Origin: an uncultured Verrucomicrobiota bacterium
GTDB lineage: Bacteria > Verrucomicrobiota > Verrucomicrobiia > Limisphaerales > UBA1412
Length of the DNA: 64,000 bases
Reading direction: 5' to 3'
Assembly: GCA_944389455.1 (NCBI GenBank)
Contig: CALXMK010000005.1
Location: forward strand, 3,483 to 67,482
Of the stretch, positions 1 to 64,000 are shown piece by piece (positions within the stretch are counted from its first letter, which is position 1; each line of letters starts with the position of its first letter). A program made the position numbers and the translations under genes. The notes beneath the pieces are model-generated. The model did not search any database. It saw nothing but the letters and a program-made list of their open reading frames with translations, and was not told the origin of the DNA.

Positions 1-681
1 CTTAAAAATACTTTTCGCAAACTAATTAATAAAATCCCTAAAGATTCTTCGATTCATATTCTGCTGGATGATTGGGATCGTTCTGTCGTTTTTCAGGGGC
101 AATCCATGCACTTGGGGAATAGTGATCACTTTGATCAATTAGCACAGGCTGTGATTTATAAAAAACAACTAATTATTACCTATAAACGCCCTAATCAAAA
201 AGAGATTAGCAAACGGCAAATCGATCCTATTCAAATGCTACATCTTCGGGGAGAATGGTATTTACTCGCATGGTGTTATGTCCGAAATGCTCTTCGCATT
301 TTCCACCCAATGAGAATTCAATCCATTAAAGAAACCGGGCAGAAATGTAATTCCCATTCTAAAGTATCGGTTGAAGAATATCTGAAAAACAGTCTTGGTA
401 TCTATGCAGGACAAAAGGAACAGGAAATCGAACTACTCATTGACTCAAACGCGGCTGATTATTTTCGAGAGCGCAAATGGCATCATTCTCAAGAAAACCA
501 TGAACTTCCTCATGGGAAGTTGCGTGTCACTTTCAAACTCAATTCTCTCTATGAAATTGAGCGCTGGATCTTAAGTTGGGGTGGATTGATTCAAGCCTTA
601 AAACCCAAAGAACTTATAGATAGAATAAATAAATCTGCCCAAAAACTTGTCACCTGTCATAAGGAAAAAACGAATTTCTAA
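1..681 (+). CDS. WYL-domain transcriptional regulator, C-terminal part (5' end lies upstream of the window)
   Basis: Frame 1 is open from base 1, with no stop before the ATG at 106, so the gene enters from upstream. The translated part has a WYL-type core (RQIDPIQMLHLRGEWYLLAWCY..ALRIFHPMRI) followed by a WCX-like C-terminal domain, as in YafY/PafBC-type HTH-WYL regulators. Confidence 0.7.
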   Translation, partial: LKNTFRKLINKIPKDSSIHILLDDWDRSVVFQGQSMHLGNSDHFDQLAQAVIYKKQLIITYKRPNQKEISKRQIDPIQMLHLRGEWYLLAWCYVRNALRIFHPMRIQSIKETGQKCNSHSKVSVEEYLKNSLGIYAGQKEQEIELLIDSNAADYFRERKWHHSQENHELPHGKLRVTFKLNSLYEIERWILSWGGLIQALKPKELIDRINKSAQKLVTCHKEKTNF

Positions 682-715
682 TAAAGAATTTTCTCTTCCT
701 TTAATATTAATATTG

Positions 716-1615
716 ATGAAAACCACTTCTATTTTCTTCTTAAGAAAATCAACATTTCCACTCTTTGTTTTATCCACCACATTGCTTGCTTTTCAATCCG
801 GATGTCAAAGCAATTCTAAGTCTCATCCCCCTCTCACCTCATGGAATAGCCCTCAGAATCTCAAAATCAACACCCCCTATTTAATTCGCACTTTAGAAAA
901 AAACGGGATGGATGCGGTACAAGAAGGAAATCCTGAACTAAGATACATCGCCTTGGCTCGTTTTCCTGAATATGTCGGGAAAAATTTCGCTCCACTAAAT
1001 ACCTATATTCGGGATTATGTAAATGAAAAGATAGAGGATTTCGCGGATGTCATGATCACCGCCGCCTACCATGGTAATATGCCTGAAAATGCCTACTCTG
1101 AAACAGAAATAAACTTCATTCCATTTCATTATACATCTGGTTTTGTCAGCTTATTGCTGGAAGGGTATGAACGAACTCCTGCCATTCCACAAGGCTTTAA
1201 CTATTATCTTACCCTTAACTATGATGCCTTAAACGATCAACTCTTTACTCTTCAAGATTGTCTGGTAGGCGAAGAACAATTCACTAAACTCGCCTCACTG
1301 GTCGCAGAGCGTGTAGCAAAACTCGAACCGGAGCTGACTCAAGCTGAAATCCAAACCGGGACTGATCCCTCTATTCCTGAAAATTATGATCTCTTTATCG
1401 TTCGCCCCGGAGAATTTATGATTTTTTTCCATCCTTATCAATTAGGACCTAAAATCCAAGATCGCAGACATATTTCTATCAGTTTTTCCGAACTAGAAGT
1501 GCAACCTTTCCTTCTGGACTTAATCAATTATCATCCTCTATTTGAACTCCAAAAATCACTTCCAGAGAATAGTGATCCTACTTTATCAAAAGAAGTATTT
1601 AAAATACCGAATTAG
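716..1615 (+). CDS. Secreted lipoprotein, DUF3298/DUF4163 (RsiV/PdaC-C-terminal-like) family candidate
   Basis: An internal ATG at 716 gives MKTTSIFFLRKSTFPLFVLSTTLLAFQSGC, a signal peptide plus lipobox (LAFQSG-C). The upstream 23 codons of the ORF overlap the WYL gene. The family call rests on recalled similarity of the C-terminal half and is only moderate. Confidence 0.55.
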   Translation: MKTTSIFFLRKSTFPLFVLSTTLLAFQSGCQSNSKSHPPLTSWNSPQNLKINTPYLIRTLEKNGMDAVQEGNPELRYIALARFPEYVGKNFAPLNTYIRDYVNEKIEDFADVMITAAYHGNMPENAYSETEINFIPFHYTSGFVSLLLEGYERTPAIPQGFNYYLTLNYDALNDQLFTLQDCLVGEEQFTKLASLVAERVAKLEPELTQAEIQTGTDPSIPENYDLFIVRPGEFMIFFHPYQLGPKIQDRRHISISFSELEVQPFLLDLINYHPLFELQKSLPENSDPTLSKEVFKIPN

Positions 1616-1663
1616 TCTTCATTCACTAGAAACATAAAGAATAATTTCTTCAAAATTATAGAC

Positions 1664-2413
1664 ATGAATACTGATGTTTCAGAAAATAACAATAACATAT
1701 CACATACATATCCACCTTTAACCCCAGGAACTCTCTACCTAGTCTCAACTCCTATTGGCAACATGGAAGATATCACACTTCGAGCCATTCGGACTCTGCG
1801 AGAGTGTACGCTAGTTGCAGCGGAAGACACTCGACATACAGGATTGCTTTTAAATCGATTAGGATTCAAAAAACAGCTCCTCAGTTACCATACTTTTAAT
1901 GAAGTTCAACGCCAAGAGGAATTTATTTCCAGACTGAGAAATGGAGAAATTATCGCCCTTGTCACCGACGCGGGAACTCCCGCCATTAGTGATCCAGGGC
2001 AGCGAATTACCGCGGCTATTCTCGCCGCCGGATTTAAAGTTGAATCCGTTCCTGGACCATGTGCACTGATTGCAGCACTTGCCGCTAGTGGATTACCTAC
2101 AGATGAATTCCATTTTATAGGATTTCTTCCACACAAATCGGGACAACGAAAAAATGCCCTTACACGAGCGCTTCCGATTCCTGGAGTATTGGTTCTTTAT
2201 GAATCTCCCTATCGAATCGATAAACTACTGAATGAATTACAAGAACTAGCTCCACTGCGAACTATAATCCTGGCTCGTGAAATCACCAAAAAATTTGAAG
2301 AATGGTTGCGTGGTACTCCACAAGAATTGCTTAAGAAAATCAAAAATAGATCCCTTAAAGGAGAATTTGTTATTTTAATTGCACCAGAGGATTTCAATAC
2401 AACGAACAAATAA
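1664..2413 (+). CDS. rsmI: 16S rRNA (cytidine1402-2'-O)-methyltransferase RsmI
   Basis: LYLVSTPIGNMEDITLRAIRTLREC.LVAAEDTRHTGLLL and the downstream tetrapyrrole-methylase-fold motifs are typical of RsmI. Confidence 0.9.
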   Translation: MNTDVSENNNNISHTYPPLTPGTLYLVSTPIGNMEDITLRAIRTLRECTLVAAEDTRHTGLLLNRLGFKKQLLSYHTFNEVQRQEEFISRLRNGEIIALVTDAGTPAISDPGQRITAAILAAGFKVESVPGPCALIAALAASGLPTDEFHFIGFLPHKSGQRKNALTRALPIPGVLVLYESPYRIDKLLNELQELAPLRTIILAREITKKFEEWLRGTPQELLKKIKNRSLKGEFVILIAPEDFNTTNK

Positions 2414-2427
2414 CATACCTTGATTAA

Positions 2428-4449
2428 TTAAACAATGCGTCTGAATTTTTTAGCAAGCTCCCGCTCATTGATCTCTATAATTGTAGGTCTGCCATGAGGG
2501 CAAGTATAAGGCATGGAGCATTGTTTTAAATCACTCATTAAATGATCCAACTCTTCTTGATTAAGCTGGTCATGTGCTTTCACCGCCAAACGGCAGGCAT
2601 GCGTCGCAATCATTTCCACTGCCAAATCAGCCTGAGAAAGCTCTCTGGTTGAATTGCGCAAAGCTTCTAATAAATCTAATGCAAATTGTCGAGCGGAAAC
2701 ATTTTTTACAAAAGGGGGCAATGCATCTACCAAAAATGTATGTTCACCAAATTCATGTATCCCTATCCCTAGCCGATTTAAATCAGAGATATATTCCTTG
2801 ATTAAAATAGCATCCCGCACACCTACTTCAATTGTTTCTGACAACAATAAGCGCTGAGACTCCGCTGTTCCCTGTTGAGTCTGGCGCATTAAGCGCTCAA
2901 AAAGCACTCGTTCATGCGCCGCATGCTGATCAACCAACACAAGCCCCCGATCCGATTCAAAGAGCATATAAAGCCTGTTAAGAACTCCCAAATAACGCAA
3001 TGGCACTTGCAGAAGTGGCACGGCAGGTGCCACCAAATCGCTTCTCTCTACACTTGTTAGTTCTTCTCTTCTGTGCTTTGATGATGAATCCAGATTTAAA
3101 AATCCTTCTTGGAAATTACTCTCACTCTGAAACAACATCTTCTCATTTTGAGTTTTTAATTGAAGTTTTGCTTCATGAATGGAAGAAACCTCCTCTCGAC
3201 GAGGTATAAATTGTCTTTCTCCTTTTTTTACAACAGTTTGTTTAAGCTGCTTTCTGGGATAAACAGGATAATTACTCTCTTTCGGTAATGGATTATCCAT
3301 CATCGGATTAGAAGATTTCATCTCCTTATTTTCAGAGATTACAGGGCACTCTCCCTCCGGTAAATCTGATATGGATATTTGAGAATACCTCTCTAAGGCC
3401 TCTCTCAAGATCTTCGCTACAATCCGCCTAACCGACGCCTCCTTATGAAATCTGACCTCTCGCTTCGCCGGATGAATATTCACATCCACTTCAGCAGGCT
3501 CAATCTCCATAAAAAGGCAGCAAATTGGATATCTTCCCTTCATTAAGGCATTTTGATAGGCATCCATCAAAGCAAAGTTTAAAGTTTTATTTTCCACAGG
3601 CCGCTTATTCACAAAAAATTGCACCCTATCTTTGCTTGTCCTAGACACTCCTGGAACTCCTATGAATCCCCAAAGTTTAAGCGAAATCATCCGACTAGGA
3701 ATCCCAGCTATTAGATCTTCATTTGGAGTGGAATCATACTGGATTGAATTATCAACCTCCAATAAGTCATCTCCAGTTCCATAAACTAACCGTATTCTAT
3801 CCCTCAGCAGTTTTAAATCATTCGCTTTATTCTCCCGTCCTGCCGGAAATTGAAAAACTAATTTTCCATCCTGAATAAAACTCAGGCTTATCTGCGGATA
3901 AACCATTGCTACCAGCGTGATATAATGTTGAATATGTGCACGCTCCGTTTCAATACTCCTCATAAATTTTCTTCGAGCCGGCACATTAAAAAAGAGATTT
4001 CGGACCTCTATGCTAGTTCCAGGAGGAACACCTGCTGGCTTAACTGAAATAATCTTTCCTCCATTAATAACAATCTCAGTACCATTCCCCTCTTCATCAG
4101 AATGTTCACGAGTCATAAGAATCATGCGAGAAACGCTTGCAATACTCGGAAGAGCCTCTCCTCTAAATCCCATAGTATGAATCTGATTCAGATCTTCCAA
4201 TTCGGAAATTTTACTGGTCGCATGACTTTCTAGTGACATTAAAGCATCTTCTCTGCTCATTCCAATCCCATTATCACTAACTCGAATCAAAGTTCTTCCT
4301 CCGCTGGAAATTTCTATTGTGATTCGGTCAGCCTGCGCATCCAACGCATTTTCTACCAATTCCTTGACAACGCTCATCGGTCGTTCCACTACTTCTCCTG
4401 CCGCTATTTGATTAGCCACCTGATCCGAAAGCAATTTGACTCTACTCAT
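2428..4449 (-). CDS. mutL: DNA mismatch repair protein MutL
   Basis: The N-terminal GHKL ATPase motifs (QIAAGEVVERP.SVVKELVENALDA, DNGIGM) and the C-terminal dimerisation domain match MutL. Length is 673 aa. Confidence 0.95.
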   Translation of the reverse strand: MSRVKLLSDQVANQIAAGEVVERPMSVVKELVENALDAQADRITIEISSGGRTLIRVSDNGIGMSREDALMSLESHATSKISELEDLNQIHTMGFRGEALPSIASVSRMILMTREHSDEEGNGTEIVINGGKIISVKPAGVPPGTSIEVRNLFFNVPARRKFMRSIETERAHIQHYITLVAMVYPQISLSFIQDGKLVFQFPAGRENKANDLKLLRDRIRLVYGTGDDLLEVDNSIQYDSTPNEDLIAGIPSRMISLKLWGFIGVPGVSRTSKDRVQFFVNKRPVENKTLNFALMDAYQNALMKGRYPICCLFMEIEPAEVDVNIHPAKREVRFHKEASVRRIVAKILREALERYSQISISDLPEGECPVISENKEMKSSNPMMDNPLPKESNYPVYPRKQLKQTVVKKGERQFIPRREEVSSIHEAKLQLKTQNEKMLFQSESNFQEGFLNLDSSSKHRREELTSVERSDLVAPAVPLLQVPLRYLGVLNRLYMLFESDRGLVLVDQHAAHERVLFERLMRQTQQGTAESQRLLLSETIEVGVRDAILIKEYISDLNRLGIGIHEFGEHTFLVDALPPFVKNVSARQFALDLLEALRNSTRELSQADLAVEMIATHACRLAVKAHDQLNQEELDHLMSDLKQCSMPYTCPHGRPTIIEINERELAKKFRRIV

Positions 4450-4609
4450 TCACTCCAACCCCCAATAAATTAATTCAAATCCAAAAATAAACAATAATAA
4501 TCATTCCTTGAATTATGCCATACTTATAGATATATTAATTTATATTTTAAAAATCCTAATTAATAATTTTGGCCTAATTCTGATCCTATCCAATAGAAAT
4601 CGACAATCT

Positions 4610-4957
4610 TTATCTAACAGGAACATAATCAATCTCAGAGTTTTTATCCGTCGCTTCCAACTTGAAAATAACTGGTCTTAATCCGTCATTGCAGCAACAA
4701 ATGGCTACTCCTGGTTTTCGAATCCAATCTCCATAATAAAATAGTTCCTTGTCAGCTCCATGGGATAACGCAAACACATATTGATAAATTGCTTTCCAAG
4801 CCTCATCGCAAAATCCATCCGGTTTAGCGTAATCAGCGTAGAAGATATCCCCTTCTTTCAACATTGGACAAGCAGTTAATCCCTTTACTGCATATTCTTC
4901 AGCTAATTCCTTGTCTAAGGTAGTCTTTAATACAGTGATTTTAACTTTTTTCATCAA
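4610..4957 (-). CDS. Small Cys-rich conserved protein (TIGR04076-family-like), function unknown
   Basis: 115 aa. KITVLK...CP..KEGD.F...PDGFC..AW......CCCNDGLRPVIFKLE resembles the TIGR04076 family from memory. Confidence 0.55.
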   Translation of the reverse strand: MMKKVKITVLKTTLDKELAEEYAVKGLTACPMLKEGDIFYADYAKPDGFCDEAWKAIYQYVFALSHGADKELFYYGDWIRKPGVAICCCNDGLRPVIFKLEATDKNSEIDYVPVR

Positions 4958-5002
4958 AATTCTTTCTCCTTAAATATAAATTTTCAATAAACTCATATCT
5001 GT

Positions 5003-5073
5003 AAAAAGAAACAGGAGCAATCTCTCCCGAGACTCGGCTCTCTACGCCTACATCATCCGAGAGATATGCTCCT
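5003..5073 (-). terminator. Long imperfect hairpin plus T-rich tail downstream of purB (candidate intrinsic terminator)
   Basis: On the minus strand the sequence reads AGGAGCATATCTCTCGG...CCGAGTCTCGGGAGAGATTGCTCCT followed by GTTTCTTTTT. The outer arms at 5013-5027 and 5059-5073 pair with one bulge. Confidence 0.4.
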
Positions 5074-5119
5074 AATCATAAATTGGACAGAAAAATTTAA
5101 CTCTCTATCCAATACAATC

Positions 5120-6436
5120 TTACTCAATCCCGCACATTTTGAAACGCATATCCACATTACGGAAATGGAAATCAAGATGGCAGAGTTTCTCAAGCTCCTC
5201 CTTGCTCAGATATTGAGTTACCTCAGGATCTTTCAGCAGTTCAACCTTGAAATCAGCATCATCTCTTCCCTGATGTTTCACGTCCCAGGTCTTCATCGCA
5301 TTTCGCTGAACTAACTCATAAGCCTTCTCTCGGGTCAATCCTTTGCGCACCAACGCTAGCAAAATCGTCTGAGAATTCCACATCCCGAGTGAGAGCCCCA
5401 GATTACGCTTCATATTCTCCGGATAAACCAGTAATCCATCCGTCAGTCGAGTCAACAAAGAAAGCATATAATCCAATAAAATACAGCTGTCCGGGAAAAT
5501 AATTCGTTCAACAGAGCTATGACTGATATCCCGCTCATGCCACAAAGCCACATTATCCATAGAAGCCATCATATTAGAACGCAATACACGAGCCAAACCG
5601 GTCAGACGCTCACTGGTAATAGGATTTCTTTTATGTGGCATAGCAGAACTCCCCTTCTGTCCCTTAGAGAAATACTCTTCAGCTTCCAAAACCTCTGTGC
5701 GCTGCAAATGGCGAAATTCTACCGCCCAACGTTCTATACTCGCTCCAACCAGAGCTAATGCTGTCTGAAATTCCGCATGAATATCTCGTTGAATCACCTG
5801 AGTCGCAATGGGAGTAACCTTTAACCCCAGATTCTCACAAACGTAGCGCTCCACCTCAGGATCCAAGTGAGCATTAGTTCCTACCGCTCCAGAGAGTTTA
5901 CCAACGGCAGCAACCTCACGAGCATTCTTCAATCTCCTTAATCCACGACGAAACTCGTCATGCATCAAGGCCATTTTCAACCCAAAAGTAATTGGTTCTG
6001 CATGAATTCCGTGACTGCGACCAATCATTGGAACATATTTATATTTTTTGGCTTTCTCTGCTATGACTTTTAAGAGTTCCTCTACATCTTTAATCAGAAT
6101 ATCGGCTGACTGTACCATTTGTACAGCAAAAGCCGTATCTCCTACATCAGAACTGGTTAAGCCAAAATGGATCCAACGACTGGCAGGTGCTCCTACATTC
6201 TCTGCCACATTTGTAGTAAAAGAAATCACATCATGGTTAAGGGTCTTCTCCAGCTCATGGCATCTATCAACCGAAAACGCCGCTTTTTCTTTAATTTGCT
6301 TAAAATCCCCTTCAGGGACAAGTCCTGCTTTACACAGAGCTTCTGAAGCAAGAAGTTCTATCCGCAGCCATATTTTCAGTTTATTCTCCTCTGTCCAAAT
6401 ATCGCGCATTGCTGCGCGTGAATAGCGCATAATCAT
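5120..6436 (-). CDS. purB: Adenylosuccinate lyase
   Basis: The fumarate-lyase signature SSAMPHKRNP and an N-terminus RYSR..M..IW are typical of PurB. Length is 438 aa. Confidence 0.95.
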   Translation of the reverse strand: MIMRYSRAAMRDIWTEENKLKIWLRIELLASEALCKAGLVPEGDFKQIKEKAAFSVDRCHELEKTLNHDVISFTTNVAENVGAPASRWIHFGLTSSDVGDTAFAVQMVQSADILIKDVEELLKVIAEKAKKYKYVPMIGRSHGIHAEPITFGLKMALMHDEFRRGLRRLKNAREVAAVGKLSGAVGTNAHLDPEVERYVCENLGLKVTPIATQVIQRDIHAEFQTALALVGASIERWAVEFRHLQRTEVLEAEEYFSKGQKGSSAMPHKRNPITSERLTGLARVLRSNMMASMDNVALWHERDISHSSVERIIFPDSCILLDYMLSLLTRLTDGLLVYPENMKRNLGLSLGMWNSQTILLALVRKGLTREKAYELVQRNAMKTWDVKHQGRDDADFKVELLKDPEVTQYLSKEELEKLCHLDFHFRNVDMRFKMCGIE

Positions 6437-6529
6437 ACGTACCTCAATTTATCTAAAACAACAATTCTTCTAAAGATTTTTATTCAAAGAGTAAAGGATC
6501 CACCCTAAAGTTTATTCTCAATCTCCGAT

Positions 6530-7009
6530 TCAGATATCCATTTTAAGTTTCTTCATCAGAGCTGCCATCTCGATAGCTGTATTCGCCAACTCCACTCCTC
6601 GGTTATACTTGGGATCCATACACCTTTTATCCCCCTGTTCCTTATTCTCAAAGAGATAAACTCCATTAACAATGGGAATTTGGCAATTAGTCTGCAAATC
6701 AGCCAAACTGTTACACACCGCTTCACTAATATGCTTGGCGTGTGTAGTCTCTCCTCTAAAAACAACCCCTAAGCAAATCACAGCATCATATAAATGCGAT
6801 TTCTTATACACCAGATGACCTGCAATAACAGGGATTTCATAGGCACCTGGCACACGAATAATATCAATTGATTTTGCCTCGCTCTTACGGAGTACCTCTA
6901 TCGCAGCATTGAGCATTGAATCAACATAGGATTGATTAAACTTAGAAGCTACAAGCCCGAAACAAAGCTCCTTTGCACTCAAATCTTTTACATTAATCTC
7001 TTCAAGCAT
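6530..7009 (-). CDS. ribH: 6,7-dimethyl-8-ribityllumazine synthase
   Basis: The pattern FGLVASKFN ... VPGAYEIP ... DAVICLGVVFRGETTH is typical of lumazine synthase. Length is 159 aa. Confidence 0.9.
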   Translation of the reverse strand: MLEEINVKDLSAKELCFGLVASKFNQSYVDSMLNAAIEVLRKSEAKSIDIIRVPGAYEIPVIAGHLVYKKSHLYDAVICLGVVFRGETTHAKHISEAVCNSLADLQTNCQIPIVNGVYLFENKEQGDKRCMDPKYNRGVELANTAIEMAALMKKLKMDI

Positions 7010-7045
7010 GATAAACTTTATTTATTATTCTCCCAAACGAAAATC

Positions 7046-8272
7046 TTAGAGTAAATGGCCCATCTTTTCCTTTTTTACCTGCAAATAATGAGCACTCTCT
7101 GCAGTAGGCTCAATTCTTAGTGGAACCTGTTCTTCAATCGTAATCCCATATCCCTGTAATCCCACAATTTTTTTAGGATTATTGGTCAGAAGGCGAATCT
7201 TCTTTATCCCCAAATCCACCAAAATCTGTGCTCCAATTCCATATTCACGCAAATCAGGAGGGAATCCAAGCTTGACATTGGCCTCTACTGTATCCAATCC
7301 TTCCTCCTGCAACTTATAAGCCTTAATCTTGGCCAACAACCCAATTCCTCGGCCCTCTTGCCGCATATAAAGAATTACGCCGCAGCCCTCCTCTTCAATC
7401 CGCTTCATAGCACGATGCAGCTGAGAACCGCAATCACAACGACGAGAACCGAACACATCACCGGTTAAACACTCGCTATGGACTCGAACTAAAACACTCT
7501 CTTTAGAATGGATATCTCCTTTCACTAACGCCAGATGCTCCGCTCCATCCAAAAGACTCTTATAAAGAGTCAGCGTAAAATCACCATAGTCAGTCGGCAA
7601 ATCTACCGTCTCCACCTTTTGAATCAACTTTTCTCTGTGACGACGATATTTAATCAAATCCTCCACAGTGCCAATTTTCAGATTATGCTTCTCAGCAAAC
7701 TCCAACAGCTGCGGCAACCTCGCCATCTTTCCATCATCCTGTATAATCTCGCAAATCACTCCTATAGGCCCTAAACCAGCTAAACGAGTCAAATCCACTG
7801 TTGCCTCTGTATGGCCTGCTCTCTGCAAGACACCACCTTTTTTAGCTCGCAAAGGAAGAATATGCCCCGGCTGTACCAAATCTGCAGGCTTTGCGTTTGG
7901 ATTGGCCATCGTGCGAATACTATGGGCACGATCGGCCGCACTGATACCAGTAGTAATTCCATGTGCTGCATCTACCGTTATTTGATAATCGGTTCGATAG
8001 TTATCTCTCGTATATTCCACCTGCGGTTTAATCCCAAGTGAAAGCAGTTTTTCTTCCGTACAAGGAACACAGATTAATCCTCGGCAGAAGCGCGCCATAA
8101 AATTGATCACTTCAGGAGTAACAAACTCTCCTGCGACAATAAGATCTCCCTCATTTTCCCGATCCTCATCATCTACCATAATAACGGGATTTCCTTGTCG
8201 TATGGATTCAATTACTTCCTCGATGTTATCTACCTTTGTTTTAACACCCATAGGTATCTCTCTATATAGCAT
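7046..8272 (-). CDS. ribBA: Bifunctional 3,4-dihydroxy-2-butanone-4-phosphate synthase / GTP cyclohydrolase II
   Basis: [24 protein letters not shown] and GHTEATVDL mark the DHBP synthase half. [20 protein letters not shown] and RQEGRGIGL mark the GCH-II half. The start could alternatively be the ATG at 8251. Confidence 0.95.
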
Positions 8273-8331
8273 AACCCTACGAAAAACTCAATTAGAGACT
8301 CTGGAGTTTTCTCTGACCTTTATCCTCAATT

Positions 8332-8360
8332 TTGACAAAATTTTCCCCTGATATTATAAT
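8332..8360 (+). promoter_or_regulatory. Candidate sigma70-type promoter upstream of ruvA
   Basis: TTGACA (8332-8337), a 17-nt spacer and TATAAT (8355-8360) form a perfect consensus 62 nt upstream of the ruvA ATG. Promoter consensus in this lineage is assumed, not known. Confidence 0.4.
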
Positions 8361-8422
8361 ACCGCGTCTTTTTGCTATCAGAAAAGGACTCCTGAAAACA
8401 AAATACTTTCTTATAAACACAC

Positions 8423-9046
8423 ATGATCGCATTTTTGCGTGGAACTTTAGTCGAACTGCTTCCTACAATAGCCGTCATCGACGTGCAAGGAGTAGGTTAT
8501 GAAGTTCTCATCCCTCTTTCCTCTTCGGTTAAACTTAAGGAATTGGGCAAAGAAATTAAACTTTATACTCAGCTTATCGTCCGTGAAGACGCTATGACAC
8601 TCTATGGATTTGTAACTCTCAAAGAAAAAGAGCTCTTTTCGCTCCTCATTAATTCCGTCAGCGGTATTGGTCCTAAAATGGCACTCAATATTCTCAGCGG
8701 AATGAGTATTGACGCTTTTCAAACGGCAGTTGCTTCTGATGACTCCAAATCTCTCTCTATGATCAGCGGTATTGGGAAAAAGACAGCTGCTCGTATTATT
8801 GTAGAACTTAAAGATAAAATCTCAGTCTCTCTTTCAGAAGGAAGAATCGACTCTGGAAATCCAGACTCAGGAAATATCTCCTGTACTACAGGAACATCTA
8901 ATCAATCACTGAATGATGCCGTTGCTGCGCTGTTGACCTTAGGCTTTAAACAACCTGAAGCTCTGAACTCCGTGCGTGCTGCACAAACCATGCTAGGGCC
9001 TAACGCTAAAACGGAAGATCTAATTCGTGCCAGCTTAAAAAAATAA
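8423..9046 (+). CDS. ruvA: Holliday junction branch migration complex subunit RuvA
   Basis: MIAFLRG.L....P....IDV.GVGYEV is the usual RuvA N-terminus, followed by HhH motifs (ISGIGKKTAARI) and a C-terminal domain III. Confidence 0.9.
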   Translation: MIAFLRGTLVELLPTIAVIDVQGVGYEVLIPLSSSVKLKELGKEIKLYTQLIVREDAMTLYGFVTLKEKELFSLLINSVSGIGPKMALNILSGMSIDAFQTAVASDDSKSLSMISGIGKKTAARIIVELKDKISVSLSEGRIDSGNPDSGNISCTTGTSNQSLNDAVAALLTLGFKQPEALNSVRAAQTMLGPNAKTEDLIRASLKK

Positions 9047-9083
9047 TTATCAACAATAGTCCTTTCCTTTCGATAAATCTTAC

Positions 9084-9827
9084 ATGAAACAAAATCCTCC
9101 CGACTCTCCTCATCCGCCCGGCCCCTCCTATTCAGATGGGAAACGCTCTGGAATTGTTATTCCTAAGCATCTTAGCTTGTGGCAAAGGATTCTGGCATAC
9201 CTAATTTACCTGATTATTCGTCTCTATAGTGCCACTATTCGCTTTAAACTTCACCCTCAATACAACCATACTGAAGTTTTTAACCCAGACACTCCTCCCA
9301 AACCTGTTATCTTCTGTATTTGGCACAATCGACTCTTTTTATGTCTCTCCTGTTACAACAAATTTGCTAGAAAACCACAGCCAACTCGCCGGATGGTTGG
9401 CATCACCAGTGCCAGTCATGATGGAGGAATGGTTTCCAAAGTTCTAGAACACTTTCAAGTAGATTCTGTTCGTGGTTCCAGTCATCGACGGGGAGGACAA
9501 GCTCTGGTTGAAATGCATACCTTCGCACAAAAAGGCTATGATTTAGCCGTTACCCCTGATGGTCCCCGAGGTCCACGCTATCATATTCATCCTGGAGTTA
9601 TCACCTTGGCACAAATAACAGGGCTTCCAATTCTTCCAATTACCTACACTCTTTCACGCAAATATACACTTAAAAGTTGGGATAAATTTCAAATTCCAAT
9701 CCCTTTTTGCACTTGCACTGTCAGTGCCGGAGAGCCAATCTATATTCCTCGCTACCTCAAAGATGATGAGCGAGAACAATGGAGACAAAAAGTAAACCAG
9801 ATCATGCTGAACCAAACCCAAGACTAA
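9084..9827 (+). CDS. DUF374-domain lysophospholipid-acyltransferase-family protein
   Basis: The pattern CIWHNRLF...SASHDGG.VSKVLEHFQVDSVRGSS.RGG..AL.EM.......LAVTPDGPRGP matches DUF374. Confidence 0.75.
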   Translation: MKQNPPDSPHPPGPSYSDGKRSGIVIPKHLSLWQRILAYLIYLIIRLYSATIRFKLHPQYNHTEVFNPDTPPKPVIFCIWHNRLFLCLSCYNKFARKPQPTRRMVGITSASHDGGMVSKVLEHFQVDSVRGSSHRRGGQALVEMHTFAQKGYDLAVTPDGPRGPRYHIHPGVITLAQITGLPILPITYTLSRKYTLKSWDKFQIPIPFCTCTVSAGEPIYIPRYLKDDEREQWRQKVNQIMLNQTQD

Positions 9828-9868
9828 ATAAATCAAATATTCATACCCCTTTCAATTAAATTAATATT

Positions 9869-10753
9869 ATGAAAATAAAAAAAGCTGTTATCCCTGCTGC
9901 CGGTTTCGGCACTCGCTTTTTACCTGCTTCTAAAGCTCAGCCCAAAGAGATGCTGCCTATTGTCGATACTCCCACCATTCAATATGTGATAGAGGAAGTT
10001 GAAAAAGCGGGTATTGACAATATTCTCATGGTTATTGGTAAAGGTAAACGCGCTATTGAAGAACACTTTGACCGTAACTTTGAGCTCGAAGAAGAATTAA
10101 AAGAAAAAAACCGACTGGATGAATTGCGTCTTATTCAGAAAATCTCTGCTATGGCTGATATATTTTTTGTTTACCAAAAAGAACTCAATGGATTAGGTGA
10201 TGCTGTCCATTACGCTAGAGGACATATTAACAATGAACCCTTTGTTGTTCTTTTAGGTGATACCATTATCGATACTAACGATGGCACCAGTATTACTTCT
10301 GAAATGATCCGTGTTTATGAGCAATTTCAAGCTCCAGTTATTCTGCTGGAAGAAGTCGATCCCCAAAAAGTAAGTCGCTACGGAATTGTAGGAGGTCACA
10401 CCCTTGATGAAAATATCTTTGAAATTGATTCTCTTATAGAAAAACCTTCTGTTCAAGATGCACCTTCTAATCTGGCCGTAGCGGGAAGATATATCCTTAC
10501 TCCCGATATTTTTGAATGTCTCGAACAAACTCCACGAGGCAAAAACGATGAAATTCAGCTTACTGACGCCATGCAAATCCTGCTCAAAAGGAGACGCTTC
10601 TACGGATTAAAGCTTAAAGGTATTCGTCATGATATCGGCAACAAGCTTGATTTTATAAAAACTAATATTCTCTATGCGATGAAACGAGAAGATATGGGCA
10701 AAGAAGTCCGTAACTTTATCCGTAAAATCGCCTCTAAATTGCCTCCAGAATAA
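9869..10753 (+). CDS. galU: UTP--glucose-1-phosphate uridylyltransferase
   Basis: KAVIPAAGFGTRFLPASKAQPKEMLPIVD.P.IQY..EE is the GalU signature. Length is 294 aa. Confidence 0.9.
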   Translation: MKIKKAVIPAAGFGTRFLPASKAQPKEMLPIVDTPTIQYVIEEVEKAGIDNILMVIGKGKRAIEEHFDRNFELEEELKEKNRLDELRLIQKISAMADIFFVYQKELNGLGDAVHYARGHINNEPFVVLLGDTIIDTNDGTSITSEMIRVYEQFQAPVILLEEVDPQKVSRYGIVGGHTLDENIFEIDSLIEKPSVQDAPSNLAVAGRYILTPDIFECLEQTPRGKNDEIQLTDAMQILLKRRRFYGLKLKGIRHDIGNKLDFIKTNILYAMKREDMGKEVRNFIRKIASKLPPE

Positions 10754-10790
10754 ATCCTTGCCGCATATTCAAGGGGAGAACCTTTGCCTA

Positions 10791-13460
10791 TCAGAGAGAA
10801 TGAGATGCAAAATAACGTTTGAGATAGCGACCTGTCCAAGTACCCTGTTCTGCAATTTGCTCCGGAGTTCCCTCTGCGACAATTTCTCCCCCTTGCTCTC
10901 CTCCTTCTGGCCCCAAATCAATCACCCAATCCGCTTCTGCGATTAAATCATAATTGTGTTCAATAACCAACACTGTATGGCCTGAATCAACCAGTCGTTG
11001 AATGACTTCCGTCAGCCGATGGATATCACTGCTATGTAAACCAATACTCGGCTCTTCCAAAATAAAAAAACTGCTGTTTCGCGGTAAATCCTTTGAATTT
11101 GAAGGAACCACCTCTCTGCCAGATCTTAACCCGCTCAGAAGATGCTTTACCAATTTAATCCGCTGTGCTTCTCCTCCACTTAAAGTAGGACTTCCTTGTC
11201 CCAACTTCATATAAGATAACCCTGTATCAGCCAGAGCCTGAAGCGCTCTGAGAATCTTAGGATGATTAGCAAAAAAGATTATTCCCTCAGCCACAGTCAT
11301 CTGAAGGATCTCACTGATATTCTTCCCCTGATAGCGGACATCCAAAGTCTCAGGATTAAATCGAGTACCTCCGCAATGTTCACAAGTCACAAAAGCTGGC
11401 GGCATAAAATTCATTGACACCTTAATGAATCCTGCCCCCTCACAAACGGAACAACGTCCAGCCGCGCTATTGAATGAAAATCTTCCTGGCTGAAATCCTT
11501 TCAATTTAGCCTCTATTCCCTGGGCAAAAATCTTCCGGATATCATCAAAAAAGCCCACATAAGTAGCCGGAACACTCCGTGGAGTCCTGCCTATTGGAGA
11601 TTGATCTACTTCATAAACAGCCCGAATAGATTCATCCCCCTCTAAACAAAAATCTTTATCCGTTTTTGAAATCCCATTCCTCTCTGACCTAGACTCAATC
11701 TTCTGCTTCAAAGCAGGATAAAGACAACCTCTCACCAAACTGCTCTTACCGGATCCGCTGACTCCCGTCACGACAATAAATCTTCCTAAAGGCAATCTTA
11801 GAGTTACATCTTTAAGATTGTGAAGCCGAGCCTCTTTTAAAATCAACCATTGTTTTTTCCCATTATTTCCACAAAGATTGCATAGGATCTCCCTTCGTTC
11901 TCCTCTGCTAGGATATTTCTGCTTCAAGTTAAGACTCCGTCCTGTTAGAGAATTCTCCTCCTTCTCTAACTCCTGAAAACTCCCCTGAAAAACAACTTTT
12001 CCCCCCTCGATTCCTGCACCGGGACCAATATCCAAAATATGATCTGCTGCACGAATCGTATCCTCATCATGTTCAACAACCACTAATGTGTTCCCCCGTT
12101 TTTTCAAGCTCTGCAAAGTCTCTATCAGCCGTGCATTATCTCTGGCATGTAATCCTATAGTAGGTTCATCCAACACATAAAGCACTCCGCTTAAGGTTGA
12201 TCCCAATTGGGCAGCCAAACGAATCCGTTGAGCTTCCCCGCCACTTAAAGTCGGAATTCCTCTTCCAAGAGACAGATAATCCAATCCTACTCGATTTAAA
12301 AAAGCCAGCCGGCTCCGAATTTCTGGTAAAATATCCCGCAAGATATTCTGCGCATAGGAATCACTCACCTTCACCCCTTCAAATAATTCCAATGCCTGCG
12401 AAGCATTCATTCCAGCTATATCCACCAATGTAGGACCTTCTTTAAGTTGTGAAAACCATTCTTTCGGAAGTCTCACCCAGCGAGAAGAACTCTTCAGTCG
12501 GCTTCCCCCGCAGGCTGGACAAATTTCACGCTCATCCCTCATCCACTCAAACCAGGATTCCTCTATATCTTCTGCTCTACTTCCTCTATCCACATCAGGC
12601 AAATAAAATATCTCCCCAAATCCTCGGCACTCAGGACACCATCCCCGTGGGCTATTAAAGCTAAAATCGTAAGGATCCAGCGCTGCATAAGAACGCCCGC
12701 ACTGAGAACAAGAACAATGCTCTGAATAAATTTTCTCTTTTCCTGGTCTAAAAGACAGAGTAAAAACTCCTTTTCCCTTGTTCAAAGCCTCTGTCAGTTT
12801 TTTTCGGATTCGTTCCTCTCCCGTATCCCTCAAAGGAATTACAATATCAATATCATGCGCGCTATAACGACTTAACTGCGGAATCTTTTTCAGAAAATAA
12901 TACTCTCCGTCTATCCGCACATTGTACCATCCTTCAGAAGCCATCTCCTGCAAAAGTTCCATATGGTTCCCCTTGCGAGCCCTTAGTATAGGAACCAAAC
13001 ACTGTACATTTCCGGGTTCCTCTTTTATATCCTGAATTGCCTGCTCAATCACCAACTGCCTGCTTCTTCCCAAAATAGGAATATTGCAGCTCTCACAATA
13101 CTGTATTCCCAATCTGGCATACAGCAACCTCAAGAAATGATACACCTCAGTCAAAGTTCCCACGGTACTCTTGCCTCCACCGCGCGTAGAACGCTGTTCT
13201 ATGCTGACCGATGGGGGAATTCCTTCGATTAAATCAAGGTCCGCTCGGGGAAGCTGCTCCACAAACTGCCGGGCATAAGCGCTCATCGAATCAAGAAAAC
13301 GACGCTGTCCCTCTGCAAAAAGGACATTAAAAGCTAAAGTACTCTTGCCAGAACCACTTACACCGGTTACAACGGTAAATTCACCACGCGGAATTGAAAG
13401 GGATAAATTTTGTAAATTATGCTCTCGAACCCCTTCAATCCTGATAATCTCTTTCTTCAT
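10791..13460 (-). CDS. uvrA: Excinuclease ABC subunit A family protein (UvrA, somewhat short)
   Basis: There are two ABC modules (GVSGSGKST twice, LSGGEAQRI twice). The N-terminal motif is AEGQRRFLDSMSAYARQF and CxxC zinc modules are present. At 889 aa it is shorter than roughly 940-aa canonical UvrA. Confidence 0.85.
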   Translation of the reverse strand: MKKEIIRIEGVREHNLQNLSLSIPRGEFTVVTGVSGSGKSTLAFNVLFAEGQRRFLDSMSAYARQFVEQLPRADLDLIEGIPPSVSIEQRSTRGGGKSTVGTLTEVYHFLRLLYARLGIQYCESCNIPILGRSRQLVIEQAIQDIKEEPGNVQCLVPILRARKGNHMELLQEMASEGWYNVRIDGEYYFLKKIPQLSRYSAHDIDIVIPLRDTGEERIRKKLTEALNKGKGVFTLSFRPGKEKIYSEHCSCSQCGRSYAALDPYDFSFNSPRGWCPECRGFGEIFYLPDVDRGSRAEDIEESWFEWMRDEREICPACGGSRLKSSSRWVRLPKEWFSQLKEGPTLVDIAGMNASQALELFEGVKVSDSYAQNILRDILPEIRSRLAFLNRVGLDYLSLGRGIPTLSGGEAQRIRLAAQLGSTLSGVLYVLDEPTIGLHARDNARLIETLQSLKKRGNTLVVVEHDEDTIRAADHILDIGPGAGIEGGKVVFQGSFQELEKEENSLTGRSLNLKQKYPSRGERREILCNLCGNNGKKQWLILKEARLHNLKDVTLRLPLGRFIVVTGVSGSGKSSLVRGCLYPALKQKIESRSERNGISKTDKDFCLEGDESIRAVYEVDQSPIGRTPRSVPATYVGFFDDIRKIFAQGIEAKLKGFQPGRFSFNSAAGRCSVCEGAGFIKVSMNFMPPAFVTCEHCGGTRFNPETLDVRYQGKNISEILQMTVAEGIIFFANHPKILRALQALADTGLSYMKLGQGSPTLSGGEAQRIKLVKHLLSGLRSGREVVPSNSKDLPRNSSFFILEEPSIGLHSSDIHRLTEVIQRLVDSGHTVLVIEHNYDLIAEADWVIDLGPEGGEQGGEIVAEGTPEQIAEQGTWTGRYLKRYFASHSL

Positions 13461-13464
13461 TAAG

Positions 13465-16400
13465 TTACTCGTCAGCCTCTTGGGGAAGAATAAATGCCAC
13501 TAAGACTCTCCCTGCTGAAATAGGGATACTGATCAATTTCCCTGATCGAGATTCCTGAATATTATCAATCTTCGGGACCACAATCTGCATTTGAGCAGTA
13601 TCCATTCCCAAACGCTCTGCTGGCTCTAAATTCAGCACAATCTCTTTGGGCTCTTTGCTCCAACTCGAAAGCACAATCATCATGGCATTATCCTTTATAT
13701 AAACCGAGCTCAAGACCTCTTCATCTCCGGTCTGTACTGGACAATCTTTATCCCAATAGCCAATCAATCTACTCTCCTTGATTCCAAAAGCATCACACAA
13801 TTTCCAAAGTCTTTCTACTCCCCTATCCACCCCTTTCATTGAAGGTAAATTACCATATAAAAGTTGTCTCCAGGAATAACTTCCATCAAAAGATGTATTG
13901 ATTCCGAAAGGAACTCCGCTCAATTCCACCAAGTAATAATCTTCCCCAGCCTCATAGGAAAAACCATCCGAAAAAGAAATTGAATCCAACAAGCTTAAAT
14001 GCTCCATATATTGGCCCATCGGATTAGCCATCCCTGTATCTTCTTTTAGATTATTGCCGGTAATAGAATCCAATAAAGTTCCTTCTGGGAAGATATCTCT
14101 CACAACCCTCCGCACTCGCTTGGTAACTTCACGATGAGATAAATCCATGCGAATTCCCTTTACTCCAAACTCTTTCCCTAACCAACGAAGAGTCTCCATA
14201 TAATAATTCTGCCAACGGCTTAATGGATTGATTCCTAAAGTCACAATCTCTTCCCCTTCCGCGCTGTGCGAAAGCCATGAAGCACTATAGCCCTTGCTCA
14301 AATGTTCACACAGCCAAGGATTACCAATAAAAGGAATACTCTCCTCCGCATAGCGCGCACCATATTGTTCCACTGCATATTTCATCACCGGAGTATAGGT
14401 AAAAACCTCATGATTTAAACTCCAAAGAGGACGGAATTCTGGAATCCGATACGGTATCTCTCTGCATCCTAAACGGAAATGAGCGCTCACCTTATTCTCA
14501 TTCAGAGAATGAATATACTCTCTTAACAAATCCTGCTGATGAAACGGATAGTTCAAATATGAATAAATGACCGGATCATACTCCAAGACTACACGATCCG
14601 GTGCAGGAATTTCTCCATCAAGATTACCGCTGTAAATTTTTTCTCCTCCAACTTGCATATCTTTCTGTTGAAAAGGAGTCAACATTAAATGAAATGAAAA
14701 TATTCTCTCCTCTCCTTGACTAAGGCGCATAGAACCGGTGCTAATAACTAACTCAATCACTCCATCTTTGGGACGCATTGTTATTTTACTTTCCCCCTTA
14801 TCAGCATCTCCGCACCAATCCTGATAAGGATGTTCAATAAAATAAGTTCCCTGACAACCAGCACGATCCTGCAATTTACAATAAAGTCCATTTTCCACTC
14901 CTCCTATCCAAAAAAATTGATTAGCGTTCTTTGTCCACTTCCATTCCAGAAAATCAGGACGATATCCCCCTCTAATTCCCAATCCCATAAAGTAAGGAAC
15001 TGACTCGCTGTTAAAAGAAAAAACAAGCTGTGCATCTTCCGCGACAAAATCTTCTTCTATTGCATTAAGCTCCAATGTCATTTCGATAAAGCCATCTGGC
15101 TCTGCTGACGCCATTGTTTGCAAAGAAAGTCCTGAGGAATAACTTTTTGTTTCCCAATTCACGCTCTCTCCACTTTCAGAATCAAATATCGTCCCCTGAT
15201 TTGTCCATTGTATCCAAGTTCCAGCTCTCTTAAGACGAAACTCCATTGGCAATGCGAATAAATTCTGTCCTACTTGGCCTGGAAGGCCTCCTGGTGTTAG
15301 ACGCAATTTATGATTATTGATGGTCAGCACATTCTCATCACGCAGAATATCCGGATATTTCACCGGGAAATCCCTTCCCGAGCCCAATGAGGAATCAAGC
15401 CAACTTAATCGAGAAAAAGCCGCCTGTTCTGCTTCTTGAGCTTCACTCTCCTTCGAAACAACCTCTAACTTTAAAGATAAAGGAGTATGAAGCAAATTCC
15501 AACCGCTAAATATCAAGTCCCCACTGTACTTTCCCTCAGGGGTTCCATCTGGAATCTCCAGTAAACACCATAAAGGCAGCACATGCCCCCTCTTCAGAAA
15601 AAGACTTTTTAATAATGGATATCCTTGAAAATTATTCCCACTTAAATTTAAACATCGAACCTTTAAAGATGAATTCAGCTTACCTTGGGCATCTTTAAAA
15701 CCAATATTCCCCATCATTAATTCAGGGATATCTTTCTGTGGAGCTACAGCAGCCAATTGGAAAACAATCGTTTTTCCGGGACTCCCTCGCAATTCATATA
15801 CCTTCAGAGGTTCTTTCTCCATCCATGCCAAAGGTAAATATTCAGTCATACAAATCGGAGAAGTCAGAGATTCACTAAAGAAAACAATTCTGTCCTTTGC
15901 CAATCGCTCAAGAAAAATCTCTCTCTCTGCTTCTGTCATCGGAATCTCCATTTCATTAAAGAGATTCTCTTCCCCATTAGATTCCAATTTAATAACAGCC
16001 GCACGCTCTATTCCTACAGGAGTTTTCCCCTCTCGGATAGCGGTCGCTGCAATTTCCGCCCGTTCTCTCCATACGGAAGAAACAGTCTCTTGTGAAAGAT
16101 ATTTCGGATATGGATTCCAACTTCTCTCTACCATCTCAAACGGAATATAATAGAGATAGTAATCTCCCGGCTCCGGGGACTCAAAAAGGATATCTCCATA
16201 TTCCTTATTACTCTCAATAACAAGCGCATTGCCAATACGCTCTCCCGTCTTTGCCAAAACAACCTCTATCCCACGCAACGGCACCATTTCATCAATCCTT
16301 CGCCACGCGACTCGTGTCCAACAAAGCTCCGCCGCTCTCTCTACCCGAACTGCGGCTCTGTGATTTCCAACCCCTTCCGGATTCCATTCAGCAACTCCAA

Positions 16401-16521
16401 CTGGCAATTTAGGCAGAACAATTGAACGCACACTCTTTTCAGCCTCATTCTGCGCACTAAGTTCGGTTCCGAAAAACACAAACGAAAGAACACACAACAA
16501 CCACAAAATTTTTCTCTTCAT
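13465..16521 (-). CDS. Large secreted protein of unknown function (possibly carbohydrate-active)
   Basis: 1018 aa with an N-terminal signal peptide (MKRKILWLLCVLSFVFFGTELSAQ). It is a long uninterrupted ORF with protein-like composition. I recognise no firm family; a glycoside-hydrolase-like C-terminal half is only a guess. Confidence 0.7.
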   Translation of the reverse strand: MKRKILWLLCVLSFVFFGTELSAQNEAEKSVRSIVLPKLPVGVAEWNPEGVGNHRAAVRVERAAELCWTRVAWRRIDEMVPLRGIEVVLAKTGERIGNALVIESNKEYGDILFESPEPGDYYLYYIPFEMVERSWNPYPKYLSQETVSSVWRERAEIAATAIREGKTPVGIERAAVIKLESNGEENLFNEMEIPMTEAEREIFLERLAKDRIVFFSESLTSPICMTEYLPLAWMEKEPLKVYELRGSPGKTIVFQLAAVAPQKDIPELMMGNIGFKDAQGKLNSSLKVRCLNLSGNNFQGYPLLKSLFLKRGHVLPLWCLLEIPDGTPEGKYSGDLIFSGWNLLHTPLSLKLEVVSKESEAQEAEQAAFSRLSWLDSSLGSGRDFPVKYPDILRDENVLTINNHKLRLTPGGLPGQVGQNLFALPMEFRLKRAGTWIQWTNQGTIFDSESGESVNWETKSYSSGLSLQTMASAEPDGFIEMTLELNAIEEDFVAEDAQLVFSFNSESVPYFMGLGIRGGYRPDFLEWKWTKNANQFFWIGGVENGLYCKLQDRAGCQGTYFIEHPYQDWCGDADKGESKITMRPKDGVIELVISTGSMRLSQGEERIFSFHLMLTPFQQKDMQVGGEKIYSGNLDGEIPAPDRVVLEYDPVIYSYLNYPFHQQDLLREYIHSLNENKVSAHFRLGCREIPYRIPEFRPLWSLNHEVFTYTPVMKYAVEQYGARYAEESIPFIGNPWLCEHLSKGYSASWLSHSAEGEEIVTLGINPLSRWQNYYMETLRWLGKEFGVKGIRMDLSHREVTKRVRRVVRDIFPEGTLLDSITGNNLKEDTGMANPMGQYMEHLSLLDSISFSDGFSYEAGEDYYLVELSGVPFGINTSFDGSYSWRQLLYGNLPSMKGVDRGVERLWKLCDAFGIKESRLIGYWDKDCPVQTGDEEVLSSVYIKDNAMMIVLSSWSKEPKEIVLNLEPAERLGMDTAQMQIVVPKIDNIQESRSGKLISIPISAGRVLVAFILPQEADE

Positions 16522-16600
16522 CTCTGCTTTAAATCTAATATGACAAAATTATCTAAATATAAAATATTTGCACTTGAATACAATAGATATTCTACACAAC

Positions 16601-17245
16601 TTAAATGGAATCCACCACTTTCCCGGATTCCACTTCACTTTCTCCTTCCTCCTCTGTACTGATATCCTCAGCAGATAAACACAAAAAACGCATGACATTA
16701 TCCCCATGCCTCAAAACTTTAATCTCTCTCCAGGGCGAAACAATATCAAGTGTTTCACGGCAAGGATGCCCCAATAGAAAAAGACCATCCTCCTTTAGGA
16801 GCATTCTCAGAGTTATACTATCCAGGAGCCTCTGTGCAAAAGAATTAGAACGAACGCCAATATTCTTCTCTCCAAAAGGAGGATCCGCTAGAATTAAATC
16901 AAAACGCCTCCCTAAACTAGAGAGTTGTTCAATAGCAACATAAGCATCTTGAACTCTCAGAGTAAGGCGATTCTTCTCAAATCCGCAATACTCCCAATTA
17001 GAACGTAATATATCTGCGTGGCGACGAGCTTTCTCTATGCAGGTAGAACTGTGTGCTCCACGACTGATACACTCCAGACTGAGAGCTCCGCTTCCTGCAA
17101 AAAGCTCCAGAACCTCTGCATCATAAACCTTTGTTCCTAGACTATTAAACATCGCCTGTCTCATCATATCCGGGGTAGGTCGAACTGCATATCCTTTGGG
17201 GACTCTGATAGTCAATCCTTTCACGCTTCCTCCTGTAACTCTCAC
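16601..17245 (-). CDS. rsmD: 16S rRNA (guanine966-N2)-methyltransferase RsmD
   Basis: GG..KG..I......VRPT.D..R.A.FN.LG, then LELFAGSGALSLE..SRGA, then the DPPF catalytic motif (ILADPPF). Confidence 0.85.
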   Translation of the reverse strand: MRVTGGSVKGLTIRVPKGYAVRPTPDMMRQAMFNSLGTKVYDAEVLELFAGSGALSLECISRGAHSSTCIEKARRHADILRSNWEYCGFEKNRLTLRVQDAYVAIEQLSSLGRRFDLILADPPFGEKNIGVRSNSFAQRLLDSITLRMLLKEDGLFLLGHPCRETLDIVSPWREIKVLRHGDNVMRFLCLSAEDISTEEEGESEVESGKVVDSI

Positions 17246-17248
17246 TTT

Positions 17249-18721
17249 CTACATCCTTTCTGCCAAATCATTTGCCGTCCAAGCACCTCTGTAAGAATTA
17301 TTTTTCATTATAAGAAACTCCGCTCTTTCTTTCGTAAACTTCTTGTCCAATGCCGCTCCAACCTCAGCATGATGATACACCGCATAACAAACCTTCTCTA
17401 AAAGAGAATGCTCGTTCTCCTGAGCCAAAACCCCCCCCGCAAAACCGGCTAATACATCACCCGTACCTCCTTGTGCCAATCCAGGAGCTGCTATTGGGGT
17501 AAGATAGAGATCACTATCTGCTCTTCCGACTAAGGTCTGATACCCCTTTAAAGCCACAATGGCATTGCCATAAGAAGTTGAAATCCTTTTCAAGGCGCCC
17601 TCTCGATCCGCCAATACATCCGCTGTTGAACACCTTAATAAACGAGCAGCCTCCCCCGGATGAGGAGTTAATATTCTCCTGGCACCACAATTTCCTCTGG
17701 AAGAATCACATTCTCCTAAAGGTAAATGAGCCAAAGCGGAAGCATCCGCTAAAATTGGCAGCGAAGAAAATCTCCATAAGTTCACGCACCAATCCCAAAA
17801 TTCCTTCGGAATAGAAGGATCTGCCAATCCTGGCCCCATCATAATGGCTGTAGTCCGCAAAGGGATCTTCCACTTTGGACTCCACGGATGTACCATCTGA
17901 ACTTGCAATTGAGAGGCCACAGGAATATAAACATCCGGTTGGACACAAACAGTTACCAGACCGACTCCGGAAGCCGCCGCAGCTTTTGCTGCCAGCACAG
18001 CTGCTCCGTGATAACCTAAACTTCCAGCCAAAATTAACAGATGTCCAAAAGTCCCCTTATTGCAATCAAGCAACGGTTTTGAATAAAAACTCTCAAAATC
18101 AGAGCCTTCCAACCAATGCAGAGAGGAAGGCGGAATCTCTTTCGATAATCCTATCTCTGACAATAACTCTATTTGTCCTGCATATTTTGCTGCTTGAGGA
18201 TTGATCAACGACGTCTTAGGACATCCTAAAGTAAGAGTATAATCCGCTTTTATTGCCTCCGGGAAAGGTATCCCATCAACACTAAGTCCCGAAGGAATAT
18301 CTACTGAGACAATCGGAATACGGCAATCATTCATTAACCTGATTAGCTGGCACCAGGGCCCATTCAAAGGACGATTCAATCCTATTCCAAAAAGACCATC
18401 TATCAAAATCTTTGGTCTATTCTCACTCGACTCCAAAAGCTCCCGCAGATTATCTACATCATTTAATGGAGATTTAATTTCACAAATCTTGACCTGACAA
18501 TATGAAGAGACAAATTCAGCCGCGACTCGAGCATCATCCCCATTATGCCCTTTGCCTACTACAAATAAGAATAAAGTCTCTTTCTCTGGTCTAAAAAGTC
18601 TTAACAAGGCTTCTCCTACGCACCTACCAGCCTGCCGAATGACAACCTCCTCTTTAATCCCTTGGTCCCAAGAAAAGTTTTCCCACTCACGCATCTGATT
18701 GGCTGTTAAAACTGAATACAT
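17249..18721 (-). CDS. nnr: Bifunctional NAD(P)H-hydrate repair enzyme Nnr (epimerase/dehydratase)
   Basis: The N-terminal half is a YjeF_N domain. The C-terminal half is a carbohydrate-kinase-like domain with GHLLILAGSLGYHGAAVLAAKAA..SGVGLVTV, LTPHPGEAARLL and GGTGDVLAG. Confidence 0.9.
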   Translation of the reverse strand: MYSVLTANQMREWENFSWDQGIKEEVVIRQAGRCVGEALLRLFRPEKETLFLFVVGKGHNGDDARVAAEFVSSYCQVKICEIKSPLNDVDNLRELLESSENRPKILIDGLFGIGLNRPLNGPWCQLIRLMNDCRIPIVSVDIPSGLSVDGIPFPEAIKADYTLTLGCPKTSLINPQAAKYAGQIELLSEIGLSKEIPPSSLHWLEGSDFESFYSKPLLDCNKGTFGHLLILAGSLGYHGAAVLAAKAAAASGVGLVTVCVQPDVYIPVASQLQVQMVHPWSPKWKIPLRTTAIMMGPGLADPSIPKEFWDWCVNLWRFSSLPILADASALAHLPLGECDSSRGNCGARRILTPHPGEAARLLRCSTADVLADREGALKRISTSYGNAIVALKGYQTLVGRADSDLYLTPIAAPGLAQGGTGDVLAGFAGGVLAQENEHSLLEKVCYAVYHHAEVGAALDKKFTKERAEFLIMKNNSYRGAWTANDLAERM

Positions 18722-18733
18722 CTTTTCTCCTTG

Positions 18734-19729
18734 CTAATCCTTCCGCATTCTTCGCTGAGCCTTTTCCAAAATCTCCCTTTCTTCCGGAGTTAAACTCTGA
18801 ATACCATGATGAAAAATTTTATCTAAAATAGGATCTACTCTCTTACGTATAAACTCCTCATCCGGTTCATCATCTATAATTTGAGCATCCTGTACAGGAG
18901 GTTTAGGATAAGAACGAGAATACGGCGAATTTCCGCCGGAGCTTTTCTCATTCTCAGCTCCTCCCTGAATGGTATACCCCTGGGAACCCATCCCCCATGT
19001 TTTGGTAAAAGGAGTCGAGCCAGAGCTATGCCTTCTCCTCTCACCCATAAACCCAAAACGATAACGATGAAAATTAAAACTGACTTTTCTTAAAACAAAA
19101 ATACCAGTTAACATTCCCCCCAAATGCGCTGCATGAGCAATAGAACTTCCATCTGCAAAAATCATTCCCCACAGAGCTACAACCCCTGCAATATAAATTA
19201 AGGTTTTCGCCTGCATACTAAAAGGAATTACAAAAAAGATCAGCAAGGTCAATCTCTGATATGGATAAAGAGCAGCAAAGCCTCCAACTACCCCAAATAC
19301 TCCAGCAGACGCTCCAACAACCAGCGCATTTCCAAAATGAGACGGGGCTATCCAACAACAAGCTATTTGAAATAGCCCTCCGCATGCACCTGAAATCAGA
19401 TACAACTTTAAAAATTCTCTCTTCCCAATGGCAGCCTCTAATATTCTGCCGATAAAATATAACGTCAGCAAATTTAAAAAAATATGCATCAAACCGGCGT
19501 GCATAAATTGAAATGTCAGCACCTGCCAAATAAAACCATGTTCCAGTCCAGGTAAGCTTAACGCTAACCAGGGACGCAAATCCATAATTCTTAATTCTCG
19601 CAGCAGAACATCTAAAATAAATACCGCTACATTCAGCACAATCAATAGCTGAACACCGCTCAATTCCGCTGGAAACTTTATTTTTCCCCCTCCATTTAGA
19701 GGACGCATATAATCTCTATCACTTAACAC
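18734..19729 (-). CDS. Rhomboid-family intramembrane serine protease with C-terminal cytoplasmic extension
   Basis: Multiple TM helices are present, with the catalytic GASAGVFG (Ser) and AHLGG (His) motifs. A roughly 110-aa hydrophilic tail ends ...SLTPEEREILEKAQRRMRKD. Confidence 0.85.
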   Translation of the reverse strand: MLSDRDYMRPLNGGGKIKFPAELSGVQLLIVLNVAVFILDVLLRELRIMDLRPWLALSLPGLEHGFIWQVLTFQFMHAGLMHIFLNLLTLYFIGRILEAAIGKREFLKLYLISGACGGLFQIACCWIAPSHFGNALVVGASAGVFGVVGGFAALYPYQRLTLLIFFVIPFSMQAKTLIYIAGVVALWGMIFADGSSIAHAAHLGGMLTGIFVLRKVSFNFHRYRFGFMGERRRHSSGSTPFTKTWGMGSQGYTIQGGAENEKSSGGNSPYSRSYPKPPVQDAQIIDDEPDEEFIRKRVDPILDKIFHHGIQSLTPEEREILEKAQRRMRKD

Positions 19730-19793
19730 TTTTTAGATGGGATAAATTCTATTTCCCCTTACTCAGGGTAGCATAAAAAACACATTTTCTCTA

Positions 19794-19828
19794 TAGAAAA
19801 AGGGTTTCATCCCTTAAGATGAAACCCT
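19794..19828 (-). terminator. Intrinsic terminator downstream of the H-X9-DG gene
   Basis: On the minus strand AGGGTTTCATC-ttaagg-GATGAAACCCT forms an 11-bp perfect stem, followed by TTTTTCT. Confidence 0.6.
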
Positions 19829-19877
19829 CTTTTCTAAAAGTAATGTGCTTGACAGACTTAATTACTTCATAATTGCA

Positions 19878-20735
19878 CTACTGTTTCTTTGAAAAAGGTA
19901 TAACAATACAATTGTAATTATTATCCGTTTGACGACGCTGTTCATTCAGCCTGGAAGAAGTATACTGCTGGACAGATCCATCACCTAAAGTTACGTTACC
20001 ATTCTCCTGGTGAATACTGGTCGTCCAATTAGCTTTCTGCGTAGCTGTGGTATTGTTTGGATCATTGGTTGACAACACCAGAATGAAGGACGTCGTCATA
20101 TTGTAAATCTGATTGCTTGTGTTGCCAGTAACAACATTACGATCACCAAAAAGGAATGTCTGAGGAGATGTCTCATTGGCATCAAGCCCGACAAAATAAG
20201 ATAAATAATACTTATTAGACGCATCCGCAGGCTTCGAATAAAAATCAATAAAGCTATCCATTCCACTGGTGTTAACATCCGGATCCGAAGGACAACGAAT
20301 CAGTTTGACATCAGCCAACTCATTAGACATTACCGCATAGTGCAACCATTGTCCATTCATACCAGGAATTGTAAGCTTCTGATTGGCATTCGTCGGATTA
20401 GGAATATTTGTTGCACTATCACCTGTTACAGCTTGAACACGGGGCTGACCGGCAGATGAAGAGTGTGCCGAGGAGTGTGCATTGCTAACTACATCACTGC
20501 TGCCACCTTCGCTCGCCGCAACCTGCCAAGGAAACCGATCTTCATGATCCAAAGCATAGGTACGAGTACCCAACCCCATCTGTTTCAGATTGCCGGTACA
20601 AGAAATACGTTGAGCTTTCGCTTTGGCTTTAGCCAGAGCCGGCAGGAGCATACCCGCCAGAATAGCGATAATTGCGATCACAACCAAAAGCTCGATCAGT
20701 GTGAACGCTTTCTTCATTGTTGTTTGCTTTTTCAT
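19878..20735 (-). CDS. Prepilin-type N-terminal cleavage/methylation protein, H-X9-DG family (type II secretion/pseudopilin-like)
   Basis: [34 protein letters not shown] is a class III signal sequence. A C-terminal [12 protein letters not shown] fits the H-X9-DG motif. Start chosen at the ATG at 20735 (20717 is also possible); the ORF's upstream 33 codons look non-coding. Confidence 0.8.
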
Positions 20736-20896
20736 AGTCTTAGTTATATATATAAACTTCGTTCGCGGCGAATATTGGCACTCACCACCAACTTTGACGT
20801 AAGGGATTTTAATACTGCTTTCACCCATTGTCAAAAAAAAATTTCAAATCAAAATATAACATCCTGTATTTAAGCAGGATACAAATAAAAACAAAA

Positions 20897-21463
20897 TCAA
20901 TTATCAGATAATCTATGCGGCGAATAAGAAATAAGACTGTAATTTCCTCCTAATTTGCGCATTTTCTTCTTCCATAAATTGTGGTTATCCGATTCAAAAA
21001 TCTCTTTCTTGCTAGCCGAAGAAACTATCCATATACTCCGCTCCAACTCTTCTTCCAACTGCCCAGCACTCCATCCAGCATAACCTAAATAAAAGGTTAG
21101 ATTCTCCTCCTCAATCCCTTCTTCTTGATTAAAAATCTCATTCAAACTTCCTGTCACATTTATCTCCCCTATATTTTTGACAACATCTTCCGAACTTAAT
21201 TTTATCTCTGTCAGACAAAAAATTGTCTTAGTACCGATAGGTCCTCCCACTTTTACTTGCATATCACTAAATTTATCCGGAACCAGCTCTCCCAGTAATT
21301 CGCTAAGAGTAAATGAAGCTTCTTGATAATTCAGGACAAATCCCCATGCTCCTTCCGAATCATGATGACAAATCAAAACCGCGGTTTGATTAAAAAAAGA
21401 ACCATCTAGAATTCCGGAATCGAGTAATATTCTTCCTTCTAAAGAAATAAATTTTTTCTTCAT
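20897..21463 (-). CDS. yqgE: YqgE/AlgH family protein (UPF0301)
   Basis: The pattern LLDSGILDGSFFNQTAVLICHHDSEGAWGFVLN ... GGPI ... GYAGWSAGQLEEEL..S.W matches the family. Its ATG overlaps the ftsZ stop (ATGA at 21460-21463). Confidence 0.85.
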   Translation of the reverse strand: MKKKFISLEGRILLDSGILDGSFFNQTAVLICHHDSEGAWGFVLNYQEASFTLSELLGELVPDKFSDMQVKVGGPIGTKTIFCLTEIKLSSEDVVKNIGEINVTGSLNEIFNQEEGIEEENLTFYLGYAGWSAGQLEEELERSIWIVSSASKKEIFESDNHNLWKKKMRKLGGNYSLISYSPHRLSDN

Positions 21464-22842
21464 CGCTCAGCTCCAATATTTTTTATTTTATAGCCAACTC
21501 TCTGATATGTGGGAACATCCAAACAAATAGATCTTCCTTTTTTATAAAAAAAGGTCCTAGAACAATCCCTAAAACGCTCTCCAGGCAAAACACCTGAACC
21601 GTCTTTGAGAAACCTCTCTCCCTGCAAATCCAAAATCCCCTGGTTGGGATCTTGAACACTCTTAGAAGTTCTCCTTTTTGTAAGAGTTTTTCTAACTTCT
21701 TTTACTCCTTCTTCAAATAAATTGGGCAGCTCCGGAGGAGCTGGATTTTGTCCCATCGGAGGCTGTTTAATCTTCTCTTCATCTTCTCCTAATACTCCTG
21801 GCAAAATGCCATTCTTATATAAACTTCTATGGGAGGTTATTCTTTCTTCAGTCTGTTTTTTTGCCTCGGAAAAAGTACAAATTAAAATAGCAGATATCTC
21901 TCCATTTAAACCTTGATTCTGAAGGCTAACTCCCATTATTAATTTTGCGGCCGGATTAGCACAAGCGAGATACTCTTTAAGCATCTCTACCTCTTTATAA
22001 TTCAAGTCATTCTCTCCTCTTATAAACAATAAAAAATGCCGTGCTAAGCTAATAGCATTTTGCTCCTTAATCCAAGGATGAGATACCAATTTTTTCCAAA
22101 GTAATTCTATTCGATTAACTCCTTCTGCAGAAGCGGTAGCAAAGCAAATCGGAGTAAAAGAGTCTCCCCGGCCAAAGTTTTTCCATAACAATCCCAAATC
22201 CAGCGAAATCATACTTGGAAGATAAAGTCCAGCACAGAAACCATGAATTAATTGAACTATCTGCTGATTGACTAAATCAAAAATCTTGGTAAAAATGGCA
22301 TCTTCCTCCTTCATGATTTGGCTAGCTAACTGCTGATTAGAAATTACAAAGACAAGATTCGCTTCAGGCAAAACATCATCTAGTGTTCCTTTGGCATCCA
22401 GAGAACACCCTTCCATCTCAAAAGGAGCTATGCCTAATACCACAGTAAAAACTCCTAAATCAGCAGCCAAAGCTAAAATCCGAGGCGCCATTCCTGCTCC
22501 TAATCCACCGGCCAAACCTATAACTAAAAATAAAATCTCCCGTCCCATCAACAATTCCTTCAATCTCTCTTCCTCTGCCAACGCAACTCTCACTCCAACC
22601 CCTCTTCTCCTGCCGGTACCAATTCCATGGGCAATATTGGGAGCTAATAATAATTTTTCACATTCCTTTATCGGTTCTAAGTTTCTGCTGTCAACATCCA
22701 GCACGATGCAATCAACCTCTCTCATTGGATTCTCAACCAATTTCGCCACACAAAAAACTCCCGCGCCGCCCACGCCCATTACTAAAGCAGAGCTTCTTTC
22801 TAAAAATCCATTATCTGTCTTTGCCGGCTGATTGCTAATCAC
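21460..22842 (-). CDS. ftsZ: Highly divergent FtsZ-like cell division protein
   Basis: It occupies the position after ftsQ-ftsA. Collinear matches to FtsZ are GVGGAG (T1), GIGTGRRRGVG (T3), GLAGGLGAGMAP (T4), PFEMEG, ISLDLGLL (T7) and C-terminal LDVPTYQR. Several GTP-contact residues are substituted (see findings). Confidence 0.75.
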   Translation of the reverse strand: MISNQPAKTDNGFLERSSALVMGVGGAGVFCVAKLVENPMREVDCIVLDVDSRNLEPIKECEKLLLAPNIAHGIGTGRRRGVGVRVALAEEERLKELLMGREILFLVIGLAGGLGAGMAPRILALAADLGVFTVVLGIAPFEMEGCSLDAKGTLDDVLPEANLVFVISNQQLASQIMKEEDAIFTKIFDLVNQQIVQLIHGFCAGLYLPSMISLDLGLLWKNFGRGDSFTPICFATASAEGVNRIELLWKKLVSHPWIKEQNAISLARHFLLFIRGENDLNYKEVEMLKEYLACANPAAKLIMGVSLQNQGLNGEISAILICTFSEAKKQTEERITSHRSLYKNGILPGVLGEDEEKIKQPPMGQNPAPPELPNLFEEGVKEVRKTLTKRRTSKSVQDPNQGILDLQGERFLKDGSGVLPGERFRDCSRTFFYKKGRSICLDVPTYQRVGYKIKNIGAER

Positions 22843-22985
22843 TATCTATACCCCTGCGTAAATACATTTTCTCACTCTTCAGCTTCCATCATTTCACACT
22901 TTCTCCCCAGAGGTAAAATACACTGCATCCACTCCATACGCAATCCAATTTATCGTTTTCCCCCTCTGAATATTTCCAATTAAAA

Positions 22986-24257
22986 TCAATGTGTTTGCAA
23001 TGTATGCATTATACCAAAATAAGCTAATCCGAAAGCTGTAGCAAACTCAGGTTTTTCCCACGATTCCGATTCATTAGGATCACTCTTAGCATTAAGCCTC
23101 CTAAATATAGGATTCATTCGAAACGAAACATATCGGACCCCAAATACACTCGATGCCAATTCATTAATCAATGGAATATGTGCTCCTCCCCCGCAAATGG
23201 TTACACTTTGATTGGAATTAAGCCTTAAATTCCTCATTTCCAATAAATCTTTCACTACCTCAAATACCTCTTTAAGTCTCAACTCCATAACCATCTGCAT
23301 ATTATCCGCAGGAATAACATACTCTTTTCCCTTCACTCTGTGTCTAAAACTAGCTCCCTTAGCTTCCGGATCATGAATAGCTCGTCCATACTGTCGCTTG
23401 ATTACCTCCGCTGTCCCTAAAGGGATGTTAAACGCAATGGCTAAATCATTACTGACATGATCTCCCCCAACACGCAGAACCCCCGCATCACGGATAATTC
23501 CTCTTTCATAAAAAACATACTCTGTTGTTCCTGCACCCAAATCAATAATTAACCCACCCGGAGATTCCTCGTTATCCATTAGCATCAAAGCGGAAGCATA
23601 CCCCGAAAAACAGACAAAAGGCTCCAATCTCATATTAGCAATCATCCCCTGTATCGCATTTACTTTCAAAGAATCCACATATACAACGTTTCTGCTTGTA
23701 ACAAGTGTAAATCCAATCTTTCCTACAGGAGAATCAAGACTTAAAAGGGTTCCGTCCAGCTGATACTCCTGTTGAAAAAAATGCAGAATTCTCTTATCTT
23801 CAGAAAATCTTAAATTTTGCAAGTTAAACTTAGCATTTCTCTCATCAATATCAGTAACAACTCCTTCAGAATTATTTATAGGCTGGATTGCCTTCTGCAG
23901 AGTACACTTTACACCAGAACCTGTAATTCCTACATAGACTCGTTCCAATGTTGCATCTGCCATTTTTTCAGCCTCACTAAATGCCTCCCTCAGTTCTCCT
24001 TCTACTTGGCTCAAATTGATGATATCTCCTTTGCGTACTGCAGTAGAACGCCATTGTCCGATACCAATAATTTCTGGTATTTCATGACCATCCTTAGAAA
24101 ATGTAGCCACTGCTACTGTAATCTTGGATGTTCCAATATCAATCCCCGCTATGTAACGAGATGATTTAAAAAGCCTAAATTTCTCAATCCCGCATTGTAT
24201 TTTTTTAAACACGCCTCCTAAAACAGATTGAGAGGCTTGTAGCGAATCTTTAAACAT
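22986..24257 (-). CDS. ftsA: Cell division protein FtsA
   Basis: The actin-like ATPase motifs AGIDIGTSKITVAV and IIDLGAGTTE are present, and the gene sits in the dcw position between ftsQ and ftsZ. Confidence 0.9.
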   Translation of the reverse strand: MFKDSLQASQSVLGGVFKKIQCGIEKFRLFKSSRYIAGIDIGTSKITVAVATFSKDGHEIPEIIGIGQWRSTAVRKGDIINLSQVEGELREAFSEAEKMADATLERVYVGITGSGVKCTLQKAIQPINNSEGVVTDIDERNAKFNLQNLRFSEDKRILHFFQQEYQLDGTLLSLDSPVGKIGFTLVTSRNVVYVDSLKVNAIQGMIANMRLEPFVCFSGYASALMLMDNEESPGGLIIDLGAGTTEYVFYERGIIRDAGVLRVGGDHVSNDLAIAFNIPLGTAEVIKRQYGRAIHDPEAKGASFRHRVKGKEYVIPADNMQMVMELRLKEVFEVVKDLLEMRNLRLNSNQSVTICGGGAHIPLINELASSVFGVRYVSFRMNPIFRRLNAKSDPNESESWEKPEFATAFGLAYFGIMHTLQTH

Positions 24258-24288
24258 AGCAGATATTCCCCTCCCTTCATTTACACGA

Positions 24289-25233
24289 TTAAGGCGAAGA
24301 TAACCTCTCTCCAGTTTGTACTGAAGTAAACCAGGTCACTGGAACATTATTACTTACAGAAAGATCTATCCTGCCAATGTTTAAATTATGATCCATTCCA
24401 TAACGATAAATCTTCTCCCAACGGGCTAAACCCAGCTCCAGCTCTTCAGGATCTAAAATTATCTCCATTTGAGAAACCGTTTTGGCAATTAAAAAACCAC
24501 TGTTGCCAATATCTATCTCAACCAGCGCCTCTAAATCTGAAAAAAACAGTTTTTTATAGAGTTTCATAAACTTAAGCACATTAAGTACTTCTCTATTCTT
24601 ACACTGCTCTCCAGCAATCCTCATGTTTTTATTGTACACTCCCACTAACATTGGCAAAGAGCTTAACTCTATATCACTCATACAGCAAAAATAATCATCA
24701 GGAGCTATAACATAGCCGTCTTCATCCAGAAAGCAAACTTCCCAATTACCATCTGTTAAAGTATCCGTATTCAATACCCAACGATAAAAACGAATCACTG
24801 GGGTACGAGCATAAACCTGAATACGAAGCGTATCAGGTAATCCTCTCTCAAAAGAAGCGCTCTCAATTACGGAAACATGCTCTAACTTTCGCTTCATTCT
24901 GTTTAAATCCAACGCCATTAAGTTATCCCTATAAACCTGAATCCCCAAAAAATCTAATACCGATTCTTTATTTACTTGACCAAAAGATAACAGCTCCACT
25001 TGGCGGAGCGTAAACATCTTATTGGTATAAAGGGTCTTCTCTAAAATCAGATTTAGAGTATTTTGTCCCAAAAAATAAACACTCAGAACAATACCAATCA
25101 GTGTAACACACCAAAGACCACTCCAAAAATAACTCCGGATGTGCCTCCGCCTTATTAAAATCCGTATCTCCTCCTCCGGTGAAAGAATCGGCTTTTGAAC
25201 TTGCGGCTGCTGAGCTTTATTTTTCCAGAACAT
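24289..25233 (-). CDS. ftsQ: Cell division protein FtsQ (POTRA domain)
   Basis: It has an N-terminal cytoplasmic stretch, a single TM helix (FWSGLWCVTLIGIVLSVYFLG) and a POTRA-like region (F.LRQVEL.S.GQV.KESVLDFLGI....NL..LDL......LE....IESA...R.LPDTL.I.V..R). The dcw position also fits. Confidence 0.8.
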   Translation of the reverse strand: MFWKNKAQQPQVQKPILSPEEEIRILIRRRHIRSYFWSGLWCVTLIGIVLSVYFLGQNTLNLILEKTLYTNKMFTLRQVELLSFGQVNKESVLDFLGIQVYRDNLMALDLNRMKRKLEHVSVIESASFERGLPDTLRIQVYARTPVIRFYRWVLNTDTLTDGNWEVCFLDEDGYVIAPDDYFCCMSDIELSSLPMLVGVYNKNMRIAGEQCKNREVLNVLKFMKLYKKLFFSDLEALVEIDIGNSGFLIAKTVSQMEIILDPEELELGLARWEKIYRYGMDHNLNIGRIDLSVSNNVPVTWFTSVQTGERLSSP

Positions 25234-25245
25234 AATACAATTAGA

Positions 25246-27105
25246 TCAACTTGTTACCGTAGAATGTTTGAGAGCCAACTCCACCATTTTACTGCATAAA
25301 TCCTCATAATTAAGTCCAGCTGCTGCCGCCGCTTTAGGAAGCAAACTGGTAGTACTCATGCCAGGCAATGTATTTATCTCCAATACCCAACATTGTCCTT
25401 CCCGATCCAAAATCATATCTACTCGAGCATAATCTCTGGCTCCTACTGCGTAAAAAGTTTTAAGTGCTGCCTCTTGAACTTTCATCGTCAAAATATCACT
25501 GATCTTTGCCGGACAAATATACTCCGTAGCACCTGAAGTATATTTACTCTTATAATCGTAAATACCGGACTTGGGCCGTAATTCAACCAGTGGCAGAGCC
25601 TCACCATTCAGAATACTTGCCGTCAATTCCCTTCCTGAAATCTTATCTTCCATTAACGCTTGGCTACCATACTTAAGAACTTCACGAACGGCATTAAAAA
25701 AATCCTCTTCTCGTTCAACCACCTGTAAACCGACACTCGATCCCTCTCTGAGAGGTTTCAAAATAACCGGCAGTCGCCATCCCTCCGGCAACTGGTCCAT
25801 CTCTTTATCAATCAGCATCGCCTTTGGCATTTTGACCCCTAAAGCCTCACAGTGTTTTCTGGTAAGCAGCTTATCGAATCCGATTCGACTGGCCTCAGCT
25901 CCGCTGCCAGTATAGGGAATTCCCAACCGATCAAGCTCACTCTGAACTTGGCCATCCTCCCCATATGTACCATGAAGAGCTAAAAAAACGACCTCTGTTC
26001 CCAACGGTAAACTCCATCCCTCAGTAGGATCTGGATCTAACTCTTTGACTTGATAACCCGCGTTTCGCAATGCCTCTGCAACTAAACGGCCTGAATTAAG
26101 AGAAACTTCACGTTCTCTTGAAATTCCACCCCGAAAAACTGTTACAAGCGGTTTAGGCTTCTCCTGAGGTTTATCTTCTCCAATAATCATGATCTCCGTT
26201 TCCAAATCGATTCCACGCTCCTGTTTTACCCGATTCTTAATCTTGTCCATCAATTCCAGTAAATCATTCGCACTGGCATCATTTTTATTTATTAAAAAAT
26301 TCCCATGTTGCTCAGATACTTTAGCTCCTCCTACAGTCATTCCTTTAAGTCCTAATTGATCAATTAATTTTCCCGCAGAAATCTCAGGAGGATTCTTAAA
26401 CGTACAACCTGCACTTGCGGAATGAGCCTGGGTTTGCTGTCGGTAATCCCTAAAACGCTTCATCTTGGCAGAGATTTCATCCTCATCAGCTTTATAAACC
26501 TTAAGTTCGGCTTTCAAAATAATATAACCTTCCATCGAAGGACAAGAACGATACCCATGGCTCAGCTCCGAAGGAAGGAAAGTCCGAATATTTCCTCGCA
26601 TATCCATCGCGCTAACCGACTCCAAAACATCGAAGAGACACACTTTATAAGCCCCAGCGTTCATGCGGATAGCTCCCCCCAAAGAACCTGGAATTCCCTC
26701 AACAAATTCTACTCCTCCTACCCCCCTGCTTTGGGCATAAATAGCAATATTCCGCAAACGAGCTCCGGCTCCGGCCTCAATCAATAATCCTCTGTCTTTA
26801 AGCTCAATTTTACTGAAAACTGAATTCTTCAATCCTAGAACCACTCCGCGAATACCACCATCTTTAACTAATAAATTAGATCCATTTCCAATAGTAAAAA
26901 CTGAAACTCCTCGCTTAGTACAAAAATCCAAGATTATTCTCAACTCCTGAATTCCTACAGGTTCAATATATAAATCTGCTGGGCCACCGATCTTGAGAGT
27001 CGTCAAATGCTTCATAAGGTAATTCTCTCTGCACAAGGTCTTCTTAGAAAGCAATTGTTTCAGATCCTCTCTCCAATCAAGTTCCTCCTTAGAATATATA
27101 ATCAT
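25246..27105 (-). CDS. murB-ddl: Fusion protein: UDP-N-acetylenolpyruvoylglucosamine reductase (MurB) / D-alanine--D-alanine ligase (Ddl)
   Basis: Residues 1 to about 305 are MurB-like (LKHLTTLKIGGPADLY..P....EL......C..RGV.VFTIGNGSNLLV.D.GIRGVV). After a KPQEKPKP linker, residues about 320-619 are Ddl-like (V.VFRGGISREREVSLNSG, LHGTYGEDGQVQ..L...GIPYTGSG, EINTLPGM). It is a single uninterrupted ORF. Confidence 0.9.
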   Translation of the reverse strand: MIIYSKEELDWREDLKQLLSKKTLCRENYLMKHLTTLKIGGPADLYIEPVGIQELRIILDFCTKRGVSVFTIGNGSNLLVKDGGIRGVVLGLKNSVFSKIELKDRGLLIEAGAGARLRNIAIYAQSRGVGGVEFVEGIPGSLGGAIRMNAGAYKVCLFDVLESVSAMDMRGNIRTFLPSELSHGYRSCPSMEGYIILKAELKVYKADEDEISAKMKRFRDYRQQTQAHSASAGCTFKNPPEISAGKLIDQLGLKGMTVGGAKVSEQHGNFLINKNDASANDLLELMDKIKNRVKQERGIDLETEIMIIGEDKPQEKPKPLVTVFRGGISREREVSLNSGRLVAEALRNAGYQVKELDPDPTEGWSLPLGTEVVFLALHGTYGEDGQVQSELDRLGIPYTGSGAEASRIGFDKLLTRKHCEALGVKMPKAMLIDKEMDQLPEGWRLPVILKPLREGSSVGLQVVEREEDFFNAVREVLKYGSQALMEDKISGRELTASILNGEALPLVELRPKSGIYDYKSKYTSGATEYICPAKISDILTMKVQEAALKTFYAVGARDYARVDMILDREGQCWVLEINTLPGMSTTSLLPKAAAAAGLNYEDLCSKMVELALKHSTVTS

Positions 27106-28574
27106 TTTTCTTCTTTAGAATGTTTTAAAAGATCCACATATTGATGAGCCAAATTTGAAATATCTCCCGCTCCCAAAAACAAAACCGTATCTCCCGGACG
27201 CAATGTTGACTCAATAGCCATTCTGACATCATCAAGTTTTTGACGATATTCCACGGCTTGTCCACGCTCTTGAATAGCATTGGCCAGCATTTGCCCAGAT
27301 ACACCCGGGATAGGATCTTCACTGGCACTGTAAACATCCGTTAAAAACAACTGATCCACACCCGTGAAGCAAGAAGCAAACTCACTTAGTAATTTCTGCA
27401 TACGACTGAACCGATGTGGCTGAAATGCCACCAACAGACGTCCATCTTTCAAAATCCCCTGCTGACGAATTGCGCGAATAGTTGCTTCTATTTCCACCGG
27501 ATGATGTCCATAATCTTCTATAATTCGATAATTATCATCTTTGTATAAAAGCTCCTGCCGGCGCCGAGCTCCTTTAAAACTCTTCAATCCCTCTGCTATA
27601 GATTCTGCCGAATACCCCGCTTCTAATAGGAAGGATGCTACCCCTGCAGCATTACAAATATTATGCTCTCCCAAAAGCTGTATTTGAAATTCTTTTACCT
27701 CTCCGCTTGGTGTGATTAACTCAAAAGAATTCTTATTCAACTTTATGCTCCCAATTCGATAATCGGCCCGAGGATTCACTCCAAACGTAATCCCTCTCTC
27801 TTTGAAAGAATACTCTTTGAGCTGCATCACCCAAGGATTATCCGCGCAGCAGAAAATTTTCCCTGAAATTTGGTCAGCAAATTGGCTAAAAGTCTGTTCA
27901 ATCATCTCCCTGCTGCTATAATAATCCAAATGATCTCTATCCAAATTTAAAATAAAAGCCTGCTCCGGATAAAAACTTAATAAACTACCATCACTTTCAT
28001 CTGTTTCTGCAATAAACCACCCTTTTCCTTTTACTCGAGGCAAACGTGCGTGAGGCATAAGCTGGGCACACTGAGCTCCTACAGCATATCCTACTCCCGA
28101 ATCAAATCGACTTAAACACCATGAGAGAATACTGCTAACAGTTGTTTTTCCATGCATTCCCGCTACACATACTCCCCGATAATCCTTCATCATATAAGAA
28201 AGTGCCTCAGCTCGATGTACAAGAGGAATTCCCAAATGCAACGCCTCTCGGATATCCTCACTCTCCCTTCTCACTGCAGAGGAATAAATTAGCAGATCTG
28301 GACGCATTTCACTAATATTCTCTGCCTTATGTTGAGAATAAACCCTGGCTCCTCTCTCAATCAACTCACACACCGTACTAGCCTCCGGATCCATGTCCGC
28401 TCCGGAAACACTCCATCCTTTATCTAAAAACAAATGAGCAAGTCCGCTAACCCCTATTCCTCCTATTCCCGAAAAGTAGACCTTATGTAAACCAGCGCGC
28501 GTCCTATCCAAATTTAAAAGAGAAGTAAAGCTCCCTTTTCCACTCTGTCCTCCATCATACTCTTTCCAAACCAT
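27102..28574 (-). CDS. murC: UDP-N-acetylmuramate--L-alanine ligase
   Basis: VYFSGIGGIGVSGLAHLFLDKGWSVSGAD and GMHGKTTVSSIL are Mur ligase motifs, and the dcw position fits. The ATGA overlap at 27102-27105 is the murC stop overlapping the downstream murB-ddl start. Confidence 0.95.
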   Translation of the reverse strand: MVWKEYDGGQSGKGSFTSLLNLDRTRAGLHKVYFSGIGGIGVSGLAHLFLDKGWSVSGADMDPEASTVCELIERGARVYSQHKAENISEMRPDLLIYSSAVRRESEDIREALHLGIPLVHRAEALSYMMKDYRGVCVAGMHGKTTVSSILSWCLSRFDSGVGYAVGAQCAQLMPHARLPRVKGKGWFIAETDESDGSLLSFYPEQAFILNLDRDHLDYYSSREMIEQTFSQFADQISGKIFCCADNPWVMQLKEYSFKERGITFGVNPRADYRIGSIKLNKNSFELITPSGEVKEFQIQLLGEHNICNAAGVASFLLEAGYSAESIAEGLKSFKGARRRQELLYKDDNYRIIEDYGHHPVEIEATIRAIRQQGILKDGRLLVAFQPHRFSRMQKLLSEFASCFTGVDQLFLTDVYSASEDPIPGVSGQMLANAIQERGQAVEYRQKLDDVRMAIESTLRPGDTVLFLGAGDISNLAHQYVDLLKHSKEEK

Positions 28575-28615
28575 TGCCTAACACTCCTCACACTATAAAA
28601 CATTCATCATTTAAA

Positions 28616-29797
28616 TTAAAACACAGGCTCAGAATTCCAATCTGTCATCAATTTTTCCTGTGGAAAAGCAATCTCAATAATTCGTCTGGCCATTTCTATT
28701 GAGGCCTTATGCTCCTGCCATTCAGCAAGAGCTCTCTTTATAGAGTCTTGCTGTTTTTTATTCAAAAGCAACTGAGCAACTATCTCCTCAAAAAACTCCA
28801 TTTTATCAACCGCCTTATCCCCTTTTTCATTGAAATCTTGCTCCATTACAATTGCTGCGCCCATCTCCTCATAAGCAAGCGCATTAAAATATTGATGATT
28901 ATCCGCTGCATATGGATAAGGAATAAGTAATGCAGGAATCCTCATCGCCGCTATCTCTGCCATTGAAGATGCTCCAGACCGGCTAACCATTGCCGTTGCA
29001 GCTCCCATAACTAGCTCCATCTCGGTTAAATACTTAAAAACAATTGCCTTAATCCCAAGCTTATTATAACATTCAGTAGCTTCTTTAAAATCAAGAGCTC
29101 CCGTCAAATGAATAATCTGCAAATCCGCTACTCTGCGTAAAATATTCTCCGCACTTTGAATCATCATCTGATTAATAGCATGAGCACCTTGGCTGCCACC
29201 CATTACTAGTAAAGTTGGCTTATCAGGATGTAGTCCTAACGACATACGACATCCTCGAACTCCGGATTCATCAACCGGAATAAAACCATCTCGAACAGGC
29301 ATCCCAACAACTTCTAATCTGCGGCAGTGAAGTCTTGATGCTGATTGAGGAAAATGAACAAAGCCAGTATGTACAAAAGGCGCCACCAAACGATTGGCTC
29401 TTCCCGGAATGGAATTCCCCTCATGTAAAAAAGCTTTGCACCTTCCATACGAAGTCGCCAATACTGCTGGAGCACTGGAAAATCCTCCCATTCCTAACAC
29501 CGCACCCGGTTTTTCCGCCGCAAAAAGTTTGCGAAGTTTTAAATACGACTTTAAAAAACGAATCGTAAATCGAACTCCTCCTCCTTTTGTCAGTCCTATA
29601 GCAGGGACTTTAATAACTCTGAAACCGGTTTCAGCCCCGCTTGTCACTTGATCGATCTCCTTCTCCGTAATTAATAAAATAACCTCACAACCCGCCTGAA
29701 GCAACTTTCTGGCTACCGCTAGTCCGGGATAAAAATGTCCCCCGGAACCTCCACACGCCACCACTGCTAAAGGAGATCTTTTATTTTTCTCTTTCAT
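28616..29797 (-). CDS. murG: Undecaprenyldiphospho-muramoylpentapeptide beta-N-acetylglucosaminyltransferase
   Basis: GGSGGHFYPGLAVARKL is the GT28 N-terminal motif, with a C-terminal ...VSRSGASSMAEIAA...P.LLIPYP. Overlaps ftsW by 17 nt. Confidence 0.95.
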   Translation of the reverse strand: MKEKNKRSPLAVVACGGSGGHFYPGLAVARKLLQAGCEVILLITEKEIDQVTSGAETGFRVIKVPAIGLTKGGGVRFTIRFLKSYLKLRKLFAAEKPGAVLGMGGFSSAPAVLATSYGRCKAFLHEGNSIPGRANRLVAPFVHTGFVHFPQSASRLHCRRLEVVGMPVRDGFIPVDESGVRGCRMSLGLHPDKPTLLVMGGSQGAHAINQMMIQSAENILRRVADLQIIHLTGALDFKEATECYNKLGIKAIVFKYLTEMELVMGAATAMVSRSGASSMAEIAAMRIPALLIPYPYAADNHQYFNALAYEEMGAAIVMEQDFNEKGDKAVDKMEFFEEIVAQLLLNKKQQDSIKRALAEWQEHKASIEMARRIIEIAFPQEKLMTDWNSEPVF

Positions 29798-31082
29798 CTC
29801 CCTTTTTTTGTTTAAATAATTTTCCTATTTCTATTTCTCTCTCATCAAGGATAGTTCTTTGGCTCTGAATTGGCCCCAAATTCTCTGATTTATTTCCTCT
29901 TAAAGCTATAGCGAGTAACAATCCTACCGAGATCATCAACATAACAATATTGGTCCCTCCGCGGCTGATAAATGGAAGAGGCATCCCTTTATTCGGCAAT
30001 AAACTTGTTACTACTCCAATATTAATTACCGCCTGAAGCACCAACATTAATGTAATTCCTATTGCCAAATATGTTCCAAAAAGATCTCTCGAACGAGACG
30101 CCACTTTAAAACCGCAAATCAGCAGCAGAACAAATAAACTAATAATCAGTAGAACCGTCACCAATCCCAACTCCTCTCCAATGATAGGAAGAATAAAATC
30201 GGTATGATCTTCTGGTAAAAACCCCATCTTAACTTCCCCAGCTCCCAACCCTTTGCCAAACCATCCTCCGCTGCCAAAAGCCACTAAAGACGAATACGCC
30301 TGCAATCCTACTCCCTGTTTTGTTCCCTCCACATCCAACCAGCTCAAAAGTCTGGCACTTCTCACAGGATCATTATAGAGCCAAATACAAAGCAGTATCA
30401 ATAACGTCCCCGCTGGCACCAATAAATATCTCCATCTGGCCCCCATCACCAACAACATGGATGAAATAATCGCCAGCAGGAAAAATGTCGTTCCTGCATC
30501 CGGTTCTAAAAAAATAAGCAATACCACTCCAGAAACAACCAACATTGGAAATATCAATCCTCCCCAGAAAGTAGGTATCTTAGCCGGATATTTCGATCCA
30601 TACCAGCTCAAAAAAATAACAATCGACAGCTTTGCCAATTCTGAAGGCTGAAAATTAACTCCCCAATGAATCCATCTATGTGACCCTTTTACAGATACTC
30701 CTCCCAACTGAGGAATAAATACAATTGTCAGGAGAAGCATACTTCCCAGCAACAAAACAACTTGAATCCACTTTTGCTGCAACAGCTTATAATCAAACCA
30801 AAGAGCAATTATCGCACAGCAAACTGCGCCCAAGAGAACAAAAAAAGCCTGTCTCTTAAAACTATCCATTCCCTGAATATTACGAGTAGAGACACTCCAT
30901 TCTTTATCAACAGTATTTTCTGCCTCAGCAACGCCTACTGCCGATAACGAGTCAGCAGACATCAAAACGATTGAACTTCTTGTTCCATCCCACTTGGAGT
31001 AGGTAACGCTGTATAATGCTAATAACCCTAAAACAACTAGCAATGATACGCTAAATATGATTAGACCTACTGTCCACTTCAT
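29781..31082 (-). CDS. ftsW: Peptidoglycan glycosyltransferase FtsW (SEDS family)
   Basis: It is a polytopic membrane protein with the SEDS motif FQPSELAKL..VIFLS and ...PFISRGGTN, located between murD/lysM and murG. Confidence 0.9.
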   Translation of the reverse strand: MKWTVGLIIFSVSLLVVLGLLALYSVTYSKWDGTRSSIVLMSADSLSAVGVAEAENTVDKEWSVSTRNIQGMDSFKRQAFFVLLGAVCCAIIALWFDYKLLQQKWIQVVLLLGSMLLLTIVFIPQLGGVSVKGSHRWIHWGVNFQPSELAKLSIVIFLSWYGSKYPAKIPTFWGGLIFPMLVVSGVVLLIFLEPDAGTTFFLLAIISSMLLVMGARWRYLLVPAGTLLILLCIWLYNDPVRSARLLSWLDVEGTKQGVGLQAYSSLVAFGSGGWFGKGLGAGEVKMGFLPEDHTDFILPIIGEELGLVTVLLIISLFVLLLICGFKVASRSRDLFGTYLAIGITLMLVLQAVINIGVVTSLLPNKGMPLPFISRGGTNIVMLMISVGLLLAIALRGNKSENLGPIQSQRTILDEREIEIGKLFKQKKGDEREK

Positions 31083-31187
31083 CTTGGGTTCTTTATCCCC
31101 TTTCAGGCACCGACTTATATTCTCTAAACCGGTGCCTTAGCTTTGTATGATGCTCATTAGAGCTCTATCCAGATTTTCTTCGCTTTT

Positions 31188-32162
31188 CTAAAGCTGATTG
31201 ACTGTTGTGGTATTTGTCAATGCATCTATCGAAGGAAAAGCATTTGGATTTACAACTTCTCCCGTACCATTTGATGGGGCTTCTGGCGGCAACACATTCG
31301 GAGCCTGAGGGTTTACTGCAGGCGTCACAGATGTTTGCGTATTACTTCCACCTGTTTTTTCAGACTCAGTAGGAATCACAAGAACTTGGCCCACTCGAAT
31401 AACATCACCAGAAAGATTATTTGCTGACTTGAGTGCAGCGATTGTCACACCAAATTTACGAGCAATACGGGTTAGATTATCTCCAGGAATTACCTTATAG
31501 GTACTTTGATTGACAGACTGGTTTACCGTTGCGATAGATGGCACTGCTGTCTGATGAACAGAAGGAGCCGGAATAACCAGTTCTTGCCCTATTTTTAACC
31601 TCAACGGATTTACATCCGGATTAGCAGCCTGAATATCGGCTGCACTGACACCATTGTACTTCTTGGAAATAGAATAAAAACTCTCATTGGGTTGGACTTT
31701 GTGAAGAGTCGTCTGTTGCGAAGAAGCAGCAGAGGATATAGTTTGTGCCGGTACTGATGGATTTGCTATCGGAGCCGTTGGCACAGTAGGTGATATCGTA
31801 GGATTAGACACTCCCTGAACAGGCATCTGCGGAATAGCAGAAGTCACTTCTGAGGAGGGAGATGGAATAGACAAAGCATTAGTAATATTAAGATTTGTAC
31901 TAACAATAGGTCCTTCCGAAAAAGGAGGTAAACTTCCTGGAGGCATATTATCATCTGTTTCTGTTGGCAAAGAAGCTGGCTCAGGAAAATCCGTTTTAGG
32001 CTCTTCTTTTTTACAACCTTGGATTAATAATCCGCCTACAATAACGGCATGCAATGCCAAAATAACAAACACGGCAACAGGCCATTTGGATTTACGTCCC
32101 GCTTGCTGCTGGAAGCGAGACCCTTGGGGTATAATTGGATTTTGATTATTCTGGATACTCAT
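31188..32162 (-). CDS. Membrane-anchored protein with Pro/Ser-rich linker and two LysM domains
   Basis: It has an N-terminal cytoplasmic segment, a TM helix (WPVAVFVILALHAVIVGGLLI) and a low-complexity P/S/T-rich spacer. LysM repeats are HKVQPNESFYSISKKYNGVSAADIQAANPDVNPLRLKIGQELVIP and YKVIPGDNLTRIARKFGVTIAALKSANNLSGDVIRVGQVLVIP. Confidence 0.85.
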   Translation of the reverse strand: MSIQNNQNPIIPQGSRFQQQAGRKSKWPVAVFVILALHAVIVGGLLIQGCKKEEPKTDFPEPASLPTETDDNMPPGSLPPFSEGPIVSTNLNITNALSIPSPSSEVTSAIPQMPVQGVSNPTISPTVPTAPIANPSVPAQTISSAASSQQTTLHKVQPNESFYSISKKYNGVSAADIQAANPDVNPLRLKIGQELVIPAPSVHQTAVPSIATVNQSVNQSTYKVIPGDNLTRIARKFGVTIAALKSANNLSGDVIRVGQVLVIPTESEKTGGSNTQTSVTPAVNPQAPNVLPPEAPSNGTGEVVNPNAFPSIDALTNTTTVNQL

Positions 32163-32266
32163 ACGGCATCGTCTCTATTCACTATTTTTATTCATATTGA
32201 TTCCTTAGTCAATTCTCCTGTAAGGAAATAGTCAAAAGAATCATTTATTTAACAAAAAAATCTTCT

Positions 32267-33652
32267 TTAACACTTCAAATATTCAATACTTTTTTTAAAT
32301 ACCATTCCTCGGTGGTGATAACTTGCAAACATATCGAAACTGGAGCAAGCTGGTGACAGGAGCACAATCTCCCCTTTCTTAGCATGAGTTCCTGCATACC
32401 TCACACACTCCTCTAACGAATCTATCTTCATACAAGGAACATATCTTTGCCAACAATCAGCTATTTGAGAACGAGTCTCTCCTATAAGAAGAGCCATTTT
32501 TACTCTCTCACTGAGCAAATCCTCTATCCCGTAAAAAGGAAAACCCTTATCTTTTCCTCCGGCAATCAACCACGTTTTTTTCCCTTTAGGCATCATTTTT
32601 AGTGCCTGACGTGTAGCATCTAAATTGGTCGCTTTTGAATCATCTATATATTGAATTCCATCTATCTCAGCCACCAGTTCACAACGATGCCCCGAAGGCA
32701 AAAAAGTTTTTGCTGCATTGGCTGCATTCTTTAAATCAACTCCCATGATAAGAGCCGCTCCCATCGCAGCCATAACATTCTCAATATTATGATTTCCCTT
32801 TAGATGAATCTGATTAATGTCAAGCCATTCTCCTTCCGTCACCCCATATTGACCAATCGAAAAAATTTTATCCTCTTTTAAGATAATATCGGCCTGTTGG
32901 TTTTCCGAACTATAAGTCAGCACTTTAGAATCAAACCATCCAGTACTCGGCAGCAAATGTGCATATTCACTTCGTAAAATCCGGAGAGTTTCCGCCTCTA
33001 CCAATGCCCAATCTTCACTCCTCTGACGAATAAAAAGTTTCAACTTTTCTCGGATATAAGATTCCATGCTTCCATGCCTTTCTAGGTGATCTGGAGTAAT
33101 ATTCGTTAAAATCCCAATATGAGGTCTAAAACTCTCCACATGCTCTAATTGGAACGAACTAACTTCAAAAACATTAACCTTATATTTGTTTGGCTCTTGA
33201 GCTAAAGCCGAAACCGGATAACCAATATTTCCTGCCGGTTTATTGGTAAAACCGCCAGACTTCAGCAAACAGGAACAAAGCTCTGTTGTCGTTGTCTTAC
33301 CATTGGTTCCCGTCACTGCAACAAGGGGAATCTCCTCCAAAAAACTCCATCCAAATTCTAATTCAGAATATACATTTCGGACAGTCAATTCAATTGACTT
33401 CCGCAAAGAATCTTCTGGCAAAATACCAGGGCTTATTACGGCCAAATCTATCTCTTTGTCAGAAAAGGAATGAATATTCAAGTGCACCTCTGCCCCTAAA
33501 TTCTTCAACTTCTCGGCAGATTTTTGAAGCGACTCTGTCTGGCAGCTATCTAAAACTACCACCTGAGCCCCTCGGGAGAGAGCAAGCTTTGCCGCCTCAA
33601 AACCGCTCATTCCTAACCCCAAAACTGCAACTTTTCTATTCTGAATATCCAT
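32267..33652 (-). CDS. murD: UDP-N-acetylmuramoylalanine--D-glutamate ligase
   Basis: VAVLGLGMSGFEAAKLALSRGAQVVVLD and VTGTNGKTTTTEL match MurD, and the dcw position fits. Confidence 0.95.
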   Translation of the reverse strand: MDIQNRKVAVLGLGMSGFEAAKLALSRGAQVVVLDSCQTESLQKSAEKLKNLGAEVHLNIHSFSDKEIDLAVISPGILPEDSLRKSIELTVRNVYSELEFGWSFLEEIPLVAVTGTNGKTTTTELCSCLLKSGGFTNKPAGNIGYPVSALAQEPNKYKVNVFEVSSFQLEHVESFRPHIGILTNITPDHLERHGSMESYIREKLKLFIRQRSEDWALVEAETLRILRSEYAHLLPSTGWFDSKVLTYSSENQQADIILKEDKIFSIGQYGVTEGEWLDINQIHLKGNHNIENVMAAMGAALIMGVDLKNAANAAKTFLPSGHRCELVAEIDGIQYIDDSKATNLDATRQALKMMPKGKKTWLIAGGKDKGFPFYGIEDLLSERVKMALLIGETRSQIADCWQRYVPCMKIDSLEECVRYAGTHAKKGEIVLLSPACSSFDMFASYHHRGMVFKKSIEYLKC

Positions 33653-33653
33653 T

Positions 33654-34814
33654 CTAGCGTATCTTCAATGTTATAAGAGCTAAAACCGCAAAAATAATTC
33701 CTAAAATATAAAATCTCGTCACCACTTGAGTTTCTTTCCACCCCAACTCTTGAAAGTGATGATGTAAAGGGGCTTTTTTAAAGATCCTCTTCCCTGTGCC
33801 CGTACTAATTCGAGTAGCTTTATAGAAATAACGTTGGAGAGCGGAACTAAAAAACTCAAGCACAAAAACGCCTCCCGCAATTATGATTATAAATGGTTGG
33901 TGGACTAGAACTGCCATAATTCCAAACGCTCCGCCAATGGCCAATGAACCGGTATCCCCCATTGTCACCTGAGCTGGATGACAATTATACCATAGAAAAC
34001 CTAAACTCGCTCCCAGCAACGCAGCACAAAAAACCGTCAATTCACAAGCTCCTTCCACATAAGTTAAATTCAGGTACTCCGCATAATCTACTCGCCCCGT
34101 TAAATAGGTAATAATCAAAAAAACAATTCCACAAATTAATGTACATCCGATTGCTAACCCATCCAATCCGTCCGTTAAATTGACCGCATTACTGCTGCCA
34201 ATAATCGCCAAAACAACAATTATTCCTCCTATAACAGAAGAAAATAGGCCAATAGAGAAAATCGGTTCTTTAAAACAAGGCACCATGACCTCTTCTACTA
34301 AAAATGAAAGACGCGGATTAATAAACAGATAAGCCATGATTGCAACTCCCAGCAATATTTGCACTGCTAATTTAGTATATTCCCCAATTCCTCTAGGCCC
34401 TTCCCCTCGATGAGTTACCTTTTTGTAATCATCATAAAATCCTAAACCTGCAAGGACCAGAAGACTAAGTACTGTCAGGAGCAGCAATTCATTCCACACT
34501 GTCCAAAACATCGCACTTACATCTAAAAAACCTACAATCATCAGTCCTCCCATAGTCGGGGTCCCAATTTTTTTATTATTGATCACTTCCCCTTTCTGAT
34601 CACGATTACCTTCTGAAATATAATCTTCAGGTGCAATTATTTTTAGCCAATTAATAATATATTTACCAAAAAGAATAAATAAGCCAAAAGATGTCAACGC
34701 CGCTCCGGCCGCTCTGACAGAAACATAATCAAAAATCCTCAGCCATGAAAACAGATCCTCCCAACCGTAAATTTTAGCCAGTTCTTGTAAATAATGTGAA
34801 ATAATTGTAATCAT
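33654..34814 (-). CDS. mraY: Phospho-N-acetylmuramoyl-pentapeptide transferase
   Basis: It is a polytopic membrane protein with DDY.K, NA.NLTDGLDGLA and HHHFE motifs. Start chosen at the ATG at 34814, which forms an ATGA overlap with the murF stop; the ORF extends to 34832. Confidence 0.93.
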   Translation of the reverse strand: MITIISHYLQELAKIYGWEDLFSWLRIFDYVSVRAAGAALTSFGLFILFGKYIINWLKIIAPEDYISEGNRDQKGEVINNKKIGTPTMGGLMIVGFLDVSAMFWTVWNELLLLTVLSLLVLAGLGFYDDYKKVTHRGEGPRGIGEYTKLAVQILLGVAIMAYLFINPRLSFLVEEVMVPCFKEPIFSIGLFSSVIGGIIVVLAIIGSSNAVNLTDGLDGLAIGCTLICGIVFLIITYLTGRVDYAEYLNLTYVEGACELTVFCAALLGASLGFLWYNCHPAQVTMGDTGSLAIGGAFGIMAVLVHQPFIIIIAGGVFVLEFFSSALQRYFYKATRISTGTGKRIFKKAPLHHHFQELGWKETQVVTRFYILGIIFAVLALITLKIR

Positions 34815-36220
34815 TCCAACTCCTCCAACCAAGGAACTATCCTTTCAAACATTTGTGAACGAGATGCTTTCAATAAAACCATATCTCCAATCTCCAAATA
34901 TGTCTTTAGATAAGGTTTTAGATCTTCTATTGTGGCACATGCTTTCACTTCCCCTGTAAAAGATGTTTCCATACGAATCTCCTCACACATTTCCTCCGCA
35001 AATTCTCCACAAAATAATAGATAATCTATAGGCAGTTCTGACGCATATCTGGCTATTTGACGATGTATCCGAACCGCCTCAACTCCTATTTCTCCCATTG
35101 TTCCAAGAATAGCACATCTTTTCCCACCTTTTTTCCACGGAGGTAATTCTGCCAAAGTCTCTAGTGCAGCCCGCATCGAATCCTGATTTGCATTATAACA
35201 ATCCTCTATAACAAGCATTCCTCTTCGAATTGATATTTTGGAACGCATTTCAGGAACAGGTGCCGAAGCTAGAGCCTCTACTATCTGCTCCCAACTGATT
35301 CCCTCATTAAATCCTACTGCAATAGCCAACAATGCATTTGTTATGTGGTGACCCCCGGGCTGAGGAATTCTACAAACACACTCTTTCCCATCCGGCATTC
35401 GAACAACAAATTCAGTTCCTTTAAATGAAAGTTTCTTAAGTCTCCCACAAAGTAAAGCATTGCTTTGAAAATTCTTGGACACCGTCACAACATCTCTTTC
35501 GGGCGCTAAACGAGCAATCAACCTATCATATTCAGCAAAATCCTTGTTAATAAATAACTTACCCCCTTTAGGCAAACTTTCTAACAAGACTCCTTCCTCA
35601 GCCAATACTCCCTCTATACTCCCAAAAAATTCCAGGTGTTCATGAGCGATTCCGGTCAGAATTCCATATTGAGGAGCAATCAGCTCCAACAATGGACGCA
35701 ACTCTCCTGGATGATTGCTACCAGCCTCCGCTACCACATAGCGATCCTCCGAGGAAATCCTCAGCAATGTCTCTGGAACTCCAATATGATTATTGAAACT
35801 TTTCCGACTTGCTAATGTCCGGCCTTTTCTGCTGAGAACCGTCGCCAATAATTCCTTGGTCGTCGTCTTGCCATTAGAACCACATACAGCAAAAACTGTT
35901 ACCTTCGGATATTGCCTCCGATAAGCTCCTGCTATCTGACCATAGGCCTGAACAGTATCGTGAACCAACAACACCGTGCTACCCTCTGGAAAATGAATTC
36001 CTTCCGTTCGACTGACAATAAAAAAACGGCAACCATACCGGCCTAAACTCTCAATAAAATCATGTCCATCAAAACGCTCCCCTGGCAGGGCCAAAAAAGC
36101 CCCTCCCTCTAATGGATTACGGCTATCAGTAAAAATCCCTTTTACGAATAACTCTGGATTTCCCTTATAAATTACTCCGCCGGAAGATACTCTCAAAAAC
36201 TCTATACTTCTCTCTTCCAC
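34811..36220 (-). CDS. murF: UDP-N-acetylmuramoyl-tripeptide--D-alanyl-D-alanine ligase
   Basis: The Mur ligase P-loop VCGSNGKTTTKELLATVL and overall MurF architecture are present, and the dcw position fits. Confidence 0.93.
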   Translation of the reverse strand: MEERSIEFLRVSSGGVIYKGNPELFVKGIFTDSRNPLEGGAFLALPGERFDGHDFIESLGRYGCRFFIVSRTEGIHFPEGSTVLLVHDTVQAYGQIAGAYRRQYPKVTVFAVCGSNGKTTTKELLATVLSRKGRTLASRKSFNNHIGVPETLLRISSEDRYVVAEAGSNHPGELRPLLELIAPQYGILTGIAHEHLEFFGSIEGVLAEEGVLLESLPKGGKLFINKDFAEYDRLIARLAPERDVVTVSKNFQSNALLCGRLKKLSFKGTEFVVRMPDGKECVCRIPQPGGHHITNALLAIAVGFNEGISWEQIVEALASAPVPEMRSKISIRRGMLVIEDCYNANQDSMRAALETLAELPPWKKGGKRCAILGTMGEIGVEAVRIHRQIARYASELPIDYLLFCGEFAEEMCEEIRMETSFTGEVKACATIEDLKPYLKTYLEIGDMVLLKASRSQMFERIVPWLEELE

Positions 36221-36222
36221 TC

Positions 36223-37719
36223 TTAATTCTCCTCTTCTCGACAGTAATTTAAGCTTGATAACGCACTGTATGCCTGCAATCTGTCGTCAAAAGGCAGCAG
36301 CACACCATCAAACTCCTGATACGTTTCATGCCCTTTTCCGCAAATTAAGACTATATCTTCTGGTTGGGCGGCCCGAATACCACGTTCAATCGCTAATGCG
36401 CGATCCAACTCCACCTCATACCCATCTTCACGAATTGAACGATACCCTTTCTCAACCTGTAATGCTATATCCAAGGGTTTTTCATGACGAGGATTATCGC
36501 TGGTAATAATAGTATAATCTGAATATTCAGCCGCTACAGCTCCCATTTTAAAGCGCTTCCCCTTATCACGGCTCCCTCCGCAGCCAAAAACAGTCAAAAT
36601 CTTCCCTTTTTTCAATTCTTTTAATGTCTCAAGCACATTTCTCATTGCGTCATCTGTATGCGCATAATCAACCAAGACTGTAAATGGTTGACCTGCCACA
36701 ATCCGCTCTAACCGTCCGGGAATCAAAGGAGCCTTCTCTAAAGCCGCAATAATACGATCTGGAGAAATTCGATGCGCCAACCCCACCCCAACTGCAGCCA
36801 AGACATTAAGTACATTAAATCTTCCTACCATAGGAATCTTTATCCAAAAGCTTCCCTGCGGCAAATAGATTTTCATCTGAGTATAATCTGAAAACAATTT
36901 TACCTCATCCGCATAAATCATTGCTTTAGAATTTAACCCATATGTAAAAACAAATTCTTTATCTGCAAATATTTCCGATAATTTTCTTCCAGCAGCATCA
37001 TCGATATTAATTACCGCCTTGAAAGAAGGATTTTTCTCAAAACCCATCTGGAATAACCTCTTTTTACACTCAAAATAATTTTCCATTGAGCCATGATAAT
37101 CCAGGTGATCTTGAGTTAAATTAGTAAAAACTCCCGTATTAAAACAAATTCCCCCTACCCTTCCCTGTGCTAGCGCATGAGAACTAACCTCCATAACACA
37201 ACTTTTGACTCCCGCATACACCATTTTAGAGAGCATGGATTGAATATCAGGGGCCTCTGGAGTTGTCCGCTGTGCAGGAATCATTCTCTCATCTATCTCA
37301 TAACGAATCGTCCCCAAAAGGCCTGAACGAATTCCCTCTTTCTCTAAGATTGCTTTGCACAGAAAGGTAACTGTCGTTTTACCATTTGTTCCAGTCACTC
37401 CAATCATATCCAGCTTATCAGCTGGATGGCCATAAAATTCAGCCGCGATCAATGGCATCGCTTTGCGAGAATCAGGAACAATAATCCGAGTCATCCCCTT
37501 ATACACCGGCCCTTTCTGCTCGCAAATTACCGCCGAAGCCCCTTTCTCAGCTACCGTCCGAATATAATTATGCCCATCTACGCTACTCCCACGTAAAGCA
37601 ATAAAAAGCTTATTAGGTGTTACTGAACGAGAATCATACGCTATTCCTATAATTTCGCGATCAACAGTCCCTTCCACCTCCGCTTTACCTAAAGTCTCTA
37701 TCAATTGTTTAAGATTCAC
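36223..37719 (-). CDS. murE: UDP-N-acetylmuramoyl-L-alanyl-D-glutamate--2,6-diaminopimelate ligase
   Basis: GVTGTNGKTTVTFL and the DNPR motif (ITSDNPRHE), associated with meso-DAP specificity, are present. A GTG start overlaps the ftsI stop (GTGA at 37716-37719). Confidence 0.93.
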   Translation of the reverse strand: MNLKQLIETLGKAEVEGTVDREIIGIAYDSRSVTPNKLFIALRGSSVDGHNYIRTVAEKGASAVICEQKGPVYKGMTRIIVPDSRKAMPLIAAEFYGHPADKLDMIGVTGTNGKTTVTFLCKAILEKEGIRSGLLGTIRYEIDERMIPAQRTTPEAPDIQSMLSKMVYAGVKSCVMEVSSHALAQGRVGGICFNTGVFTNLTQDHLDYHGSMENYFECKKRLFQMGFEKNPSFKAVINIDDAAGRKLSEIFADKEFVFTYGLNSKAMIYADEVKLFSDYTQMKIYLPQGSFWIKIPMVGRFNVLNVLAAVGVGLAHRISPDRIIAALEKAPLIPGRLERIVAGQPFTVLVDYAHTDDAMRNVLETLKELKKGKILTVFGCGGSRDKGKRFKMGAVAAEYSDYTIITSDNPRHEKPLDIALQVEKGYRSIREDGYEVELDRALAIERGIRAAQPEDIVLICGKGHETYQEFDGVLLPFDDRLQAYSALSSLNYCREEEN

Positions 37720-39845
37720 CTATCCCCTCCTCTGTTTTTGCCAGTATTTACAAGGGGTTTATCCGGCGGAATTGCCAGATAAGAAGCTACCCTTTCTGCT
37801 ATTCTCTTAAAAATAGGGGCTGAAACCGCTCCTCCATACACACCTTTTTGACTCGGTTCATCCACCATTACACTAATTAAAATCGTAGGATCTGATGCAG
37901 GGAAAAAGCCACAAAAAGAAGCATAATACTTTCCGGGCTCATAACCAAACTGAGGATTCTTTTCTCCTTTTTCTTGAGAATAAACCTTTTGTGCAGTACC
38001 TGTTTTCCCTCCCACGGTATGATACTTCATTGATGCCTTGATCGCAGTACCGGTTACATGCTCATTTCTCTCCGTCACTTTCTGCATAGAGCGAACCGTC
38101 TGCCAAGCACTCTTTTCGCTCACTACCCGTCGTATTGGTTGAGGTGATTGCTCATAAATATAATTTCCATTAGCATCTTCCAAATGATCTAAAATTTGCG
38201 GAGTCATTAAGATTCCACCATTGGCAATAGCCCCAATAGCCATTGTTGTCTGCAACTGTGAAACAGCAATTCCATGTCCAAAAGCTACCCGACTAATGCT
38301 TAATCTATCTTTATTAATCGGCCTGATGGCATCTTGGAGCCAAGTTTTTTCATCTGGCAGCATGATTCCCGTCTTACTACGATAACCAAACTTCCGAATA
38401 TACTCGTTCATCACATCTCGTCCCAAAATCCACCCAAGACGACCAAAACCGACATTTGATGAACGCATTAGAGCTTCTTCCAAGCTAATTACTCCAAAAT
38501 CTCTGCCTGCGGTACTCTCTCGAGGTCTCTTTCCCCATTCTCTTGGCCAACTAGAACAATCAACAGTCGCATCTGGAGTATAATCCCCGGCATCCAATGC
38601 CACAGCAAATGTCAGAACCTTAAAAGTAGATCCTGGCTCAATTAAATCTCGGATAATTCTGTTAGATCTATTCTGTTCTGGAAAATTCCCGGGATGATTC
38701 GGATCAAAATCCGGTTTCGATGCGTAGGCCAATATTCTCCCCGTTTTAACCTCTAGCACTACACAAGAAGCGGATTTAGGAGAATGCTCTTCCATCGCTG
38801 ACAACAACTCCTCCTCGACAATCAATTGAATAACCGCATCCAATGTCAGAACGGCAGTCAAACCATCTACTGGATCAAAGTAGTGTCCACGTTTGGAAAG
38901 CAGCTCACTCCCATCTCGGCGAATAACTTTTTCTTTCCATCCCACTATCCCTGTTAACTGTTCATCCAAAAATAACTCAATGCCATCAACACCGCGCATC
39001 CTCCGAATAGTAGCCCTGTCACCAATACTTTCTTCTTTTATCATAGTATACCCTAAAATATGAGACATAAATGCTCCATTGGGATACTCTCGCTGATAAT
39101 CTTTCTCCGTAAAAATAGCATTCTTTTTCAAGGCATTATAATTGAAACGAGTCTTAGATGTGTATCCTGGACACGTCTTCGGTGAAAACTCCAATTGATC
39201 TAAAGCATTTTTTACCTTCTCCCATTCCTCTACTGGAAATCCTTTCAACAGACGAACATAGCGATTCGTCAAAACCTGATAACTGGAATTTAATTTGGCA
39301 AACATCTGCATCCCATTCTCATCAACCATCGGTTCCCCATTCTCTTTACAAAGACAAACCCCGTAGACCGATTTTTCAGGAAGCCTCCCTTCAGATGTTG
39401 TAATCTGCTGATAAACAGGAAGATCCATAGAATTAAGTATAGGACTTCCGTGTTCATCTGTCACTCTTTCCCAGGTTCCACCAGAAATAGGACGGTAGAA
39501 ACGACTCTTCTCTATCAACTCTTCTTTGCTTAACGGCAACAGAGTAGACAGTAAACTAATAAAACGATCCTGTGTCACAGGATCTACCAAAGCAATTAAC
39601 CCTGGATCCATCACCACTGTTCGGACATCCCGTGTCATTGCCAATATATTTCCCCTGATATCTCGAATATCTCCTCGACGGGGTGCATAATACTCAACTC
39701 TATTTACTCTTCCTTCTGAAATTCCTTTATATTTATCATGCTGAATTGCCTGCACATAGAACAACCTGGATCCTAAGACACAAAAACAAAAGATCATAAA
39801 AATCTTCAGTAATTTTATGAAATTTAACTGACCTTTTCTCAACAT
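37716..39845 (-). CDS. ftsI: Penicillin-binding protein, class B transpeptidase (FtsI/PBP3-like)
   Basis: An N-terminal TM anchor is present, with SxxK (GSTFK), SxN (SSN) and KTGT motifs in the right order. The dcw position between ftsL and murE fits. Confidence 0.9.
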   Translation of the reverse strand: MLRKGQLNFIKLLKIFMIFCFCVLGSRLFYVQAIQHDKYKGISEGRVNRVEYYAPRRGDIRDIRGNILAMTRDVRTVVMDPGLIALVDPVTQDRFISLLSTLLPLSKEELIEKSRFYRPISGGTWERVTDEHGSPILNSMDLPVYQQITTSEGRLPEKSVYGVCLCKENGEPMVDENGMQMFAKLNSSYQVLTNRYVRLLKGFPVEEWEKVKNALDQLEFSPKTCPGYTSKTRFNYNALKKNAIFTEKDYQREYPNGAFMSHILGYTMIKEESIGDRATIRRMRGVDGIELFLDEQLTGIVGWKEKVIRRDGSELLSKRGHYFDPVDGLTAVLTLDAVIQLIVEEELLSAMEEHSPKSASCVVLEVKTGRILAYASKPDFDPNHPGNFPEQNRSNRIIRDLIEPGSTFKVLTFAVALDAGDYTPDATVDCSSWPREWGKRPRESTAGRDFGVISLEEALMRSSNVGFGRLGWILGRDVMNEYIRKFGYRSKTGIMLPDEKTWLQDAIRPINKDRLSISRVAFGHGIAVSQLQTTMAIGAIANGGILMTPQILDHLEDANGNYIYEQSPQPIRRVVSEKSAWQTVRSMQKVTERNEHVTGTAIKASMKYHTVGGKTGTAQKVYSQEKGEKNPQFGYEPGKYYASFCGFFPASDPTILISVMVDEPSQKGVYGGAVSAPIFKRIAERVASYLAIPPDKPLVNTGKNRGGDR

Positions 39846-39851
39846 GGTTTT

Positions 39852-40220
39852 CTATTCCTCTGATATCTCATCTCTGTAGATAAACTCTAATTCATCCACC
39901 TCTGGCATTCTCACAATTTGGGTCACCTGGGTAGGCATCAAATTCAAATCCATAAATTCTGCCCTTTTTAAAATGCTGGCAGGGGCCTTTAATCTTGCGA
40001 GTTCTTTTTCCAAGTTAGAATTAATCAGACGAATTCTAGCTAACTCGCTCTCCACTATTTTAATTTTCTCCCCCAGCGCATGATTATTCTGCTGTAACCT
40101 CAGATAAATAACTCCCAGCACTAATAGTAAAAAAACCATTCCTCCGATAATCACCGCTATATCTGAAAAAAATAAATCTTTTCGCGACCTCTTTCTTTTC
40201 TGATTCCAATTTCGAAACAT
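39852..40220 (-). CDS. ftsL: FtsL-like bitopic cell division protein
   Basis: 122 aa with a basic N-terminus, a single TM helix (IAVIIGGMVFLLLVLGVIYL) and a heptad-like coiled coil (EKIKIVESELARIRLINSNLEKELARL). The position between rsmH and ftsI fits. Confidence 0.65.
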   Translation of the reverse strand: MFRNWNQKRKRSRKDLFFSDIAVIIGGMVFLLLVLGVIYLRLQQNNHALGEKIKIVESELARIRLINSNLEKELARLKAPASILKRAEFMDLNLMPTQVTQIVRMPEVDELEFIYRDEISEE

Positions 40221-40232
40221 ATCCCTCTCTCC

Positions 40233-41168
40233 CTAAAGTTTTTCATATACTCGCAATTTTGCGCTGCGTGAACGAGGATTCTTTGCCAATTCCTCATCGC
40301 TCGGCTCTATCGGTTTGCGTGTTATCACCCTCAAAACAGGAGAACGCCAGCGTCTTAATTCCGGAATATCAACCTCTCCTTCAAAGATATAATCACGAGC
40401 CCAAAATTTTCCAAACTCCTTTACAATTCTATCCTCTCCCGAGTGAAAAGTGATCACTGCCAATTTCCCTCCAGACTTAATCACTTCAAGTAAACTCTCT
40501 AACCCTCGGCGAAGATGTTCAAACTCTGTATTTACCTCTATTCTCAACGCCTGAAAAACCTTTGTTGCAGGATGAATTTTCTTCCCCCGACGAGGTAACC
40601 TTCTTTCTATCAACTCTGCTAACTGTCGAGTTGTTCTAAAAGGTCTCTGTCCACGTTCTTGAACGATAATTCTGGCTAAGCGTCTGCTCTGACTTTCTCC
40701 TCCATATTCAAAAAAAATCCGGCTTAACTCTTCCTCTTCGTAGCTATTTATAATATCCGCAGCCGTTACACCTCCTCCTTGGCGATCCATTCTCATATCT
40801 AACACGGCCTCTCCTGAAAAGCTAAAACCGCGCTCTTTTTGATCCATTTGCATGGAGCTGCAACCCAAATCCAGTAAGGCCCCGTCAAATAATATTCCTG
40901 GGAATAGAGTTTTCACCTCTGAATAATTCCCATACCGAAGCTGACATCTCTCTCTAAAAACAGATTTCAGCCGTTTCTCTGTTCGAATCAATTCTTCACC
41001 ATCTCGATCGCACCCATATAAGATTCCGTCCGGAGAACTCTCCCGTAAAATGGCGTAGGAGTGTCCACCCCCACCGACTGTCCCGTCGAAAAAGACTCCC
41101 CCGGGTCTTGGTACGATCAGTTCCAGTGTTTCTTTGAGTAAAACCGGTTTGTGTCCTGAATCTTCCAC
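40233..41168 (-). CDS. rsmH: 16S rRNA (cytosine1402-N4)-methyltransferase RsmH (MraW)
   Basis: HKPVLLKE.LE.I....GG.F.DGT.GGGGHS and DLG.SS.Q.D...RGFSF are RsmH signatures. Confidence 0.95.
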   Translation of the reverse strand: MEDSGHKPVLLKETLELIVPRPGGVFFDGTVGGGGHSYAILRESSPDGILYGCDRDGEELIRTEKRLKSVFRERCQLRYGNYSEVKTLFPGILFDGALLDLGCSSMQMDQKERGFSFSGEAVLDMRMDRQGGGVTAADIINSYEEEELSRIFFEYGGESQSRRLARIIVQERGQRPFRTTRQLAELIERRLPRRGKKIHPATKVFQALRIEVNTEFEHLRRGLESLLEVIKSGGKLAVITFHSGEDRIVKEFGKFWARDYIFEGEVDIPELRRWRSPVLRVITRKPIEPSDEELAKNPRSRSAKLRVYEKL

Positions 41169-41220
41169 TTCCCATGAGATAACTTATAATTGTAAACCTT
41201 AAACAATCAGTCAAACCATT

Positions 41221-41604
41221 CTATCTATAGCTTGGGTCAACCTTCTTTAAAAATAAACGCTGCTGATCAGAATTCAATAATTGCCCCTCTACATAAATCA
41301 TCACATCCTGATAGGTTAAATCCCCTTTAAGCACCTGTATTTTTAAAATCTGTTCACGTCTTTTTTCTATGCGGAGCGCATAATAAAATTCAATCGCTCG
41401 AATTGGATGCAGCAATATCTCCCATATTGTTTTGCGTTCTTCTCGAATAGAAATTCCCGGATATAACATAGTCGTCAATATCCCTGACGAATTCTCTCCT
41501 CCTTTCGGAAGTGCTGTCGCAATTACATTATTATCCACCATTCGAGGTAAAGAATTATTCTTTTCTTCTGCTAACGCACTCTCTTCTCTGGTTCTCCTCC
41601 ACAT
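41221..41604 (-). CDS. Hypothetical soluble protein inserted between mraZ and rsmH
   Basis: A 127-aa ORF in the operon orientation, filling most of the mraZ-rsmH gap. It has no TM segment and I recognise no family. The start is uncertain, with internal Met codons at residues 22 and 46. Confidence 0.45.
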   Translation of the reverse strand: MWRRTREESALAEEKNNSLPRMVDNNVIATALPKGGENSSGILTTMLYPGISIREERKTIWEILLHPIRAIEFYYALRIEKRREQILKIQVLKGDLTYQDVMIYVEGQLLNSDQQRLFLKKVDPSYR

Positions 41605-41627
41605 AAAATTGGTTCTCCCTTCCCAAA

Positions 41628-42149
41628 TTATATTGAATACTCTATTTCATTTTCATCTTGTTGATTTAATGACTTCTCATACGCCTCATACTTAGAAGCA
41701 CTCCAAATACTGAAACGATCAACTTCCCCCTGAAGTACAACCTTTCCAGCAGCCTTATCTGAAGCACTCTTTTGTAAGATGCCCACCTTGTCCATCATCC
41801 ATGTGGGAAGAGTAATTCTTCCTGCTCCATCCATCATAACCGGTTCCGAACGAGAGCCCAAAAAACGACGCAGTTTTTCCGCGTTCGGATCTAATAAAGG
41901 AAGTCCTACTACCTTCTGCGCATATTGCTCAAATACCTCTGCCGGCATAGCCGTAATACAAGCACACCCATCCTGCCCAACTCTTGTCAGAGTCAGCATA
42001 AATTCTATCTCCATAATAGCCATCTTCTTGCCGCCTATTACTTCAGCAATAGGCCGCCACTTAGATGGAATTTGGAGGCGTTTTTTCGCATCTATATCGA
42101 AAGGATAAGTAGCATAAAAGCGCATCGGTCTGGAGCTCTCTTCACTCAT
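41628..42149 (-). CDS. mraZ: Transcriptional regulator MraZ (divergent)
   Basis: It has two SpoVT/AbrB-like halves, each with the D-x-x-x-R motif in context (DIDAKKRLQIPSKWR and MDGAGRITLPTWMM). It is the first gene of the dcw cluster. Confidence 0.85.
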   Translation of the reverse strand: MSEESSRPMRFYATYPFDIDAKKRLQIPSKWRPIAEVIGGKKMAIMEIEFMLTLTRVGQDGCACITAMPAEVFEQYAQKVVGLPLLDPNAEKLRRFLGSRSEPVMMDGAGRITLPTWMMDKVGILQKSASDKAAGKVVLQGEVDRFSIWSASKYEAYEKSLNQQDENEIEYSI

Positions 42150-42194
42150 GGCCGTGAACTGTTAAAAAAGTACAAAATCCCCTCCACCATGTCA

Positions 42195-42222
42195 ACACTT
42201 TACAACACTTTTTTTACACTTT
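42195..42222 (-). promoter_or_regulatory. Three phased AAAGTGT direct repeats (candidate MraZ operator) overlapping a candidate mraZ promoter
   Basis: The plus strand carries ACACTTT at 42195-42201, 42205-42211 and 42216-42222, with spacings of 10 and 11 bp, which is AAAGTGT in mraZ sense. The promoter-proximal copy runs into TTGACA (42190-42195, minus strand), followed after 17 nt by TACTTT (42167-42172). Confidence 0.5.
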
Positions 42223-42248
42223 CCCCCACCAACACTACAAAAACACAA

Positions 42249-42287
42249 CTATTCACAAGTTATTCACAATTTATACTTATTCACAAT
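42249..42287. repeat. Three closely spaced copies of a TTATTCACAA(T) motif
   Basis: CTATTCACAAG lies at 42249-42259, TTATTCACAAT at 42260-42270 and TTATTCACAAT at 42277-42287. More copies lie at 42391-42400 (perfect), with degenerate ones at 42342-42350 and 42429-42437. Confidence 0.8.
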
Positions 42288-42693
42288 ATTTTTAAATATA
42301 TCTTTCTTTTTATCAATGAGATACAAATCTTCAAGAAGATACTATTCACCTCTGTTTTCAGCTATTTTTCACAAACTCATCCACAATTAATTATTCACAA
42401 CAATTATTTATATAAACATTATATCAAATTATTCATATCTGGAGTTCGCACAGTGGATTCTAGAACATTTCAAATAAACCTTCTCATCTATTTGTTACTG
42501 TATTCTATCAAATAATTTGCTTATAACTCTATGAAACACTGTTTTTTGATTGAATAAAACATAGACTCTCGTTTTATAATAGCCGAGTGCTTAAAAGCAT
42601 TCTGCGAAAAAAGCATATTTTATTTAAGGAAATGAAGACTCTGTCCCTTCACTTGAACAGTGAAGGATTCGACAAGAGTTTATAAGGATAAAA

Positions 42694-43683
42694 ATGATTA
42701 GAATAGAGAATCTTATAAAGTTATTTGGCCCTAAAAAAGCCGTAGACAATATTTCGTTTACTGTTGCTAAAGGAGAAGTATTAGGTTTTCTTGGTCCCAA
42801 TGGAGCCGGAAAATCTACAACTATGCGGATGATTACAGGGTTTATCCCGCCTGATTCAGGCAGTATTCAAGTTGGAGACTACAATATCATGACCTCACCT
42901 ATTCCTGCAAAGCAACTGTTGGGATACCTTCCTGAAAACGCACCTCTTTATACAGATATGACGGTATATGGGTTCCTTAGCTTCACGGCAGAACTACGCG
43001 GATTGCGGGGAGCAGCTCGCAAAGCAGCTGTCGAAAAGGCTATTGATACCTGTTTTCTAGGGCAAGTAGCTCATCAAAATGTAGATACCCTCTCCAAAGG
43101 ATTTAAGCACCGCGCTTGCTTTGCTCAATCAATTATTCATGATCCGGAATACTTAATATTGGATGAACCCACGGATGGTTTGGATCCAAACCAAAAACAT
43201 GAAATCCGCTCTCTTATTCGTAATATGGGCAGAAGTAAAGCTATCATTTTCTCTACCCATATTTTGGAAGAAGTATTAGAAGTCTGCACAAGAGCACTTA
43301 TTATTGATCGCGGACGTATCGTGGCCAATGGATCCCCCTCTGAACTTAAGGCTATGCATCCTGATGCCGGCTCCATCATTCTCAAAGTTGATGGCGTGAT
43401 TGAAGCTGCTGTTAAAGATAAGCTTAACGCATTAAACTACGTCAAGAGCTTTGAAATACTTAAAGTTAAAGAGAACAGAGTTACCGCACGAGTCTATCCT
43501 AAGGAAAAAGGTTCTCTTTTTGCTGAACAGCTGGCCAACGATGCCAATCAATGTGGCTGGCGTCTTGAAGAACTTCACACCGATGAAGGCCGTCTGGATG
43601 AAGTGTTCCGCCAAATTACCCTGCCGGACACAGTCAAACAAGATTCCAAGAAAAAAGAACCAGTAGTTACGGTAAGAATCTAA
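42694..43683 (+). CDS. ABC transporter ATP-binding protein (ABC-2 / GldA-like)
   Basis: Walker A (GPNGAGKST), the signature region (LSKGFKHR) and Walker B (LILDEPTDGLD) are present, with a C-terminal extra domain. It is followed by an ABC-2 permease and a GldG-like protein. Confidence 0.9.
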   Translation: MIRIENLIKLFGPKKAVDNISFTVAKGEVLGFLGPNGAGKSTTMRMITGFIPPDSGSIQVGDYNIMTSPIPAKQLLGYLPENAPLYTDMTVYGFLSFTAELRGLRGAARKAAVEKAIDTCFLGQVAHQNVDTLSKGFKHRACFAQSIIHDPEYLILDEPTDGLDPNQKHEIRSLIRNMGRSKAIIFSTHILEEVLEVCTRALIIDRGRIVANGSPSELKAMHPDAGSIILKVDGVIEAAVKDKLNALNYVKSFEILKVKENRVTARVYPKEKGSLFAEQLANDANQCGWRLEELHTDEGRLDEVFRQITLPDTVKQDSKKKEPVVTVRI

Positions 43684-43718
43684 AAATTTTAAACTTAGGA
43701 AATATTAAAAAATTAATT

Positions 43719-44465
43719 ATGAATCTAGCTTTAAGAAATATCTATACAATTGCTAAACGGGAGATCGGTGGCTATTTTACCTCACCTGTCGCCTACGTCT
43801 TTATCGTAATCTTTCTTTTACTAGCAGGAGTCTTCACTTTTCCGTTAAGTGATTTCTTTGCTCGCAATGAAGCATCTCTCAATGCTTTCTTCGTCTGGCA
43901 CTGCTGGTTATATCTCTTTTTAGTTCCTGCGGTTGGGATGCGTCTCTGGAGTGAAGAACGTCGTTTAGGAACCATTGAACTATTACTAACAATGCCGGTT
44001 ACTGGATGGCAGGCAATCATGGGTAAATTTACAGCTTCTTGGCTCTTTCTAGGACTGGCATTAGCATTAACTTTTCCGATGATCATCACCGTTAATTACT
44101 TAGGCAATCCGGATAATGGTGTTATCTTCTGCGGATATGTGGGAAGTTTTTTAATGGCTGGAGCCTATCTATCAATCAGTTGTCTAACTTCTGCTCTGAC
44201 ACGCAGCCAAGTGGTAAGCTTTATTCTCTCTGTTGTAATCTGTCTTGCATTTATCATGGCCGGTTGGCCTCCCCTTAACACGATGTTAGAACAATGGCTC
44301 AGTCCTAATATGGTTTCTGCACTATCCAACATCAGTGTAATGACTCACTTCGCTCAATTTCAACGGGGAATCATCGATTCCAGTGATATTGTATTTTTCT
44401 TAGGAGTAATTTTCTTCTGCTTATTCACCACAGGTGTCATTATTCGTAGTCACAGAGCTGGTTAA
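43719..44465 (+). CDS. ABC-2 family transporter permease (GldF-like)
   Basis: 248 aa with about six TM helices. An N-terminal IAKRE...YFTSP.AYVFI motif is typical of this permease family. Confidence 0.85.
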   Translation: MNLALRNIYTIAKREIGGYFTSPVAYVFIVIFLLLAGVFTFPLSDFFARNEASLNAFFVWHCWLYLFLVPAVGMRLWSEERRLGTIELLLTMPVTGWQAIMGKFTASWLFLGLALALTFPMIITVNYLGNPDNGVIFCGYVGSFLMAGAYLSISCLTSALTRSQVVSFILSVVICLAFIMAGWPPLNTMLEQWLSPNMVSALSNISVMTHFAQFQRGIIDSSDIVFFLGVIFFCLFTTGVIIRSHRAG

Positions 44466-44515
44466 ACAATCAACAGAACAATCAAAAATATTAAAGAAAT
44501 AGAATTTATACAAAG

Positions 44516-46429
44516 ATGAAACAGAATAAGCATACATCATTTCTTTTCAGCACGGTTGGCATCATTGTAATGCTGATAATCGTTATCGCTGTTTGTACGC
44601 TATCGAGCTTTTTTAAAATCCGAAAAGATTTCACTCAGGACAAGCTTTTTACACTCAGTGACGGCACTCGGAACATTTTATCCGCCTTAGATACTCCTGT
44701 AGAATTGCGCTTTTATTGCACTCAAGGGGGTTCTGACGCGACGCAGTTATTTATCAAAAACTACTCTCGTAATGTTAATGATCTATTGAATGAATACACT
44801 AAGGCAGCAAAAGGCATGCTGACGGTTAAACGCTATAATCCAGAACCGGACTCCGACGCTGAAGACATGGCTCGAGCCGACGGAATAAGTGGCCAAACAA
44901 TCAGCACAGGTGATACTCTCTACATGGGAATTGCCATCAGCTGTTTAGACAGTACGGTTGCTTTGCCTTTCCTATCTCCTGCTCGCGAAAGGCTGTTGGA
45001 ATACGACATTACGCGTGCCATTGCCCGCGTTGCCTCTCCCGATAAAGTTAAAGTAGGGATTCTGACCGACTTGCCCGTCTTTGGTATCCCAGGAAATCCC
45101 ATGATGGGACAACAGGGAACACAACCCTGGACCTTCGTCAGTGAACTGGAGAGAGATTTCGAGCTTGTCTCAATGAACTCTACAACCGATTCAATTGATG
45201 AAGATATCCAAACTTTAATTGTAATTCATCCTAAAGATCTCCCTGAAAAAACACTCTATGCAATTGACCAATTTGTACTCAGGGGTGGGCACTTAATCGC
45301 TTTTGTTGACCCTCTGTTTCGATTAGATCCAGCAGCACAAGCTCAGCAGAATCCGATGGCACGCATAGATACCGCCTCAAATATGGAAAAACTCTTTGAA
45401 GCCTGGGGGATTAAATTTGATAACAGTTATATTGTAGCTGATAAAAACTATATCTCCACAATCTCCACAGGCATGGGAAGCATAGAAAGCCCCACGATCT
45501 TGAGTTTAACCTCGGAGGCCTTCTCTCCAGACTACGTAGCCTCTGCACAAATTGACAATGCGCTAATGGCATTTGCCGGAGGTTTCAGTGGTACCCCTGC
45601 TAATGGATTACAAATGAATGTACTCATTAAGAGTTCTCCCAACTCACAGCTTGTAGATAAAATCATGGCTGAAAACAGCCAGCTGCTTATGAAAAACTTC
45701 CAAATCTCTAATCAAGAGTTTACTCTGGCCGCCATGTTAACCGGCAATTTCAAAACTGCCTTCCCAGAAGGGACTCCACAAGAAGTGAATTCGACTGAAG
45801 AAAATTCCGAAAACACATCTGATGAAGAATCTCAAAAAACACCCCAAACTCCTGGACTGAAAGAATCCGCTAAGCCCGGCGCTGTAATATTGATTGGAGA
45901 CGTAGATATGCTTCATGATTACTTCTCCGTGCGAGTTTCCAATTTCTTTGGTCAAAGACTCATTCAGCCAATTAATGGGAACCTCTCACTAGCTCAAAAT
46001 CTGGTTGAACAGATGGCTGGAAATGAAAATTTGATTAACATGCGCAGCCGCGCCACCATGCGGCGCCCCTTCACTGTAATTCAGGAAAAACGGGTAAAAG
46101 CAGAAGAACAATACCTAAGTCAGCTGCAAGAATTGGAAAACATCCTTAATGAAACCCGTACCAAAATTAATCAGCTGCAAGAAGCCAAAACTGATGGCTC
46201 TCAACAGTTCATTCTCTCAGAAGAACAGAAAACTGAATTAGCAAACTACCGCAAAAGCGAAGCTGATACAGCTCGCAAACTTAAGGAAGTTCGCAAAAAT
46301 CTCCGCCGTGAGATTGTCTCTTTAGAGAACACTCTTACATGGATTAACACCGTCGGCATGGCAACTATTGTCATTCTGATCGGAATTATCATTGCTATTA
46401 TCAAACGTAAAAGAACTGCTGCAAAATGA
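44516..46429 (+). CDS. GldG-like ABC-transport auxiliary protein
   Basis: It has N- and C-terminal TM anchors flanking a large periplasmic region, plus a C-terminal coiled coil. The size and the position after the gldA/gldF-like genes match the GldG / ABC_transp_aux family. Confidence 0.8.
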   Translation: MKQNKHTSFLFSTVGIIVMLIIVIAVCTLSSFFKIRKDFTQDKLFTLSDGTRNILSALDTPVELRFYCTQGGSDATQLFIKNYSRNVNDLLNEYTKAAKGMLTVKRYNPEPDSDAEDMARADGISGQTISTGDTLYMGIAISCLDSTVALPFLSPARERLLEYDITRAIARVASPDKVKVGILTDLPVFGIPGNPMMGQQGTQPWTFVSELERDFELVSMNSTTDSIDEDIQTLIVIHPKDLPEKTLYAIDQFVLRGGHLIAFVDPLFRLDPAAQAQQNPMARIDTASNMEKLFEAWGIKFDNSYIVADKNYISTISTGMGSIESPTILSLTSEAFSPDYVASAQIDNALMAFAGGFSGTPANGLQMNVLIKSSPNSQLVDKIMAENSQLLMKNFQISNQEFTLAAMLTGNFKTAFPEGTPQEVNSTEENSENTSDEESQKTPQTPGLKESAKPGAVILIGDVDMLHDYFSVRVSNFFGQRLIQPINGNLSLAQNLVEQMAGNENLINMRSRATMRRPFTVIQEKRVKAEEQYLSQLQELENILNETRTKINQLQEAKTDGSQQFILSEEQKTELANYRKSEADTARKLKEVRKNLRREIVSLENTLTWINTVGMATIVILIGIIIAIIKRKRTAAK

Positions 46430-47841
46430 ATCTCAAAACACTTATCGCATTAATTGCCGCTGCACTCGTTATCGGAGGTCTCACCCTTAAAATGATGAAA
46501 AAGGACTCCGCCGAATGGCAGACGGTTCAGACTGATGGATTCCTCTTTGAAGGTTTGCCCATCAACGATGTTGATCAAATCAATATAACTAAAGGCTCTG
46601 ATACTCTAACTCTAGGCAGAGAAAATGAACTTTGGGTTGTAAAAAATCGCCTAAATTATCCGGCAGATTTTCAACAAATCAGTGGATTGGTACGAACTCT
46701 CTCCGAATTAAAGCCTCTGCGCACAGTGGAAGCAGGGCCAAGTCAATTTGGTAGATTAAATCTTCTTTCTCCTTCTGATGAAGAAACTAGTGGGACACTG
46801 CTGGAACTTCAAGGTACTAATGGTTCTTCCATCGCATCCATGCTTCTTGGCAAAATTTATATTCGTCAATCTGAAACTATGCGAAGCACCATGCCTGGAA
46901 TGAATGGAGAAGTTCCGGAAGGACGTTATATCCTAGTAGGAACTAATGCACCAGTGTACTTAGTAGGAGAAACATTTGAGAATATCACCGCCAATCCTAT
47001 ATCTTGGCTAAATAAAGACTTCATCAAAGTAGAGCGACTCTCCTCTGTTTCGGTACAATTCACAGGCGAATCCTCTCCGGATTGGACATTTACCCGTGAA
47101 AATGAAAACACTCCTTTTCAACTGGTTGATCGCGCAGAAAACGAAAATGTGGATGACTCCAAAACGAGAATTCTCTCTGGTGCCTTTTCCTATGCCGCTT
47201 TTAATGATGTCCTTTCTCCTGATACAGATCCAACTGTTACGCGCCTCAATGCTCCGACGATTGCGGTACTTAAAACCTTCGATGGTTTTACCTATACACT
47301 TAATATCGGCAAATTGACACCAGATGAAACTGGCCGCTATCTTTCGATTCAAGTTCAGGCACAGCTTCCTACAGAACGCATACCTGAAGCTAATGAAAAA
47401 GAAGAAGATAAAGAAAGACTTGATGCCGCATTCCAGGTTAATCTCACCCGATTACAAGAGAAATTGGAACGCGAAAAACAGTATGAAAAATGGATCTATA
47501 TCGTCTCTAATTGGAACGTGGAAAATCTGCTTAAAAACCGCATTAACTGGATGAAGGATTCTTCTGCAGAAAAAGAAAGCGCCCCGAACGAATCCATTCC
47601 TTTGATGCTAGAACCCACTCAAACAGATGAGACTCCACTAGATGAATCTCTTACAGAAGAGACTGGCGAACCCGCAGACTCTGCTGAGAACGAAGAACCT
47701 GTCTATATCGAAGAGACTGACGAAGAAATTATCAATAACGGAGAAGATGAGGTCCTTATCCTCGAGGATGAACTCCAAGCTCCTCAAGATATACAAGATG
47801 GTGATGATATAATTGACCATGACCAAGAGGATCCACTCTAG
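46426..47841 (+). CDS. DUF4340-like membrane-anchored protein with strongly acidic C-terminal tail
   Basis: Its start overlaps the GldG stop by 4 nt. It has an N-terminal TM helix (LIALIAAALVIGGLTL). The last roughly 90 residues are very rich in D/E (…EETDEEIINNGEDEVLILEDELQAPQDIQDGDDIIDHDQEDPL). The DUF4340 call is based on recalled gene-neighbourhood and architecture. Confidence 0.65.
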   Translation: MNLKTLIALIAAALVIGGLTLKMMKKDSAEWQTVQTDGFLFEGLPINDVDQINITKGSDTLTLGRENELWVVKNRLNYPADFQQISGLVRTLSELKPLRTVEAGPSQFGRLNLLSPSDEETSGTLLELQGTNGSSIASMLLGKIYIRQSETMRSTMPGMNGEVPEGRYILVGTNAPVYLVGETFENITANPISWLNKDFIKVERLSSVSVQFTGESSPDWTFTRENENTPFQLVDRAENENVDDSKTRILSGAFSYAAFNDVLSPDTDPTVTRLNAPTIAVLKTFDGFTYTLNIGKLTPDETGRYLSIQVQAQLPTERIPEANEKEEDKERLDAAFQVNLTRLQEKLEREKQYEKWIYIVSNWNVENLLKNRINWMKDSSAEKESAPNESIPLMLEPTQTDETPLDESLTEETGEPADSAENEEPVYIEETDEEIINNGEDEVLILEDELQAPQDIQDGDDIIDHDQEDPL

Positions 47842-47883
47842 TATCTAGCCAAAATATAATCACCTATATTCAAATATTTTGAA

Positions 47884-47920
47884 AAGCTTGGTTTTACAGT
47901 AAAACCAAGCTTTTTTTGTT
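47884..47920 (+). terminator. Rho-independent terminator of the ABC-2/DUF4340 operon
   Basis: AAGCTTGGTTTTA (47884-47896), a cag loop and TAAAACCAAGCTT (47900-47912) form a 13-bp perfect stem followed by TTTTTGTT. Confidence 0.85.
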
Positions 47921-48170
47921 CGAGTATGAGTGAAGAAATACTTCGCTTCCACTAGGAACAGAACACTATTATATTTCAGACCTATTCAATAAATTCAGAG
48001 ATATTTCGATTTTACCGCAGAAAATCAATAATTATTCTCATTTCCACTACAAAATAGAAAAAATAACGAGAAATAGATTCTGCTGTTCTAAATAACTTTA
48101 TATATAAAATAATGCTGTAAGATTATTTATAATAGCATTTTACAACACTCAATTCTAAAGTAAATACTTA

Positions 48171-50999
48171 TTATTCTATGACTTTTATAGAAATTTCATT
48201 TCCATCATAAACACATGTTCTTTCTATAATGTTTTGATTTGAAATAATACGGATTTTGAAAATTCTCTTACCATCCAATGAAGAGTTATAATTTATTTTT
48301 TCTCGATCAATTGTCAATATAGAATTAGCATCATCCCATTTTAAAATAATTATTGAATATTGTCCATTTTCATAGCCATAGCTATTCCCATCATCATCGT
48401 ACAATCTAAAACAACCATCTCTTCCGGCATAAATATTCAAAGTAATTGATTCCGATCTGTTTTCATCCATGTATTGTTTTATTTCTCCCATCGGAAGTAT
48501 GGAACCTGCCTTTACAAATATAGGTATTATTTGTAAAGGTGCTAATGCTTCTATTTTCTCACCTCCACAATATATTTTATTATTCCAAAAATCATACCAT
48601 TCACAACCCTCTGGTAAATATACTTATCTAGACTGGACTTCTGACTCTAGAACAGGGCACACCATTAAGGAAGGGCCAAACATGTATTGGTCATAGATAG
48701 AATGCACATTCTTATCGAATCGAAAATCAAATAATAACGGCCTCATTATAGTATAATCATCATGGTATGCCATTCCTGCCAAAGAATATATATAAGGAGA
48801 AAGCTGATAACGCAATTCAACAAATTTCTTCTGAATGAGATAAGATTCCTCTCCCATCAACCACATTTCTCTTCGAGGACCATTACCATGCGCCCGCATG
48901 ATAGGACAAAATGCTCCCCACTGAAACCAACGAGTGTATAATTCTCGATAGCCAGGATCCTGATTTAATAAAGGCCAGTCAACAGAATTCACAAAAAAAC
49001 CTCCAATATCTGTCGTCCAATAAGGCAATCCTGAGGCGGCAAAATTCAAACCACATTTTAGTTGCTTTTTGAAAACTTCCCATGTCCCCGTAATATCACC
49101 AGTCCACATCACTGTCCCATAAGACTGTTGTCCTGCAAATGCTGATCTTGTAAGGATTAGAACGCGGTTATCAGGATCGCACTGACGTTGCCCTTCGTAT
49201 ATTCCTTTTGTTTGCATCAAAGAAAATGCATTCAGATATCGAGCTCCTGTTCCTAAGTTATTTTGCATTACTTCTTTATACAAAAAAGGATCCGCAGGGG
49301 TAGAAATTTCCGGTTCTGAAGCATCTAGCCACCAAGCGTCCACTCCTTTATCATATAAGCACTCCTTCATTTGCTTCCAATAAACTTCTCTGCCCTCTTT
49401 TGAAAAAGGATTATAATACCAAGTTCCTTTATCCGTCCAAAAACTACAATTATTATAACGGAAGAGCAATCCTCTATCAAAAAGTTCTTTCCAATTATCA
49501 CTGCCACGTTGAAACATTCCCCAAACAGAAATCATATAATGAATATGTTTTTTGTGTGCTTCTTCAATCATCCCCTCAGGATCTGGATAACGAAGTTCGT
49601 CAAAATGATGAGACCCCCAAGGATAATTTCCCCAATACCCTAAATCTTGTACAAGCACATCTATTGGAATCCTGCGTTTACGAAATTCATCAATTAATGC
49701 CAAATATTCTTTTTGCGTATTAATTCCAATATGAGAATGCCAATAACCATAAGCCCAGCGAGGCAATATAGATGCCTTGCCCGTTAATTTGCGATATCCG
49801 CTGATTACCTTATCCAGCTCTGGACCATAGATAAAATAATAATCAACCATGTCGCCTACTTCTGACCACATAGTTATACCATCATAACTCTCCGTTGCCG
49901 GCGGACTCCATCTCAATTGAACAGCTCCATTATTAGGATCGTGCAATTTATCATCTACATCTTTCTGCCATTCATAACGAATCTTGTAACGAGTATTTGC
50001 CTCTAAATTAATTTTTCCATTTAAATACAAATCAGTAGTATTATAGCCATCTATAATTAAAGTATTATTAATCCATAATCTAATCTTATGAGTAGTAAAG
50101 GCATTAAATGTATATATATCAGCATGTAATGTTTTAACTTCTCCTTCCCAACGAACTGTAAATTTGCCCGGATTAATACGACTGTCCAATGGTTTTGAAA
50201 CCCAATTGGGATCTATTGTAAAAGAATTATCTATCTGAGGGCCAAAAGTCTTGAAGTCAAAATTTATCACTGAATCTCGACGAATCTTACATAATTCCTC
50301 AAAATTTGTCCCATTATAATATGAGCCTGTTAAAGCTCCCTGTACTCCATCTTTATCATATAATAAATCTGAAGGAATAAAATCTTGGGTTACGGGAAAA
50401 CCAAAACGAGAGTGAGAATAATTATCCCATAAAACACCATATCCTCTGTTTGATAAAAAGAAAGGAACTACAATTTCCCAATTCTCCTGCCATAAATCAA
50501 TATCAGAACCTTTTAGATTATATAAATTGTTCTGATGATGTCCCAATCCATGAATAACTTCATCATCTGTACTTACCCATTGTTGTCTAATATTCCAAGT
50601 CTTTTCATCACAAACAATGTCAGGTGTTATTTTTGTTCCATTTTCACGTTCCTCCAGTAATATTTTGCCATATATATCCTTGAAAACAACTTTACCATTT
50701 TCACGTTCTACAGAAACAATCAATTGTGAAGTCTTCACTTGTAATACATTTTCATCTTCTATTATATCAAATTCAGGAGTATTAACTGATTTCTGTATAA
50801 CTAAACTTTTTCGATCAGAAAATGTATTAATCGGAGATGTTATCACTCTGACTATATCATCACTAATCACCTGCAACTTAACTTTTCCTTTTTGAGTCTC
50901 CAATGAAATTCCATCATTCAAACAGACATATTCATGCTGAGATGCAGCTAAACAAGTTGTAGCCCCTAATAATGCCAATAAAAATTTTACTAAATTCAT
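48171..50999 (-). pseudogene. GH31 glycoside hydrolase (alpha-xylosidase/alpha-glucosidase-like, with PA14 insert) interrupted by one in-frame TAA
   Basis: The 791-aa ORF carries a signal peptide, a PA14-like insert (GALTGSYYNGTNFEE...FTVRWEGEV...YTF), the GH31 nucleophile region (DAWWLDASEPE) and the acid/base region (WTGDITGTW). The same frame continues after the TAA at 48624-48626 as VYLPEG.EWYDFWNN...IPIFVKAGSILPMGE... into the 106-aa ORF, which is the GH31 C-terminal beta-sandwich. Confidence 0.8.
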
Positions 51000-51068
51000 A
51001 TCATTATATTTATAAAAATTTTTTCTCTTTAAAAGAATATATTGTCATATTTTCAAATTTATTACTTA

Positions 51069-53278
51069 TTAATTTAACAATCTAAGATTGTATTTTCCTC
51101 CTCTCTGTGTTTCTATATAATAAATACCATTTTCATCAGGTCTTATCATTGCTTTATGCCCCATAGCATCAGTTATCTCTATCGTAGAAGTCCAGCCTGA
51201 TACTTTAAAAGCACAGGCTTGCCCTTGTTCACTTGTTATACTCACTCTATATGATTTTCCATTCTTTCGTTCGGCACTAACTAAAAAAGCTCCTTGTGTT
51301 CTAAAATTTTTAAAGCAAACATCCTTCCATTTATCCGGAACTGCTGGAAATACCTGAATAATATCATTCCAGCTTTGCAGCAACATATAATTTATCGACT
51401 CTACTGCCGATAATGGAGTTTCAATCACCTGTCCACCCCCTTCCTTATACATTGTATTGGGTGTCAATTTTTGATCATACAGAAGATCTAACGTTTCCAG
51501 CGCATCATTCCCTTGTCCTAAGGTTGCTAACATAGCACATCCTCCCGTATATGTATATCCAGCATGGCCTGACTTCTTAGTCAAAGTAAGCCAGTGATTT
51601 ACAGATTTCTCTATCAGAGCTCTTTCCTGCGAATCATAGGGAGAAAGCAAGTGATAAGGATAAACTGCAAGCAAATGAGAATAATGGCGATGTCCCATTT
51701 CAAAACCCTGATCACGACTAATACGCAAACCATTCTTATCTTGAGGATAATCCGATAAATTCGAAAGAGTTTTACGCCAGACAAAAGCCTGAGCATCATT
51801 AAAACCAAAATATTCATTCATATCCAACAAGGACTGTAACACCCATTTAGCAGACATTAACGCGTAATTTGCATTCCAATATAATTCCTCAGTATACTCT
51901 GGAGAACGTGATAAAACCATCTCCAACTTCCCATCATCATTTTTTTCCATCTTGCTCAATAAAAATTGAGCACTCTCCTTCAGCATTGGAAATAATTTTC
52001 TACCATAGGTATCGTCCCCCGAATATTTCCAGTACTTCCAATAACAATGCAACAACCAAGGCATATTACCAAATTCATCTCCCCAAGTTGATTTTCCTTC
52101 GTAAGTAGAAGAGCGGCCTACAGTAATACCATCTGAACCTTGAGCGTTTTCATGAAATGCTCCACTATCAAATAACCGATTCATCCCATTTATAAAAGAT
52201 TTACCAACTTTTAACTTATTCGAACTATACATTGGCATATAAGACAGCTGCACATTCAAATTCCACCAAATAGCCGCCCAAGCACTTTCACAAATCCAAG
52301 GGCCTTGTGTATCCATAATCAAGTCGCTTTCTTCGGAAGAGGCACAAGCAAACTTATATAATTGTATCCACCAGAAACGCTGCCACTTAATATCTTGAGG
52401 CAACTCCAATGAAGACTCCTGATAGTATCGATGCCACCAATCACGATTCGTTTTCCGTAAATCTTCATAACAAACAGCAGAAGAAAGTCTTATTCTTGAA
52501 ATTGCTTCTTGTGTAGCTTCATCCACTGCCGCATTCATATCTCGATTATCACTAGTACCGATGGCCACATAAAGTAACTGCTTTTTCCCCTCTATAATTC
52601 TCTTTGAGACTACGGTATGTGCTCCCCTAGTCTTCATACGATTAACAATAATATTCATTCCATCCAATTGCTTTATTTCAGGATGCGGCGGCAAATACTC
52701 AGCATAATCAGCTGGATTCTTCTTCTCTAAATAAATCCGAGGAGTAATTCCCCATTCTGGACATACATCTAAAAAGGCTTTTCTTCCCCAGAAGCCAATA
52801 AAGAAACAATAAACACCTTATTCTTGCGATCCGACATTAGAGTCCATTCAAATTTTCCTTTCACAGTATTAACAGAACCATTAATTTCTCCATTCCAGAG
52901 ATCTAGTTTCATCCTCTCTTGTTTTGTATCCCCTTTTGGTGTAATTACTATCGAACCAGCATAAACTCTTGAATTGCAATACTCCCATTGAGGGATTGAA
53001 TAATGAGCTATCGCTTTATAATGGCCTAGAAGCATACGTAAACTATCCGAGTTATCTTTATCACGCATTACCATAGCCCCTTGCAATCCATCCCCTAAAA
53101 ACGCTCCATCATAAAAACTCGATGGGAAAGAGTCATTCCACTCTAATGCAGCATCTTCTACAAGATTTTGTGTTTCTTCAAATTTCTGTTCTGCATATCC
53201 AATGCAAACTTTAAAAAATGAAATAATTATCAAACTTAATAATAAGTAATATTTTTTCATAAACATAATTTTATTCAA
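51069..53278 (-). pseudogene. Secreted (alpha/alpha)6-type glycoside hydrolase, GH95-like, split by a 1-nt frameshift
   Basis: The 169-aa ORF (signal peptide plus N-terminal beta-domain, ...FLGDGLQGAMV...) ends at a TAG at 52769-52771. The reading frame of the 541-aa ORF is already open upstream of its annotated TTG start (…FLDVCPEWGITPRIYLEKKNPADYAEYLPPHPE…). Adding one base to the A5/T5 run at 52771-52775 joins both into about 736 aa. The family call is tentative, based on a DTQGPW....W..WWNLNVQLSYMP pattern reminiscent of GH95. Confidence 0.65.
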
Positions 53279-53326
53279 CTATTAAAATACTAATATTTTT
53301 ATATTCTAATTACATAGAGCTTCCTA

Positions 53327-53866
53327 TTATATATAAATATGTATATAAAGCCATTTTTCCTCGCATTGTCTGCTAGTTTTTTCAGCATATATCAGCGATT
53401 GGCAGAAATGATAATTTTCACTCATCACACTTTTAAACTCTTCTACCATTCTAGGATAATCTTTAATATCCGTGCTTCCCAATATACGAGAACCTTCCGA
53501 AACCTCAATCATCACTCCACTTTTTATCTTGAAAGTACCTGTCACATAATCTCCTTTTGAAAAAAGAACTACTCCACCTCCAGATTCTGAGCATGTATCT
53601 ATTGCTCTCTGAACAGCCATTGTATTTTTTGTTTGTCCATCACCTTTAGCTCCAAAACATTCTACCTTAAAAATCTGCTCAGGAACTTTCCAAGGAAGCA
53701 GATTTCTTTCTAAATTATCAGTAATTTGTTCTAATCTCTGCTTCATTGGTTGACACCACTCCACATCTTGGGCTATGGCTGTAGGAATATATAACAGAAT
53801 TATTATAACATAATTAATATAAATAGTCAAATATTGTTTCATTACTCTATTTTTTTGTATTATCAT
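53327..53866 (-). pseudogene. N-terminal fragment of a GH28/pectate-lyase-fold (right-handed beta-helix) glycosidase
   Basis: A signal/TM segment is followed by F.VECFGAKGDGQTKNTMAVQRAIDTCSESGGGVVLFSKGDYVTGTFKIKSGVMIEV, the typical start of GH28-like beta-helix enzymes. The ORF stops after 179 aa, against roughly 450 aa expected, and the next gene starts 48 nt later. Confidence 0.55.
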
Positions 53867-53888
53867 ATAATTTTTTAATCAAATCCTC

Positions 53889-53922
53889 TTGTTATTTATT
53901 ATCAATTGTTATTTATTATCAA
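53889..53922. repeat. Perfect 17-bp tandem duplication (TTGTTATTTATTATCAA x2)
   Basis: Read directly: 53889-53905 is identical to 53906-53922, 23 nt upstream of the GH28-like fragment start. Confidence 0.9.
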
Positions 53923-54119
53923 ATAAACTCCTTAGGTTAGATTGATGAATCTAAAAACCTAAATTATTCTAAAAATCCTATTTCTAAATTAGGAAATTCG
54001 AAATAAGAAATTGAAAGAATTATTTTATACTAAATACACCCTAGCTTAAATAGTTTATTTAAATATAGTGGATATTAATAAATTCAATCACTAGTGTCCA
54101 CTAAAAATTAGCATGCAAG

Positions 54120-54456
54120 TTAAAAATTTAAATTATCAAATAAATCTGGTTTATCAAGCCCGATTTGTTCTTTGACATCATTGAATTTAGTTTTTGCTAA
54201 CGAGAAAGCCTTGTCTGTAAAAGAAATGCCAAGAATTAACAGAACCTCGTATGTCGATCTGCCCAATTTCATATCATGTTGTATAATAGCCACACGACAA
54301 GTAGGCAATGGCTGCAGAGTAGAGCTGTATCTTTCTGCATTCTCGGAAGTATACCCCTATTTTCGGGTTCTGCTTGAACCATTTAAAGAACAGTTCTACT
54401 TAGCAACGATTTTTGTAAAGTTTCGCAATTTCAGGGCTGAATTTAGTGAACAATAA
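54120..54456 (-). mobile_element. Degraded 3' remnant of an IS4-family (DDE_Tnp_1) transposase gene
   Basis: The minus-strand translation reads LLFTKFSPEIAKLYKNRC*VELFFKWFKQNPKIGVYFRECRKIQLYSAAIAYLSCGYYTT*. After a frame change it continues CRVAIIQHDMKLGRSTYEVLLILGISFTDKAFS. This contains the IS4 Y-(2)-R-(3)-E-(6)-K signature with a stop inside it. Only about the last 110 codons remain. Confidence 0.6.
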
Positions 54457-54539
54457 TGAAATTCAATAAAATATTTAAATTAAAAATCTGATCTGGATCC
54501 GATTCAATCCAACTTAACTCTCTATATATAATAAATCTC

Positions 54540-56093
54540 CTATTTTTTTAAACGAGTTTTAATCATCTCTATGGCTTGTGTTACCTGAGGAAACCGCAAG
54601 CTATACGCTCCCACTAAATAAGAAAGACTTGCCACTCCCGCCGGAATAAATACTCCTCCTAATTTACTCAATAGATTCTCATGTCCAAAATACCGATCCC
54701 AAAAATCATAACCCAACCATGCAATAAGTCCTGTTATTCCTGCAAGCATCAGCATTTTCCCACCACTAATTAATAGTGGCCAATAATCCAACTTACTCAG
54801 AACTCTCTTCAAAGCCATTCCCAGCAAGACCATGTTAAGTAAAGAAGTCAGTGTATTAGCTACTCCTAACCCTGCCTGGCGAAAACGAAATACCAACAGC
54901 AGAGAAATAACAAGATTAATTCCCAGACAAAGAATACCAATTTTAGCCGGAGTCTTAGTATCTCCTAATGCGAAAAATGCCCTTGATAATAAATTGACAG
55001 AACCAAAAAAGACTAATCCCGGAGCCAAACAAATAAGTGCTAGTGCGGAACGCTGCGTAGCCACTTCACTAAAAGCCCCTCTTTCAAAAAGTAATCGTAT
55101 AATCGGCTCCGCCAGAACAACCAATAATGCCATTGCCAACATATTGATAAAAGCCAGATAGCTTAATCCGTCCAGCAATGTTTTACGAAATTCCACATAT
55201 TGTTTTTTACCGGCCAAGGCTGACAAAGCCGGCAACATCCATGTAGCTAATGAAATTGCAAAAACCCCCTGCGGTAACTCCATCAACCGAACCGCATAAT
55301 CAAACGAGGCTACCACATAATCTGCAATAAAAAATGAAAAAAAGCTAATTAGAAGCACATTAATCTGAAATGCAGCCACTCCCAATGTACTAGGAATCAT
55401 TTTATAAACAACCTCTTTCACAGTGGAATCCTTAAAAGGATTAACCCAATGGAAACGAAATCCCTGCTTATAAAGAAGAGGAGTGACAAAACTGCTCTGT
55501 GCTAATCCTGCAACCAGAACAGCATAAGCTAACGCATAAATTTGCTCTGGCAAAGTTTCTCCTATCAGAGGGGCAACACAGAGGACACTTGCAATTGCTA
55601 CAACATTAAGCATGGTCGCACTCAGAGCTGGAATAAAAAAGTAACCACGCGCGTTCGCCATGCCTATCAAAACTGCCGCTATACAAACCAGCAGCATATA
55701 TGGGAACATCACCCTCAGTAAACTGAACATCAACCAGGTATCGGGAGAAAGCTCAACAAATTGCAAAACAACACTTACACCCAGCAACACTACAGCAACT
55801 ATTGCTCCTGAAGCTATCAAAAGGCCACATAAAACCGCGTTTGCCGCTTTCCACGCACTTTCTTCTCCCTCCAGTAGCTCTTTATTTTTAAAAATTGGAA
55901 TGAACGCACCCGTCAATGCTCCTTCTCCCAGTAAGCGACGGAATAGATTAGGTATCTGAAAAGCTACTTTAAACGCACTGGCCACTGCCGTATCTCCCAT
56001 AAATGCGGCATAAACCATCTCTCGAACCATCCCCAACACCCGGCTCAACATTGTGGCTCCCGCCATCGCGCCGGAGGACTTAAGCATTCCCAT
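54540..56093 (-). CDS. murJ: Lipid II flippase MurJ (MviN)
   Basis: ATMLSRVLGMVREMVYAAFMGDTAVASAFKVAFQIPNLFRRLLGEGALTGAFIPIF is the hallmark MurJ N-terminus. The protein is polytopic and 517 aa long. Confidence 0.9.
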   Translation of the reverse strand: MGMLKSSGAMAGATMLSRVLGMVREMVYAAFMGDTAVASAFKVAFQIPNLFRRLLGEGALTGAFIPIFKNKELLEGEESAWKAANAVLCGLLIASGAIVAVVLLGVSVVLQFVELSPDTWLMFSLLRVMFPYMLLVCIAAVLIGMANARGYFFIPALSATMLNVVAIASVLCVAPLIGETLPEQIYALAYAVLVAGLAQSSFVTPLLYKQGFRFHWVNPFKDSTVKEVVYKMIPSTLGVAAFQINVLLISFFSFFIADYVVASFDYAVRLMELPQGVFAISLATWMLPALSALAGKKQYVEFRKTLLDGLSYLAFINMLAMALLVVLAEPIIRLLFERGAFSEVATQRSALALICLAPGLVFFGSVNLLSRAFFALGDTKTPAKIGILCLGINLVISLLLVFRFRQAGLGVANTLTSLLNMVLLGMALKRVLSKLDYWPLLISGGKMLMLAGITGLIAWLGYDFWDRYFGHENLLSKLGGVFIPAGVASLSYLVGAYSLRFPQVTQAIEMIKTRLKK

Positions 56094-56111
56094 GATTAAA
56101 ACTAAAACTCT

Positions 56112-57152
56112 CTAAGCTTTTATACTAAAACTTTCGGCTCTCTTTGCTTTCTGTAAGCGATCCAATTCATGACTCACCATTTCTTGAATCATCTCCTTAA
56201 AAGAAATCCGTGGCTCCCACCCCAATGCCTTCTTCGCTTTGGAACTATCCCCAACTAGAGCATAAGGTTCTAAAGGACGAAAAAAGCGTGGATCCTGTCT
56301 CACATACAGCTTCCAATCCAACTTCAGTGTTTCAAAAGCTGTTTCAACCATCTCACGTACCGAATGAAGCTTCCCCGTAGATATAATAAAATCTTCAGGC
56401 TTTTCTTGCTGAAGCATTTTCCAAAACGCACGGATATAGTCTCTTGAATCTCCCCAATCACGCTGTGAATCCAGATTTCCAAGTACAAGTTCATGCTGAA
56501 TCCCCAACTTAATTTCGGCTGCGGTCCGACAAATTTTGAGTGAAACAAAATGCTCACCCCGGCGAGGAGATTCATGATTATAAAGGATTGCGTTGCAAGC
56601 AAAAACCCCAAAAGCACTCCGATAGAGCTTAACCATCTGAGTCGCAAAAACCTTGGCTATTCCATAAGGATTAACAGGATTCATTGGAGTTTCCTCTGTC
56701 TGAGGAACTTGAAATGGAACACCAAAGATTTCACTGGATGTAGGATGAAAGAATTTAGGCTTATAGGGCATATCTCTCACAATTTCCAATAATCGCAAAG
56801 TTCCCATTGCCACCATATCGCAAGTAGATTCAGGAATATCAAAACTCAGTCCAACATGACTCTGTCCAGCTAAATGATAGAATTCCTGTGGTGCTATGGA
56901 AGTCATTAACCTGCGCAGGGTTGTCGTATCTTCCAAATCCGCGTGATGAAGGAAAAAAGTCTTCTCAAAATATCGACTACGATCACATAAATGCTCAATG
57001 CGCCCACGATTAGAAGCACTTGAACGGCGGACTAATCCATGAACTTCATATCCTTTGTCCAACAGATATTCCGCCAAATAAGATCCATCCTGGCCAGTAA
57101 TCCCCGTAATTAAAGCACGGGGGTGAGTTATCTCCTCAATTCCTCCTGCCAT
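56112..57152 (-). CDS. gmd: GDP-mannose 4,6-dehydratase
   Basis: ALITGITGQDGSYLAEYLLDKGYEVHGLVRRSSASNRGRIEHL, then SSE.FG and NHESPRRGE.FV, are typical of Gmd. Confidence 0.9.
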   Translation of the reverse strand: MAGGIEEITHPRALITGITGQDGSYLAEYLLDKGYEVHGLVRRSSASNRGRIEHLCDRSRYFEKTFFLHHADLEDTTTLRRLMTSIAPQEFYHLAGQSHVGLSFDIPESTCDMVAMGTLRLLEIVRDMPYKPKFFHPTSSEIFGVPFQVPQTEETPMNPVNPYGIAKVFATQMVKLYRSAFGVFACNAILYNHESPRRGEHFVSLKICRTAAEIKLGIQHELVLGNLDSQRDWGDSRDYIRAFWKMLQQEKPEDFIISTGKLHSVREMVETAFETLKLDWKLYVRQDPRFFRPLEPYALVGDSSKAKKALGWEPRISFKEMIQEMVSHELDRLQKAKRAESFSIKA

Positions 57153-57161
57153 ATATTAATC

Positions 57162-57911
57162 TTATCTCAAAGAGGTAAAAATACGATCCGCCTCTTTCAA
57201 AGACTCTTTGGAACCAATATCATACCATTTCCCCATTACCTTCCATACATAAAAAGGGATTCTTTTTGAAAGCCACTCCACCAATCGGCCCGGCTGATCT
57301 GGATTATTCCCCTGAACAATATAATCATCAATCATTTTCAGAACTGAAGCTGGATAATAATAAAGTGCAATCGCACTCCAAGTGCTGGTAGGATTTTGTG
57401 GTTTTTCCTTAAAGCTGGTAATTCTATTTTTCTCATCGACCTCTATCGAGCAATATTTCTTTACCAACTCTAAATCTTCCACATCATAAATTCCCACTCG
57501 TGGAGCCTCTATTTCGCGGCAAGACCTTGCGAAATCAAGCAGATCGTTTTCAAATAAATTATCTCCCGCCAAAACCCATATATCTTCTCGAATCCCACAT
57601 TCATGAAGAACATAATAGATATCACCTATAGCTCCCCTTTTATTGGTATCTTCTGTTGTCAAATCATCAATTACTCTCGGCTTTTTCCCCATAAAACGGA
57701 ATTCTGTCTTTGAGGCCCATTCTCGAAAATGCCCTGAGAACTTGCTATTGGTAACGATAATAACCTCTTCTATTCCCTCCACGGGGGAAAGAGATTCCAA
57801 AATATGATCAAGCATAGGCTTACCCGCTATCTTCAGAAGAGGTTTGGGACAATTCAGTGTTAATGGATATAAACGAGTCGCATAACCCGCAGCTAGAATT
57901 ATAACTTTCAT
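57162..57911 (-). CDS. Sugar-phosphate nucleotidyltransferase (NTP_transferase family; possibly mannose-1-phosphate guanylyltransferase by context)
   Basis: MKVIILAAGYATRLYPLTLNCPKPLLKIAGKPMLDHILE is the G-x-G-T-R-L nucleotidyltransferase motif. The substrate is inferred only from adjacency to gmd. Confidence 0.8.
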   Translation of the reverse strand: MKVIILAAGYATRLYPLTLNCPKPLLKIAGKPMLDHILESLSPVEGIEEVIIVTNSKFSGHFREWASKTEFRFMGKKPRVIDDLTTEDTNKRGAIGDIYYVLHECGIREDIWVLAGDNLFENDLLDFARSCREIEAPRVGIYDVEDLELVKKYCSIEVDEKNRITSFKEKPQNPTSTWSAIALYYYPASVLKMIDDYIVQGNNPDQPGRLVEWLSKRIPFYVWKVMGKWYDIGSKESLKEADRIFTSLR

Positions 57912-57950
57912 GCTGAACTTATAGACAAATAAAAACAGATAAATACAAAA

Positions 57951-59738
57951 TCAATTTAAAAACACTTCCGGAGCGGCCTCTTTAGCAAATTGAGCAGACA
58001 ACTCCTGAATTTGAGCTGCGTATTTCATTTCCATTGCCTGATGAGCTAACTTCTGACATTCTTGAAAGGAAACTCTTCTGATAAGACAATGAATTTTGGA
58101 CAATAGCGGCAAAGAAACACTCAACTCATCAACACCCAAACCAATTAATAAGGGAATTAATTCCGGCATTCCTGCCATCTCTCCGCAAATGGCTACAGGA
58201 ATTCCCCCGCTTCGTCTCCCTCCATGAGCGGCTCGAACTGTATCACTAATCAGTCGAATTACCGCCGGATGCGTCGGTTGATAAAGATGATTGACCGCAG
58301 GATTAATTCTATCAACCGCCAAAGTATATTGAATCAAATCATTAGTCCCTATACTGAAAAAAGCCGCACGATGAGCCAATTCCTGCGCACAAACTACCGC
58401 TGACGGAATTTCTATCATAATTCCTACTTCAATCTCTGGATTATATTCCACTCCCTCTCTATCCAATTCCATCATGCATTCCTTTAGCAATTCCTGTGCC
58501 CGATCAAATTCTTCCAGAGAAGAAATCATCGGATACATGATTTTTAAATTTTTACATACAGCTCCGGCTCTAAGGAGCGCACGCAACTGAACCTTAAAGA
58601 TATGCGAATACTTTAAACATAAACGAATAGCCCGGCATCCTAAAAAAGGATTATCCTCTTCCGACAAAGATAAGCCAGGAGAATTTTTATCCCCACCAAT
58701 GTCCAATGTCCTAATTACCACAGGCCGTTTATTCATTGAAATCCCCACTTTGCGATACACCTCATACTGCTCCTCCTCAGTCGGCAATTGTTCCTTGTTC
58801 AGGAAGAAAAATTCCGTTCTGAATAATCCTATTCCCTCTACACCAAAGCTATAAGCCTTTTGAGCATCCATCGCCTTAGCCAGATTGGCCCCTAATAACA
58901 CATATCTTCCGTCTAGTGTTACAGAAGGTTTTCTGGAATCCGCCTCTAACTCCTGCTCTATCGTCTGAATTTTTTCCAGATATTTTCCGTATGCCAGACG
59001 AGTTTTAACAGTCGGTGAAACAATTACTGCTCCTTTATATCCATCCAAGAGCAAAAATTGACCTGTCTTTAACTGTTCCGTTGCATTATCAAGACCACTG
59101 ATCGCCGGTATCCTCAAAGAACGTGCTAAAATAGCAACATGTGAAGTCGGCCCACCTTGCTCTGTAATAACCCCAACGATGAGCTTATGGTCCCATTGAA
59201 CAGTCTCGCTAGGTGAAAAATCTTTCCCCACTAAAATCGTAGGCTCACTTAAAGTTTCATACCACGTGGAGACCCATCCCGTTAAATTATCAATCAAGCG
59301 GCTTGAAACATCTTTAATATCTGCCACCCGTTGCTTAAAATACTCATCAGAAAGTTTTTCAAAAGAGCTAATACACTTTTTAAAAACCTTATCCGCTGCT
59401 AACTCTGCCGGCAATAGCTCTACCTGAATGAGACGAGCAATCTCATCAAGCAAAATTTGATCTTCTAAAACCAGCTGATGACTTGCAAAAATCTCCGCAT
59501 CCTTTTGACCAATCATCTCTCGAACTTTTGCCTCTACATCCTCTAATTGATGCATCGTCAATAGAAGCGCTTTCTGGAATCTATCTAACTCTTGAGAAGT
59601 TTCTTTCGGAGAAATATTTCTTTCTATAATAGAAGGCCTTGCATGATTTACAACAACGCAGCGAGACATACCAATTCCCGGTGAAACAGAATTTCCATAT
59701 AACACTTTCTCCACTGCACTGCTCTGACCTGACGTCAT
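57951..59738 (-). CDS. ptsI: Phosphoenolpyruvate--protein phosphotransferase (PTS enzyme I)
   Basis: The phospho-His region GGPTSHVAILARSLRIPAI and a PEP-utilising TIM-barrel C-terminus (IGTNDLIQYTLAVDR) are present. Length is 595 aa. Confidence 0.9.
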   Translation of the reverse strand: MTSGQSSAVEKVLYGNSVSPGIGMSRCVVVNHARPSIIERNISPKETSQELDRFQKALLLTMHQLEDVEAKVREMIGQKDAEIFASHQLVLEDQILLDEIARLIQVELLPAELAADKVFKKCISSFEKLSDEYFKQRVADIKDVSSRLIDNLTGWVSTWYETLSEPTILVGKDFSPSETVQWDHKLIVGVITEQGGPTSHVAILARSLRIPAISGLDNATEQLKTGQFLLLDGYKGAVIVSPTVKTRLAYGKYLEKIQTIEQELEADSRKPSVTLDGRYVLLGANLAKAMDAQKAYSFGVEGIGLFRTEFFFLNKEQLPTEEEQYEVYRKVGISMNKRPVVIRTLDIGGDKNSPGLSLSEEDNPFLGCRAIRLCLKYSHIFKVQLRALLRAGAVCKNLKIMYPMISSLEEFDRAQELLKECMMELDREGVEYNPEIEVGIMIEIPSAVVCAQELAHRAAFFSIGTNDLIQYTLAVDRINPAVNHLYQPTHPAVIRLISDTVRAAHGGRRSGGIPVAICGEMAGMPELIPLLIGLGVDELSVSLPLLSKIHCLIRRVSFQECQKLAHQAMEMKYAAQIQELSAQFAKEAAPEVFLN

Positions 59739-59867
59739 ACGAGAATATTATGAAGTTATTTAAGCAAAATTAAAAGCATAAAATTCAAATATTAGATACC
59801 AGAATAAATCCCAATTTTATATATCATAAATTCTTTGAAATGCCAATTATCATGACCAACATACAAC

Positions 59868-59897
59868 TTGACAAAAAGACTTTTTAAAGTGGATAAT
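59868..59897 (+). promoter_or_regulatory. Candidate promoter upstream of the 490-aa lipoprotein gene
   Basis: TTGACA (59868-59873), an 18-nt spacer and GATAAT (59892-59897). This would give a very short leader before the ATG at 59914. Confidence 0.3.
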
Positions 59898-59913
59898 TAT
59901 CTACAGCATAGTA

Positions 59914-61386
59914 ATGCCAGCTGCAGAAAAAACAGCGCTTTGGAAAAGACTTTTAAAAAAAGAAAATGCGAGCCCTTTGCTTCGCAATATTTCTTTTTTA
60001 TTTTTTCCTATTCTACTCATATCTGCTTCTCTTCTCACTGGCTGCTCTACCTATACGCAACAAATTCAAAAAGCCAATAATTATTACTATTCAGGTAATA
60101 TAAAACAAGCCAAAATAGAAATACTCAAAAAGTCAGCTAAAAAGCAGAAATCACGTGATGCTCTTGTCTGGAAATTGGAGGAAGGTGCCGTTTTTCGCAC
60201 AGATGGGGATCTGCCAGCCAGCACAAAGTCATTCAATGAGGCCGACCAAATTATTCGCAAATACGAGGAATCTTTTGCTGACACTCGGCTCGGACAAGAA
60301 ACACTCGCAACCTTCAGTAATCCTGCGAATATTACATATGAAGGATGGACAACTGACCGTATCATGATCAGTACCTATTTGGCACTTAACGAGCTTTTTC
60401 AAGGTAATATAGAAAATGCCCGCGTTCATTTCAATAAAGCTTATCTGCGTCAACAAGATGCGGTCAATAAAAATGCTCGCAAAATCGAACAGATCCAAAG
60501 TTCCATAGCTGCAAACGAATTATCCAGAGAAGCAACATCTAATTCAAATATTTCAAAAAATCTCTCCTCTCTTTATACTCCGCTGAATCAACTCCATCCT
60601 TTAGCTAACTACGTTAATCCTTTTACTTCATATGTCCGCGGTCTTTTTTTTCTCTTTTACGCTGCAGATGCCAGTGACTTAGAAACAGCCCACAAATCTC
60701 TCCAACAAGCCTACTCGTTAGCAAACAATAATCTTTTTATTGGAAAAGACATTCAAATGTCTGAACAAATTCTAGAAGGACTTCCTGCTGAAACAAACAT
60801 CACATATATTCTCTTTGAGAGCGGCAGAGCCCCCTATTTATCAGAATATACCCTCAATATTCCGCTGCCAATCAATAATGCAATCTATCCGGTAAACATA
60901 GCATTCCCTATCTTTACTCCCTCTTACAGTAATAACTCGCTAAGAGTCAGTACCTCTTCCAATACAAGTCAAACGGATATCATCGCTGATATGAATGATA
61001 TTTTCGGGACAGATTTTAAATCAGAACTCCCAACAATCATTGCTCGTACTATTGCTGCAACAGCTATTCGTCAGGCAGCCAACATTACAGCTAATCAAGC
61101 ATTGAAAAATACTGATTCTTCTGTTCAGCTTCTATCCGGTCTGGCTCTCTATATTATTCAGACAAGTATCAATATCGCAGATACCCGTTCATGGACACTT
61201 CTTCCATCCAACTTCCAGCTCTGTCGCATTCCCACTCCTATTGATGGAAAAATCACTCTGCGTGAAACAAAAGGCAGCCAATCAGTTTCCATACAGCTCC
61301 CCAATATGGGACCTTATCTTATCTACGTCAAATCTATCGGCCCCAATATTAAAATGACCACTTGGGTCCATTCTCTGCCTAAATAA
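59914..61386 (+). CDS. Large lipoprotein of unknown function (helical/TPR-like N-terminal half, COG3014-like)
   Basis: It has a signal peptide plus lipobox (LLISASLLTG-C), a helical repeat-like N-terminal half and a beta-rich C-terminal half. The family assignment is from memory and weak. Confidence 0.7.
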   Translation: MPAAEKTALWKRLLKKENASPLLRNISFLFFPILLISASLLTGCSTYTQQIQKANNYYYSGNIKQAKIEILKKSAKKQKSRDALVWKLEEGAVFRTDGDLPASTKSFNEADQIIRKYEESFADTRLGQETLATFSNPANITYEGWTTDRIMISTYLALNELFQGNIENARVHFNKAYLRQQDAVNKNARKIEQIQSSIAANELSREATSNSNISKNLSSLYTPLNQLHPLANYVNPFTSYVRGLFFLFYAADASDLETAHKSLQQAYSLANNNLFIGKDIQMSEQILEGLPAETNITYILFESGRAPYLSEYTLNIPLPINNAIYPVNIAFPIFTPSYSNNSLRVSTSSNTSQTDIIADMNDIFGTDFKSELPTIIARTIAATAIRQAANITANQALKNTDSSVQLLSGLALYIIQTSINIADTRSWTLLPSNFQLCRIPTPIDGKITLRETKGSQSVSIQLPNMGPYLIYVKSIGPNIKMTTWVHSLPK

Positions 61387-61455
61387 GTATCTGCTTTATC
61401 CTAGAGCAATACTCAACATCTCACTTTAGAAATCTGATCTAACTCCTATCTAAAA

Positions 61456-62820
61456 CTATGGCAAGATAGGAGAATTCCCTGGAATGATCGTTCCTCCCGT
61501 ATAAAATGAATCCTTATTCAGGTGATATAAATTCAAAACAGAGCCATCATAAGGAGATTTTCCTGTATAATTAGAGCTCACTTCCACCCTAAAACCACTC
61601 TGTTCCAAAAACTTAGCAAATCCATACATTTTCTGTACCTCTCCTTCTGTCAGCATCATATTTATTTCCATCTGATTATCAGATTCTCGGCGCTTAATTG
61701 CCAATTTCTGATTTCTCTCAACTAATTCTTGGAAGAAAAGAATATTTTCTTTCAACTTCTGAATAACGTCTGAGGTAGGAGCCACCGCAATATTAAAAAC
61801 CTGAGGAGTGGTACTGCTCTTCTTAATATTTATTGTACGTACCACCGGTTTATTCCCCTCTCGAGTCACAGAAAGCTTATGCACTCCCGAGCGTGCCTCA
61901 AAGGTCCCCGGAGTAGTACCAACCATTACTCCATCCAACTCCACAATAGCACCATCAGCATAAATGTTTAGATTCTGTCCTTGTTTCTCCGGAATTTCAA
62001 TTATCCCATTTTCAGCAATCCAGAAATGAGGAAGTGTTAGAGGGACCATTGATAAATCCGCTATTACACAATTCACCGTAAAAATTTTATAACTATTATC
62101 GTTTGCAGGAATCGCATTGCGCACCCTCAGCGCCGCAAGTTTTTCGCCGATCTCTGAAGAAATCTGATTGGCAGCATCTCCCATCAATTCCAATAATCGA
62201 TCGGTATTGTTAATAGACAAATCCTTAGTAATTAACTCCGTTTTTTGAGGAGTAATCGCTCCGCTGATAAAAGAGGATCCATCCGCTCCAACTAAAACTT
62301 CATATCCAACATGTAACTTATAAATATTCATATCCGTGGCCACAGCTCCTCGTTGGTATGAACGCTGCTCCTTATTCGTTCCAAGCAGTCTGGCCACAAT
62401 CAAATAATCAGCATTCATCGCCTCCGCCAAAGAAAGAGCAGTTCCCTCCTCCAATAATCTGGCATAAGCATTCTCCTGATTGGTAATTCCTTCTTTTTCT
62501 AAAGACTCAAGAACAATATCCTGATTTATCACACTAAAACCTGTTGAAGCCAATCGACTCCCCACAATACTGCGAAATTGATCTGTAAGAGACTGGCATT
62601 CAGGTGCGCTATTAATCACAAAAAGGCCAGCAGTAAGCCGCTTCTCCGCATAGGAATCCGAAGGTTCTTCTTTTTTTTCAGTTGATGAAGATTTAACAAT
62701 TGGTTCAGTAATTGACACCTCTACCTTTACGGTTTTATTTGTTTCACCTTCTGCCGATTGAACTGCCCCCCCTCCCCATGTTAACAGTCCTATAATCACC
62801 GCTATCACAAAAGCTCTCAT
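61456..62820 (-). CDS. Secreted protein with CsgG/LpoB-like N-terminal fold, PEGA domain and C-terminal coiled-coil region
   Basis: A signal peptide (MRAFVIAVIIGLLTWGGGAVQSAEG) is present. The N-domain pattern is LTAGLFVIN....SLTDQFRSIVGSRLASTGFSVINQD.V..........LAEAMNADYLIVARLLG. The PEGA-like segment is GAIVELDGVMVGTTPGTFEARSGVHKLSVTREGNKPVVRTINI. Confidence 0.7.
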   Translation of the reverse strand: MRAFVIAVIIGLLTWGGGAVQSAEGETNKTVKVEVSITEPIVKSSSTEKKEEPSDSYAEKRLTAGLFVINSAPECQSLTDQFRSIVGSRLASTGFSVINQDIVLESLEKEGITNQENAYARLLEEGTALSLAEAMNADYLIVARLLGTNKEQRSYQRGAVATDMNIYKLHVGYEVLVGADGSSFISGAITPQKTELITKDLSINNTDRLLELMGDAANQISSEIGEKLAALRVRNAIPANDNSYKIFTVNCVIADLSMVPLTLPHFWIAENGIIEIPEKQGQNLNIYADGAIVELDGVMVGTTPGTFEARSGVHKLSVTREGNKPVVRTINIKKSSTTPQVFNIAVAPTSDVIQKLKENILFFQELVERNQKLAIKRRESDNQMEINMMLTEGEVQKMYGFAKFLEQSGFRVEVSSNYTGKSPYDGSVLNLYHLNKDSFYTGGTIIPGNSPILP

Positions 62821-62965
62821 AAAAACACTCTCTTCTCTATGAGCCTAATATTTAGACTACGCACTTCAGGATTATCGTTTTTCTAACATGCCAAAATTAA
62901 TTTCAGCTATGTACTTTTATTCTCCGCTAAAAACCCCATTTTGTCAAGAAACGGGGAAAAAACAT

Positions 62966-62994
62966 TTGAGCTTCTCTCTTTTTATACCTATAAT
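62966..62994 (+). promoter_or_regulatory. Candidate promoter upstream of the CsgG-fold gene
   Basis: TTGAGC (62966-62971), a 17-nt spacer and TATAAT (62989-62994), 80 nt upstream of the ATG at 63075. Confidence 0.3.
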
Positions 62995-63074
62995 TTTACC
63001 AATCGAGGATTGGATCGAGGCTATTTTTCAAGCTGCCACTGATGTCCTCATTAAAAAACATTAAATTGCAGACC

Positions 63075-64000
63075 ATGAACAACATCAAACTTTTCATGAG
63101 CATAGCCGCAATGCTTCTCTTCTGTATTGCACCTCTCCAAAACCATGCGCAAATTACTGCTCAAAATACTTCCCAAAAGGAAACACTAGCTATCTCAACT
63201 GTTAAAGCTACCCCTGAATTGGAAAACAAAATTAAATCCTTAGGAAAAAACTCTGAATTAAAGCAATTGACTCAATCCCTCGAACAGATGTTCGCAGACC
63301 GTATTAGCGCCAACAATAAATTTCAGATCGTTTCACGCAACGATAGCGACCTTAATGAAATTATTTCAGAACAAACTTTTGGCGACAGCGGATTGGTTAA
63401 TCCTCAGACCAGTGCTCGGCTAGGGCAAATCAAAGGAGCCAAATATATTCTCATCTCAACTTTGGATGATTTTCAAGACCGCACACGCATTCTGAAAATC
63501 GATAACGAACGCAAATTAAGTATCCGCTCTTTGCGGGTTTCACTGATCACTAAACTCTACGACAGCACCACTGCCGCTCTATTAGACTCAGCCACACAGA
63601 CTTTTACTAATGAAATGCGCCGAAACATCAATCCAACCGTCCTTTCGGATGAAGGTCCTAATACAGATCAAATATTTGCTGATGCCTCACGAAAAATCGC
63701 CGATAAAATTGCCGCAGATATTACGAATGCCATCTTCCCCGCAAAAATTGTCGGATGCACTTTCCCGTTAATTACAATTAACCGCGGGGAAGGAACCGGA
63801 ATCAAATCAGGTCAAACTTGGGTCGTTTACGCCATAGGTGAAGAAATGATCGATCCCGATACGGGAGAATCATTAGGCACAGAAGAAATTCCTATCTGTA
63901 AAGCCAAAGTTCTCACCGTAAAAACAAAAACGACCACACTTCAAATTGTAGGAGACGATATGGGAGTTGAAAAAGGAATGATAGTTCGTCCAGAACAAGG
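63075..64000 (+). CDS. Secreted CsgG-family-like protein (3' end beyond window)
   Basis: This ORF is not in the supplied track because it has no stop in the window. I translated it by hand with no stop from the ATG at 63075 to 64000: MNNIKLFMSIAAMLLFCIAPLQNHAQ (signal peptide), then LAISTVKAT...LTQSLEQMFADRISANNKFQIVSRNDSDLNEIISEQTFGDSGLVNPQTSARLGQIKGAKYILISTLDDF, the CsgG/LpoB-type pattern. Confidence 0.65.
   Translation, partial: MNNIKLFMSIAAMLLFCIAPLQNHAQITAQNTSQKETLAISTVKATPELENKIKSLGKNSELKQLTQSLEQMFADRISANNKFQIVSRNDSDLNEIISEQTFGDSGLVNPQTSARLGQIKGAKYILISTLDDFQDRTRILKIDNERKLSIRSLRVSLITKLYDSTTAALLDSATQTFTNEMRRNINPTVLSDEGPNTDQIFADASRKIADKIAADITNAIFPAKIVGCTFPLITINRGEGTGIKSGQTWVVYAIGEEMIDPDTGESLGTEEIPICKAKVLTVKTKTTTLQIVGDDMGVEKGMIVRPEQ

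Follow-up and report, generated by a model that had tools for sequence, protein, structure and literature searches.

In model bacteria, septal wall synthesis is currently considered to be organised by the treadmilling of FtsZ, which draws its power from GTP hydrolysis. Residues N207 and D212 of the T7 loop (E. coli residue numbering is used throughout unless another species is named) reach over the interface between filament subunits to complete the active site. Precedents exist for conserved tubulin-fold proteins in which a non-hydrolysing T7 loop or pocket goes with a structural or regulatory role, namely β-tubulin, whose T7 lysine is non-catalytic and faces the N-site of α-tubulin, and chloroplast ARC3. 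The former works with a catalytic partner, α-tubulin, and the latter is a chimeric inhibitor, not a ring former.

FtsZ mutants have been engineered at several of these catalytic positions. E. coli FtsZ T108A has a GTPase activity that is “almost zero”, yet forms static, non-treadmilling rings on membranes in a GTP-dependent manner (PMC5979038). In S. aureus FtsZ, T109 hydrogen-bonds the γ-phosphate mimic, N208, D210 and D213 have key roles in catalysis and at the interface, the equivalent of D209 positions the catalytic water, and the single mutants N208L and D213N do not form frozen filaments but fail to assemble at all (PMC8936486). Complementation tests cited in PMC8936486 found the engineered mutants inactive. 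Among natural proteins, verrucomicrobial FtsZs are the most divergent bacterial group (PMC1845146, PMC9871819); the FtsZ of Verrucomicrobium spinosum is essential, and PVC lineages without ftsZ are also without ftsA (PMC12283558).

Here, we propose that the FtsZ-like protein encoded in a 64-kb stretch of DNA (the window) is probably the functional, orthologous FtsZ of the divisome in a small Limisphaerales lineage that evolves fast, tethered by FtsA and able to bind nucleotide but hydrolysing little or none of it, with an active site that has been remodelled and not degraded. The positions altered are the same as in the engineered proteins (E. coli T108A and D212 alleles; S. aureus N208L, D210N and D213N). 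We draw a distinction between those single laboratory changes and the natural, selected combination of 4-9 changes found here in an apparent divisome FtsZ. The window protein also differs from β-tubulin and ARC3 in that it has the complete architecture of an FtsZ, sits in the genomic slot of one, and has no known partner.

That the protein is an FtsZ-fold homologue in the dcw slot is confirmed (Table 1). Two observations back its start codon: an AGGGG box lies 8 nt upstream, and homologues start “MI(E/S)...”. Pfam Tubulin (PF00091) recognises the GTPase-domain fold at 61 bits (cutoff 33), FtsZ_C (PF12327) scores 19 bits, under its cutoff of 27, for a domain that is folded in the AF2 model, and TIGR00065 gives 118 bits (E = 4.5e-34), short of the equivalog cutoff of 295.2. 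The protein is collinear over its full length with solved FtsZs (HMMER), at 23% core identity to E. coli FtsZ. The AF2 model, predicted with pLDDT >90 over residues 18-330 from an input alignment of mostly ordinary FtsZs, superposes in Foldseek on more than 50 FtsZ structures (including Mtb, Pa, Ec and Bs) at a TM of ~0.9 and an rmsd of ~2 Å, and thus predicts the same two-domain fold as canonical FtsZ (TIGR00065; E. coli, B. subtilis, S. aureus). Further likenesses to canonical FtsZ are the dcw position after ftsA, the layout (a core, then a disordered linker, then a conserved C-terminal peptide), the glycine-rich T1, T3 and T4 loops, and residues E138, N165, F182, N186, D45 and D209. Membership of TubZ, CetZ or FtsZl1/FtsZl2 was considered and rejected, with TubZ chains matching at E ~0.01 against 1e-29 for FtsZ and the top Foldseek matches all being FtsZ. 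FtsZl1 reportedly lacks the C-terminal domain and tail, both of which are present in the window protein.

Table 1. Coordinates of the ftsZ-like gene, its parts and its neighbours in the window (Ec, E. coli numbering)
Feature	Position	Strand	Remarks
algH/yqgE (DUF179)	20897..21463	(-)	translationally coupled to ftsZ-like gene via ATGA overlap
ftsZ-like gene	21460..22842	(-)	460 aa; GTG start; TGA stop overlaps algH start
C-terminal FtsA-type docking peptide LDVPTYQR, aa 441-448	21499..21522	(-)	D, P, T, R clade-invariant
PVC-type pre-tail block (DPNQGILDL ... GERFRDCSRTF)	21550..21651	(-)	common to ordinary verrucomicrobial FtsZ (Q-L-x-L ... GRF-x-x-S/C-E-x-T)
Disordered linker, aa 331-396	21655..21852	(-)	pLDDT <50
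C-terminal (GTPase-activating) globular domain, aa 206-330	21853..22227	(-)	sub-threshold for Pfam FtsZ_C; confident predicted fold
T7 synergy loop ISLDLGLL, aa 212-219	22186..22209	(-)	Ec N207S, D209 kept, F210L, A211G, D212L
N-terminal nucleotide-binding domain, aa 18-205	22228..22791	(-)	pLDDT >90
T5 (ISNQQ) and H7 (IFDLVNQ)	22264..22344	(-)	base/ribose contacts Ec N165, F182, N186 kept
PFEMEGCS	22402..22425	(-)	ribose-contact Glu (Ec E138) kept; Ec R142 gone by 2-aa deletion, this lineage only
T4 “tubulin signature” AGGLGAG, aa 111-117	22492..22512	(-)	Ec G105A, T108L, T110A
T3 loop GIGTGRRRGVG	22594..22626	(-)	GxGxG glycines kept; tri-arginine tail replaces ANPEVG
T1 loop GVGGAGVF, aa 23-30	22753..22776	(-)	Ec G21A, N24F; G-x-G-G-A-G clade-invariant
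ftsA	22986..24257	(-)	TIGR01174 224 bits (cutoff 176); directly upstream of ftsZ-like gene
ftsQ	24289..25233	(-)	POTRA_1

The register of the active-site motifs was fixed by phmmer against B. subtilis and Aquifex FtsZ and by a MAFFT alignment of 250 sequences anchored on E. coli FtsZ, both of which pair GGAGVFCV with GGGGGNAV, GLAGGLGAG with GMGGGTGTG, and SLDLGLL with NVDFADV. This rules out a shifted manual alignment, as MAFFT and the HMMER comparison with PDB chains agree on the register, and neither profile nor predicted structure places a canonical Thr or Asp at T108 or T110 of T4 or at D212 of T7. In all, the substitutions are G21A, N24F, G105A, T108L, T110A, N207S, F210L, A211G and D212L; GVGGAGVF, AGGLGAG, ISLDLGLL and LDVPTYQR each occur once in the protein, at verified coordinates.

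Where canonical FtsZ has GGGTG[ST]G, both registers give AGGLGAG, with both threonines lost and the first glycine replaced by alanine, just as the sequence-only reading described; G105A falls at the ftsZ84 position of E. coli FtsZ. The N-x-D-x-x-D pattern of T7 (canonical N-x-D-F-A-D) has become S-L-D-L-G-L. The same reading was correct that ISLDLGLL puts Leu at D212, although D209, the water-positioning residue in S. aureus FtsZ, is kept as the sole survivor of the motif. It also gave the T1 sequence correctly, but the G21A change that it singled out occurs in ~73% of the sampled relatives and is no peculiarity of this protein. Two features belong to the window protein alone, the three arginines in the T3 tail and the missing R142, which is present in 6/7 clade lineages; position 74 is Arg in four of the seven clade members. 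Loss of a guanine contact at D187 was considered and rejected, since D187 of S. aureus and B. subtilis aligns with E. coli N186, an invariant Asn in the clade.

The altered motifs are shared by seven Limisphaerales (Verrucomicrobiota) lineages, all with Leu, Ile, Val or Met at T108, Ala, Gly or Ser at T110, both N207 and D212 lost, and a T7 loop reading LD[LIM]GxL. A chance spelling of the motifs is ruled out, since all seven lineages, which are independent, conserve the substituted states. Retained throughout are G20, G22, D45, G69, G71, G107, G109, E138, N165, F/Y182, N186 and D209, so that the T1 and T3 glycine loops (G20, G22, G69, G71) and the ribose and base contacts (E138, N165, F182, N186) are in place in the window protein. 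A word-indexed search with the window protein returned one 99% twin only, a single-protein genome scan found remote FtsZs only, and a genome scan by the N-terminal pattern of the clade gave no match. Orphan status was nevertheless rejected, as an exhaustive HMMER search together with Ddl-anchored loci recovered the six further lineages; the genomes nearest by Ddl are those with the divergent FtsZ type. The relatives of the window's UvrA and Ddl are Limisphaerales/Verrucomicrobiota, which disposes of an origin in Lentisphaerae, the group to which the earlier reading had linked the sequence.

Clade members score 94-168 bits with TIGR00065 against 256-322 bits for ordinary Limisphaerales FtsZ, and share 19-29% core identity with E. 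coli FtsZ against 31-42% for ordinary verrucomicrobial proteins. The latter (V. spinosum “VerFtsZ”, Pedosphaera/Limisphaerales) have the same C-terminal block (…GRF-x-x-SE-x-T…DLDVPTY-x-RRG) and the same G21A in T1 as the window protein. They keep GGGTG[ST]G or GGGAGSG, whereas clade members have lost N207 and D212 and, in addition, have a hydrophobic residue at 108. Many ordinary PVC FtsZs are without D212 or T108, singly; either these residues are less indispensable in the PVC superphylum, or the phenomenon is wider than this clade. Bursts of evolution are apparent at two points, the stem of the clade and, once more, the window lineage. As to whether this might have been reported before, as the sequence-only reading allowed, our literature search found no paper describing this clade, only records that verrucomicrobial FtsZ is divergent in general.

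The window-type FtsZ is shown to be under purifying selection, which is strongest in the nucleotide-binding domain. The ORF is full-length and intact in all 15+14 strain variants listed and in dozens of independent assemblies. Its pN/pS of ~0.15 (0.14-0.17), estimated from just 8-9 substitutions, lies inside the span of its neighbours, 0.04 (murG) to 0.42, with ftsA at ~0.09. Among 15 strain variants, one site in the 188 residues of the nucleotide-binding domain is variable, against 4-5% of sites elsewhere. The clade-invariant core positions are concentrated in the pocket, with 23 of the 41 lying within 68 pocket and T-loop positions (OR 6.2, p = 3e-7). This holds in what is the fastest-evolving dcw protein, with 31% identity between clade members against 42-65% for its dcw neighbours. 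Thus, “degenerate”, the word first applied to these motifs, is misleading: with the altered motifs conserved across the clade, and with constraint on the protein at its strongest in the pocket loops, the site has been remodelled, not decayed.

Genomic context identifies the gene as a vertically inherited dcw orthologue. The window order is mraZ, mraW, ftsI, murE, murF, mraY, murD, ftsW, murG, murC, murB-ddl, ftsQ, ftsA, ftsZ; its end, from murC through murB-ddl, ftsQ and ftsA to ftsZ, recurs in every clade member with DNA, and the slot is conserved in loci L091, L093, L094 and L150. The initial placement in the canonical slot, adjoining ftsA and with a collinear FtsZ fold, is thus borne out by gene order, HMMER, MAFFT and AF2. 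A feature confined to the divergent clade is the adjacency of algH to ftsZ, which sets its ftsZ operon apart from that of ordinary Verrucomicrobiota. Searches by tblastn of the window and of the ±10 kb around ftsZ at 69 related loci found no second ftsZ or tubulin-fold gene. Rfam gave no RNA feature in the window, and promoter and terminator scans are at background level save for one hairpin after algH. At the C-terminal end of the protein, a conserved peptide beyond the disordered linker, with the clade consensus D-[VIT]-P-T-[YF]-x-R, is a putative docking site for anchors of the FtsA/ZipA type; the adjacent ftsA is itself intact and under purifying selection. The early identification of LDVPTYQR as such a peptide stands, though not its location at the extreme C-terminus, as 12 residues follow it, which is usual for PVC FtsZ tails.

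In light of these changes, how might the protein work? Guanine nucleotide is probably still bound, because throughout the clade the glycine loops T1, T3 and T4 and residues E138, N165, F/Y182 and N186 are invariant. Its hydrolysis would be very slow or absent, as the γ-phosphate threonine T108 has become Leu, Ile, Val or Met, T110 is lost, and N207 and D212 have given way to small or hydrophobic residues; judged by its residues, little or no GTP hydrolysis would be expected compared with canonical FtsZ. The LD[LIM]GxL loop may then be mainly structural, making a more hydrophobic longitudinal contact. Instead of treadmilling on GTP, the FtsA-anchored filaments would form a scaffold that is static or exchanges slowly, with turnover, if any, supplied by other factors; the static, GTP-dependent rings of T108A are the analogous behaviour that we would propose for the clade. 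The published defects of T108A, N208L and D213N in GTPase, treadmilling or assembly make a hydrolysis-poor FtsZ the best reading, and by analogy with such mutants the altered or lost GTPase chemistry originally suggested is most likely a loss or strong reduction. Some hydrolysis may persist, since D209, D45 and, in 6/7 lineages, R142 are kept. As N208L and D213N abolish assembly in S. aureus, filaments in this clade, which the sequence-only reading took for granted, would require compensating changes.

A bolder version of this scheme, which we offer tentatively and consider rather unlikely, has a single, hydrolysis-dead FtsZ acting as a static, FtsA-anchored scaffold, an intermediate towards the FtsZ-independence of the PVC superphylum, with turnover taken over by another system, possibly DUF179/AlgH with an AAA+ protease. 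YqgE in E. coli acts through Lon, and plastid DUF179 proteins bind ClpC1. The gene set for peptidoglycan and the divisome is complete in these bacteria.

Could this instead be an ordinary, competent FtsZ with odd motif spelling, in which D209, D45 and R142, together with lineage-specific compensations such as the new arginines of the T3 tail, rescue hydrolysis and leave treadmilling about normal? The clade-invariance of D209, D45, E138, N165 and N186, the pocket being the most conserved region, Arg at position 74 in 4/7 clade members, and the frequent single absence of D212 or T108 from ordinary, presumably functional PVC FtsZs are all consistent with this. We consider it unlikely, as T108A alone nearly abolishes the GTPase of E. 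coli FtsZ, whereas here a bulkier Leu, Ile, Val or Met is joined by the loss of T110, N207 and D212, the LD[LIM]GxL loop offers no acidic or polar replacement, and the window protein is also without R142 and carries G105A. A conserved yet non-catalytic T7 loop recalls β-tubulin and would suit a non-catalytic partner of a second, canonical FtsZ, in a heteropolymer whose alternate interfaces hydrolyse (as in β-tubulin/α-tubulin and plant FtsZ1/FtsZ2). Such a partner should have one canonical pocket, but the T4 pocket and T7 are both altered in one protein, which moreover fills the single ancestral dcw slot by ftsA and keeps the FtsA tail; with no second tubulin-fold gene in the loci searched, we regard this as quite unlikely.

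The failure of S. aureus N208L and D213N to assemble raises the further option of a non-polymerising, FtsA-binding adaptor or regulator, similar to the FtsZ-derived, non-GTPase ARC3, with septation carried out by FtsA and FtsQ/FtsW/FtsI alone as a step towards an FtsZ-less state. The bursts on the clade stem and later on the window lineage, and the loss of ftsZ from two phyla of the PVC superphylum, would fit. An adaptor's unused pocket would not require conserved glycine loops, however, while conservation of T7 and the top-face loops is what a maintained subunit interface predicts, and ftsA is kept, unlike in lineages without ftsZ; this option is very unlikely. Finally, gene decay, or an artefact of annotation or assembly, might be suspected from the rapid evolution of the protein (31% identity, against 42-65% for its neighbours) and its score under the TIGR00065 equivalog cutoff, but is effectively refuted by an ORF intact in dozens of independent assemblies, a pN/pS of ~0.15, a confident predicted fold, and motifs conserved over seven lineages.

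The changes in this FtsZ fall on exactly the residues at which mutations inactivate the E. coli and S. aureus proteins. Model bacteria need these residues for GTP hydrolysis, so cells of this lineage may divide by means of a non-treadmilling Z-ring. One clade member is labelled “hypothetical protein” by NCBI; annotation pipelines thus miss the FtsZ of this clade, and surveys may miscall such genomes as ftsZ-negative. If our preferred reading of a hydrolysis-poor divisome FtsZ is true, a natural, selected FtsZ without these residues, present in a bacterium that has a cell wall and all of the dcw cluster, would show what FtsZ is capable of when hydrolysis is not fast. In turn, this would provide an experimental handle on the loss of FtsZ in the sister phyla Planctomycetota and Chlamydiota.

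The divergent FtsZ encoded in the window is a member of a clade of seven Limisphaerales lineages rather than a singleton. A word-indexed search with it returned only one 99% identical cluster. When 1.84 billion representatives were searched exhaustively with HMMER, three relatives of full length (P0009, P0010 and P0011, 32-35% identity) and P0013 (30%) came up, with only generic FtsZ ranked beneath them; among dcw loci retrieved by Ddl, two reference MAGs, UBA1412 (locus L094) and RGIG7594 (locus L150), also carry this type. Against the family profile, its own members exceed 600 bits, and the best of the remaining proteins, ordinary "Pedosphaera/Verrucomicrobia FtsZ", reach no more than 288 bits. 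In all seven lineages position 108 (E. coli numbering throughout) is hydrophobic (L/I/V/M), T110 is lost, the T7 loop reads LD[LIM]GxL and the tail reads D-[VIT]-P-T-[YF]-x-R. On TIGR00065 the clade scores 94-168 bits versus 256-322 bits for ordinary Limisphaerales FtsZ, and one member is a "hypothetical protein" at NCBI and an FtsZ at JGI. Two further database proteins are probably not real variants but products of contig ends or of chimeric gene calling: P0008 (213 aa) is a partial window-type FtsZ, 94% identical over residues 1-196 and divergent beyond them, and in P0002 (303 aa) FtsZ residues 281-460 follow an N-terminus that is unrelated and has MatE-type Pfam hits.

The FtsZ fold claimed from sequence alone was upheld by profile and structure-prediction checks: the window protein scores 61 bits on Pfam Tubulin (cutoff 33), and its AlphaFold2 model (120-sequence alignment; pLDDT >90 at residues 18-330, then a disordered linker) matches solved FtsZs in Foldseek with a TM of ~0.9 and an rmsd of ~2 A. 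FtsZ_C (19 bits, cutoff 27) and TIGR00065 (118 bits, far under the 295-bit equivalog cutoff) fall short, and TubZ matches in sequence only at E ~0.01. The gene start is preceded by an AGGGG box 8 nt upstream, and homologues share an "MI(E/S)" N-terminus. The dcw cluster is complete (mraZ, mraW, ftsI, murE, murF, mraY, murD, a LysM gene, ftsW, murG, murC, a murB-ddl fusion, ftsQ, ftsA, the ftsZ-like gene), which confirms the proposed canonical slot beside ftsA. The ftsQ-ftsA-ftsZ context is kept throughout the clade, and the window FtsA, at 224 bits, is above its equivalog cutoff of 176. The MurB-Ddl fusion recurs in strain loci L003 and L004, with separate genes in L091 (a clade member) and L007 (an ordinary locus), and PMC10214165 does not include it in its list of Mur chimera types. 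The LysM-repeat gene is also present in L091.

Coordinates of the ftsZ-like gene, its neighbours and compared features
Feature	Sequence	Coordinates	Strand	Remark
ftsZ-like ORF	window	21460-22842	-	460 aa, GTG start
DUF179/AlgH (YqgE-family) gene	window	20897-21463	-	ATGA overlap with the divergent ftsZ; translational coupling
algH	L094	9300-9882		
algH	L150	5504-6086		
algH	L091	11316-11892		
Type IV pilin-like protein	window	19878-20834	-	just downstream of the ftsZ-algH operon
Sigma-70-like promoter match	window	20834-20806		pilin-like gene; strong, 11/12
MurB-Ddl fusion	window	25246-27105	-	619 aa
LysM-repeat protein	window	31188-32162	-	between murD and ftsW, inside dcw
LysM-repeat protein	L091	875-1867		between murD and ftsW, inside dcw
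Lower-GC stretch	window	~48000-54000		33-35% vs ~41%
MurJ	window	54540-56093		after the low-GC stretch
FtsZ, T108A/D209H group	L007	7240-8514		

Each motif string quoted in the sequence-only reading occurs once, with coordinates checked by back-translation, and its manual alignment register was matched by three independent alignments: a phmmer comparison with the B. subtilis and Aquifex FtsZ chains in the PDB, a five-member family alignment, and MAFFT on ~250 sequences anchored on E. coli FtsZ (its sequence checked at 17 landmark residues). These bear out the loss of both T4 threonines, the change of the first T4 glycine to alanine and the replacement of D212 by leucine. In full, the changes in the window protein are G21A and N24F in T1, N43D and Q47R in T2, a T3 tail of RRR, G105A, T108L and T110A in T4, and N207S, F210L, A211G and D212L in T7; R142 is removed by a 2-aa deletion. 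G20, G22, D45, G69, G71, G106, G107, G109, G111, E138, N165, F182, N186 and D209 are kept. D187 was considered as a lost guanine contact and dropped, as the "D187" of S. aureus and B. subtilis aligns with E. coli N186, conserved here.

UvrA finds its best matches in Limisphaerales/Pedosphaera MAGs (JBMNFQ01 at 66%, the next at 57% or lower) and Ddl placement agrees; thus the sequence-only reading, right on the residues and the FtsA-type C-terminal peptide, erred on the taxon, which is Verrucomicrobiota, order Limisphaerales, and not Lentisphaerae. The GH31, GH95 and GH123 glycosidases, together with a nearest reference relative from buffalo omasum, suggest a gut or rumen glycan degrader. The lower-GC stretch encodes GH31, which has a PA14 domain, as well as GH95 and a fragment resembling pectate lyase, and is possibly an acquired island for glycan utilisation. 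The pilin-like protein combines N_methyl with DUF1559/SBP_bac_10, a PVC hallmark. Many contigs with typical verrucomicrobial dcw or UvrA genes (L007, L020, L027, L100, L105, L116, L098 and others) are titled "uncultured Bifidobacteriaceae", "Klebsiella pneumoniae", "Akkermansia muciniphila" or "Candidatus Acidoferrum", which suggests errors in the labelling or binning of these MAG records.

Verrucomicrobial FtsZ has been described as divergent yet "canonical", with GGGTGSG in V. spinosum (PMC1845146), and as more divergent than any other bacterial FtsZ group (PMC9871819); in V. spinosum it is essential (PMC12283558). No report of lost catalytic or signature residues in verrucomicrobial FtsZ was found in the literature searched. 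The clade is the extreme end of a gradient in catalytic-residue loss. In the sample of relatives, which is skewed towards the window query, 37 PVC-type FtsZs keep T108 and lack D212 (e.g. GLINLDFATLR, GLIRVDFAHLS; P0236-P0252, P0157, P0158, P0016, P0028 and others), although their GGGTG[ST]G is perfect and their tail reads DLDVPTYxRRG, and ~25 Limisphaerales FtsZs combine T108A with D209H (T4 GGGAGSG; T7 GLIQIHFDDL, with N207Q and D212 kept; e.g. L007, whose 256 bits lie below the TIGR00065 cutoff, L102, L104, L139, L154 and L161). This last group shares the substitution that in E. coli leaves a GTPase of "almost zero" (PMC5979038).

Could the gene simply be decaying, or be an artefact? This is effectively excluded, as all 15+14 listed variants of the two species clusters are full length and pN/pS between strain-level loci (~98.5% DNA identity to the window) is 0.14-0.17, a value from only 5-6 synonymous and 3 non-synonymous changes that lies inside the neighbour-gene range of 0.04-0.42. 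In the window's species 1/188 residues of the nucleotide-binding domain is variable, against 4-5% of sites elsewhere, and the 68 pocket/T-loop positions hold 23 of the 41 core positions that are invariant in the clade (OR 6.2, p = 3e-7). Hence the pocket and T7 are the most constrained parts of the protein while carrying new residues (K14L, V98L, L126F, F210L, A211G and C286N are among the positions that switched yet stay conserved), and the site called "degenerate" on first reading, which has indeed lost GTP-contact residues, is better described as remodelled. FtsZ is nonetheless the fastest-evolving dcw protein among clade members (31% identity, versus 42% for FtsA and FtsQ and 55-65% for MurC, MurG, FtsW and Ddl). 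With Ddl divergence as the clock, clade and ordinary FtsZ share 26.9% identity where ordinary pairs at the same Ddl divergence share 38.6 +/- 4.6%. Window-to-clade pairs reach 32-36%, against an expected ~45-50%, and the other clade members, at 41-49% to one another, lie close to the order's norm. This pattern points to two rate bursts, on the clade stem and then in the window lineage, with constraint between them.

What might such an FtsZ do? In S. aureus filament structures, T109 (E. coli T108) hydrogen-bonds the gamma-phosphate mimic, D210 (D209) swings to place the catalytic water, and D213 (D212) and N208 (N207) shape the active site and interface; assembly is suppressed in the mutants D46A, R143Q, N208L, D210N and D213N (PMC8936486). 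The clade keeps the ribose/base-holding residues and the phosphate-cradling glycine backbones, whereas the hydrolysis-activating side chains are replaced, so its FtsZ would bind nucleotide without effective hydrolysis. T7, conserved and more hydrophobic, would serve as a structural contact. On membranes, E. coli T108A still forms rings, without treadmilling and with barely any subunit exchange (PMC5979038). We infer that the clade FtsZ polymerises, which by analogy with the S. aureus mutants would require compensating changes. That both the FtsA-type tail and ftsA are intact speaks for continued use of the FtsZ-FtsA module; PVC lineages in which ftsZ was lost have lost ftsA too (PMC12283558).

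Three rivals compete with this binding-without-hydrolysis reading. Catalysis may be residual or compensated through D209, D45, R142 and the new T3 arginines, of which the window protein has all but R142. The protein may instead be a non-catalytic partner, like beta-tubulin, to a canonical FtsZ encoded elsewhere, against which stands the lack of any further tubulin-fold gene in the 64-kb window. Or it may be a non-polymerising FtsA-binding adaptor, en route to FtsZ loss.

The algH gene overlaps or abuts the ftsZ 3' end in 4/5 clade lineages with DNA (the window, L094, L150 and L091) and in 0/65 ordinary loci, these being the loci with ordinary FtsZ among 80 verrucomicrobial dcw loci retrieved by Ddl. 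Lon is needed for YqgE-induced dormancy in E. coli (PMC11634777), and in plastids DUF179 proteins interact with ClpC1 (PMC8889267); we speculate that the algH product could help turn over a hydrolysis-dead FtsZ.

A dcw-encoded FtsZ under selection without T108, N207 and D212 would surprise a specialist, and the clade offers an entry point to the question of FtsZ loss in PVC.
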